Assembly: GCA_021399345.1 (NCBI GenBank)
Contig: JAAFKI010000150.1
Location: 1-42,080 of the forward strand
DNA length: 42,080 nucleotides
Direction of reading: 5' to 3'
From: Candidatus Heimdallarchaeota archaeon
GTDB taxonomy: Archaea; Asgardarchaeota; Heimdallarchaeia; Heimdallarchaeales; Heimdallarchaeaceae
This document shows, in pieces, positions 1-42,080 of this stretch. The notes beneath the pieces are model-generated. The model was given only the letters and a program-made list of their open reading frames with translations, did not search any database and was not told where the DNA came from. The translations under genes and the position numbers were made by a program. Numbering within the stretch: position 1 is the stretch's first letter; every line of letters begins with the position of its first letter.

Positions 1-83
1 AGGATAGCCAAGCGGACAACGGCGCTGGTCTTGAAAATCAGTTCCTTATAGGATCCGGGGTTCAAATCCCCGTCCTGGCTCCA
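1..83 (+). tRNA. tRNA-Ser(UGA), 5' end cut by the window edge
   Basis: Anticodon arm CTGGT-CTTGAAA-ATCAG; long variable arm TCCT-TAT-AGGA; T arm CGGGG-TTCAAAT-CCCCG; 3' end TCCTGGC-T-CCA. Confidence 0.93.
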
Positions 84-135
84 TTTCCTCAAAGAAGTTA
101 AATCTGAGGGATTTAACAGTAACTGGTGTAAATTA

Positions 136-2232
136 TTGTCATCTATAGAAACTCCGTATATTTTAGGTATTGCTGAAAAACCACAAGCAGCTAGAAGAAT
201 AGCTTATGCTTTAGATGAAAATAATAAACCACAAAGTAAACGTCTAAAAAATATACCAATTTACATATGTAAAAGAGATGGAAAAAGAATAGTCATTGCA
301 CCCGCCGTAGGACATTTATTTACATTATCTTCAATAGGAAAGACTTGGAATTATCCTGTTCTTGATTATGAATGGGTTCCGAGTCATCTTGTATACAAAA
401 ACGCAAGAACAAAAAATTTCACTGCTGTTTTCAAGTCTCTCGCAAAAGGCGCAAATAATGTCATAATAATGACTGATTTTGATAGAGAAGGTGAGGTAAT
501 AGGTTATCTAATTTCAAAATATCTAGTAGGTAAGAGCAATGCAGAAAGAATGAAATTCTCTACTTTGACTAGAAGAGATATTATTAATGCATTTGACCAA
601 AGAGAAAAATCCCTAGATATGGGTTTTCTGAATTCAGGTTTAATACGACATTATATTGACTGGTTATATGGAATCAATTATTCACGAGCGTTAAGTCTTG
701 CGTTCAAAAGAGTATCTGGACGTTTCAAAACAATTTCAATTGGGCGTGTTCAAGGTCCAACTTTAGGCTCTGTTGTTGAACACGAAAATAGCATTAAATT
801 CTTTGTACCTATTCCCTATTGGACCATTAAAAGTGAAGTTATACTAAACAAAGAAAACTTCACAGCAATTTATGAAGAAGCTAAATTAAAAACCCTGAAG
901 GAAGCCATACAAGTAGTGAAAGATTGTAGTGGTTTAACTGGTAAAATATCTAATGTATCAGAAGAACCAAGTTTTCTTTATCCCTTTCCTCCGTTTAATC
1001 TAGGAAACCTTCAGAGGGAGACCTATAACCATTTTAAATTTTCTCCAACAAAAACACTTGAAATTGCAGAAAAGCTCTATTTGAAAGCTCTAATATCATA
1101 TCCACGAACAGATAGTCAGAAACTTCCAATGACTCTGGGACATAAATCAATCCTGGCAAAGCTAAGTAAACAGCACAATTATGATGTTTTTGCAAATGAA
1201 ATAATTGCCGCAAAGAAGTACAAACCAAGGGAAGGAAAACAAACGGATGCAGCTCATCCAGCAATACATCCCACAGGCAAAGAGCTAAATGAAACACTTC
1301 CTCCTGATGAGAAAAAACTCTATGATTTAATTGTAAAACGTTATCTTTCACTCTTTGGTAAACGTGCTGAATTTCTGAAAAGAACCATACAAATACTTGT
1401 AAACAAACACAAATTTGAGGTAAGAGGAAGTAAAATATTGGATGAGGGGTGGATTAAATATTACAAACCTTATTACTCGATCTCTGAGTATATTCTTCCA
1501 GATATCGAAATAGGTACAGAAGTTATATTCAAATATATTGATTCAAAAGAACACCTTACCTTTCCTCCACGTCGGTTTAATGAATCAACACTTCTCCAAT
1601 ATATGGAAGGCGAAAAAATAGGTACAAAAGCGACAAGAGCTGGGATTATCCAAACCTTGTTCGACAGAGGATATATAAGCGGTAAGGAAATAATGCCTAC
1701 ACCTCTAGGAATATCTGTAGTTAACGTATTGCAAGAACAATATCCTATACTAGTTAAATCAGAAATGACACGTAATCTAGAACAAATTATGGAGGATGTT
1801 CAAAATGAAAATAAAGATATTCAAGGCACAATTTTATCTATAAAAAGAGAATTGAAGGACCTTCTAGAGCTTTTTCATCAAAAAGAAACAGAAATAGGTC
1901 TTGCTTTATACAAAAATCTTCAGCTTTCTGAAAAATCAGATATAATTGTATTAGGTGAGTGTCAGCAATGCAAGAAGGGAGAACTAAGAATTATTAGATC
2001 AAAGAAAACAAGAAAACGTTTTGTAGCTTGTTCATCATATTTTGACAAAGCCATTGTTTGTAGCGTTACTTTTCCAGTTCCAAATACGGGAACCATTAAA
2101 TCTACAAAGAAAACTTGTATCCATGATGGTCTGCCAATAATTGAGTGGCAAAAGGGGAGAAGAAAAATTTCAATGTGTATATCTCCTGATTGTCCTTCTA
2201 AGAAAGAAGTTGAGAAAAATGAAAGCAAATAA
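136..2232 (+). CDS. topA: DNA topoisomerase IA (archaeal TopA/TopoIII type) with C-terminal Zn ribbons
   Basis: TOPRIM motifs IAEKP and TDFDREGE; SIGRVQGPTL; catalytic ISYPRTDS; AHPAIHPT; GTKATR; C-terminal Cys clusters. Confidence 0.96.
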   Translation: MSSIETPYILGIAEKPQAARRIAYALDENNKPQSKRLKNIPIYICKRDGKRIVIAPAVGHLFTLSSIGKTWNYPVLDYEWVPSHLVYKNARTKNFTAVFKSLAKGANNVIIMTDFDREGEVIGYLISKYLVGKSNAERMKFSTLTRRDIINAFDQREKSLDMGFLNSGLIRHYIDWLYGINYSRALSLAFKRVSGRFKTISIGRVQGPTLGSVVEHENSIKFFVPIPYWTIKSEVILNKENFTAIYEEAKLKTLKEAIQVVKDCSGLTGKISNVSEEPSFLYPFPPFNLGNLQRETYNHFKFSPTKTLEIAEKLYLKALISYPRTDSQKLPMTLGHKSILAKLSKQHNYDVFANEIIAAKKYKPREGKQTDAAHPAIHPTGKELNETLPPDEKKLYDLIVKRYLSLFGKRAEFLKRTIQILVNKHKFEVRGSKILDEGWIKYYKPYYSISEYILPDIEIGTEVIFKYIDSKEHLTFPPRRFNESTLLQYMEGEKIGTKATRAGIIQTLFDRGYISGKEIMPTPLGISVVNVLQEQYPILVKSEMTRNLEQIMEDVQNENKDIQGTILSIKRELKDLLELFHQKETEIGLALYKNLQLSEKSDIIVLGECQQCKKGELRIIRSKKTRKRFVACSSYFDKAIVCSVTFPVPNTGTIKSTKKTCIHDGLPIIEWQKGRRKISMCISPDCPSKKEVEKNESK

Positions 2233-2458
2233 ACAATGTCCAATTTGTAAAAAAGACATAGAAAACTTACAATCACAATATTGCAAGAATCATTCCAAAG
2301 CTAAAAAAGAACTAAAAAAAGGATATGAAGCTTGGCTAAAGGCCTATGGATCCTTTTCTTGGGATGACTTTCTTCAAAAAATCTTAGATCTAGAAGGTTT
2401 GGCTGGTGATTTTATTAGAGAAATAGCTCAACATGAATTCTATTTTTCCAATGAATAA
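2219..2458 (+). CDS. Small Zn-finger-like hypothetical protein (79 aa) overlapping the end of topA
   Basis: ATG at 2219 gives MKANKQCPICKK...YCKNH (CxxC...CxxH); more plausible start than the track's 2141. Confidence 0.7.
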   Translation: MKANKQCPICKKDIENLQSQYCKNHSKAKKELKKGYEAWLKAYGSFSWDDFLQKILDLEGLAGDFIREIAQHEFYFSNE

Positions 2459-2515
2459 TTGGAAATTATAGTTTATCTTTTTAATACACATGAATTATTT
2501 ACATGTGGTTTGTTT

Positions 2516-2755
2516 TCAAGAGAAGAGCGCTGTATGAATTTGTTCCTTTTCTGGTAATCCCTCGATTTTAGTTTTTCCTACAAATATTGTAGGAAGTGAG
2601 GATACATTAAATCTATTTTCTGTCTTTATTTCTACGCTCTTGTAATTGAATAATCCTCCATACTCTTTTAGAACATTCTTTAATATGTTCTCTGCGATAT
2701 TACAGTATGGACAATCTTCAGTAGTGTAGAGTACTATCTCTTTCATCTCATACAT
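2516..2755 (-). CDS. Glutaredoxin/thioredoxin-like protein
   Basis: CPYC active site, cis-Pro motif SLPTIFV, downstream G-x-P. Confidence 0.88.
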   Translation of the reverse strand: MYEMKEIVLYTTEDCPYCNIAENILKNVLKEYGGLFNYKSVEIKTENRFNVSSLPTIFVGKTKIEGLPEKEQIHTALFS

Positions 2756-2860
2756 TTTCTTTGTCTCTATATTAAAAAAACAACAAAAATTTTGGGACTA
2801 GCTCAGATGTTATGCGAATATTACAACAATATTCTGTTGCTAAATTAAGTGAAAAAGCAG

Positions 2861-3154
2861 TTATATTGAATCACAACTACAAGGGTTATTTTTACATTTA
2901 GGGCAAGAGTTGGAGTATTTATGTATAAAACCCTCCTCAACGTTTATTCTTGCGATGTTAGCTACACTCAAAGTCCATGCTATAATATCAACAATTTCTT
3001 CAGTTATTTTTTCCTTATCTTGTAGTAGTATAGCTTCCGCAAGCTCACCTACTTCTTCTACAAGTTTCAAAACAGTTTTCTCCAAACCTCGTTTGAGATC
3101 TTTATCCAAATATAAATTTTTCATTAATTCTTGATAATAAAGAATGATGTTCAC
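2861..3154 (-). CDS. MazG-like nucleotide pyrophosphohydrolase
   Basis: LVEEVGELAEA and EEIVDII motifs; C-terminal CPKC..PCSC; likely GTG start at 3154 after AGGAGT. Confidence 0.88.
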   Translation of the reverse strand: MNIILYYQELMKNLYLDKDLKRGLEKTVLKLVEEVGELAEAILLQDKEKITEEIVDIIAWTLSVANIARINVEEGFIHKYSNSCPKCKNNPCSCDSI

Positions 3155-3179
3155 ACTCCTTTCTGACAAAACAAGGTAA

Positions 3180-3362
3180 TCAATAGACGATATTACCAAC
3201 AAGTACAGCGACAATCAAGATAAGGCAGAAAGCAACAACGTACCAAGGACCAATTTTTACACCTGGTAAATCTTCATCGTAATACCTCATTAAACCTGCT
3301 CCTGTTGCAGGCATTGGACTTGTATCTCTCTTTTTCTTCTGTCCTCGAGAACTTCTGCTCAT
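3180..3362 (-). CDS. secG: Preprotein translocase subunit Sec61beta
   Basis: Basic N-terminus, AGLMRYYDED, KIGP followed by a single C-terminal TM helix. Confidence 0.92.
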   Translation of the reverse strand: MSRSSRGQKKKRDTSPMPATGAGLMRYYDEDLPGVKIGPWYVVAFCLILIVAVLVGNIVY

Positions 3363-3532
3363 AATAATCAATTGCATTTTAAAATGGAGATATATATTAT
3401 TTTTTATCGGATACTTCTCCTCTAAATCATTAACGATGTAAAAGAATTTAAATCAACGTTACTAATTGACAAAGGAAACCAACCAACAAAAAATTTAAGA
3501 TATCATTAATTTCAAAGAAAGATAATACTGCT

Positions 3533-3609
3533 GACCCCGTAGCTCAGCTGGATAGAGCACCAGCCTTCTAAGTTGGGGGTCGCGCGTTCGAATCGCGTCG
3601 GGGTCGCCA
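3533..3609 (+). tRNA. tRNA-Arg(UCU)
   Basis: GACCCCG/CGGGGTC acceptor stem; anticodon arm CCAGC-CTTCTAA-GTTGG; TTCGAAT loop; CCA. Confidence 0.97.
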
Positions 3610-3662
3610 TCTATTTTCTCTACAAAACATTTATGTTTTCATGAAATCTAAAGTGTTTGTTC

Positions 3663-5240
3663 ATGACTCCATCTAGAAAAATCAGAGAATTATATGCCGA
3701 AGGTTACCAACTGACTCCAGAGGCTTATGATTATCTAAATAGTTTGCAGGAAGTAGAGAATGTAATTGATAAGATTCTTGATTCAAACCTAAGCAAAGCT
3801 ATTCTCTCTATTGCGGACATTGATGAATTTCTCAATGAAGACACAATTAAAAAGGAGGAAATTTTGGAACAGTCTCTCCCGAAAAAGGAAGAAACTAAGA
3901 AACAAGAACAAGAAATACAACCAGTTCAAGAAAAGAAAAAAACAAAAGAAGAAGAAGCGAAATCAGAAATTAAGGTAGAAACAAAATCAAGAAGAGAAAA
4001 AATATCTTCAGATTTGGAAATCATTTTTTCTCCAGAAATACAAAAATCTGTTGCAACAGCTGCAAATTTTCGAAACTACTTTAAGAGCCGATTTCAATCA
4101 ATTAATACATTATTTTCAAAACGAAGAGATATAACTAATAGAGTTACCACAAACGACTTAATTCCCAACCGCAATCGAGATAAGATTTCACTAGTAGCGA
4201 TGGTAACGAAAGTACATAAAACGAGAGGAGGAACTGTTATTCTTGATTTGGAAGATCCATCAGGTATTATAACAGGAATCATTTATAAATCAAAACAAGA
4301 CTTGATTGCTAAATCAGAATTCATACTCGAAGATTCTGTACTTTGTTTTACTGGTAATTGGTGGAAGGATAGATTAAGTATAGATGATGTCCTTTGGCCA
4401 GATATTCCCTTTCACAAATCAAATTTTGCTTATGATGACGTGTATGCTTTATTCATTTCTGATATCCATGTGGGATCAAAAAATTTCGCTGAAAAACTAT
4501 TTATGCGTGCAATTAAATTTGTTAATGGGGATCTTGAAAGTGAAAAACTTAACGAGATTGGTAAGAAAATTAAGTATCTTTTAGTTGGTGGTGATATTGT
4601 TGATGGAGTTGGTGTTTATCCGGGACAAATAGAAGATTTAGCACAAGATAATATTCGTTTACAATATCAGACTGCTGCATATTACTTCGAACAGGTACGT
4701 GATGATGTTGAAATAATCATCATACCTGGAAATCATGATGGTGCACGAGCTGCTGAACCACAAACTCCAATTCAAAGAGAATTCGCTCCTGATTTTTATG
4801 GAATTGATAATATTCATCTTTTAGGAAGCCCTTGTTATCTAAAAGCACACAATGTGGAAATTATGATGCACCATGGAAATTCTATATTAGATATAAATGC
4901 AGCAATTCCTGCAATATCACATGAAACTTCAATACCAGCAATGGTTAGAATGTTGGAAAATCGTCATTTAGTTCCTATTTATGGGAAAAGAACACCAATT
5001 GCTCCAGAATCAGAGGATCGGTTAGTTATCTCAAGAGTACCAGATATCTTTCAAACGGGTCACACCCACATTGCGGGAGATGATACATACAAAGGTGTCA
5101 CTCTTATAAATTCGGGGACTTTTCAGTATCAAACTAGTTATCAAAAAAGTATGAATATTAATCCAACAGCTGGTTTAACATATTTTATTAACTTAGAATT
5201 ATTACAAAGAACCCAAATAAATTTTCAAGAAATGAAATAA
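3663..5240 (+). CDS. polB: DNA polymerase D small subunit DP1 (proofreading exonuclease)
   Basis: N-terminal GYQLTPEA domain, charged linker, OB fold (LEDPSG), phosphoesterase motifs SDIH, GDIVDG, PGNHD, HG, GHTH. Confidence 0.95.
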   Translation: MTPSRKIRELYAEGYQLTPEAYDYLNSLQEVENVIDKILDSNLSKAILSIADIDEFLNEDTIKKEEILEQSLPKKEETKKQEQEIQPVQEKKKTKEEEAKSEIKVETKSRREKISSDLEIIFSPEIQKSVATAANFRNYFKSRFQSINTLFSKRRDITNRVTTNDLIPNRNRDKISLVAMVTKVHKTRGGTVILDLEDPSGIITGIIYKSKQDLIAKSEFILEDSVLCFTGNWWKDRLSIDDVLWPDIPFHKSNFAYDDVYALFISDIHVGSKNFAEKLFMRAIKFVNGDLESEKLNEIGKKIKYLLVGGDIVDGVGVYPGQIEDLAQDNIRLQYQTAAYYFEQVRDDVEIIIIPGNHDGARAAEPQTPIQREFAPDFYGIDNIHLLGSPCYLKAHNVEIMMHHGNSILDINAAIPAISHETSIPAMVRMLENRHLVPIYGKRTPIAPESEDRLVISRVPDIFQTGHTHIAGDDTYKGVTLINSGTFQYQTSYQKSMNINPTAGLTYFINLELLQRTQINFQEMK

Positions 5241-5260
5241 ATGTAAAAGATATCGTTTCC

Positions 5261-5674
5261 TTATTCCATGTGAAGTTCATCTTCATCAATCTGAACATAT
5301 GATAATATATCCGCTATTGTAGGTGCATGATTTGATAATACTGCAATTGCATTCTTGAATTCTTCAATATCACTAGTTCCCCCAACTAGATGAAAATCTC
5401 CTATAGATTTGAGAATTAGAAAACCGTTCTTTCCACGAACCATCACATCATTGATTGGGGCATAAGATAGTCTTTCAAGTGCTAATCTTGCAGCTGCCAC
5501 AAGTGCTGCTCCAATTGCTGAAAGTTCTGTTGAATTTGCAGTTTTATCTCCAGCGTAAAAAGCCACCCTATCTCCTGTTGCTGTCAAAATAGCAAGAGCT
5601 TCCAATTTTGCTTCTTGTGTAATATCTTTTAACTCTTTAGCCAGTGCATATGCGATTTTTCTTTCAAGTCTCAT
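5261..5674 (-). CDS. Roadblock/LC7 (LAMTOR-like) domain protein
   Basis: AILTATG..., LSAIGAAL helix, VMVRGKNGFLIL strands; 137 aa. Confidence 0.82.
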   Translation of the reverse strand: MRLERKIAYALAKELKDITQEAKLEALAILTATGDRVAFYAGDKTANSTELSAIGAALVAAARLALERLSYAPINDVMVRGKNGFLILKSIGDFHLVGGTSDIEEFKNAIAVLSNHAPTIADILSYVQIDEDELHME

Positions 5675-5935
5675 TAATATCTAAATCACTTTAACCATAA
5701 ATTAAGTTAATTAATGTTACTATGCTATTAATTGGATTAAGAAAATTAAAGATAGGGAAAGCTGCTAATTCCTCTACTTTAAGCGTTTTTTCTATTTTTT
5801 TTCACACTATCAAAATTTTTGTCGAGAAATTAAAGTGGAAAAGACTTTCCATAAGTAATATTTTTAAACGCTTTTCTTTATTCAACTTCAATAAGAGATT
5901 ACCAAGCTTATGTAACAAGTTATAGGTGAGATTCA

Positions 5936-8206
5936 ATGTCAAGCGATACAGGTATAACCGGAATGCTAGGACGCTTTTGGAAAAAAATCGTTAATCATTT
6001 CGAAGATTATGAAATAAATAGGGAAGCTCTTCTTAATAGAATAAGTCTATTGATTATTCTCGCAGCAGGTATTATGATTCGATTGTTTTCTTTGATGAAA
6101 GGATATGATCCACTAATCAAGGCATTTGATCCTTATGTTCAGTTAGTAAGTGCTGAATATATTAATAGTAATAGTTTTATAGATTTCATACACTGGTTCA
6201 AAAATAATTCTTGGTATCCTTACGGTTTCCATACAGGAAGAGAACTATATTGGGGAGTTCCTGTAAGTGCAGTTATAATTAAATGGTTATTAGGCATATT
6301 CTCCATCGAAGTAACAATTACACAAGTAGCATACTTTAGTCCAGTATTTTATGGGTTCTTTACAATTCTTGCCTCTTATTTTCTAGGAAAAGAAGCAGTT
6401 AGTACTAGAACTGGATTATTCACGGCTTTCTTCATGGCTTTTGCCCCTGCTTTTGTATCAAGAAGCACGGCAGGGTTCTTTGACAATGAATCAGTAGGGA
6501 TTCTATTTACAGTTTTAACCCTGTATTTCTTTATACGAGCAATAAAACGTGGTGGTACTATTTCATCATTTTTAGCAGGTATAAGTTTAGCTTTATTGAT
6601 TGGAAGTTGGGGAGCTTATAGATATATCTTAGATTTATTACCTTTAGCAACTTTCTTCCTAGTTTTAACAAGGAAACTTACATTCAAACTGATTAAAGCT
6701 TATACTATTACAATTGTCACGGCACTAATGATAGGATTCTTGGTGCCTAGAGTACTGGTTAACAAGTTCTACAATATTGAAGTTATGATTCCTCTTTTGA
6801 TGATTGGCCTTCTAGTTCTGGTAGGAATAGTACAGAACCTTTCCCGAAGTCTAAGTGAAAAAACGTTTAAACAAGCTATAATTATAGGTTCAATAACGGT
6901 ACTATTTTTGTTAGCTATTCTAATCACAGTATTTCTGTCCTTAGGAATGTTCACAAACATTGCTGCTAAATTCTGGGCAGTTATTCTACCAGGAAATCGG
7001 TCAGGAATTCCGATTATTTCGTCAGTAAGCGAACATCAACCCATGACTTGGGCTGAGCTCTTCAATAGTATTCATATTATGATGTTCTTAATTCCCTTAG
7101 GATTATATTACTGTATTAAAAAACCAACAGATGTAAATATAATCCTCCTTACTCTTGGAGTAACTACAATTTATTTCTCAGGATCAATGGTAAGGTTGGT
7201 ATTATTGTTATCTCCAGCTGCTTCATTATTAAGCGCACTTGCTATAGATAAATTACTTTATACTTATTCTTTAAGTGCTCATGGTAAAATTGCTCTGACT
7301 AAAAGAAAATTAAGAATCACGAAATCAATAGGCAGAGATGAAGCCATAGTAGCTTATTTAGTAATATTCGGTTTACTTATTACATTTACTTTCCAAAGCG
7401 TAAAATTAGCGGAACAATATGCTCAATCCGAGATGGCTCCAGTTCTTTATAGAGATTTAGGTTTTCCATCTTCAGACTGGCAAGAAGCTTTATTGTGGTT
7501 GAGAAACAATGCTCAAGGACAAGGTATAGTTGCAAATAGTGCCCCTGTTGTTATGAGTTGGTGGGATTATGGTTATTGGATTACGAATTACGGTAATGCA
7601 ACGTCTCTTGTAGATAATGCAACTACGAATAAAACACAAATCGGTATGGTGGGAACCATGCTAATGTGGAACTTTACTGAGTCAGTTAAGTTGATGTATA
7701 AATACAATGTAAAATATGTCTTAATTAATAGTCAAGGTGGAATTCCAGGTCTTGGTTCAGACTTAGGAAAGGCACTATGGTGTATAAAAATTGCTGAATC
7801 TACAGTGCCAAGATATGGAATGACTGAAGAAGCTTTCTATGGTTTAAATGAAGCAGAAACACAATACAAATACCAAACACCATTCTACTCTTCAGTTCTT
7901 TATAGACTATCAGCTTATGATCAAGCCACTGGTTTTGCTTGGCCATCTGAATCTGGATCCCCTACAAGTAATAATCCTGGATTGTTAATTGATGCTGCAC
8001 AAAATCCTGTTTATGACCTTAAAGGTCCTGATGGTATAACATACTTCAGTGAAGTGTTCAGAAGCTATGGACTAGCTACAGGTATAGCAAATTCCAGAAT
8101 GTATCCACTAGTTAGGATTTATGAAGTAATTTATCCAGAAGATATTGCTCAGCTTTCTGCTGAAGTAAACGATAATTATCCTATACCTGAAAAAACTGAA
8201 GATTAA
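5936..8206 (+). CDS. aglB: Oligosaccharyltransferase STT3/AglB
   Basis: Multi-TM N-terminal region; FDP, WYPYG, FDNE, SVSEHQP, WWDYG, DNAT and DLGK motifs. Confidence 0.96.
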   Translation: MSSDTGITGMLGRFWKKIVNHFEDYEINREALLNRISLLIILAAGIMIRLFSLMKGYDPLIKAFDPYVQLVSAEYINSNSFIDFIHWFKNNSWYPYGFHTGRELYWGVPVSAVIIKWLLGIFSIEVTITQVAYFSPVFYGFFTILASYFLGKEAVSTRTGLFTAFFMAFAPAFVSRSTAGFFDNESVGILFTVLTLYFFIRAIKRGGTISSFLAGISLALLIGSWGAYRYILDLLPLATFFLVLTRKLTFKLIKAYTITIVTALMIGFLVPRVLVNKFYNIEVMIPLLMIGLLVLVGIVQNLSRSLSEKTFKQAIIIGSITVLFLLAILITVFLSLGMFTNIAAKFWAVILPGNRSGIPIISSVSEHQPMTWAELFNSIHIMMFLIPLGLYYCIKKPTDVNIILLTLGVTTIYFSGSMVRLVLLLSPAASLLSALAIDKLLYTYSLSAHGKIALTKRKLRITKSIGRDEAIVAYLVIFGLLITFTFQSVKLAEQYAQSEMAPVLYRDLGFPSSDWQEALLWLRNNAQGQGIVANSAPVVMSWWDYGYWITNYGNATSLVDNATTNKTQIGMVGTMLMWNFTESVKLMYKYNVKYVLINSQGGIPGLGSDLGKALWCIKIAESTVPRYGMTEEAFYGLNEAETQYKYQTPFYSSVLYRLSAYDQATGFAWPSESGSPTSNNPGLLIDAAQNPVYDLKGPDGITYFSEVFRSYGLATGIANSRMYPLVRIYEVIYPEDIAQLSAEVNDNYPIPEKTED

Positions 8207-8223
8207 TTAATAATCTTCAACTA

Positions 8224-8249
8224 TTTTTCCTTTTTTCATTTTTTCTTTT
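8224..8249 (+). terminator. Oligo-T archaeal terminator after aglB
   Basis: Several T5-T6 runs just after the stop codon. Confidence 0.5.
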
Positions 8250-8445
8250 AAATCAATTTTATTCAGCTAAATATTTTGTATTTGAAGAGGGTAGTATTAC
8301 AAATGGTAATACTCAAACTACTGAATAGGAGAATTAGACAAAAACAACGCAACCAAAATGCTTTTAAAAATTCAACGGGGGGATAATACTAATAGTACAT
8401 CAGATAAATAATGTTAGTACTGCTAATCAAAAAGGTGTATATGAA

Positions 8446-9729
8446 ATGAGCTCAAAAGAGAAACCTCATTTGAATTTGGTAATCATTGGTCACGTTGATC
8501 ATGGTAAATCTACTATGACTGGACATTTACTCTATGTGTGCGGAAGCATTTCAGAAAGAGATATCCAAAAATTTGAAAAAGAAGCTGAATTAATAGGACG
8601 AGGCAGCTTTAAATTTGCCTGGGCTTTGGATAAATTAAAAGAAGAGAGAGAAAGAGGGGTAACCATCGATCTTGCATTTTATAAATTCCAAACAAAGAAA
8701 TATTATTTTACAATTATCGATGCACCCGGACATCGTGATTTTGTCAAAAACATGATAACCGGTACTTCTCAAGCTGATGCCGCAATTCTCGTAATCAGTG
8801 CTGGTACAGGTGAATTCGAGGCTGGAATTAGTACAACAGGGCAAACTAGAGAACATGCTTTACTAGCAAAAACACTAGGTGTTGATCAACTAATAGTAGC
8901 TGTCAATAAAATGGATCTTGCTAACTACAAACAAGAACGTTTTGATGAAGTTAAGGATGAAATGACTAGAAACCTCAAACTATTTGGTTTTGACATGAAG
9001 AAGGTATCCTTCATTCCAACAAGTGGTATGAAAGGAGATAATCTTAATGAAAAACCAGAATCTATGCCATGGTATACAGGTCCTACAGTTCTTGATGCTT
9101 TAGACACTTTTGAAGTGCCACCTAAACCTGTTGATAAACCCCTAAGACTACCTCTTCAAGATGTTTATACAATTACAGGAATTGGTACAGTACCAGTTGG
9201 TCGTGTTGAAACTGGTATTCTTAAACCAAAGGACAACATAATTTTCCAACCTACAGGTAAAAAAGCAAGTGTAATGTCTATCGAGATGCATCACGAAACA
9301 ATTCCTGAAGCTATACCTGGAGATAACATTGGTTTTAGTTGTAAAGGTTTAGAAAAGAAAGATGTTCGTCGTGGAGATGTTGTTGGCCATGCAGACAAAC
9401 CTCCAACCATTGTAAAAGACTTCACAGCAACAGTGCAAGTAATCAGACATCCTTCTGCAATAGCTGTAGGATATTCACCAGTTATTCACTGTGGAACTGC
9501 ACAGACTGCTACTCGTTTTGCTGAGCTTAAGACAAAGGTTACAAAAGGTGTCAAAACAGATAAACCAGACTTCTTGAAGAATGGAGATACAGCTGAAGTA
9601 GTAATGATTCCAACTCGTGATATGGTTGCGGAAAAATATGAAGAATTCCCACAATTAGGGCGTTTTGCAATCAGAGACATGGGTCAAACCGTAGCTGTTG
9701 GTATTATAAAAGACGTAACACCAAAATAA
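8446..9729 (+). CDS. tuf: Translation elongation factor aEF-1alpha
   Basis: [49 protein letters not shown]; AAGGTG RBS-like sequence upstream. Confidence 0.98.
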
Positions 9730-9760
9730 TTCTTTTTTATTTTCTTTTTTCTTTATTTTT
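9730..9760 (+). terminator. Oligo-T terminator after the aEF-1alpha gene
   Basis: ttcttttttatttttcttttttctttatttttt immediately after TAA. Confidence 0.55.
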
Positions 9761-9804
9761 ATGGTTAAGTATAATGAAAATAGAATAAAAACGGAAACAA
9801 TTCG

Positions 9805-10716
9805 CTATTTGGTTGGTAGTATATTGTCTAAAATTATTTCTGCAGAGAATGATTCAAGATCCTCATAATTTTGTCCAACACCTAAGAAAATTATCGGTTT
9901 TTCGCTTATATGGATAACTGAAACTGCAGCTCCTCCTTTGACATCGGCATCAATTTTATTTAATATAGAAGCATCGATTCCAATTTTTTGGTTGAACAGC
10001 TTTACTTGAGAAATTAGGGCGTTACCTGTAAGGGCATCACCCACAAAGAATTTTAGATCTGGTTCTGAAACCTTACATATTTTTTGCAGTTCAGCCATTA
10101 GATTTGAATTAGTTTCCATTCTTCCTGCTGTGTCGATTAGAACAACATCTATTCCTTTTGAAGTCGCATGATTTATCGCATCATAAGCAACTGCAGCAGC
10201 GTCAGAACCGTAGTTTTGAGCAATTACCCTTATATTTAGATTATCCCCATGCTTCTGCAATTGCTGAATGCTTCCTGCTCTAAAGGTGTCTCCTGCAGCA
10301 AAGACGCTTGAATATCCATTATCCATTAGATATTTTCCAATTTTTGCAATAGAAAGCGTTTTTCCTACACCATTAACCCCAAAAAAAGCTACAACTAGTG
10401 GATTTTTTCTTTCTTTTGCAATTTTTACATGCTCAATGAGGTCTATAGATTGTGATGGAGTCAATATTTCTAATAATACTTCTCTTAAGGATGTCAATAC
10501 AATTGACCTAGCGTTAGAAAATCTTGTATACTCAATCTCTGACAATTTCTTTGCAAATCTTTTACAAATTTCATCGGTTGTTTTTACAGCAACTTCGTTT
10601 TTGATGAGAATATCCTTTAATTCTTTGTTTATTTTTGCAATTGATTTTGCAGAAAAATCGGTAATTGTAATCTTTTTGAAAGCTTTTGAAACGCTTTTTC
10701 GAAGTTGATCAAACAA
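9805..10716 (-). CDS. ftsY: Signal recognition particle receptor FtsY
   Basis: GVNGVGKT, GDTFRAGS, DTAGR, NKIDAD.KGG, GVGQ.YEDL; probable TTG start at 10716 (MFDQLR). Confidence 0.96.
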   Translation of the reverse strand: MFDQLRKSVSKAFKKITITDFSAKSIAKINKELKDILIKNEVAVKTTDEICKRFAKKLSEIEYTRFSNARSIVLTSLREVLLEILTPSQSIDLIEHVKIAKERKNPLVVAFFGVNGVGKTLSIAKIGKYLMDNGYSSVFAAGDTFRAGSIQQLQKHGDNLNIRVIAQNYGSDAAAVAYDAINHATSKGIDVVLIDTAGRMETNSNLMAELQKICKVSEPDLKFFVGDALTGNALISQVKLFNQKIGIDASILNKIDADVKGGAAVSVIHISEKPIIFLGVGQNYEDLESFSAEIILDNILPTK

Positions 10717-10735
10717 GAGAATCTCACTGTTCCTC

Positions 10736-11173
10736 TTACATGACAGATTTGACCACTCTATCAATCTCTCTCAAGCGTTCTATTACTTCATTGTAACTAG
10801 CTTTTATTTGAGTGAGTTGATTTTCAACATCTGTCTTCTTCTTTTTGATACCCTCAGTAGCATCTTGAAGTGGTTTTTCACTGTGAACTCCTGCCCCCAT
10901 TGTAACAATAACGTTCTCACCATTTTCAACGGTTGCATATATGAAATTACCCGCTCCTATGGGAACTAGAATTTTGTTATTTTCTTCTGCTTTGTCAAGA
11001 TCTCTCAATGTTTGTTCAGCACTATGAATTTCGTTATAATAACCATTCAAAATTTCTATTTGCTGGTTATATCTAGTTGCTTGTTGCTCCAATTGTTGAG
11101 CTGCCATTAGTAGATTATTTAGTTCCTCTTGAGAAACTTGTTGAGGGGAAGAATCTTTTGACAGTCTTTTCAC
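10736..11173 (-). CDS. pfdA: Prefoldin alpha subunit
   Basis: Coiled coil-beta hairpins (ILVPIGAG, VIVTMGAG)-coiled coil; conserved position before ftsY. Confidence 0.94.
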   Translation of the reverse strand: MKRLSKDSSPQQVSQEELNNLLMAAQQLEQQATRYNQQIEILNGYYNEIHSAEQTLRDLDKAEENNKILVPIGAGNFIYATVENGENVIVTMGAGVHSEKPLQDATEGIKKKKTDVENQLTQIKASYNEVIERLREIDRVVKSVM

Positions 11174-11439
11174 TTCCTTTTTGGAATGGCTAAATCATCT
11201 TCTGTAGCAAATGCTTTGATAACTGGATCTTTAATCCTATCAAGGTCGGTGATTTCTTTGATATCTTTAGGATCAATAAAAATCAAATTTCGTTTTACTT
11301 TATGTTTGCTTCCAAGAATATTATAGATTTGTTCCAAAGCATCTTCTTGATTTAATGCTCTAACGTATTTACCAAAAGGTATCTTATCTTTTCGTCTTTT
11401 ATATTCGCCACGGATATGGAATGTTTTAACAGAGCTCAT
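11170..11439 (-). CDS. rpl18a: 50S ribosomal protein L18Ae/LX (eL20)
   Basis: F.I.G, VRAL...DALEQIY..LGSKHKVKRNLI; operon context. Confidence 0.94.
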   Translation of the reverse strand: MSSVKTFHIRGEYKRRKDKIPFGKYVRALNQEDALEQIYNILGSKHKVKRNLIFIDPKDIKEITDLDRIKDPVIKAFATEDDLAIPKRK

Positions 11440-11509
11440 CTAGCGTTCACCTTATCTTAGTTATTTCCCGATTGCAAAAGGGTTTTTCAAGTTTTTGAAT
11501 CTAAAGTCT

Positions 11510-12184
11510 TTAAGGAGTTAATAAAACTTCAAAGATTCTCATACTTTCTGGACCTGTACTATCAGTACCAATTACTGCTCCTTTGGAATTAGCTATTATA
11601 CCAACTCTTGGATAAGGAATTCCTCTATTAATAGTGCAAACATCAGCTTTAACACGGAGAATGGAAGCAATTTCCTTGATTTCTTCCTCAGAAAGAAGAG
11701 GATGAACAAGTGCTCCTCGATTTGTAGACATTGCAATACTACCAACTAGTGGAGAACCTAGTAGATTCCCTACAGTTATCTCTATGTTCAATTCATCTTG
11801 AATCTGTTTTTGAGCATTCTTTTCAAGCATATCACTGACAATTGCTCCTTTATCGTTCATAACGATTAGATTTCCAAGGGCAGTATATTTGCTGTTTAGT
11901 TCTACAAGTTTAGTTTGATCAGAAAGGCTTTCTTCAAGTATTTTATATTCCTTTTCTTTAATGTTTTGAGGGACAAAAATAACCTTTGAATTACCTACAA
12001 TCATGGTTCCAACAAGAACTGAATTTGCAATTGTAGTTTGAATTACTTTTACACTCAACGTATCTGAAATCACTTTGAGAGAGGATTCTTTAACACTATA
12101 AGGAACAATGGAAAAATCTTCGGTAGACAATGCAAAAACACCTAATCCCGAGTTGCCTAAAATAGTGGTTTTTGCAATGTCCAA
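11510..12184 (-). CDS. eif6: Translation initiation factor 6 (aIF6)
   Basis: Pentein repeats, ALGNLI, LVGS, GALVHP, TINRG, TGPE. Confidence 0.96.
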   Translation of the reverse strand: MDIAKTTILGNSGLGVFALSTEDFSIVPYSVKESSLKVISDTLSVKVIQTTIANSVLVGTMIVGNSKVIFVPQNIKEKEYKILEESLSDQTKLVELNSKYTALGNLIVMNDKGAIVSDMLEKNAQKQIQDELNIEITVGNLLGSPLVGSIAMSTNRGALVHPLLSEEEIKEIASILRVKADVCTINRGIPYPRVGIIANSKGAVIGTDSTGPESMRIFEVLLTP

Positions 12185-12221
12185 AATTATCTACCTCAAA
12201 GAATGAAAATAAGGGATCAGT

Positions 12222-12662
12222 TTATTTAGACTGTTCCTCTTCTGAAGTTTCTTCAGGTTCAGAAGTTTCGACGGGGGCTATATCTACCTCTTCTCCGTCT
12301 TCTTTCTCCTCTTCCTCCTCTTCTTCATCTTCCAATTCTCCAGGAATTGCTATACCATCAAGTTGTGGGCGTGCTGCAGCATCCACCTTTTCATGAATTA
12401 ATTCAACTGTAGCTATTTTTTCCTCTTCAATTGTTTCAACTATTGCACGAACTTTAATTTTCCTTGGTGGTTTTTTAATTCCTCTTTTCCACATGAACTC
12501 ATTTAATTCCTCATCTATTATAACATCATCAGCTTTTGTGTGCTTGTAGATGTATTCTTTGAGGAGTCTAATAGCTCTTGGAGTCCTCTTATATGGTGCT
12601 GTTTTATTCAATTGAGGATAAAATGGAATGGTGTAAATGTTCTCTATAGATTCTTGAGACAT
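12222..12662 (-). CDS. rpl31e: 50S ribosomal protein L31e with acidic C-terminal extension
   Basis: IYTIP, KRTPRAI, LNEFMWKRGIKKPPRKIKVR followed by an E-rich tail. Confidence 0.96.
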   Translation of the reverse strand: MSQESIENIYTIPFYPQLNKTAPYKRTPRAIRLLKEYIYKHTKADDVIIDEELNEFMWKRGIKKPPRKIKVRAIVETIEEEKIATVELIHEKVDAAARPQLDGIAIPGELEDEEEEEEEKEDGEEVDIAPVETSEPEETSEEEQSK

Positions 12663-12676
12663 GATTCTTCTTCTCC

Positions 12677-12832
12677 TTATCTTTTAATACGGGTAGATCT
12701 CCATCTTCTACGTTTTGGATGGGTTCGAAAGCGTCTGTTAGTTCGTATAACACACCAACTTGGAACAGGTTTGTTAGATTTCATTTCTCTTGCATACCTG
12801 AGTTTTCTTGGTAGTTGTTTATTTCTTGCCAT
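12677..12832 (-). CDS. rpl39e: 50S ribosomal protein L39e (51 aa, below the ORF track cutoff)
   Basis: Manual translation [51 protein letters not shown]; TAATG overlap with the upstream stop. Confidence 0.96.
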   Translation of the reverse strand: MARNKQLPRKLRYAREMKSNKPVPSWCVIRTNRRFRTHPKRRRWRSTRIKR

Positions 12833-13167
12833 TATAATCGCCTTATATCGATTTTTGATTCTCTTTTTTGACCTTGAATTTGACGAAGAATTTCTTTTAG
12901 TTGATCGTCAGTTAATTTACCACTGATTGCTCCTTGTTGAGCTAATTGTATCAGTCTTACTTCAACAGCTTCTGCAAGTTGAGAACGAACAAGTTTAACG
13001 TTGGTAAGACGTTGTCTAGCTTCTTCAGTGAGAATTTGACGAAGGATTACTTGTTTTTGAGCTTCAAGAGTTGCTTGTTGTTCCTCTTGTGCTTGAGCTA
13101 CTTGTTGCTCTTGTAATTGCGCTCTTTTCCTTTGCCTTATTGTTTCCAATTCGTCTTCATCATGCAT
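12832..13167 (-). CDS. PDCD5-family DNA-binding protein
   Basis: [38 protein letters not shown]-terminal I.IRR. Confidence 0.94.
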
Positions 13168-13235
13168 TTCGTCGCACCCTTACTCGTTGAACTGTTCAAG
13201 GTTTAATTTCCGTAACTGAATTCTTCTCAATAATC

Positions 13236-13700
13236 TTAATATTTTTCTAAAGCAGGTATTTCTCTCTTCAATTCAGCTGATAATTTATCCACGAAAGAAT
13301 GACCTTTTGGAGTTAAAACACGTCCTACAATTACTCGTCCTTTGCTACCATGACCACTCTTCTTCTGGATATATTTTGCTTTTTCTAATTGCTGAAGTAT
13401 TTTTCTAATTACAGCTCCACTACCTCTAGCAAAGTGCTCAGGTTTTACACCCCTTCTATTGCGACCACCATAAGCTATTCGTAATCTTGATACACCTATT
13501 GGACCATAAAGGTAGATTTTTCTTAACATAGAGGCAGCTCTAATATACCACCAATCTTCTTGAACAGGAGAACTTTCTTTATGAACTCCAGTTTTGGCAT
13601 ATACAGCCCATTCTGGTGGTTTGATTTCTGCTTCCTTTTTCAATTCTTCAGTCATTTTTTTAATAAGTAAATCAGATGGAACATCATAAGCTGTTGGCAT
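13236..13700 (-). CDS. rps19e: 30S ribosomal protein S19e
   Basis: MPTAYDVP, PEWA.YAKTG.HKE, WWYIRAASMLRK, YGG, LQQLE. Confidence 0.97.
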   Translation of the reverse strand: MPTAYDVPSDLLIKKMTEELKKEAEIKPPEWAVYAKTGVHKESSPVQEDWWYIRAASMLRKIYLYGPIGVSRLRIAYGGRNRRGVKPEHFARGSGAVIRKILQQLEKAKYIQKKSGHGSKGRVIVGRVLTPKGHSFVDKLSAELKREIPALEKY

Positions 13701-13880
13701 AATTTTCACTCGTCTTCTTGATTTTTTAAAGAGAGAACTCTTATGTATTTTTCAGTCTCTGGGGAACAAACCACGTTTAAAAAGATTACTTTGCTAGTTA
13801 TATGGAAAGAATAAAATTATAAACATAAAAGGGAAATTAGGATAGATTTAAACAAGAAATCCAACAAAGGAAGTTATTGA

Positions 13881-14126
13881 ATGAGTACAGAAAAATCAGA
13901 GAAAACAAACGATTCGAAGAACTTTTTGGGAACCATAAACAATTTTCTGAAAAAAAGTTACCATCAATATCTTGGTTCCTTGGACAATTTGTTTATTTTT
14001 ATAGGTATTATTTTAACTGGTTTTAGTCTAATTATGAGTTTTATTTATGGTCACGTGATAGCGGGGATCATTCTTGTAGTGTGTGAAGTACTCTTGATAG
14101 GGGTCTATATCTTTAAACTTATATGA
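13881..14126 (+). CDS. Small membrane protein (2 predicted TM helices)
   Basis: 81-aa ORF with two hydrophobic segments in the C-terminal half; AAGGAAG upstream. Confidence 0.65.
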   Translation: MSTEKSEKTNDSKNFLGTINNFLKKSYHQYLGSLDNLFIFIGIILTGFSLIMSFIYGHVIAGIILVVCEVLLIGVYIFKLI

Positions 14127-14138
14127 AAAAAATTATTC

Positions 14139-14834
14139 TTAATCCGATGTAGAGAATCTTTCAATAATATGCTCACTAAGAATTTCAAACGATTTGTCTA
14201 TGTTCAATCCTGTTTTAGCTGAGGTTTCTAGAAGAAAATTTTCTATTGAATGCTCTTTTGTTTTCTTATTTAACTTTTTTACAAACGACTTTATTTCTTC
14301 AATCGTTACTTTTTGTTCTTCGACAAGATCCATTTTATTTGCAAGTATTATGACAGGAACAACTCCTCTACCACTAAATTGGTATAACTCCTCTATCCAA
14401 CTACCTAAGTTAAGAAATGTTTCTCTTCGGGTTATATCCAACACCGCTAGGGCTCCGAAACATCCTTTGAAAAACCTTGGTCTAACATTTTTGAACATGG
14501 GTTGTCCCGCTAAATCCCAGATTTGATATTTTATCTTATATTCATCTACATCTCTAGTGGTGGCAGCAAAATCAGCTCCAAGGGTAGCTAGATGCTCTTT
14601 CTGAAATCCCTCACCAAGATATCTTTTCCTTATAGATGTTTTACCAACAGCAGCATCACCAATTAAAACTAACTTGATCATATATGCACTCGTTGATTTA
14701 GGCTGAGGATCTTCTTCTGAAAAATATTCATCGTCTATGCTTTCCTTATGTTTTTTGATATTTTCTTCAAACATAATGGGGCCCTTATCTGATTTTTCAG
14801 CCTTGCTCTTGGGAGATTGCTTCTTATTAGCCAT
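14139..14834 (-). CDS. Rab-like Ras-superfamily small GTPase
   Basis: G1 GDAAVGKT, G2 ATLGADF, G3 WDLAGQ, G4 NKMD, G5 ETSAK. Confidence 0.95.
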   Translation of the reverse strand: MANKKQSPKSKAEKSDKGPIMFEENIKKHKESIDDEYFSEEDPQPKSTSAYMIKLVLIGDAAVGKTSIRKRYLGEGFQKEHLATLGADFAATTRDVDEYKIKYQIWDLAGQPMFKNVRPRFFKGCFGALAVLDITRRETFLNLGSWIEELYQFSGRGVVPVIILANKMDLVEEQKVTIEEIKSFVKKLNKKTKEHSIENFLLETSAKTGLNIDKSFEILSEHIIERFSTSD

Positions 14835-14924
14835 GCTATCCGTTTAATAATGAATTTTAACTATATAAAAATATGTGGTAGCATTTTGTGAAATACAGGA
14901 AAAAAATAATAGTATGTTCCAATT

Positions 14925-15671
14925 TCAAGTTCCTCTAGACATAATCTGATGAACAATTTGATAGTTTTTGGCTAATTTCCCGATTTCTTCTGCTTCACTA
15001 AGTGTAAGATGAAATGGTGTTCTCTTATCTTTATATGTCCCCTCAATTAGAGCATAATCTACGCCTCTTACATGTTCCTTTAGTTGATCAAAATAACCTG
15101 TATCTCCGGTGTAAAGGATTTTTTCTGCATTCTTGCTTATTATATATCCTACAGAGGGAATATTGGGGAGTTTTTCCCCACCTATTATTGATCCACGATG
15201 TTGAACAGCAAAAGCAGAGATGAGCGTATTCTCTAATTCAAATTCCCTTTCTATATTAATAATTTCCAGCTGATATGGAATTGATTCTCCATAACTATCA
15301 TAAAACGTTTTTACTAATCCTTCAAACTCAACAACATCTGAGGGTGCAATCAAAAGAAGTTTTTTACTTCTATTTATCATCCTGAAAAAAGCTAGAAGTG
15401 AAAATATGCCCCCCACATGATCAAAATGACCATGAGTGATTAGTATGGTATCAATGTTTTCGTAATATCTGCTAGGTAAAGAAACCAAATCGCGCAATAT
15501 TCCATCACCCACATCTATCAAAAAATTTGAATCTTTTTCAATGTCATTTACCAGTATTTGAGTTGCTAAACCTGCAGAAGAGAAGAGAACTTTGACTCGT
15601 AGATGGTTACCAATCCAATCCCATGAAACCTCTTTGGAAACGTCCATAGATAGAATAAAGAATGGTGGCAA
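14925..15671 (-). CDS. MBL-fold metallohydrolase (RNase Z-like); start uncertain
   Basis: LIDVGDG, THGHFDH, VQH, YTGDT, IEGT, FH, VH motifs. Confidence 0.85.
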   Translation of the reverse strand: MPPFFILSMDVSKEVSWDWIGNHLRVKVLFSSAGLATQILVNDIEKDSNFLIDVGDGILRDLVSLPSRYYENIDTILITHGHFDHVGGIFSLLAFFRMINRSKKLLLIAPSDVVEFEGLVKTFYDSYGESIPYQLEIINIEREFELENTLISAFAVQHRGSIIGGEKLPNIPSVGYIISKNAEKILYTGDTGYFDQLKEHVRGVDYALIEGTYKDKRTPFHLTLSEAEEIGKLAKNYQIVHQIMSRGT

Positions 15672-15689
15672 ATATTTCTTTCGTTTCTT

Positions 15690-16772
15690 TTGCCGATATA
15701 TTATTTACTTGAAAATGTAATAAGATACCTAATGATATCTCTGCGTAGATTCTTTACTCGTCCCTTGACAAAAATGTCAGATAGATGGAAATGTAAAAAG
15801 AAACTACATCTAGCAGCAAAATCAGCTTATCTTAGCTACAAGATAGGCAAAGAAGATCCTGAGAGATTGCTACAAATTGCGACTCTAGAAATGAAAGCAG
15901 AAAAGTATGATCTTACCATTAGATATCTCGAAGAATATCTAGAACTTAATCCTGGATCAAAAAAAGCTTTACTTCTTCTTGGAATTGCTTATAGGCGCAA
16001 TAAAGATTATGAAAAAGCTATCGAGACACACCTCAAGTGCTTAAAAAAAGGAGAGGAAGAATCAGACATACTTTATACCTTAGGCATTGATTATGAAAGG
16101 GCAGGAAAAATTAGAACAACTAAAAGATACTATGCAAAAAGTATAGAAATAGACAGCTCTTTTGCAAAAGCTTATTTTCGTCTGGCTAGGCTCTATATGC
16201 AAGATAAGAAATATGATTTAGCCGTTAATCTGTATTTGGATGGATTATCTCTAAGAGAAGGATCTGCTAAAGATTGGATTAACTTATCCTTTTGTTACAT
16301 AAATACATCAAATCTTGTTGCAGCAGAAAAAGTGTTATTAGAGGCTCTAGAAAACTTTCCAGACTCCTCTGAAGTGCTATTTGCACTTGGAGCTTATTAT
16401 ATTAGGAAACAAAAATATAACAAAATTCCAGAGATAATTTCGAAGCTAGATTCTGAAGAAGATTTGTATATAATTCTATCTCTGCAGTTGAAAGAAGTGC
16501 TAGATAAGAAAGAATACGAAGAACTGGAGAAGTTGTTAGAGCAAATTAAGAAAAAAGATAGAAATGCAGAGTATTGGTATATGGACGCGATAGTTTCTTC
16601 TAATAAAGGTAGATCAAAGAAAGCAGTTCAATCTTTACAAAAGGCATTAGAATTAGAACCTGAACTAAAAAAAGAAGCGAAGAAAGATGGCAATTTTGCA
16701 ATGATAAGGAAGTTAGAAGAGTTCAAAAACATAGTATATCCTAAGAAGAAGAAAGAGCAGAATTTAGAGTAA
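15690..16772 (+). CDS. Tetratricopeptide repeat protein; start uncertain
   Basis: Repeated TPR consensus (LLLLGIAY, ILYTLGIDY, AYFRLARLY, KALELEP) and terminal AKKDGNF..IR..EEF motif. Confidence 0.88.
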   Translation: MPIYYLLENVIRYLMISLRRFFTRPLTKMSDRWKCKKKLHLAAKSAYLSYKIGKEDPERLLQIATLEMKAEKYDLTIRYLEEYLELNPGSKKALLLLGIAYRRNKDYEKAIETHLKCLKKGEEESDILYTLGIDYERAGKIRTTKRYYAKSIEIDSSFAKAYFRLARLYMQDKKYDLAVNLYLDGLSLREGSAKDWINLSFCYINTSNLVAAEKVLLEALENFPDSSEVLFALGAYYIRKQKYNKIPEIISKLDSEEDLYIILSLQLKEVLDKKEYEELEKLLEQIKKKDRNAEYWYMDAIVSSNKGRSKKAVQSLQKALELEPELKKEAKKDGNFAMIRKLEEFKNIVYPKKKKEQNLE

Positions 16773-16953
16773 CTGTAAATTATTATTACCTCAAGAAAAG
16801 GAGAAGAGAAAGGAATATACAGAGCAAAAGCAGGAATAGTAAATTCAGCGGAAGAAGAAAAAAAAGCTCAAGCTAAAAGAAATTAACATCTAAAAGATAG
16901 AAAGCTTTTTGATTAAAGGAAGGAAGGAAAAAGATAGAAGAAAGAACAACTAA

Positions 16954-17027
16954 GCGGAGTTAGCAAAGCCGCAATGCGGGAGTCTGCAAAACTCTTGACC
17001 GGAGTTCAAATCTCCGACTCCGCTCCA
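16954..17027 (+). tRNA. tRNA-Cys(GCA)
   Basis: GCGGAGT/ACTCCGC acceptor stem, U73, CCA; anticodon arm GGAGT-CTGCAAA-ACTCT. Confidence 0.95.
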
Positions 17028-17163
17028 AACTCTATTTTAAGGCACTTCTTTCTTGAAATTTTATTCCAAGAAATTTTGTTTTATATATTCTTTAGGTATT
17101 ATAGCGATTTATATGTTTAAAGACGAGAAAAAGACAGACAATAGTTGATTAACACGTCTGAAA

Positions 17164-17460
17164 ATGGTGATACTGATGGTTTATGATGTAATTACTAAAA
17201 TCTGTCAAGAAGAAAAAATAGAACATGAGCCATTCTATAATTCTATCAAAATTAAGGGAGATACAATATTGCTATACAGAGAAAAACTAGTAAAAGATAC
17301 TAAATCCAAAAATTCTATTGCTTATGAACACTACATTGAGTGGAAGGAATCAAAAGATCAAGATAAGCAAGAAGAAATTGATGATGTTATAGAGAAGTTG
17401 AGAGAATATTTCAAAGAACGGTTGATAGTTTTCTATAGGAGCAGTGAAATTAGAGTATAA
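17164..17460 (+). CDS. Hypothetical protein
   Basis: 98-aa ORF with host-like charged composition; TTTATAT promoter-like sequence upstream. Confidence 0.6.
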   Translation: MVILMVYDVITKICQEEKIEHEPFYNSIKIKGDTILLYREKLVKDTKSKNSIAYEHYIEWKESKDQDKQEEIDDVIEKLREYFKERLIVFYRSSEIRV

Positions 17461-17584
17461 TTTCAATCTGAACACATACTTGCTCTCAATATTCCTTTTT
17501 TGTTATCTTATTTGGACCGATATCATGTTTACGCTTTCGAAACATATATCAACACTGCTTATTTTATTGTTGTAGGTAATTACA

Positions 17585-18475
17585 ATGACATTCATAGTTT
17601 TCATTGGAGGCCTATTTGAGTATAACTCGGGAAAAACTACTTTTGCAAAAGAAATTATCTCTTCTTTTGAGAACGATCTTTCGATGAAAACTGCACCTTT
17701 TAAGCCTTTAAGTGGAAACAACTTATTTTTTCACTATGAAGAAATAAAGGATAATGTAAAGAACCATGGCAATTTAGTTTCTTTAGATATTGTTGAATTA
17801 CTGGAACCTTCTTCTGCAGAAATTCCTACGATTTTGGCAAATCCTGTTCACAAACTTAATACTCAAGCGCTACCGTACAATTTCTATAAAGAGGGTTCAA
17901 TTAACACACTTTTTTCGCGTTACTCTAGTAGTGTTTCTTTAATGCAACGTTTTACAATTTATAAATCAGAATCTGAAATTGAATCTTGCTTCTTAGTGAA
18001 CGAACCAATCTATAAGAATCAGAAGTTTTGGAATGATCAAGCTCTTACAGATCCAATTCTAGAAGAAGCAAAAGAGATTAAATATTTCAAAAACGATCAA
18101 GAGTTCTACTCTTTGAACGATAAGTTTTATGCAGACGCTACTAAGACTTCTTTTGATTATGTGAAAGAACATTCAGATATCACTGTAGTTGAAAGCTTTA
18201 ACAATTCTGCTCACCCAGCATGGTGTATTCGGGAATCAAATGCTGTAATTATTGTAGGTCCTGGTTCTCTTTTCATCTATGAACCAGATGCATACTTCAG
18301 AACTATTGACAACTACCGTTCAATCAATCGTAATAAAGTCACCACAACAGATGACATTCTTAAGCTAGCAACACCAACTGAGGCCTTGCCATTCCCAGTT
18401 GATCTTGGTAAAAGAAAGAAAATAATTAGTGATTTGACTAATAAACTATCAGAAGAAATTCAGAAAAAGAAGTAA
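17585..18475 (+). CDS. Predicted archaeal P-loop ATPase/GTPase (COG4028-like)
   Basis: NSGKTTF Walker A, FKPLSGNN, NPVH, VVESFNN. Confidence 0.75.
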   Translation: MTFIVFIGGLFEYNSGKTTFAKEIISSFENDLSMKTAPFKPLSGNNLFFHYEEIKDNVKNHGNLVSLDIVELLEPSSAEIPTILANPVHKLNTQALPYNFYKEGSINTLFSRYSSSVSLMQRFTIYKSESEIESCFLVNEPIYKNQKFWNDQALTDPILEEAKEIKYFKNDQEFYSLNDKFYADATKTSFDYVKEHSDITVVESFNNSAHPAWCIRESNAVIIVGPGSLFIYEPDAYFRTIDNYRSINRNKVTTTDDILKLATPTEALPFPVDLGKRKKIISDLTNKLSEEIQKKK

Positions 18476-18552
18476 ATGATACTTGGTTTCCTCTTTTTTT
18501 TGTTGCCTTTTTATGTGTGAGTGCTATTTTATTAGTAGATCAGTGATAGACT

Positions 18553-18957
18553 TTGTCAATTTATAGTTCACAATATGGAATGGAATCAATCAATGCAGAA
18601 CTTATGGAATGTATCAATGAATTACGTTTTAGATCAATAGGGATAGTAGATGTAGCTGTAGTATCTCTAGAGGGACTTCCATTGGTATCTTTAGTTTTGG
18701 AGAGAGTAGAAGAAACTAGATTTGCTGCAATGACTGCAGCTATGCTTTCATTAGGAGAAAGAGTATCTACAGAACTTAACAAGGGTTTACTAAAGAAAAT
18801 TTTTGTAGAGGGAGATCATGGTTATATAGTTTCTATGCAAGCAGGTGAAAATGCGGTTCTAACAGTAAGTGCAACAACTGACACAAAGCTAGGCCTATTG
18901 TTCTTGGATATGGAACGTACTTCAGCAAAGATATCTAAAATTCTTACATATCGTTAA
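18553..18957 (+). CDS. Roadblock/LC7 domain protein
   Basis: AVVSLEGLPL, FAAMTAAMLSLGER, L.KG, VEGDHGY, KLGLLFLDM. Confidence 0.93.
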   Translation: MSIYSSQYGMESINAELMECINELRFRSIGIVDVAVVSLEGLPLVSLVLERVEETRFAAMTAAMLSLGERVSTELNKGLLKKIFVEGDHGYIVSMQAGENAVLTVSATTDTKLGLLFLDMERTSAKISKILTYR

Positions 18958-19065
18958 TTTCGAGAATAATTAATTGGCTTCAATTTGATGAACTGGCAAT
19001 TAGTTCAACTTTTATTAATTCACATGCAAAAACCATCCGAAAAAGAGAAAAAGGATTAATTAAAT

Positions 19066-21375
19066 GTGGAAATGATTTGTTTGAATCTCGTAAACGAGTA
19101 TTTCCTACATCAAGTTGAAACAGATATACAAGTGATACAAGAGAAATTAGACAAATCCTTAGTATCCAATGGTAGAAAAAAGACAGGTAGTTATTATACT
19201 CCCGATTTTGTTGCACAATACATAGTTGAAAAAGCCATCTCTCAATCTCTCCTAAACAAACTTAACAAATTGGTGTCTAAGAGACTATTCAAAGATTTTA
19301 ATGAGTTAAAACGTAAACAAGATTCTGCAATATTTTCTATTCTGTTTAACAAAATATTACCCAATTTCACAATTTGCGATATTGCGATGGGTTGGGGGGT
19401 TTTTCTTCTACACAGCTTCGATTATCTTTTTTCACTATACAAAACTACTTTTTCAGTTCTGGAAGATGAAATTCAAAGAAACTCTTCTTTAGAAGATTTC
19501 ACAGAAAGAGATATTGAGAAATTCATAATAGATTCAATTATTTCCAATAATCTTTATGGGACAGATTTGTCATCAGTTTCAACTGAATTGGCAAAGCTAA
19601 AATTCGCTGAAAAAGCTCTTAAGCTTCTGAAAGAAAAGCAAATCATTCTACCTATTTTTAATTTCAGAGTAGGAAACAGCTTAATTGGCCTTCCTTTTGA
19701 GCAAAGAACAGAGAATTGTTCTAGTTTCTCAAATTATAGAAAATCGGTTCTTAATGGAATTCCCTCTAGTAACAGAGAAGAAGTAAATATGTGGTTGGGA
19801 AATGAAACCCAATTAAATTGGAATCACATCTTTCCCGAAGTATCCAAGATGGGTGGTTTTGATGTAGTAATTGGAAATCCCCCTTATATCAACGTAAAAC
19901 GTATGAATCTTTCTGGAAGAAAAGCATATTCCAAACTTTATAGTACATATAATCCTAATGGGGATATATCTAATGTTTTTTGGGAAAGGGGTCTAGATCT
20001 ATGTAATTCCGAAGGCATAGTTTCCTTCATTACACCTAGGTACTGGCTTGAGGGCAATGACAGCAATAGATTGAGGAATCACATATTATTAAATTCTGAA
20101 ATACTTGAAATTATTGACTTTAGAAGTAATAGAACTCTTTTTTCATCAACTGAAAATAAATTGGGAGTAGATACCGCTATTGTTATCCTACGAAAATCTA
20201 AACCAAGAAACTTGCCATTTGATGTTTATTTTGCTCAAGATGATTCTTCAATACAATCTATCAATAAAGCCAGATTGAAACACACAGAAGTACGTCAGTC
20301 AAACCTTTCAGAAAAAAAATGGGTTTTTGAAATGGATCCTATTATAACCCAGATTAGTAAAAGAGCTGATTATCGTCTGGGAGATGATAAGAAATACGGG
20401 GATTTTTCAGGAATTTGTAAAATTGGTAAGGGATGTTCAACTGGAAATAATAGGATCTTTAAATTGAAACATATATCGGATTTAACATATGTGGGAGCAA
20501 ATAATCTAACAGTAAAATTGGAGAAGGAAGAAAAAAGCTGCTTAAAACATCTGATCAAGAATAGTGACATCTCTCCTTATCATTGGAGAATAAGAGATGA
20601 ATTTTGGATATTTCTAAAAGACAAGGATATAATAGATTACCCAAACATTAAGAAATATCTGCTTAATTTCAAAGGAACTCTTGAAAAAACACAGAAGAAG
20701 TATGGCCTGAAGAGTTTCTACGACTATGCTGCGTATAGATCTTTGAAATTAATTGAAAACATACCCAAAATTGTTTGTCCATATCAAGCAGATAGTAATA
20801 AATTTGCTTTGCTTGGTTCAGAATCTCCCCCTACGATTAATGAAACCGATGTCATTAGTTTGGTTATTCAAGACACTTTTACTAAAGAAATAGGGTGGTT
20901 TTATCTCTTGACGGTTCTAAATTCAGAACTACTTTCCCATTATAGTAGAATAATGAACAAAAAAGTATACAACCTGTACGATTTTAGAACAAACCAAATA
21001 TCAAATTTTCCTATTATGAAGTGTGAAGACAATTCAGTTTTTCGTGAAATTAGTACTGATTTAATTAATTTGTTGAAATTTTCTTTAGATTCTAAACAAA
21101 CCAAAAGTATGGTTCTTATCATGAGAAACATTCTCGATTTTCTTGTTTATGAGACATATTTCAGAGAATCTCTTTCAACCCAATTGCATGATACTATCAA
21201 AGAGAATTTGTTATTATTCCAAGTTAAAGAGGAGACGGAAGATAATTTTAAGGATCTAATACATTGTTGGGAAAAGAGAATTTTAGATGAAATCCAGCAA
21301 ATTGCTTCTTTTAAAGATGTTAAACAGATAAGAAAAACTCTAGGGATAGATTCGAACAAATTACCTTTCTTCTAG
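19066..21375 (+). CDS. N6-adenine DNA methyltransferase (Eco57I/TaqI-like) with C-terminal target-recognition domain
   Basis: RKKTGSYYTP, motif I variant ICDIAMGWGVFL, NLYGTD, GNSL, GGFDVVIGNPPY, IIDF, LLTVLNS. Confidence 0.9.
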   Translation: MEMICLNLVNEYFLHQVETDIQVIQEKLDKSLVSNGRKKTGSYYTPDFVAQYIVEKAISQSLLNKLNKLVSKRLFKDFNELKRKQDSAIFSILFNKILPNFTICDIAMGWGVFLLHSFDYLFSLYKTTFSVLEDEIQRNSSLEDFTERDIEKFIIDSIISNNLYGTDLSSVSTELAKLKFAEKALKLLKEKQIILPIFNFRVGNSLIGLPFEQRTENCSSFSNYRKSVLNGIPSSNREEVNMWLGNETQLNWNHIFPEVSKMGGFDVVIGNPPYINVKRMNLSGRKAYSKLYSTYNPNGDISNVFWERGLDLCNSEGIVSFITPRYWLEGNDSNRLRNHILLNSEILEIIDFRSNRTLFSSTENKLGVDTAIVILRKSKPRNLPFDVYFAQDDSSIQSINKARLKHTEVRQSNLSEKKWVFEMDPIITQISKRADYRLGDDKKYGDFSGICKIGKGCSTGNNRIFKLKHISDLTYVGANNLTVKLEKEEKSCLKHLIKNSDISPYHWRIRDEFWIFLKDKDIIDYPNIKKYLLNFKGTLEKTQKKYGLKSFYDYAAYRSLKLIENIPKIVCPYQADSNKFALLGSESPPTINETDVISLVIQDTFTKEIGWFYLLTVLNSELLSHYSRIMNKKVYNLYDFRTNQISNFPIMKCEDNSVFREISTDLINLLKFSLDSKQTKSMVLIMRNILDFLVYETYFRESLSTQLHDTIKENLLLFQVKEETEDNFKDLIHCWEKRILDEIQQIASFKDVKQIRKTLGIDSNKLPFF

Positions 21376-22272
21376 CCACTTCTTTGGTGTTGATAGTGTT
21401 ATTTTTCCAGTTTCTTGTAGTTTACTTATGAGATTCTCAAAGATTCGAACATTTTCTTGAATTTCCATTTTCGAAAGATATCTTCCTTGGGAGATATTAT
21501 ATGAAAAATGCCAAGAGTGAAGATTAATCGAAATATATGAATCATCATGTTGAGAGTTCTTAACAAGTTGAAGGTAATTACTTATGACATCTTCTTCTTT
21601 TCTTTTACCTTCGAACAAAGGCCAAAGATAAGTATACATACCTTTCATTATGCTTTGTTTTGGTGTTTTGATAACGGGGAATTCCATAAGGTTTCCATTT
21701 ATTTTATATGGTTTTATAGCAGCCTCAGCTTCTACATACAAAGAACTATCATACCTAATGTTTAGCTCATTTAATATGTCGAATGTATTAGCAGTGTTTT
21801 TCATATAAGGAGCTCTAAATCCATATACTTTCGTATCTAGAATAGATTCAATTTCCGCTTGTGCCCTCTTGATAATGTGTGTTTCCTCATCTCTGTTCAA
21901 ACTTACCCCTGTTTCTTCCCCTGTCAAATCTTCGTGATCAAAACCATGTACTCCATGCTCAAATATTTGCTTTTTAAGAAGAGATACATATTTTGAATTA
22001 GTTTCTTTTAATAGCTTCAAGCTTCTTGCTTCAAAATAAAAGGTTGACGGGAGGTTGAAGTCAGTTAAACAATTAATAAAGGGTTCAAAACAATCAAGTG
22101 TTCCCTTAAGAGAAGCTGATAATTTTGGGTCTTTGAGAATTTCCTTTGGTTGTTCTTTAAGCGGATAGCTAATAGCATGTTTACTATTTTTGATTGGTAG
22201 TGCATAATCCCTATCAAAGTCAATACATACAAAAATATAAACCAAGTAACACAACTCTCTAGTTTCATTCAA
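21361..22272 (-). CDS. Polysaccharide deacetylase family (NodB/CE4) protein
   Basis: IDFDRD, TFYFE, HGVHGFDHE, GFRAPY, YDSS, NLHSW. Confidence 0.85.
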   Translation of the reverse strand: MNETRELCYLVYIFVCIDFDRDYALPIKNSKHAISYPLKEQPKEILKDPKLSASLKGTLDCFEPFINCLTDFNLPSTFYFEARSLKLLKETNSKYVSLLKKQIFEHGVHGFDHEDLTGEETGVSLNRDEETHIIKRAQAEIESILDTKVYGFRAPYMKNTANTFDILNELNIRYDSSLYVEAEAAIKPYKINGNLMEFPVIKTPKQSIMKGMYTYLWPLFEGKRKEEDVISNYLQLVKNSQHDDSYISINLHSWHFSYNISQGRYLSKMEIQENVRIFENLISKLQETGKITLSTPKKWLEER

Positions 22273-22519
22273 TGCCTTGCAGAGCTAAAATTATTGTTTT
22301 TCCTCGAATTTCCACAATTCTACTATTTGTTATTTTAGATATGTTTTCTGCTATATCTTTTACAGATTCTGAAGGAACAACTTGTAAGCATTTTATCTTT
22401 ATTACCTTATCCCTTTTCAGTACATTCTTTATTTCCTGAATGATGTTTTCAGTAATTCCCTTTTTTCCTATACGCATTTTTGATGGTTCATGACGTATTT
22501 TGTTAATGGTGTTGTTCAT
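22265..22519 (-). CDS. YhbY/CRM-domain RNA-binding protein
   Basis: MRIGKKGI..., IKIKCL, IVEIRGKTIIL; likely start MNNTIN. Confidence 0.9.
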   Translation of the reverse strand: MNNTINKIRHEPSKMRIGKKGITENIIQEIKNVLKRDKVIKIKCLQVVPSESVKDIAENISKITNSRIVEIRGKTIILALQGIE

Positions 22520-22892
22520 TCTTAACCTCCTTATTTCTGTAGTAGGGTATTCTAGTATACTTGTTGCAGTGGTTACATTTGATAGCAATCACTCTGTTTG
22601 TAGATGAAAGTCTAACTCGGCTGTTAATTCCTGGATAAAGGAATGCTTTACAATGTTTACAGAATCGTTTTTTCCATTCTGGTGGGAATTTTATTCTAGT
22701 TTTCATTTGGATTTTACGTGCTTGTTTAGCAAATTGCTGGGCTTTTTCCATATCCTTTGAAATAATTTTATCTGCTTTTATGAGTAAAGAAACAATTTGT
22801 TCTTTGAAATCCTCTTGAGACAAAACCTGAAACTTTTTTCTTCGATTTTTTCTCTTCCTTGTACGTAGGTGAGGTGTTTTTTCATTAGACAT
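22503..22892 (-). CDS. rnp4: Ribonuclease P protein component 4 (Rpp21)
   Basis: ARKIQMK, RFCKHC..L.PG..SRVR, IKCNHC...RIPY zinc ribbon. Confidence 0.93.
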   Translation of the reverse strand: MSNEKTPHLRTRKRKNRRKKFQVLSQEDFKEQIVSLLIKADKIISKDMEKAQQFAKQARKIQMKTRIKFPPEWKKRFCKHCKAFLYPGINSRVRLSSTNRVIAIKCNHCNKYTRIPYYRNKEVKNEQHH

Positions 22893-22991
22893 GTTGTTTC
22901 TTCCTTATTGGATGAGAAAAAATTACTTTATCAACATTTCTTTTCATTTTATTTTTGAACTAATGTTAATTTGAAGAAAAAGGATTAATCT

Positions 22992-24113
22992 CTAAGGAGG
23001 TGGAGGAGGAATATTCTTGATTAGTTTTTTCATTTCTCTTTCAGAAACAACTTGACCATAGGGGAATATTGTACCTTGTTCCTTTGTGTTTCTTTCAGAA
23101 TCAAGTATAGATTCCCCTTCATTCTCCATTTCTTTTTGTTCCATTGCTAGGGCAATTGTTGGTTCTTTCTTAATTTTTTGATCAAGATTTATTTTCCTTC
23201 TCATAAAGATCGGTAATCTTACACTCTTCAAAAGAGGAAATAATCTATTTCTATTATAATGGGATATTTTCTTTTTGCGTATGGATTTCATTGTTTTTGT
23301 TCTTTTCTTTAAACCTGGTTTTATACAAGGTATAAATTTCTCAATTTTGAAATATGAATCCCAAGAAATCTGCATTTCTGACTTATTAGGTAATCCCAGA
23401 AGAAAGAGGATTTTACTGCGTTTTATTTCATTTAAGGAATGAAATCGTATCGAAAACACCATCTTTTCTTTATACTGTAGAGATATTATTCTCAATTGCT
23501 GTAAATAGTTTATACAATTTTCAAATTCTGTAGAACTATATGTCAATAAAATCCCTTTTTTGTGTTTCCCAGCTTTATTCTTTCCTTTCTTAAGAATTCT
23601 TGAACTTAGATTTAGATTACAATGTTCAAATGTTAGCAAATCTTGAAAATATCTTGTAAGTTGATTAGATTCTTCTCCTGAAAAAACTATAGAAGAGAAA
23701 ACCATGAATTTCTTTCCCATTTTGATAATTCGGGATTCTGATGTTTTCCGAATGGGAGAGAAATAGTTTTCTTGCAAGCTTTCAGCAATATTGTGGTGGT
23801 TTATTTGTGATATAACTAAAAATGGACTTACTGGGGTAATTTTTTGCATTTTATCTAAAAGATTTGATACTTCGCCTATTACTTCACCTACATTCTGTGC
23901 TGAAATGATCAAGTAGAGTTTCATTGATGTTTCAGTCATTTGAATAACGTAAGAATAACCAAAAGAATCAAAATAATTTGTTATTCTTCTTGAAAGTTGT
24001 GTGAGAACTCCTTCTTCCATCTTGGATAATGCAAAACCAATAACTGAAATTGCTTGATTATCAGATTCTAATGTAATAAAATCCTCTGTGTGGTGAATTT
24101 GAAATTTTGACAT
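22992..24113 (-). CDS. Hypothetical protein ending in PPPPP
   Basis: 373-aa uninterrupted ORF, co-oriented downstream of ftsZ; no recognised motif. Confidence 0.75.
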   Translation of the reverse strand: MSKFQIHHTEDFITLESDNQAISVIGFALSKMEEGVLTQLSRRITNYFDSFGYSYVIQMTETSMKLYLIISAQNVGEVIGEVSNLLDKMQKITPVSPFLVISQINHHNIAESLQENYFSPIRKTSESRIIKMGKKFMVFSSIVFSGEESNQLTRYFQDLLTFEHCNLNLSSRILKKGKNKAGKHKKGILLTYSSTEFENCINYLQQLRIISLQYKEKMVFSIRFHSLNEIKRSKILFLLGLPNKSEMQISWDSYFKIEKFIPCIKPGLKKRTKTMKSIRKKKISHYNRNRLFPLLKSVRLPIFMRRKINLDQKIKKEPTIALAMEQKEMENEGESILDSERNTKEQGTIFPYGQVVSEREMKKLIKNIPPPPP

Positions 24114-24179
24114 AGTATCTAATATTATATATAGAAAAGAGCATAAAAACCCAAAAATAATTTTGGGGGAAGAGTTTAC

Positions 24180-25343
24180 TTAATCTCTCCATAATGCTTC
24201 GATAGATATATCTTCAGTTTTAGTTAAGTACGAGGATTTTACCTCAGCAATTACCACGGTTACTGCTAGTTCATCATCTGGAATGACTTCATCAATATTA
24301 CAACCCCAAACAAATTCTGCTTTTGGATTTATTTGATCTGTAATCATAGTTGTAATGGTATCAACTTCAGTCATTGATATGTTCTTATTAGCCTTAATGT
24401 TAACAAGCGCACCTGTTGATGAATTAATATCTATATCAAGTAAGGGATTTGATAATGCATTAGTTATTGCTTGTATAGCTCGATTTTCACCTTTTCCATG
24501 TCCAACACCAATAACTGCAGGGCCGCTACGTCTCAATATCTTCTTGGTATCAGCAAAATCAACATTAACTCTTGCAGGGAGTACTATTAATTCAGTTAGA
24601 CCAACAACAGCATTAATCAGAACATCATCAGCCAGTTTAAATGCGTCCCAGAGTGTAAAATCTGGTGCATACATCAGTAGTTTTTCGTTTGGAACCACAA
24701 TAATAGTATTAGAGTGTTCATTTAGTTCATCCAAACCTTGCATAGCTGCATCCATTTTTGATTGTCCTTCTGATGCAAAAGGTAAAGTACAAACACTAAC
24801 AACTAAACATCCTTCATCTTGAGCAATTTTTGCAATATATGGTGCTGCTCCAGTTCCTGTACCTTTTCCTAGGCCACAAGCAACAAAAACAAGGTCATTT
24901 CCTCTAACTAATTCTCTCATGTCTTCTTCATTTTCTTCAGCTGCAGCTCGACCTATATTGGGATCATTACCTGCACCTGTTCCATTAGTTAATTCTCTGC
25001 CTAAAAGCAATTTTCGATCAGCTTGAGTACTTAGAAGATGTCTAGCATCTGTATTAACAGCTACAGTAGTTGCTCCAATAATTCCTCCACGTGTTACAAT
25101 ATTGTTAATGGCATTAGAACCTGCACCACCTACACCAATAGCTAGAATTCTATTTGTTTTGAGAACCTGTTGAATGTATGAATCAACAGAACTACTTAAA
25201 AAGCGGTCAGAAGAACCGGATTGATTCACCAATAATTTTTCAAGCTCTTTATCCATATCGTCACTATCGAATGTGTTTGGCTCTTTACGGTTAGAAACAT
25301 TATCATCTTCTTCATCAATATTAATAATATAATGTTCATCCAT
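24180..25343 (-). CDS. ftsZ: Cell division protein FtsZ
   Basis: GVGGAGSNA, AVNTD, G.GAG.DP..G, GLGKGTGTG, PF..EG, NEKL, NVDFAD. Confidence 0.96.
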   Translation of the reverse strand: MDEHYIINIDEEDDNVSNRKEPNTFDSDDMDKELEKLLVNQSGSSDRFLSSSVDSYIQQVLKTNRILAIGVGGAGSNAINNIVTRGGIIGATTVAVNTDARHLLSTQADRKLLLGRELTNGTGAGNDPNIGRAAAEENEEDMRELVRGNDLVFVACGLGKGTGTGAAPYIAKIAQDEGCLVVSVCTLPFASEGQSKMDAAMQGLDELNEHSNTIIVVPNEKLLMYAPDFTLWDAFKLADDVLINAVVGLTELIVLPARVNVDFADTKKILRRSGPAVIGVGHGKGENRAIQAITNALSNPLLDIDINSSTGALVNIKANKNISMTEVDTITTMITDQINPKAEFVWGCNIDEVIPDDELAVTVVIAEVKSSYLTKTEDISIEALWRD

Positions 25344-25453
25344 ATATTCTCAGAGAAGCTTTCGATAACTAACATAACAACGCAAATATGACCGAGAAGA
25401 CTCGTCAGTATTACATTTTTTTTGTTTATAAGAGTTATAAGAAAAAAATTAAA

Positions 25454-25528
25454 TGGTGCACGCGCCGGGATTCGAACCCGGGTTCCAGCCGTGGCAGGGC
25501 TGAGTCCTACCAACTAGACTACACGAGC
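25454..25528 (-). tRNA. tRNA-Gly(GCC)
   Basis: Reverse complement GCTCGTG...CAGCC-CTGCCAC-GGCTG...CCGGG-TTCGAAT-CCCGG-CGCGTGC-A-CCA. Confidence 0.95.
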
Positions 25529-25621
25529 ACGAGCAAGGTTGTATTTTAGAAGCAATATTTATCTTTTCTGTTTGATGATGATTAAAAACAATGTATCACG
25601 ATGTGTAATATGAAAAAGATT

Positions 25622-25695
25622 TGGTACGCTAACCGGGATTTGAACCCGGGTTCCCGCCTTGGAAGGGCGAAGTCCTGCCACTAGACTATTAGCGT
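25622..25695 (-). tRNA. tRNA-Gly(UCC)
   Basis: Reverse complement ACGCTAA...TCGCC-CTTCCAA-GGCGG...CCGGG-TTCAAAT-CCCGG-TTAGCGT-A-CCA. Confidence 0.95.
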
Positions 25696-25769
25696 ATTTT
25701 TGCTACTTTCATCTGTTCTATTTATATTTTTAATCTTTCTGTTCGTGAATTGATTTTTTTGCATCCTTT

Positions 25770-25797
25770 TGGTGAATCAATAATGGTGAATCAATAA
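25770..25797. repeat. Perfect 14-bp tandem duplication (TGGTGAATCAATAA)x2
   Basis: Read directly in the divergent tRNA-Gly/dinB intergenic region. Confidence 0.85.
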
Positions 25798-25858
25798 TTG
25801 TTTTAAATTGTCAGAATTTTAATTAGATAATTGCCACAATTTCTATGAGGTTTATGAT

Positions 25859-26368
25859 ATGTTGGAAGCTTTTCTTAAAAACGCAATTCTTAGACATCTG
25901 AAAGAGACAGAACTATATTTGAAGACTCTTCAGGAATTCAGTGTAGAATCCTTTGAAGATTTAGTGGATAAAAATGAAATAAAACCAGATAGTATACTAT
26001 TCAAAATCCCTGCAAAAGGCATCAGACCTTTAGGGGAAGTAATTTTACACATCATTCGTTCTTTAGAATATTATATGCGAGGGATAATGGATGATCATTG
26101 GGAAGCACTTCCATACAACCTTGTGGAATTGAATACAATTCCTGAAATTGTTAATCTTTACCAAAGCATAACAAAAAAGTTTAATGTATTTTTAGAAAAA
26201 CTTTCCGCGGATAAACTCAAAAAGGTTATAACCAATTTTAGTCGACCCGCATCTAAAGCAGAATTACTGCTGGAAATGATTGAGCATAGCATACATCATA
26301 GAGGACAAATCAGTGTGTATTTTAGATTGTTAAACATAGATCCCCCAATTATAAAATACATAATTTGA
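25859..26368 (+). CDS. DinB/YfiT family protein
   Basis: R.LGEVILHI, EHSIHHRGQISVYFRLL.I.PP. Confidence 0.9.
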   Translation: MLEAFLKNAILRHLKETELYLKTLQEFSVESFEDLVDKNEIKPDSILFKIPAKGIRPLGEVILHIIRSLEYYMRGIMDDHWEALPYNLVELNTIPEIVNLYQSITKKFNVFLEKLSADKLKKVITNFSRPASKAELLLEMIEHSIHHRGQISVYFRLLNIDPPIIKYII

Positions 26369-26378
26369 ATCTAATTCA

Positions 26379-26585
26379 TCATTTATGTATCATTAAGAAT
26401 TTCAATACTATACTATTAAATAAATCAGATTTTGTTTCATAGACATAATGATCAGCTTTTGGAATAATTGCAAGCTCAGCATTTGGAAATATTCCTCCAT
26501 GAAGGAGGATTAAAGGATGACCATTTCCCTTTTCTATATAGAACATATTTATGCCATTAACTTCAATATAGTTACCATCATAAAT
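26379..26585 (-). pseudogene. Alpha/beta-hydrolase remnant with in-frame deletion of the catalytic core
   Basis: Manual translation IYDGNYIEVNGINMFYIEKGNGHPLILLHGG|IFPNAELAIIPKADHYVYETKSDLFNSIVLKFLMIHK*: N- and C-terminal ends of the fold joined; no GxSxG. Confidence 0.85.
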
Positions 26586-26658
26586 TCAATTATGGTTTTT
26601 TATGCTATTGAAGATTATTAGAAAAAAGAAAAAAGAAAAAAAAGAAACTAGAAAAATC

Positions 26659-27927
26659 TTAATTGGGCCATTTCTCAAGAGATCTAGCAAGCTCTACATG
26701 TTCTTTAGCGTATTCTTCTAAAGAAATACCCTTTAGTGTAGCATCTAGTGCTTGTTTCATTGCCATTGCGCCTTTTACTGTACCGTCAGGATGTCCGTGA
26801 ATACCTCCTCCAGCTTGAATTATGAGGTTATTACCACCATGTTTTACCAAATTAGGTATTTTAGCTGGATAAAGACCACCGGATGCAACAGGAAAAGTTT
26901 GTTTAAATTCATACATGGGATTAAGCATAGCATCTTTAATTTGAAGCTCAAGATCTAACTCTGTATCCATTTTACCTTGGCCATAAGATCCTATGTGCAA
27001 TTGGTCACCACCAACCATACGTACTATCTTAGACACAGGTAACATGGATATACCATGTAATTGATTACGAGTGAAAGCTGCATGCATAGTTCTATGAACA
27101 TGAATAGGTAACTTCACACTTGGATCAGCTGCCATTTGAGCTAATTCTTGAAATCCTGTAAGAATAACATCTATCATCAAACATTTAGCTCCATTGTCGA
27201 TAGCTTCCTCTATCCTTCTCCACATGACATCATGTTTTGCAGTTACATTCACTGCATGGATTACAGTTCTTCCTGTTTCTTCTTTCACTTGATCCATCTT
27301 TTCTAATACAGCAACGGTTCTATCTGCTATGGGACAGAAAGGTTGGTTACTTAGATTTTCATCATCTTTGATAAAATCTACACCACCAATAGCAGCTTCA
27401 AAAGCTACTTGGGCCCATTCTTTTGCAGTTAATCCCATTTTTGGTTTAACTATTGTTCCTAAATGAGGACGATTTGGAAATTCACCTTTGTCAGTACCTA
27501 AGATTTTACGTACTCCTTGTACTCCAAATTTTGGTCCTGGAAAATTTTCTGCAACACTTCTGGGAAATTCTACATCAACCCATCGTATATTGCGAAGTGC
27601 TCCTAAACCAAATAGGTTACCAGCTAACATGGACAAAATGCTTGTAATTCCTGCTTCTGTATCAAAGGTTTCTGTTTTAAATCCAATTAATACTTCTCCG
27701 CTCTGATATCCTTCGTGATCACCAATAACCTTGGTATCCAGAATCTCAGCTCTTAATCTAGGAATAATGTCTATCTCTGTGTTTTCAATTGTAGTAAGTT
27801 TGGTCCATGTACCAACGCTTTCTTCATCACATATTTCTTCTGCAGCCACTTGGACTGACTTAACATGCTCGACATAATAGCGAGCAACTAGTAATTCTTT
27901 ATATTTATCTTTCATATTTGTCACCAA
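26659..27927 (-). CDS. rbcL: Ribulose-1,5-bisphosphate carboxylase, form III
   Basis: ESVGTWT, AGNLFG, GTIVKPK, GVDFIKDDE, HVHRTMH, loop 6 GKM, ASGG, QAGGGIHGHPDG. Confidence 0.94.
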   Translation of the reverse strand: MVTNMKDKYKELLVARYYVEHVKSVQVAAEEICDEESVGTWTKLTTIENTEIDIIPRLRAEILDTKVIGDHEGYQSGEVLIGFKTETFDTEAGITSILSMLAGNLFGLGALRNIRWVDVEFPRSVAENFPGPKFGVQGVRKILGTDKGEFPNRPHLGTIVKPKMGLTAKEWAQVAFEAAIGGVDFIKDDENLSNQPFCPIADRTVAVLEKMDQVKEETGRTVIHAVNVTAKHDVMWRRIEEAIDNGAKCLMIDVILTGFQELAQMAADPSVKLPIHVHRTMHAAFTRNQLHGISMLPVSKIVRMVGGDQLHIGSYGQGKMDTELDLELQIKDAMLNPMYEFKQTFPVASGGLYPAKIPNLVKHGGNNLIIQAGGGIHGHPDGTVKGAMAMKQALDATLKGISLEEYAKEHVELARSLEKWPN

Positions 27928-27944
27928 AATTAATCATAAATGTT

Positions 27945-28880
27945 CTATGTATCCTCACTGATTATCATAAAAGGATACTTCTCTTTAATTATAATATAAA
28001 CTATTGAAGGTGAAAAAACACCTGATTCTGTTATTATACCATCGATCAAATCGGAGGAAACAGTTTCGAACGCAGGGTTTAGAAAATTCAATCCTTCTGG
28101 AGGATTTTCCCAAATTTCTGTTCCTGCTCTCATTTCTATTTCCGATAGTTTGCCAATACTAGTTTCTGGATCATATTTTAAGAGATTAATCGCTGTATAA
28201 AATGGTATATCCATTTCTTTAGCAGCAAGAGCTAATAAACGTGTTCCAATTTTATTAATGACTGTACCTTGACTTGTAATTGCATCTGCTCCAGTAATTA
28301 TGATGTCAACATCATGCCTATTCAAAACCCATCTCATTGCACTATCAACAACTTGAGTAGTTGTAATTCCTGCTTCAACTAATTCTTTGGCGGTAATTCG
28401 TCCTTGATATAGAGGGCGAGTTTCAGTACAGAAAACTCGTATGTCTTTGCCTTGATTATGTGCTTCTAGAATGACTCCAGTAGATAAAGAAGAATGACAA
28501 TGGGTCATAATAGTGCTTCCTGGTTTAATTCTGTGAGCACCATAGGAAATAACCTTCCTTTTCGATTCTTTGAGTAGGTTAACATACTCTTGAGTAAACG
28601 AGTTAGCAATTTCTTTGGCTTCTTGAACAGAATTTGCTTTTTCATGCAGATTATAAACAACATATCTCAAACCGTTTCGAAGAGCGGGTTCAGTAGCTCT
28701 AGCTGTAGCTAAAATATATCTAGCTTTTTCCAATTCCTCAAAGAGATTATCTAATGAGGAAACTTCAAGACGAGTAGCTAATGAAGCAAAGGCTTTTACT
28801 CCCTCAATCGCGATATTTGTAGCTCCTTGAATTCGTAAGGTTCGTATATCCTCAACAATTTGTTGAAATGCTGAATCCAA
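27945..28880 (-). CDS. Ribose-1,5-bisphosphate isomerase (eIF2B-like)
   Basis: IQGATNIA, R.TEP.L.N, THCHSS, ETRP..QG, GADAI, NKIGT, NPAFE; adjacent to RuBisCO. Confidence 0.92.
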   Translation of the reverse strand: MDSAFQQIVEDIRTLRIQGATNIAIEGVKAFASLATRLEVSSLDNLFEELEKARYILATARATEPALRNGLRYVVYNLHEKANSVQEAKEIANSFTQEYVNLLKESKRKVISYGAHRIKPGSTIMTHCHSSLSTGVILEAHNQGKDIRVFCTETRPLYQGRITAKELVEAGITTTQVVDSAMRWVLNRHDVDIIITGADAITSQGTVINKIGTRLLALAAKEMDIPFYTAINLLKYDPETSIGKLSEIEMRAGTEIWENPPEGLNFLNPAFETVSSDLIDGIITESGVFSPSIVYIIIKEKYPFMIISEDT

Positions 28881-28974
28881 TGTAATTCACCTATTGGTAT
28901 TTTATATATCTTAAAGATAATAACATCAATGTAAAACCCGTTTATAAAGACTTGTGGTTAGAACAACTTTTAAA

Positions 28975-29490
28975 CTAGGTTTTGCGAAATAAGTTTCCTA
29001 GTTCATGAGCCCATTCCTTGACTTTTTCCAAATTTCTAGTGTCATAACCAAAACTTGGCATCTTTTTCGTTGTTTGCATATACCAAATATGAGGAATTTT
29101 TGCTCTTGGCACTCTTCCACCAAAGGCTTTCATTGAAACTGGTTTTACCTGTGGATACTTCTCTAAAACCTCTTCAAGGAAAACTCGATGTGCTTGATTG
29201 TGAAGTTTTTCTTCTCCAGCGAAACCTGCACAAACAAAAACAGCAACATTCTTGTTAGTAAAATCATTTCTCAGAAATTCTTCAGCACTTTTTCCCCACT
29301 TTCCATGGAAAATGCAACTTCCAATAATTATGTTTTCGTAATCAGAAGAATCAGGAGTAATTTTATTTTCTTCTAACTGATATAGATCAACTTGAAATCC
29401 GTAATCCTTCTCAAGAGTATCTGCAATTACAGAAGCAGCTTCTCTTGTTGCCCCATATAGCGTTTGATAAGAAACTAATACCTTACTCAT
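28975..29490 (-). CDS. Flavodoxin-domain protein (HemG-like)
   Basis: Y.TLYGAT..A, IIIGS.I..GKW, VAVFV, AFGG, DTRN...V.EWA. Confidence 0.87.
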   Translation of the reverse strand: MSKVLVSYQTLYGATREAASVIADTLEKDYGFQVDLYQLEENKITPDSSDYENIIIGSCIFHGKWGKSAEEFLRNDFTNKNVAVFVCAGFAGEEKLHNQAHRVFLEEVLEKYPQVKPVSMKAFGGRVPRAKIPHIWYMQTTKKMPSFGYDTRNLEKVKEWAHELGNLFRKT

Positions 29491-29550
29491 AGAACCACTT
29501 AATAGCTAATTTTACGAAAAAGAGTTTTAACCTTTAGTATTGAACAAAAA

Positions 29551-29608
29551 TGGTGGGGCACGGCGGATTCGAACCACCGACCATCTGGTATCCCACGAAA
29601 ATGGTTCT
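29551..29608 (-). repeat. Duplicated 3' half of the tRNA(CAU) gene (attR-like fragment), extending into the anticodon intron
   Basis: 29551-29596 matches 32705-32750 at 43/46 nt; GGTTCT matches again in register (29603-29608 vs 32757-32762). Confidence 0.93.
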
Positions 29609-29657
29609 TCTTCTCAAGGCATCTCCTCTGTAATTAATTTCAGGCATTTTATTCGCG

Positions 29658-29739
29658 TTTATATATCATTTTAATCATTTAATGTTAAATGAATCTGAAA
29701 CTTTTCATTTTTACAACTTAGAGGAAATCAAGTTTCTTC
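29658..29739 (+). promoter_or_regulatory. Putative promoter, operator and RBS hairpin of the island gene
   Basis: TTTATATA (29658-29665); palindrome TCATTTAA-TG-TTAAATGA (29675-29692); hairpin GAGGAAA-TCAAG-TTTCTTC (29721-29739) abutting the GTG. Confidence 0.5.
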
Positions 29740-32697
29740 GTGGTGATTGAAATTAATCTCAAGGCAAATACACAGAATCCTGTAGATAAACATACCAGAA
29801 TAAAAGAAATCGAAGAAATGAAAAGAGAAGTACAAGAAGTTCTCCAATTTATCAAAAAGACAAAAAGAACGATAGAAAAACTTCAAAAACATAATAAAGT
29901 CAGATTGTTTGAAGGGACAGAGGAGCACTCTGGTCTTGAAACTGTTAACTCAAATGAAATACAAATTATCAGTGTGGAATTTGATAATAACATCTCTTGG
30001 GGTACCCTAGAAAACTTAACAGAAAGTAAATACAACACTTTATCAGATAATGACAAATCCTTTGTAAAGCTTGTGAAATCATTATTCTTTCCTAAAGTGG
30101 TGTCGATTAAAGATCTTCTCAGTGATAAAAGTAGCTTAATGGGTTGGAAAGAACATATCAGAAACCTGAGATCAATAATTGAAACTAAAAAAGGGATTCC
30201 TTTTGGAGAGTATTTGTTCAAAGAAAATCTAAAATTCTCTAAGAAAATCTATGATTCTTATGCAAAAAATAGCCTTTTTGATAAGGATTTTGATGAAGAT
30301 TATAAAAGTAAAACTACACGAGGATTTTTCAAAAAACACGGTTCAGAGATAACTGAAAATATTAGGAAAAGGTATAATTTAACTTTTGAAGAGGCTAGAG
30401 TCTTTACTATTTATCTAGCATGTATGTCTGATTTTGATAAGGTGGTGTTAGGTTTTGATTATAAAACTATGCATGAATTCTTTCAAAATGTTTGGATAAA
30501 AATAAATCATGATCAAGATGAGTTTAGAGGAAAACAACAAATTACAAGTGATTATCAAAAAGTAATTGTTCATTCAGACTTTTCTAGGTTCAAATCCAGT
30601 GTATCTTTAGGTTTCGATTCTTATTTTACTTTACTTAACCACAATAAATTCGAATTATGGTTTTCTGAACAAAAGTGTGGTACAGGTTATTCAATATGTA
30701 AAACTTTCAGAAATATGGGTGGTCAGTTACATAAATCAGTATTTAGTCTAGCTCAAAAACGTACAGGCAATAAGTTTCAAGATCTTCTTCAGAGATTAGG
30801 TTTTACCATTCATCAAAGTATTGATTTTTCTAATTCTTTGTTTAAGCGCTATACCTATTATTATGATGCAAAGGGTAACAATTTCCTGCAAAAAATGAAA
30901 TCAACGAAATATAAGCATGACTTAATATTTGGTTTGGAAAGAAATGGGATTCCTAATGCAAAACATTTAGCACATAAATTAATCAAATCTGCAAAAGATA
31001 ACCATCGTTTGATAGCTTTGATGCAAAATGGTTACACACTAAATGACGACGCGAAAGTGGTCAATCATCTAGATATCACAAATAGAAAAAAGCAACCAAT
31101 TCGTATTATGGGTGAAATATTTTCTTTTAAACCTTTAAAAAATGAAAAAGATGACCATATTATCTCGATTGAAGGTTATTCAGAGAAATTAATTAAGAAG
31201 CTACAGAGAACTCATTCGGTTTTTGATTCGGAATTATACTATCAGTTAAATTCAATTTTCAAGTCTATCTCAATAAGTAGAAATTTTACAATTACAGAGC
31301 TATTATCAACTAACGACTATAGTGAAAATTTGCTTTCAGCTTACAATAAATTACTATTTGAAATTTTTCAATATTTTGTAAATAGTGATAATTTTATTTC
31401 ATTTGAGATACTCAAAGAAGGTAAAACGTTTGTTTGTAGTGAAATTGCTACAGAAGATATTGCAAATGTTAAACTGTGGTTTGAGAAAAACCAAAAGATG
31501 TACTCAGCAATTCCTTATACTATGAATTATATTTGGAAACTGCCTTTTTATGGCAAACTCAAGGAAATAAGTCGAAACAATCCTACAAAATTAAGTAAAT
31601 ACAAGGAACTAGCGTTCAAAAAACTGTTTTCTTATAATGATAAAGAAGTATTAGATTTCCTCAAAGAAATTACTTCTAAAGATTTTTCGGAAAAAGATTT
31701 CAAACAAAAATCAAAGGCAAATCCTGACTACTCTCTTATATTTAATATTCTGTATCTGCTAAAAGGGAATACTAGGTTAAAGCTTCGTAAGAACTTATTT
31801 GAACAGGGGGATACAATTCGGTCTTTGATATTTGTAGATGAGAAAGGTAATCCAATACGAGTATTTGAAAATGACAATGATCTCAAAGAAAGGGAAAATC
31901 CCATCTTGAATTTTAAGATGGATTTCAATGAAATTTTCAGTATAAACAGACTGTTGGATAGAAATATTCTTTCTACTTTCCCTATAGCAATAAAGTCAGG
32001 AAAATCAGTAACAAGAAATTCTGAATTAAAATTTAGATTCTGTAGAGTTGACGGAAAGAGAGCGGGAGAAAAAGGGAAAAAAGCAAGAGAGTTGTATATA
32101 GAAAGAGTACGAGAGAAGTTAGGACATATTGATGAAATAAATGACCTGATTGATATTCTTTATTCAAAACCAGCTATCTCATTCAATCTATTAAGAGGTG
32201 AAAACAGAGAAAGCATGATGAAGTTATTCATATATTTGTTCTTTGAATATTATGAAGTTTGGGAAGAATTTAGTATCTCTATAAGGAATTATTTGAAGAA
32301 AAATCTTAGATTTAAGGAAGTAAATATGGTTTCAAGCAAAAATTTTGTTAATTCAGGTTGGAATATAACATTGAAATCAGTAAAAGAAGATACAGATAAA
32401 AAGTGGGTACTTCATTATTTAGTAAGAAACAATAACTCTAAGGTTATTGAAAGAAAGATTAAGATTTTTCCAGCATTTGTTAATATTATAAATAAAAACA
32501 CCAACAAAGAACATCTTGCAGATATGAACGAAGTTACTCTATTTTGCAACTTCAATCCACTATTTGTAAGTGTTTTGTCCACTTTAGAGAACGAAATTAT
32601 GCCTTTAATTTCAGTGGCGGATAAGAAGGAAATAGATTCAAGAATAAATCCTGTTAGTAAAAATATAACAGAATGGATGGAAAAGGTTTTTGTTTAG
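29740..32697 (+). CDS. Large orphan protein (985 aa) with candidate PD-(D/E)xK nuclease motif
   Basis: Uninterrupted 2958-nt ORF filling the island, K/F/N/I-rich; GFD(293)...E310-Q-K312...Q329. The ORF is solid, the function speculative. Confidence 0.8.
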   Translation: MVIEINLKANTQNPVDKHTRIKEIEEMKREVQEVLQFIKKTKRTIEKLQKHNKVRLFEGTEEHSGLETVNSNEIQIISVEFDNNISWGTLENLTESKYNTLSDNDKSFVKLVKSLFFPKVVSIKDLLSDKSSLMGWKEHIRNLRSIIETKKGIPFGEYLFKENLKFSKKIYDSYAKNSLFDKDFDEDYKSKTTRGFFKKHGSEITENIRKRYNLTFEEARVFTIYLACMSDFDKVVLGFDYKTMHEFFQNVWIKINHDQDEFRGKQQITSDYQKVIVHSDFSRFKSSVSLGFDSYFTLLNHNKFELWFSEQKCGTGYSICKTFRNMGGQLHKSVFSLAQKRTGNKFQDLLQRLGFTIHQSIDFSNSLFKRYTYYYDAKGNNFLQKMKSTKYKHDLIFGLERNGIPNAKHLAHKLIKSAKDNHRLIALMQNGYTLNDDAKVVNHLDITNRKKQPIRIMGEIFSFKPLKNEKDDHIISIEGYSEKLIKKLQRTHSVFDSELYYQLNSIFKSISISRNFTITELLSTNDYSENLLSAYNKLLFEIFQYFVNSDNFISFEILKEGKTFVCSEIATEDIANVKLWFEKNQKMYSAIPYTMNYIWKLPFYGKLKEISRNNPTKLSKYKELAFKKLFSYNDKEVLDFLKEITSKDFSEKDFKQKSKANPDYSLIFNILYLLKGNTRLKLRKNLFEQGDTIRSLIFVDEKGNPIRVFENDNDLKERENPILNFKMDFNEIFSINRLLDRNILSTFPIAIKSGKSVTRNSELKFRFCRVDGKRAGEKGKKARELYIERVREKLGHIDEINDLIDILYSKPAISFNLLRGENRESMMKLFIYLFFEYYEVWEEFSISIRNYLKKNLRFKEVNMVSSKNFVNSGWNITLKSVKEDTDKKWVLHYLVRNNNSKVIERKIKIFPAFVNIINKNTNKEHLADMNEVTLFCNFNPLFVSVLSTLENEIMPLISVADKKEIDSRINPVSKNITEWMEKVFV

Positions 32698-32704
32698 AAA
32701 AATT

Positions 32705-32837
32705 TGGTGGGGCACGGCGGATTTGAACCACCGACCAACTGGTTTCCCACCAGAAAGGTTCTAAGCTATGAGCCAGTCGCCAGTTCGTCAAATGGCACAC
32801 AGCCATTTGACTTCTAACCGAGCTGAGCTAGTGCCCC
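32705..32837 (-). tRNA. tRNA(CAU), probably tRNA-Ile2 (alternatively elongator Met), with two introns
   Basis: Spliced product GGGGCAC-TA-GCTC-AGCTCGGTTA-GA^GC-G-ACTGG-CTCATA^A-CCAGT-TGGTC-GGTGG-TTCAAAT-CCGCC-GTGCCCC-A-CCA (78 nt); introns at 32781-32812 and 32744-32766. Confidence 0.92.
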
Positions 32838-32905
32838 TTTTCTACTTATATTCTCTCGTTCTCTTTTTTTTAAGTTTTCTCTTCTCTTCTAAAAGTTTTG
32901 TTACT

Positions 32906-33754
32906 TTAGAAATTATTTTTTGATTTCTTTTTTTTAAGCAAGAATGAAGCAATTGTGATTAAACCAAGAATTAGATAATAACCAATATAAGCAATCATTT
33001 CTAACCATGTTGGTTTATCTTGATAACCAAATAGAGCTCTAAGAAATTTTCCCAGTTCATTTGTCTTATCGTTGAGAATTCCACTCATATCCCAAACATG
33101 GTTTTGTAACCAATGCGTTTCAGATCCAAACCAACCAATTTCTTGAAATTCATGAATTCCTTGAGAAAACATACCTGCTGCAACAATAATTAAGACAATA
33201 CTTGTAATTAAAAAAAACGTCCGTAAGTTAATCTTTTTACCAGAATAGAAAATAAGAAAAGCAATTACTAAAGCAACAACTATTCCTAATATTCCTGACC
33301 AGAGAACAATCCAAGGATTATCTTCAGTAGCCCCAATACCAGCAAGAAAAAGAACCGTTTCTACCCCTTCTCTTAGAACAGAGATAAGTGCAAGTGTCAG
33401 TAAACCATATTTTTGCTGTTGTTTTATTGAAATGTCTACCTTTTCTTCAAGTTTCTTCTGAACATCTTTTCCTGTTTTTAGCATCCATATTATCATCCAT
33501 GTCAGCAACAATGAAGCTATTATCATTGCAAAACCTTCAAAGATTTCCTCATAACTTTCAAACCCACCTAAAGCAAATTGAAAGATAACAGCTGTAAGAA
33601 TTGAGAGGACAATACCTGCAATTGTACCTATCCACACTTGTTTCTTTAATTTCCTTTCACCTATTTTTGTAACATAAATAAGTAAAATACCCACTATTAA
33701 TGCGGCTTCTATGGCCTCTCTCAGTGTAATCAGAAAACTTGCTAAACTAAACAA
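32906..33754 (-). CDS. FTR1/EfeU family high-affinity iron permease
   Basis: Two RExxE motifs (REAIE, REGVE), ~7 TM helices, GIHEFQE. Confidence 0.94.
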   Translation of the reverse strand: MFSLASFLITLREAIEAALIVGILLIYVTKIGERKLKKQVWIGTIAGIVLSILTAVIFQFALGGFESYEEIFEGFAMIIASLLLTWMIIWMLKTGKDVQKKLEEKVDISIKQQQKYGLLTLALISVLREGVETVLFLAGIGATEDNPWIVLWSGILGIVVALVIAFLIFYSGKKINLRTFFLITSIVLIIVAAGMFSQGIHEFQEIGWFGSETHWLQNHVWDMSGILNDKTNELGKFLRALFGYQDKPTWLEMIAYIGYYLILGLITIASFLLKKKKSKNNF

Positions 33755-33769
33755 AAATTTCCCTCTAGT

Positions 33770-33792
33770 TCAATTTAACAAAGCTAAATTGA
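33770..33792. promoter_or_regulatory. Palindromic operator upstream of the iron permease (DtxR/MntR-like)
   Basis: TCAATTTA-ACAAAGC-TAAATTGA, 15 bp before the start codon. Confidence 0.6.
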
Positions 33793-33825
33793 GTTTATGA
33801 ATGTTACATTTTTACAAAACAATTT

Positions 33826-34119
33826 TCATTGATTGTTTCTTTCGCTTCTCGGTCCAGAAATGATAGGCTTTGCATATTTTGTAACTGATTCAGACAAGGT
33901 ATTAATCTCTCCAGTAGAGAATCTATTTGTGCGGTTCCTAGTACAACTATTACATAATCCAGCAGGTAAAACAATTTTTGAAACTAAGTCTTTTTTTTCT
34001 CGACTTCTGCATCGTCCACACAGAGGTTTTCCACATTCATCACATGCAAACTTCGCAGTCGCTCCACAATTTAAACAAAGTAAAACTATCTCTTCGTTCT
34101 TCTCTCCTATTATTATCAC
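33826..34119 (-). CDS. Small Cys-rich zinc-finger protein
   Basis: Four CxxC pairs: CLNC, CDEC, CGRC, CNSC. Confidence 0.72.
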   Translation of the reverse strand: MIIIGEKNEEIVLLCLNCGATAKFACDECGKPLCGRCRSREKKDLVSKIVLPAGLCNSCTRNRTNRFSTGEINTLSESVTKYAKPIISGPRSERNNQ

Positions 34120-34175
34120 AATACTCTTAAGATTCCCAAGTATTAAACCCCAACACTTTTGCAGAGACTTAAATC

Positions 34176-35039
34176 CTAGTTTTCTAGTAAGAAATCTGCT
34201 TCTTCTGCGTTGAATGAACTTCTTACAAAAGGAGCTGAAGCTACGAATTGGAAACCTAGCTCATATGCTATTATCTCGTATTCCTTAAAGCGATCAGGAT
34301 GAACAAATTCTTCTATTTCTAAGTCTGAACTTGGGGGTTTAAGATATTGACCTATTGTTAAAATATCACAATCAACTTCTCGAAGGTCCTTTAATAATTT
34401 CACTACTTCTTCTTTTATTTCACCCAAACCTACCATCAGCCCAGATTTTGTGAGTATTTTCGGATTCATCTCCTTTACCAATTTAAGTAATTTAAGAGAC
34501 CTTTTGTAATCTGCTTGAGGAGTAACTTTTTTGAAGAGTCTAGGAACTACTTCCACATTGTGATTAATAATGTCTGGCTTTGAATCGACCACAATTTTAA
34601 TGTCTTGTTCTTTGCCTTTCAAATCTGGAATAAGTAGTTCAATTATAAGATTCTCGTCATAATTCCTTAATTTCTCTGTAATTTTAGCAAAATGAGCTGC
34701 CCCGCTATCAGGTAAATCGTCTCTTGTCACAGAAGTAATAACGACATGCTTTAGTCCCAATCTTTTTGTTGCTTCAAGTAAATGGTCTGGCTCATGTTCA
34801 TCTAAAGGTTTAGGTTTTCCAAAATCAATATCGCAGAATTTACAATCACGTGTACATATGTTCCCCATAACAAGAAAGGTTGCTGTTTTTTTCTCAAAAC
34901 ATTTACCGATGTTTGGACACATTGATTCTTCACATACAGTATGAAGTTCTAATTTTCTCAGTATTTGTTGAACTTCACGGATTTTTTCTCTATCCATACT
35001 TCCTATTCGTAACCATTCAGGTTTTCGAAGTCTAGTCAT
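34176..35039 (-). CDS. lipA: Lipoyl synthase
   Basis: KPEWL, CEESMCPNIGKC, CTRDCKFC, TSVTRDDL, NHNVE, GQYL.P, VRSSF. Confidence 0.97.
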   Translation of the reverse strand: MTRLRKPEWLRIGSMDREKIREVQQILRKLELHTVCEESMCPNIGKCFEKKTATFLVMGNICTRDCKFCDIDFGKPKPLDEHEPDHLLEATKRLGLKHVVITSVTRDDLPDSGAAHFAKITEKLRNYDENLIIELLIPDLKGKEQDIKIVVDSKPDIINHNVEVVPRLFKKVTPQADYKRSLKLLKLVKEMNPKILTKSGLMVGLGEIKEEVVKLLKDLREVDCDILTIGQYLKPPSSDLEIEEFVHPDRFKEYEIIAYELGFQFVASAPFVRSSFNAEEADFLLEN

Positions 35040-35736
35040 CTTTCTTAATCATCTCTTCTAATTGATTTTCTGTGATTTTTTCTAGTTTAAGGCTAAATAT
35101 CTTCTCAAATATTCTTTCAAATTTCTCATATATCTCCTTTATGTCCAATGACTTTCCAAGAACTTGTTTCATTGAAATTGGCTCATATTCAGTAATCCCA
35201 CAAGGAATAATTAAGCGAAAATGATTCATATTTGTATTAACGTTCAATGCCAAACCATGAGATGTAATCCTTTTTGACGCTCTTGCTCCTATTGCCGCCA
35301 ACTTCCATTTTCTTCCTTGATAATCTACCCAGACTCCAGGAAATCCCTTTTTTCTCCATCCTTCAATCTTGTATTCCTTTAGTAATTCAATCAAAGTTTC
35401 TTCCATACTCCAAACAAATTGATCTACACCCATATTCAACTTAATCAAGTTAAGATGAAAGTAACCTACAAGTTGTCCTGGTCCGTGATATGTTACTTCT
35501 CCCCCTCTCCTTACTTCTATAATGTCAATTTCTTCTTCTTCAAGAATTTCATTAGTTGCTAAAATGTCCTCTCTTGATCCCTTTTTTCCAATTGTAAAAA
35601 TAGGATTATGTTGTAGAACTAATAAAAAATTGGCAAACCCACTGTCGTTTTCCTTTATACTTCTAATCCTCTGTTGCAAATCGAGAGAATAACGATATTC
35701 TAGGAGATTGTATTCGACAAGATAGCATTTTCTCAT
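35032..35736 (-). CDS. lipB: Lipoyl(octanoyl) transferase
   Basis: H.PIFTIG, RGGEVTYHGPGQLVGY, GVWV, KLAAIG, HGLALNV, IIPCG. Confidence 0.96.
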   Translation of the reverse strand: MRKCYLVEYNLLEYRYSLDLQQRIRSIKENDSGFANFLLVLQHNPIFTIGKKGSREDILATNEILEEEEIDIIEVRRGGEVTYHGPGQLVGYFHLNLIKLNMGVDQFVWSMEETLIELLKEYKIEGWRKKGFPGVWVDYQGRKWKLAAIGARASKRITSHGLALNVNTNMNHFRLIIPCGITEYEPISMKQVLGKSLDIKEIYEKFERIFEKIFSLKLEKITENQLEEMIKKDD

Positions 35737-35841
35737 TGTTTTCTGTTTTTACATGTGTTTTTAGCAATTTTGGTTTGTCAGTTTCTTGTGTGTATCAGTA
35801 AAGTTGAAAAATGAGTACGTTATAGATAGTAATTGTTTATC

Positions 35842-36582
35842 ATGGCGAAATTTCTGACAATCTTACTTGCGGAAGCATCTATCGAATCCTTTCCAGAAGA
35901 ACTGATGAAGGATATAAATGTGAGAAACTTCTTTTCTAAACTAAAGAAATCACCATCTGAAGTAATGCTAGATGTAAATTATCATAAACAACTCATCGGG
36001 GGACTACCAGATTTTGAGAGACGAGGAAGGGCCGATATAGTTCATTTCACCCTCTTGTCTTGTTTTGGTTCTATTTGTGCTAGAGAGGAAAGACTTCAAG
36101 TGATTATTCACACATATGATGACAGAGTAATATATCTCAATCCTGAAATAAGATTGCCAAAAAGCATTGAGCGGTTTAACGGTCTATTTTTGCAGCTATT
36201 TAAGAATGGAAGATCACCTCCAACAGGAGATGAAGTTCTAATGAATCTTACAAAGAGTTCTCTTCCGAATCTTCTGGAAGAATTACGGCAGAAACACGAC
36301 ATGATAATTGAGTTCAGTGTTAAAGGAGAACAACTTACTTCTCTTGAATATTCAAAAATAATTTTTGAATCCACAAATCCCTTACTAATATTTGGAGCTT
36401 TTCCACACGGAGAAATAAAGAACTTACCAAGAGAATTAGTTGACAAGAAGTTGGGAATTTATGAAGAAGGTTTAGATTTGTTTGCTGTAATATCTCAAAT
36501 CCTTGCTAGTCAGCATATGATTGAAGAAGATTCACTTTCAAAAGAAAATGGATCTGAAGAACGAAAAGTTTCATGGGAGTAA
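35842..36582 (+). CDS. nep1: rRNA pseudouridine N1-methyltransferase Nep1/Emg1 (SPOUT)
   Basis: LAEASIE, LD.NYH, RGRADIVH, IHT, RLPK..RF.GL..QL, GAFPHG. Confidence 0.93.
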   Translation: MAKFLTILLAEASIESFPEELMKDINVRNFFSKLKKSPSEVMLDVNYHKQLIGGLPDFERRGRADIVHFTLLSCFGSICAREERLQVIIHTYDDRVIYLNPEIRLPKSIERFNGLFLQLFKNGRSPPTGDEVLMNLTKSSLPNLLEELRQKHDMIIEFSVKGEQLTSLEYSKIIFESTNPLLIFGAFPHGEIKNLPRELVDKKLGIYEEGLDLFAVISQILASQHMIEEDSLSKENGSEERKVSWE

Positions 36583-36651
36583 GAGTTGAAGAATAAAAGA
36601 GCGACTTCCTAGCGACATGTTTAAATTATTTCTTTAATTCGCTCAAAATAG

Positions 36652-38778
36652 GTGAAAATACTGCCATTAGCTAAATTAGATAAGTTATTGCATCCAGAAA
36701 GCGTTGCCATTATTGGTGCTAGTCCAGATAAGAAGAAGGTTGGATATGCTGCCTTAAGAAACATGGTGTTGAGCGGTTTCAAAGGAAGGCTTTATGCGAT
36801 AAATCCAAAAGCGGATCAATATGGGGAGATTGAGGGAGTAAAGGTTTATGCAAGTATAGATGATATTGAAGATGAAGTTGATTTAGCTGTTATCTGTATT
36901 CCTGCAAGATTTATCCCATCATTAATGGATGATTTGGGGAAAAAAGGCGTTAAATATGCTGCTGTAATCACTGCTGGTTTTAAAGAAACTGGTTCTGAAG
37001 GTGCGGAGTTAGAGAAAAAAATTGTAGAGATTGCACGAAAATATGGAATGAGAATTGTAGGTCCAAATATATTGGGTGTTATGGATACATCTGCTCCTAT
37101 GAATGCTAGTTTTGCAGAACGCTCACCTATTAAGGGTGATGTGGCATTTCTGAGTCAAAGTGGAGCTTTGTTGACAGGAATATTGGATTGGAGCTGTGCT
37201 GAGGGAATTGGATATTCAAGTTTTGTTTCTCTAGGGAACAAAGCTGATTTAGATGAAACAGATTTTATTGAAGCGTTAGCAGATGATGTGCACACTCTAG
37301 CAATTTTAGCATATCTTGAAAGCATAAGTAGGGGGCTTGATTTTATCAAAGTTTGCAAGTCAGTCACTCGAAAAAAACCGGTTATTATTATAAAATCTGG
37401 ACGTTCAATAGCAGGTGCAAGAGCTGCTTCCTCGCACACAGGCAGTATGGTGGGTGTAGATACAACCTATGATGTGGCATTTGAGAAAGCTGGTGTAATA
37501 AGAGCAGATGATGCTCAAGAATTATTTGATATGGCTTTTGCTTTTAGTTTTATGCCTATTCCTGAAGGAAATAAAATAGTTATAATTACAAACGCAGGAG
37601 GACCAGGAATATTAGCTACTGATGCAGCAGAAAAATCTGGTCTTGAGCTTGCAACACTTTCTACTGAGTTTAAAGGTAAATTAAAATCCTTCTTACCACC
37701 AGCTGCAAACTTCAACAATCCTATTGATGCACTTGGAACCGCACAAGCAGAAGACTATGGAAAGGTTCTAGAACTGTCCTTGTTAAGTGACGATGTAGAT
37801 GGTGTAATTCTAATTCTTACTCCTCAGGCAATGACTGAGGGTCAAGAAACTGCAGATAAAATAATAGAAATACGTAAAAAATATCCACACAAGCCTATTA
37901 TCACTGTTTTCATAGGTGGGGAGATTTTAGGACCAAGCATTTATCAGTTGAAAAAGAACAAAATACCTTGTTTTCCTCATCCAGAAAGAGGTGTGAGAGC
38001 AATGGGCGCTCTTGCTGAATATGATAAAATTAGGAAAAGACCAATTGATGATAAAATTCCAAATCTAGATAGAGACAAAGAACAAGTTAGAAGTATCTTT
38101 GATAAAGTTGAATCAGAAGGGCGAAAGAACCTATTGGGTACAGAAGCAATTAACGTTGCAAAAGCATATGGGATTTGTGTTCCTAATACCAAACTAGCTC
38201 GATCAAAAGAAGAAGCTGCATCTTTAGCTGAGGAAATAGGCTTTCCTGTTGTAATGAAAATAACAAGCCCTGATATTATACATAAAACAGATATTGGTGG
38301 AGTAAGGTTAAATGTCAAAAGCAAAGAAGAAGCTACCAAAACATATGAAGAAATAACCGCTAAAGCAAAGGAGCATTATCCTGAAACCAAGCTTCTAGCA
38401 GTTGATGTTCAAAAGATGGAAAAGATAGGAAAAGAGCTCATTGTAGGGTCAATGAAGGATCCTCAATTTGGTTCTCTTGTTATGGTGGGTTTGGGGGGTG
38501 TTTATACTAACTTCTTTAAGGATGTAGCTTTTGGATTAGCTCCATTAACAAAATTAGAATCCGAAAAGATGTTACAGCGAACAAAAACATATACTCTTCT
38601 CAAAGGAGTACGCGGAGAATCACCATCTGATATAGCAGCAGTGAATGAAACTTTACTTAGAGTATCATTATTGGTTACTGACTTTCCTGAAATAGAGGAA
38701 CTAGATATCAATCCATTTTTTGTTTATGAGGAAGGAAAGGGTGTGTCTGCTTTGGATGTGAAAATAGCACTCGAATAA
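36652..38778 (+). CDS. ADP-forming acyl-CoA synthetase, fused alpha-beta
   Basis: VAIIGAS, TAGFKE, GPN.LG, SQSGAL, SLGNKAD, SSHTG (phospho-His), TNAGGPG, ATP-grasp HKTDIGGV, ELDINP. Confidence 0.94.
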   Translation: MKILPLAKLDKLLHPESVAIIGASPDKKKVGYAALRNMVLSGFKGRLYAINPKADQYGEIEGVKVYASIDDIEDEVDLAVICIPARFIPSLMDDLGKKGVKYAAVITAGFKETGSEGAELEKKIVEIARKYGMRIVGPNILGVMDTSAPMNASFAERSPIKGDVAFLSQSGALLTGILDWSCAEGIGYSSFVSLGNKADLDETDFIEALADDVHTLAILAYLESISRGLDFIKVCKSVTRKKPVIIIKSGRSIAGARAASSHTGSMVGVDTTYDVAFEKAGVIRADDAQELFDMAFAFSFMPIPEGNKIVIITNAGGPGILATDAAEKSGLELATLSTEFKGKLKSFLPPAANFNNPIDALGTAQAEDYGKVLELSLLSDDVDGVILILTPQAMTEGQETADKIIEIRKKYPHKPIITVFIGGEILGPSIYQLKKNKIPCFPHPERGVRAMGALAEYDKIRKRPIDDKIPNLDRDKEQVRSIFDKVESEGRKNLLGTEAINVAKAYGICVPNTKLARSKEEAASLAEEIGFPVVMKITSPDIIHKTDIGGVRLNVKSKEEATKTYEEITAKAKEHYPETKLLAVDVQKMEKIGKELIVGSMKDPQFGSLVMVGLGGVYTNFFKDVAFGLAPLTKLESEKMLQRTKTYTLLKGVRGESPSDIAAVNETLLRVSLLVTDFPEIEELDINPFFVYEEGKGVSALDVKIALE

Positions 38779-38991
38779 TGAGTGCTTCATGCATTTATTT
38801 TTGTATTATTTCTGTATTATGTTTGTAACTCTTCAATTGTTATCTTCTACTTTCAGTTACTATCAAAGTGTTTTTTCACATTTTAGCAAATAACGAAAAA
38901 ATATTCGTTTTTATTTTTTAGTTAATCTTTTGGATAGTTAGCAAAAATGTTAGGTTCACTTCAAAACTTTGATATGAATATGATTGGTTTT

Positions 38992-39603
38992 TCAATCAAC
39001 TTTATCTTTCGCGCTTTCAAAGACAATAAATCCAGTCTTTAGTTTTTCTGCCTCATCTTGTGATAGTTCAATTGTCTCTAGCTTGTTTGGATCTGCAGGA
39101 ATGATGGATGAATTTCCAAAAGGATCTTCAACAACAATATCGATTGGAAGATTATCTTTAATATAAGAATCCAAGAGTTCAACATATACTCTAATCTTTT
39201 CTCTTTCTTCATCTGAACTTGCATCACCTAAGAGGAAAAATGCTTTTCCTCTGATGTCGTGAAGTATACCTTCAATATTGTTGATAAAACCTTCCGCATT
39301 AGGACCTGGTTCTATCATGGCCCCTATTTGTGGAAAGATTATCGTTCCATTAGCTGCTCTTATGATTTTTGTTGTATAATCATCTTTATTTTCAGCATGG
39401 TAAATGTATCTGATTGGATCTTTAAATGAGAGATTGATAAAATCATTGTGTTTAAAATGACAGTCAGAACAAACCATATTGAAAAACCAAAGTTGGGGAA
39501 AATGAGGGATATCCATTATCTTTTGTGTAATTTTAGTATTGGTACTGCTACACACAGGACATTTAACTTCCATCATTTCAAAATTATGTTCCTCTGTTGT
39601 CAT
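38992..39603 (-). CDS. ZPR1 zinc-finger protein
   Basis: CPVC, DIPHF, CSDC, IEPG, GFI.NIEG.L, EDPFGNS. Confidence 0.94.
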   Translation of the reverse strand: MTTEEHNFEMMEVKCPVCSSTNTKITQKIMDIPHFPQLWFFNMVCSDCHFKHNDFINLSFKDPIRYIYHAENKDDYTTKIIRAANGTIIFPQIGAMIEPGPNAEGFINNIEGILHDIRGKAFFLLGDASSDEEREKIRVYVELLDSYIKDNLPIDIVVEDPFGNSSIIPADPNKLETIELSQDEAEKLKTGFIVFESAKDKVD

Positions 39604-39721
39604 TTAATCGCTTTTTACTTCTTTGTAAATCATTTAAAGTTTAAGATAGAATGAAACTTAGTTCAATTAAACTACAAGTTTGAACAGTAAATTTTTTTAG
39701 ATTAAAATTCAAGGGGAGTCG

Positions 39722-40360
39722 ATGAGAGAAGAGCTATTGGACTTATACAACAACCTCTATGAAGAATATGGTTCTCAAAACTGGTGGCCAGGTGAGGGGT
39801 TAGAAATCGCCATTGGAGCAATATTAACTCAGCAAACTAATTGGAAAAATGTGGAAAAAACTCTTCTTCAGTTAAAGGATGCCCATTGCTTGAATATGAA
39901 ATGTTTGCAGAAGATTTCTATTGAGGAGTTAGAAAAACTAATTAAATCAAGTGGATTTTACCGCATAAAGGCTAGACGGATAAAAAATCTAATAGAGTTA
40001 CTATCAATCAACCCACAACCTGATCGTAAAACTTTGTTATCAATAAACGGGTTGGGCGATGAAACAACGGACTCTATCATGCTTTACTTATTCAAAAAGA
40101 AATATTTTGTAATTGATTCCTATACATTTCGAATTATGAATAGACTTGGTTTATATGATGGCAAGAATTACTTGGAACTCCAAAGACTATTTATGAAGAA
40201 TCTTCCAAGTAAATTACAGTTATATCAAGAATATCATGCATTAATAGTGAAACATGCAAAGAGTTATTGTATAAAGAGCAATCCTCAGTGTGTTAATTGC
40301 GCACTCAACAAAAGATGTCAATACAGTATAGAAAAAAACAAAAAGAGTTTGGAGCGGTAA
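39722..40360 (+). CDS. Endonuclease III-related HhH-GPD protein with 4Fe-4S motif
   Basis: Q.WWP, GAILTQQTNW, SGFY..KA, LLSINGLG.ET.D, VIDSY, C-x6-C-x2-C-x5-C. Confidence 0.9.
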   Translation: MREELLDLYNNLYEEYGSQNWWPGEGLEIAIGAILTQQTNWKNVEKTLLQLKDAHCLNMKCLQKISIEELEKLIKSSGFYRIKARRIKNLIELLSINPQPDRKTLLSINGLGDETTDSIMLYLFKKKYFVIDSYTFRIMNRLGLYDGKNYLELQRLFMKNLPSKLQLYQEYHALIVKHAKSYCIKSNPQCVNCALNKRCQYSIEKNKKSLER

Positions 40361-40362
40361 AT

Positions 40363-41562
40363 ATGTTTCTTACCAAAGAACAACAGAAGATGCTAGATGG
40401 GGAATTTGGGCATGCAATTGCTAAACTCACTCAATTAATTGTAAAAATCGGTGAAGTAAATGGTGCAACAAGACTTATTCCAATAAAAAATGCACAAATT
40501 GCGGGTGTTTCATACTTAACTGTTGGAGAACCTATTTTCACTTTTTTCAATATGTTATCTGAAGATAATGTCAAAGTTAGCGTTCCTAGCTGGTTAAATC
40601 CTGCTGGGATGGATATGAAGAAATGGAAAGAAATGGGAATAAAAAATGATTTTGCTGAAAAACAGCGTAAAATTATACAACAATATCAGAAGATGGGAAT
40701 ACAACCAACACTTACCTGTACACCATACTTGATTGGGCATAAACCAAAATTTGGTGACCATTTAGCATGGAGTGAATCATCAGCTGTATCTGTAGCTAAC
40801 GCTTATTATGGTGCAAGAACAAACAGAGAAGGAGGTCCTTCCTCATTAGCATCAGCTATAACTGGTTTTACTGCTGATTATGGGTTACACAAGAAGGAAA
40901 ACAGAGTTCCTAAAATAGTTGTAGATGTAAAAGCAACAATTACTCATTTTTCAGATTTCTCAGCTTTGGGCTATTGGTATGGGGAAAAGTTTCATGGAAT
41001 TATCCCATATTTTAAAAATATAAAAAATACCAATATTGATCAAGTAAAAATGTTAGGCGCGGCAATGGCTGCATCAGGAAGCGTGGCTCACTTTCACATT
41101 GCAAAGCATACACCAGAAGCTGAAAAAGTTGATTTGAGTTATATAAGTGAAACAGTTACCTTCGATGAAAACGATAAAAAACAAATATACGACCATTTCA
41201 ACCAGATAAAGGAAAGAGTAAATTTAGTGGTAATTGGGTGTCCTCATACAAGTCTTGAGGACGTAAAACTTATTGATTCATCTCTTGGAGATAAGTCTAT
41301 CAAGGAGGGGATTAAATTCTGGGTTTTTTCCTCTCAAGAATTGATGCAAAATGATAAAGCAAAGAAACTTTTAACCAATTTGGAGGAAAAGGGAGTGAAA
41401 ATATTTACTGATACTTGTATGGTTGTATCTCCCGTAGTTAGGGAAAATTACAAAAACATTGTGACAAATTCTGCTAAAGCGGCATTTTATCTCACTAGAG
41501 AAGGTACAAACAATGTTAACTTACTTTCTTTGTCTGAAATTATAGAGAGGGTTTCTGAATGA
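40363..41562 (+). CDS. Aconitase X catalytic subunit (phosphomevalonate dehydratase large subunit-like)
   Basis: MFLT.EQ..ML.GE.G, GVSY, LNP, TCTPY, WSESSA, GARTNREG, GCPH, DTCMV, TNSAK. Confidence 0.92.
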   Translation: MFLTKEQQKMLDGEFGHAIAKLTQLIVKIGEVNGATRLIPIKNAQIAGVSYLTVGEPIFTFFNMLSEDNVKVSVPSWLNPAGMDMKKWKEMGIKNDFAEKQRKIIQQYQKMGIQPTLTCTPYLIGHKPKFGDHLAWSESSAVSVANAYYGARTNREGGPSSLASAITGFTADYGLHKKENRVPKIVVDVKATITHFSDFSALGYWYGEKFHGIIPYFKNIKNTNIDQVKMLGAAMAASGSVAHFHIAKHTPEAEKVDLSYISETVTFDENDKKQIYDHFNQIKERVNLVVIGCPHTSLEDVKLIDSSLGDKSIKEGIKFWVFSSQELMQNDKAKKLLTNLEEKGVKIFTDTCMVVSPVVRENYKNIVTNSAKAAFYLTREGTNNVNLLSLSEIIERVSE

Positions 41563-41966
41563 AAACAATAAAAATACGTACTATTGTTGAAGGTACTGTA
41601 GAGGGAATTGCTTTAGTTTCACCTATTCCAATTTCGTTTTTTGGTGGTGTTGATGCTGAAACAGGAATAATAACTGATTCCGAGAATCCATTATTTGGAG
41701 AAAGTCTTACTGATAAAATTTTTGTATTTCCAGAGAGTAAAGGATCAACCGTGGGTTCGTATGTTATTTATGGTCTAAGTGTTAATAATGTGGCGCCACT
41801 TGCACTTATAGCAAATAAGGCAGAAACAATTGTTATAGCAGGAGCAATACTAGCGAATATTCCCTTTGTTGATAAAACTGACCAAGATGTTACTATTTCA
41901 ATTAAAACAGGAGATAAACTAGTGATAGATACTACTCAAAATATAATAAAAATAAAAAAAGAGTAG
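41559..41966 (+). CDS. Aconitase X swivel subunit (DUF126-like)
   Basis: G.ALVS..PISFFGGVD..TG, KGSTVGSY, AP; ATGA overlap with the large subunit. Confidence 0.93.
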   Translation: MKTIKIRTIVEGTVEGIALVSPIPISFFGGVDAETGIITDSENPLFGESLTDKIFVFPESKGSTVGSYVIYGLSVNNVAPLALIANKAETIVIAGAILANIPFVDKTDQDVTISIKTGDKLVIDTTQNIIKIKKE

Positions 41967-41982
41967 AGTTAGTAAAAACTAT

Positions 41983-42080
41983 TTACCTTCGCTTTTTACC
42001 TTGTTGTTCTGATAGTAATTTCTGAAATTCGTCTCTTAACAAAGTTTCTTGTCCTTGCAAAGCTTGTTTTTTCTCCTCAT
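41983..42080 (-). CDS. 3' end of a gene running off the window; coiled coil, possibly prefoldin beta
   Basis: Manual translation ...EEKKQALQGQETLLRDEFQKLLSEQQGKKRR*. Confidence 0.4.
   Translation of the reverse strand, partial: EEKKQALQGQETLLRDEFQKLLSEQQGKKRR

Follow-up and report, generated by a model that had tools for sequence, protein, structure and literature searches.

A probable captured, integrase-less islet behind an intron-containing tRNA(CAU) gene in Heimdallarchaeota

Introduction

Islets that lie at tRNA attachment sites without an integrase of their own, such as CIMEs (cis-mobilizable elements), are left behind by accretion or decay, as in systems of the ICESt1/ICESt3 type. The lineage considered here is one whose mobile-element biology is, to our knowledge, barely explored.

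Archaeal tRNA genes are places where plasmids and viruses that integrate, some of them with "suicidal" integrases of the SSV type, leave captured genes (PMC7253208, PMC8371274). Heterogeneity at a tRNA locus has been described for the tRNA-Thr gene of Caldiarchaeum subterraneum (Sugahara et al. 2012; PMC3293823), and Ca. Heimdallarchaeum has yielded two kinds of element, aloposons and HeimM2 (Wu et al. 2022; PMC8813620).

The window analyzed here is a whole contig, 42,080 nucleotides in length, of a Candidatus Heimdallarchaeota MAG (3.27 Mb; G000 in what follows). In it, a 3.15-kb islet stands behind a methionine-type tRNA gene of this Heimdall (Asgard) archaeon. We lean toward the view that the locus is a captured islet without integrase, either CIME-like or the decayed form of an integrative element. 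Most likely it is a passive leftover cassette swapped between strains by recombination rather than a new self-moving system.

Results

The islet and its tRNA gene

The features of the locus are as follows.

28975 to 29490, minus strand: flavodoxin gene (Pfam PF12724), host-side flank
29546 to 29608, minus strand: displaced tRNA fragment on the attR side, with intron-like sequence before exon 3 and host trailer after it, towards flavodoxin
29609 to 29739, plus strand: inner arm of the islet and promoter region of ORF985, a block kept upstream of eight alleles
29740 to 32697, plus strand: ORF985 (P0001), an intact 985-aa orphan with a coiled coil at the N terminus, a body of mixed alpha/beta type and a hypervariable stretch of 135 aa at the C terminus
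32700 to 32762, minus strand: repeat copy on the attL side (direct repeat family D1, running from the 3' part of intron 2 through exon 3 and the CCA to 5 nt of trailer)
32705 to 32837, minus strand: tRNA(CAU) gene of elongator type (G1-C72, A73), attL side of the islet
32813 to 32837, 32767 to 32780 and 32705 to 32743, minus strand: exons of tRNA(CAU)
32781 to 32812, minus strand: intron 1 of tRNA(CAU), position 25/26, D arm
32744 to 32766, minus strand: intron 2 of tRNA(CAU), canonical 37/38 position
32906 to 33754, minus strand: FTR1 iron permease gene (Pfam PF03239; synteny table), host-side flank upstream of the tRNA

ARAGORN does not call the tRNA at 32705-32837 from the unspliced sequence, because of the two introns. 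Once both are removed, it calls a canonical 78-nt cloverleaf, tRNA-Met(cat), which bears out the original prediction of an intron-containing tRNA(CAU). Rfam gives only a weak tmRNA-clan match over the same positions. In about 20 congeners the gene is kept between rSAM287 and IF2B; pair 27-43 and the T stem show compensatory changes.

The 3' end of the tRNA had been seen to recur 3154 bp away, with 43 of 46 nt matching. Those 46 nt are the core of a longer direct repeat (29546-29608 versus 32700-32762) of 63 nt and 87% identity at a spacing of 3154, or of 65 nt in a local alignment; the match has a BLAST E-value of 2.5e-16 against the 3.27-Mb genome. Exon 3 of the displaced fragment is that of another tRNA allele, with A43 and a T loop of TTCGAAT.

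Between the two copies lies ORF985, intact and at full length as predicted (29740-32697, plus strand). It is convergent with the tRNA gene, and its stop codon ends 7 nt short of the CCA end, 2 nt before the repeat. Upstream of it, within 29609-29739, a TATA-like TTTATATA is found at 29658-29665. The interval holds no second credible gene, the remaining frames being short and antisense to ORF985. Outside the repeats, the flavodoxin gene is itself inserted, polymorphically, with the tRNA trailer on one side and the IF2B promoter on the other (the IF2B promoter block comes after it), and is present or absent independently of the islet according to the synteny comparison. FTR1 is polymorphic across the genus.

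The G+C fraction of the island (0.26-0.32) is below that of its flanks (0.33-0.38), and that of ORF985 (0.291) is at the 1st percentile among the long ORFs of the genome. The GC3 and the synonymous codon usage of the ORF, at the 67th and 75th percentile, are typical. Its low G+C is therefore a matter of amino acid composition rather than of a foreign codon dialect. In the composition check proposed with the prediction, the islet differs from its flanks in G+C, and the codon usage of its gene is native.

Empty, occupied, expanded and decayed sites

At least 20 related loci share the conserved backbone rSAM-tRNA-IF2B. Clean empty sites are found among them, as are decayed copies, and the number occupied is at least 14. 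Of the clean empty sites, those of G004, G008, G005, G022 and G014 consist of rSAM-tRNA-IF2B, and those of G012 and G017 have flavodoxin as well. In G023 and L089 the sequence beyond the displaced fragment is precisely what an empty site has beyond its intact tRNA, namely the trailer and the IF2B promoter. The attL/attR signature that had been read from the window alone is supported: the interval was truly inserted at the 3' end of the tRNA and is bounded by an attL/attR-like duplication. Clearly, the ORF is not syntenic in all relatives without the tRNA fragment. The suggestion that related genomes might show empty sites or different cargo also proved sound, the former in the seven genomes just named and the latter in those described below.

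All of the occupied contexts (at least 14) are at one tRNA, the ORF stopping 5-10 nt from the CCA, and a metagenome scan added three further chromosomal contexts at the same tRNA. The repeat measures 24-65 nt in eight genomes and never extends 5' of the 37/38 intron site. In the sublocation classes drawn up by Williams in 2002, a repeat that does not pass this site is reportedly typical of anticodon-loop tRNA integrases. Exon 3 and the trailer of the displaced fragment are near-identical in G000, G011 and G009, where the sequence on the inner side differs, and exon 3 is identical in these three and in L068, next to divergent cargo.

The islet was predicted to hold a single gene, which is true of this genome but not of other Heimdall contigs, where a two-gene form (a TcmP/radical-SAM fusion gene plus the ORF) occupies the space between the same tRNA fragment and the tRNA. 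In some lineages the fusion gene is transcribed divergently from ORF985. The inner arm of G000 is homologous to the divergent intergenic region of one two-gene variant, L068, and no remnant of the radical-SAM gene is detectable in it at the protein level. The TcmP domain of this optional partner matches a PADLOC candidate (PDC-M41A, 1.4e-7), and TcmP has been annotated beside the Hna defense gene (PMC12445080).

Decay can be followed at the same site, from an N-truncated copy (G013) through an 85-aa remnant (G015) to a remnant of about 150 nt accompanied by a TnpB-like IS (G024). A 912-aa ORF that adjoins the truncated copy in G013 was considered as a relative of ORF985 and found to be unrelated. 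With two-gene versions and these decayed versions at one site, a reduced islet is the best fit among the options first offered.

The locus is generally unstable, in that flavodoxin, FTR1 and a B-box gene have been gained or lost. The tRNA is inverted in G015 and G003, and duplicates of exon 1 (25 nt) are found upstream of the tRNA in G024 and L068. Other cargo stands at the tRNA 3' end in a few genomes: a photolyase in G003, and a luciferase-like oxidoreductase with ADH in G016, G018 and G020. These other cargoes are at the site without displaced tRNA fragments.

One might suppose that no element was ever involved, and that ORF985 is simply an accessory gene, fast-evolving but ordinary, at a hot spot of recombination, the tRNA fragments being debris of local duplication and rearrangement. 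The comings and goings of genes and cargoes, the inversions and the exon 1 duplicates would all suit such an account. So would native codon usage and the existence of paralogs elsewhere on the chromosome. It had been proposed to see whether homologs of ORF985 also sit at tRNA 3' ends. In the occupied contexts they do. Its distant paralogs reside away from tRNA genes, beside PPDK in conserved synteny and without flanking repeats; they suit a cellular gene family of the ordinary, fast-evolving kind no less than they suit cargo. Against this stand the precise boundaries, with the same cassette set between CCA and displaced fragment whether the flank is flavodoxin or IF2B, the absence of such fragments around the other cargoes, and the joining of the ORF end to the att site in every allele. 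We regard an origin from local debris as unlikely, and prefer the captured islet.

Search for an integrase, a parent element and a circle

As predicted, the insertion is without a recognizable integrase, and none could be recognized in about 20 loci or in any island copy found. PF00589 did not turn up in any of the five genomes with an intact or N-truncated ORF985 (G000, G011, G013, G009 and G023). The completeness of the carriers is 81-90%, and MAGs are often short of mobile elements, which they under-sample. Tyrosine recombinases are sporadic in the genus (13 of 25 genomes). No integrase-bearing relative using the same att site turned up in 61 related genomes, IMG/VR or metagenome collections, so it is the footprint that speaks for the founding integration. 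Nor did IMG/VR contain a viral contig with a relative. Each genome has one copy, always at the same site, and no second insertion site was found. CRISPR spacers of the 61 genomes gave only short, chance-level matches to island DNA.

Three contigs with homologs and of about the size of a circle (3151, 3178 and 3599 nt) were considered as excised forms and rejected. They are pieces of chromosome that begin or finish at the tRNA repeat, have FTR1 or the tRNA attached and lack terminal overlap.

Selection and the exchange of alleles

The values of dN/dS for ORF985 (0.09-0.30) indicate purifying selection, in line with the suggestion that the gene is still under selection. Its dS (0.69-0.94) contrasts with that of most flanking genes in the same genome pairs (0.02-0.25), a synonymous divergence several to 30 times theirs. 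The alleles are mosaic. Some flanking genes also have high dS in single comparisons (in G011, 0.94 for Bbox, 0.63 for rSAM and 0.79 for g422), so the islet is not alone in having recombined with divergent lineages.

What has been exchanged among closely related hosts, then, is a set of old mosaic alleles, with one breakpoint in the tRNA gene and the other at the displaced fragment. G000 and G013 are about 99% identical up to a point in the tRNA gene near 32790, in intron 1, and about 70% identical beyond it. On the other side, the breakpoint is at the edge of exon 3 of the displaced fragment. Near-identical hosts have evidently swapped intron 2 and half of intron 1 together with the cargo, which a crossover confined to exon 3 or the anticodon loop would not produce. 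Breakpoints inside the tRNA gene fit homologous recombination better than the fixed crossover of an integrase.

Perhaps, all the same, the islet is a satellite or CIME that is still mobilized in trans, having working att sites and drawing its integrase from a helper element missing from the MAG bins. Its direct repeats are well kept (39-65 nt) in many lineages, exon 3 of the fragment is the same in G000, G011, G009 and L068 despite the divergence of the adjoining cargo, the deep divergence of alleles in near-identical hosts bespeaks repeated replacement, and tyrosine recombinases occur here and there in the genus (13 of 25 genomes). However, about 20 loci show no integrase-bearing element at tRNA(CAU), PF00589 did not turn up in carrier genomes, and no viral contig has a relative. 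The joint exchange of intron 2 and half of intron 1 is also unlike a crossover in exon 3 or the anticodon loop, and the contigs that might have been circles (3151 and 3178 nt) are chromosomal, broken at the repeat. The satellite of the original prediction is thus a conjecture, no parent element, helper integrase or second insertion site having been found, and we give it a minor share of the probability. The captured islet, passively exchanged, accounts better for the breakpoints.

ORF985 and its family

Judged by its sequence, ORF985 is a real protein under purifying selection. It has no family match in Pfam, PADLOC, PHROGs, NCBIfam or PDB, and scans of libraries with the whole protein and with segments of it, at E up to 5, returned only sub-threshold noise. 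PADLOC recognizes neither ORF985 nor P0004 nor the G001 paralog. Six matches were found among 1.84 billion representatives. The family, of about 20 proteins, is confined to this lineage. When 61 genomes were searched with P0001 in six frames, matches were limited to its own genus; the sister genera covered, two single-contig genomes among them, had none.

Three residues, D293, E310 and K312, are invariant in 10 sequences of the family, down to 25% identity, and strands are predicted at aa 294-300 and 303-309. The three residues make up a D...ExK triad. Nucleases of the PD-(D/E)xK fold have a conserved D...(D/E)xK triad on a beta-hairpin, in an alpha-beta-beta-beta-alpha-beta core, and such a fold is a candidate for ORF985, which has models of pLDDT 43-45 and no match by family or structure. 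An H-N-N-like conserved stretch at aa 422-445 gives a sub-threshold match to HNH_3 (E 0.15). The AF2 models themselves are unreliable, both that of the full-length protein (9-row alignment, pLDDT 45) and that of aa 215-500 (10-row alignment, pLDDT 43). A wide VIA-align structure search returned generic helical hairpins alone (Z at most 6.5), and the ESM Atlas offered no usable match. Our best guess, weakly held, is that ORF985 may be a DNA-acting protein of the conflict or defense type, possibly a nuclease.

Could such a protein move its own gene? ORF985 might itself be a site-specific nuclease or recombinase that targets the tRNA 3' part and sometimes carries TcmP/rSAM along. It is the sole gene common to all variants, and in each of them it is found at the edge nearest the tRNA, 5-10 nt short of the CCA. 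Integrase genes usually sit at that edge. No tyrosine recombinase turned up in the five genomes with an intact or N-truncated copy, and the family has its invariant D...ExK triad and its sub-threshold HNH_3 match (E 0.15). There is also a precedent in Heimdallarchaeum, where HeimM2 apparently inserts beside a tRNA by means of a homing endonuclease (PMC8813620).

Set against these considerations are the single copy per genome, always at the same site and with no second target; the distant paralogs, which are away from tRNA genes and lack flanking repeats; the want of any nuclease or recombinase match in family or structure, with AF2 models too poor to help (pLDDT 45 and 43); the exchange breakpoints, which lie in tRNA intron 1 instead of at a fixed core; and the commonness of decayed copies. 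Self-mobilization is accordingly unsupported, and we think it very unlikely. It is still conjecture, and homologous recombination is a better fit to the breakpoints (near 32790 and at the border of exon 3 in the fragment). There is just as slim a prospect that ORF985 represents a new class of tRNA-gene-targeting DNA enzyme, a nuclease or recombinase marked by its invariant D...ExK triad, that would insert its own gene behind tRNA(CAU) in Heimdall archaea and rebuild the intron-containing 3' part. If it did, the closest prokaryotic relatives of eukaryotes would harbor a minimal mobile element of a single gene.

Discussion

We return to the captured islet. An ancestral element would have entered the intron-2/exon-3 part of the tRNA(CAU) gene by site-specific recombination, an integration that would have rebuilt the tRNA and left its former 3' part at the opposite end of the insert. 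The cassette seen today is very compact, consisting of a promoter and ORF985 with or without the TcmP/radical-SAM gene, and no recombinase is recognizable in any copy. It is an accessory locus, polymorphic for presence and absence within one Heimdallarchaeota genus. Its exchange may have proceeded by homologous recombination anchored on the tRNA-derived repeats and the conserved flanks.

The empty, occupied, expanded and decayed states show a Heimdallarchaeota genus gaining, trimming and swapping accessory genes at one tRNA. Alleles of the tRNA introns travel with the cargo, which bears on the long-standing proposal that the integration of elements shapes the introns and fragments of archaeal tRNA genes (PMC3293823). 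Also, the orphan family of some 20 large proteins, selected, with ancient mosaic alleles and at times a TcmP/radical-SAM partner, is a reasonable target for functional work.

How does the locus compare with described systems? It is not a casposon: there is no Cas1 domain, the duplication is variable at 24-65 nt (14-15 bp in casposons) and no terminal inverted repeats stand out. With the aloposons and HeimM2 it shares a Heimdall-group host and a very large orphan gene directly upstream of a tRNA integration site, and HeimM2 for its part employs a non-integrase enzyme beside a tRNA. However, aloposons consist of tandem genes of 3,000-6,000 aa with a conserved four-gene module that includes MinD/ParA, whereas ORF985 stands alone at 985 aa, with no ParA module. 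Homology to Otus/Ephialtes is another mark of aloposons, and P0001 matched nothing beyond its genus in the 61 genomes. The geometry of a large gene abutting a tRNA is all that an aloposon has in common with it.

The tRNA-Thr locus of Caldiarchaeum is similar in its multi-intron tRNA gene, in the displaced fragment a few kb off with an insert between, and in an intron content that varies among population variants. The insert there is 1.8 kb, multi-copy, associated with a 5' fragment and possessed of a recognizable DNA recombinase, while the Heimdall islet is single-copy, has a 3' fragment and has no recognizable recombinase. Capture of the SSV type likewise keeps foreign genes between partial tRNA repeats after the ability to excise is lost, but it leaves int(N) and int(C) halves overlapping the att sites. 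No integrase fragment can be detected in the islet, and ORF985 lies outside the repeat. A split integrase of that type was rejected, since neither repeat copy is crossed by a reading frame and integrase homology is lacking.

Like tRNA-targeting integrative elements generally, the islet has a displaced 3' fragment in direct orientation and empty sites with the same flanks. It departs from them in having no integrase gene inside (by Pfam, NCBIfam and PHROGs on ORF985). A pair of flanking att sites with neither a recombination nor a transfer module is a trait of CIMEs, and to these the likeness is broad: attL/attR-like repeats from the 3' part of a tRNA, no genes for recombination or transfer, small cargo, and polymorphism among close relatives. 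The islet differs in being archaeal (Asgard), in a repeat that takes in tRNA intron sequence, in a cargo that is a lineage-restricted orphan, and in having no known cognate element with an integrase, mobilization in trans being only putative. As it stands, then, the locus is no demonstrated new system; it is one more integrase-less tRNA islet.

The tRNA(CAU) gene and its repeated end

The window is one complete contig (C84, 42,080 nt) of the Heimdallarchaeota MAG G000 (3.27 Mb in 199 contigs). The original prediction was of a tRNA 3' end duplicated in the same orientation 3154 nt away, and a repeat search of the window confirms it, pairing 29546-29608 with 32700-32762 (63 nt, 87%). In a search of the whole G000 genome, the second copy is found at E 2.5e-16, the sole further match being the acceptor/T arm of tRNA-Val. 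The ORF analysis bears out as well the intact 985-aa ORF (ORF985) said to end 7 nt from the tRNA CCA; it and the tRNA gene are convergent.

Features of the islet in the window
29546-29608: displaced 3' fragment of the tRNA gene
29740-32697, forward strand: ORF985, 985 open codons, end 7 nt from the CCA
32705-32837, reverse strand: intact tRNA(CAU)
32744-32766, reverse strand: intron 2 of tRNA(CAU), position 37/38
32781-32812, reverse strand: intron 1 of tRNA(CAU), D arm

Because two introns interrupt the tRNA gene, ARAGORN does not call it on the unspliced window; Rfam over 32705-32837 gives a weak tmRNA-clan match and nothing else. With the introns excised in silico, the gene is called by ARAGORN as tRNA-Met(cat), canonical and 78 nt long. 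Judging from its G1-C72 and U29-A41 pair, this is an elongator-type tRNA (Met or Ile2), and an initiator is excluded. Elsewhere in G000, contig C2 carries two tandem tRNAs (1360-1602) with a bacterial initiator signature (5' CGCGGGG, GGG/CCC anticodon stem), and that contig may be bacterial contamination.

The repeat runs from within intron 2 through exon 3 and the CCA and ends a few bases into the trailer; intron sequence is included because the gene has an intron at 37/38. Such a footprint at the 3' part of the tRNA matches what an integrase-type insertion into the segment from anticodon loop to 3' end would leave, in keeping with the attL/attR-like signature originally proposed.

Occupied and empty sites

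Twenty congener loci, annotated against the genes of the window, have in common the backbone rSAM287 - tRNA(CAU) - IF2B. It is exact in G004, G008, G005, G022, and G014, where 70-130 nt separate CCA from IF2B; flavodoxin is added in G012 and G017, and a B-box gene in G001. The comparison proposed at the outset yielded both empty sites and other cargo. In G000, G011, G023, and G009 (the last split across two contigs) and on metagenome contigs L059, L061, L064, L068/L069, and L089, the space between CCA and a displaced tRNA 3' fragment is occupied by ORF985 homologs (60-81% identity). Homologs adjoin the tRNA also in G013, L058, L060, L088, and L090, the far end there being rearranged or unassembled. 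The repeat is 65 nt long in G000, 60 in G011, 50 in L068, 45 in L061 and L059, 39 in G009 and L064, and 24 (degenerate) in G023, and in none of these does it pass the 37/38 intron site on its 5' side.

At empty sites, the block AAAATTGTTCTAACC...TTTATTAT stands right behind the intact tRNA, and it lies upstream of IF2B in every genome. In G023 the same block directly follows the displaced fragment, a layout repeated in L089. Since the fragment carries the empty-site trailer, this evidence is decisive for a real insertion, and it is unlikely that there is no element at all. Nor is the ORF syntenic in all relatives without the fragment. In the window region 28881-29545, the flavodoxin gene has itself been inserted, with the tRNA trailer on one side and the conserved IF2B promoter block on the other; the hexamer TTGTTC occurs at both of its sides, possibly as microhomology, possibly by chance.

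The description of a single-gene island holds for G000 but not for L064 and L068/L069, where two divergent genes, an ORF985 homolog and a fusion gene, fill the space between tRNA and fragment.

Features on related contigs
L068:805-2739 (reverse strand), L064:117-1796 (reverse strand), and also L072: TcmP/wHTH/radical-SAM fusion gene (559-644 aa in L064 and L068/L069)
L046:8441-10368 (G024): TnpB/Cas12f-like ORF, 518 aa, with TNB domain and a 124-aa ORF upstream; replaces most of ORF985
L068:6004-7755 (also L069) and L046:7546-8064 (G024): exon-1 duplications

The TcmP domain of the fusion is TIGR04474 (E 1e-45), and the radical-SAM part is SplB/PA0069-like. TcmP (three-Cys-motif partner) is usually encoded beside a separate protein, as one half of a two-gene cassette. 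The promoter region between the two genes of the islet has a homologous counterpart in G000, the 131-nt inner arm, so the one-gene and two-gene forms differ by an rSAM gene that was either lost or gained. A TcmP/radical-SAM remnant of 132 codons lies downstream of IF2B in G008 (L073).

Decay is seen in G013 (first 110 codons missing, the copy adjoining unrelated DNA), in G015 (85 C-terminal codons left), and in G024 (~150 nt beside the tRNA, then the TnpB-like gene). At L049:7792-8190 (G015) and L054:3882-7196 (G003), the tRNA, together with the cargo behind it, is flipped with respect to rSAM287 and IF2B. Other cargo behind the tRNA consists of a photolyase in G003 and a luciferase-like oxidoreductase with ADH in G016, G018, and G020; no displaced fragment is detectable beside these.

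The introns of the tRNA vary within the genus (window 32744-32812; tRNA loci L035-L054). G003 has no D-arm intron, and intron 2 occurs as two unrelated sequence types, which switch between hosts whose flanking genes are ~99% identical. Fragment and resident tRNA have the same intron type in G000 and G011. The 5'-side duplications are exact copies of exon 1 (25 nt, to the intron-1 splice site) beside FTR1, with a 508-aa orphan ORF (L068) or ~490 nt (G024) between the copy and the intact tRNA. Exon-1 and exon-3 duplications both terminate at or near exon-intron junctions.

Selection and exchange of alleles

Pairwise dN/dS of ORF985 is 0.09-0.30, at full length and in 100-codon windows, which marks it as a functional gene, still under selection as supposed in one of the options first offered.

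Divergence of ORF985 and flanking genes, G000 against three congeners
G013: dS, flanks 0.02-0.25, ORF985 0.94; dN, flanks 0.003-0.03, ORF985 0.15
G009: dS, flanks 0.06-0.44, ORF985 0.81 (C part) and 0.35 (N part); dN, flanks 0.006-0.07, ORF985 0.10-0.17
G011: dS, most flanks 0.06-0.23 (three reach 0.63-0.94), ORF985 0.69; dN, flanks 0.004-0.09, ORF985 0.15

The alleles are mosaic, with low-dS stretches beside high-dS ones: G000 and L061 have the promoter and first 100 codons in common and diverge deeply past that. Variability is highest in the last 135 residues (39-54% identity, G000 vs G011).

From FTR1 to the middle of intron 1, exon 1 included, G000 and G013 are 97-100% identical in nucleotide sequence; from ~32790 onward they are ~70% identical, conserved exon 3 excepted. 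At the opposite end, G000, G011, and G009 agree almost completely from flavodoxin as far as the first base of exon 3 in the fragment; past that point they are unrelated. By these breakpoints, the exchanged unit takes in intron 2 and part of intron 1, as homologous recombination anchored on tRNA sequence would predict. Exchanged intron sequence is not expected from a fixed integrase crossover in the anticodon loop or exon 3, which counts against a satellite still mobilised in trans, an unlikely reading. The exon 3 allele of the fragment (A43, TTCGAAT) recurs in intact tRNAs of G024, G019, G014, and G015 (with U27); the intact tRNA of G000 has a co-adapted A27-U43 pair.

The composition check gave a divided answer: ORF985 stands at the 1st percentile for G+C content, a low value, yet its GC3 and its codon usage are native rather than foreign. 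The cassette has therefore long been resident in the Heimdall lineage.

Mobility machinery

The islet was rightly called integrase-less. No integrase occurs at tRNA(CAU) in any locus examined, and PF00589 has no match, not even Xer-like, in the whole genomes (81-90% complete) that carry an intact or N-truncated ORF985 (G000, G011, G013, G009, and G023). Among the 25 genomes of the genus, 13 have at least one PF00589 tyrosine recombinase. No relatives were found on IMG/VR contigs and no spacer-like matches to the islet in 61 genomes. Contigs of 3151-3599 nt, candidates for excised circles, come from the chromosome and break off at the repeat.

The ORF985 family

Pfam, PADLOC, PHROGs, NCBIfam, and PDB sequences contain no significant match to ORF985, nor does scanning it in segments with E up to 5 reveal one. 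Among 1.84 billion representatives, searched exhaustively with phmmer, there are 6 related proteins; a profile search of 5.8 billion sequences gives 13, each of them a Heimdall sequence or an unlabelled one from metagenomes. In conserved synteny, pyruvate-phosphate dikinase (PPDK) is the neighbour of two deep paralogs (25-28% identity); a third is broken.

Deep paralogs of ORF985
L057:1674-4871: P0004, 1065 aa, convergent with the PPDK gene
L055:9924-15542 (G001): 1872 aa, convergent with the PPDK gene; ~940 extra N-terminal residues without a Pfam match
L056:7117-10318 (G002): broken into four frames, between rpoA'' and rpS12

No tRNA or flanking repeats occur at these three loci, so the association with tRNA 3' ends holds for the 60-81% homologs but not for the deep paralogs.

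D293, E310, and K312 are invariant across the family, paralogs included, as are ~100 other columns; a PD-(D/E)xK nuclease is a lead only, and self-mobilisation by ORF985 is very unlikely. Both AF2 models are unreliable (pLDDT 45 and 43), a fold search returns generic helical matches, and the ESM Atlas gives nothing for ORF985. The only hints, all weak, lean towards a role in conflict or defence: old alleles kept under purifying selection, a C terminus that varies, and, in some loci, a TcmP/radical-SAM partner, whose TcmP domain matches the PADLOC candidate system PDC-M41A (N-terminal domain). Also, a TcmP gene (SMa2243) is listed beside the Hna defence gene SMa2245 in Sinorhizobium (PMC12445080).

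Relation to known elements

Of the three options first offered for the islet, the reduced islet is favoured over the satellite and the self-mobilising element: it is somewhat probable that the islet is captured or like a CIME (a cis-mobilizable element, att-flanked and without recombination or transfer genes of its own). It would be a passive remnant of an integrase-type insertion whose alleles are swapped by homologous recombination, as suggested by the lack of a recombinase, the single site, frequent decay, native codon usage, and the pattern of exchange. The kind is already known, and what is new here is the Asgard host, the intron-bearing att, and the orphan 985-aa cargo family. Its nearest counterparts are CIMEs and decayed tRNA islands, the capture of genes at tRNA loci in archaea (PMC7253208, PMC8371274), the tRNA-Thr case of Caldiarchaeum (PMC3293823), and the tRNA-adjacent large-gene elements of Heimdallarchaeum (PMC8813620).
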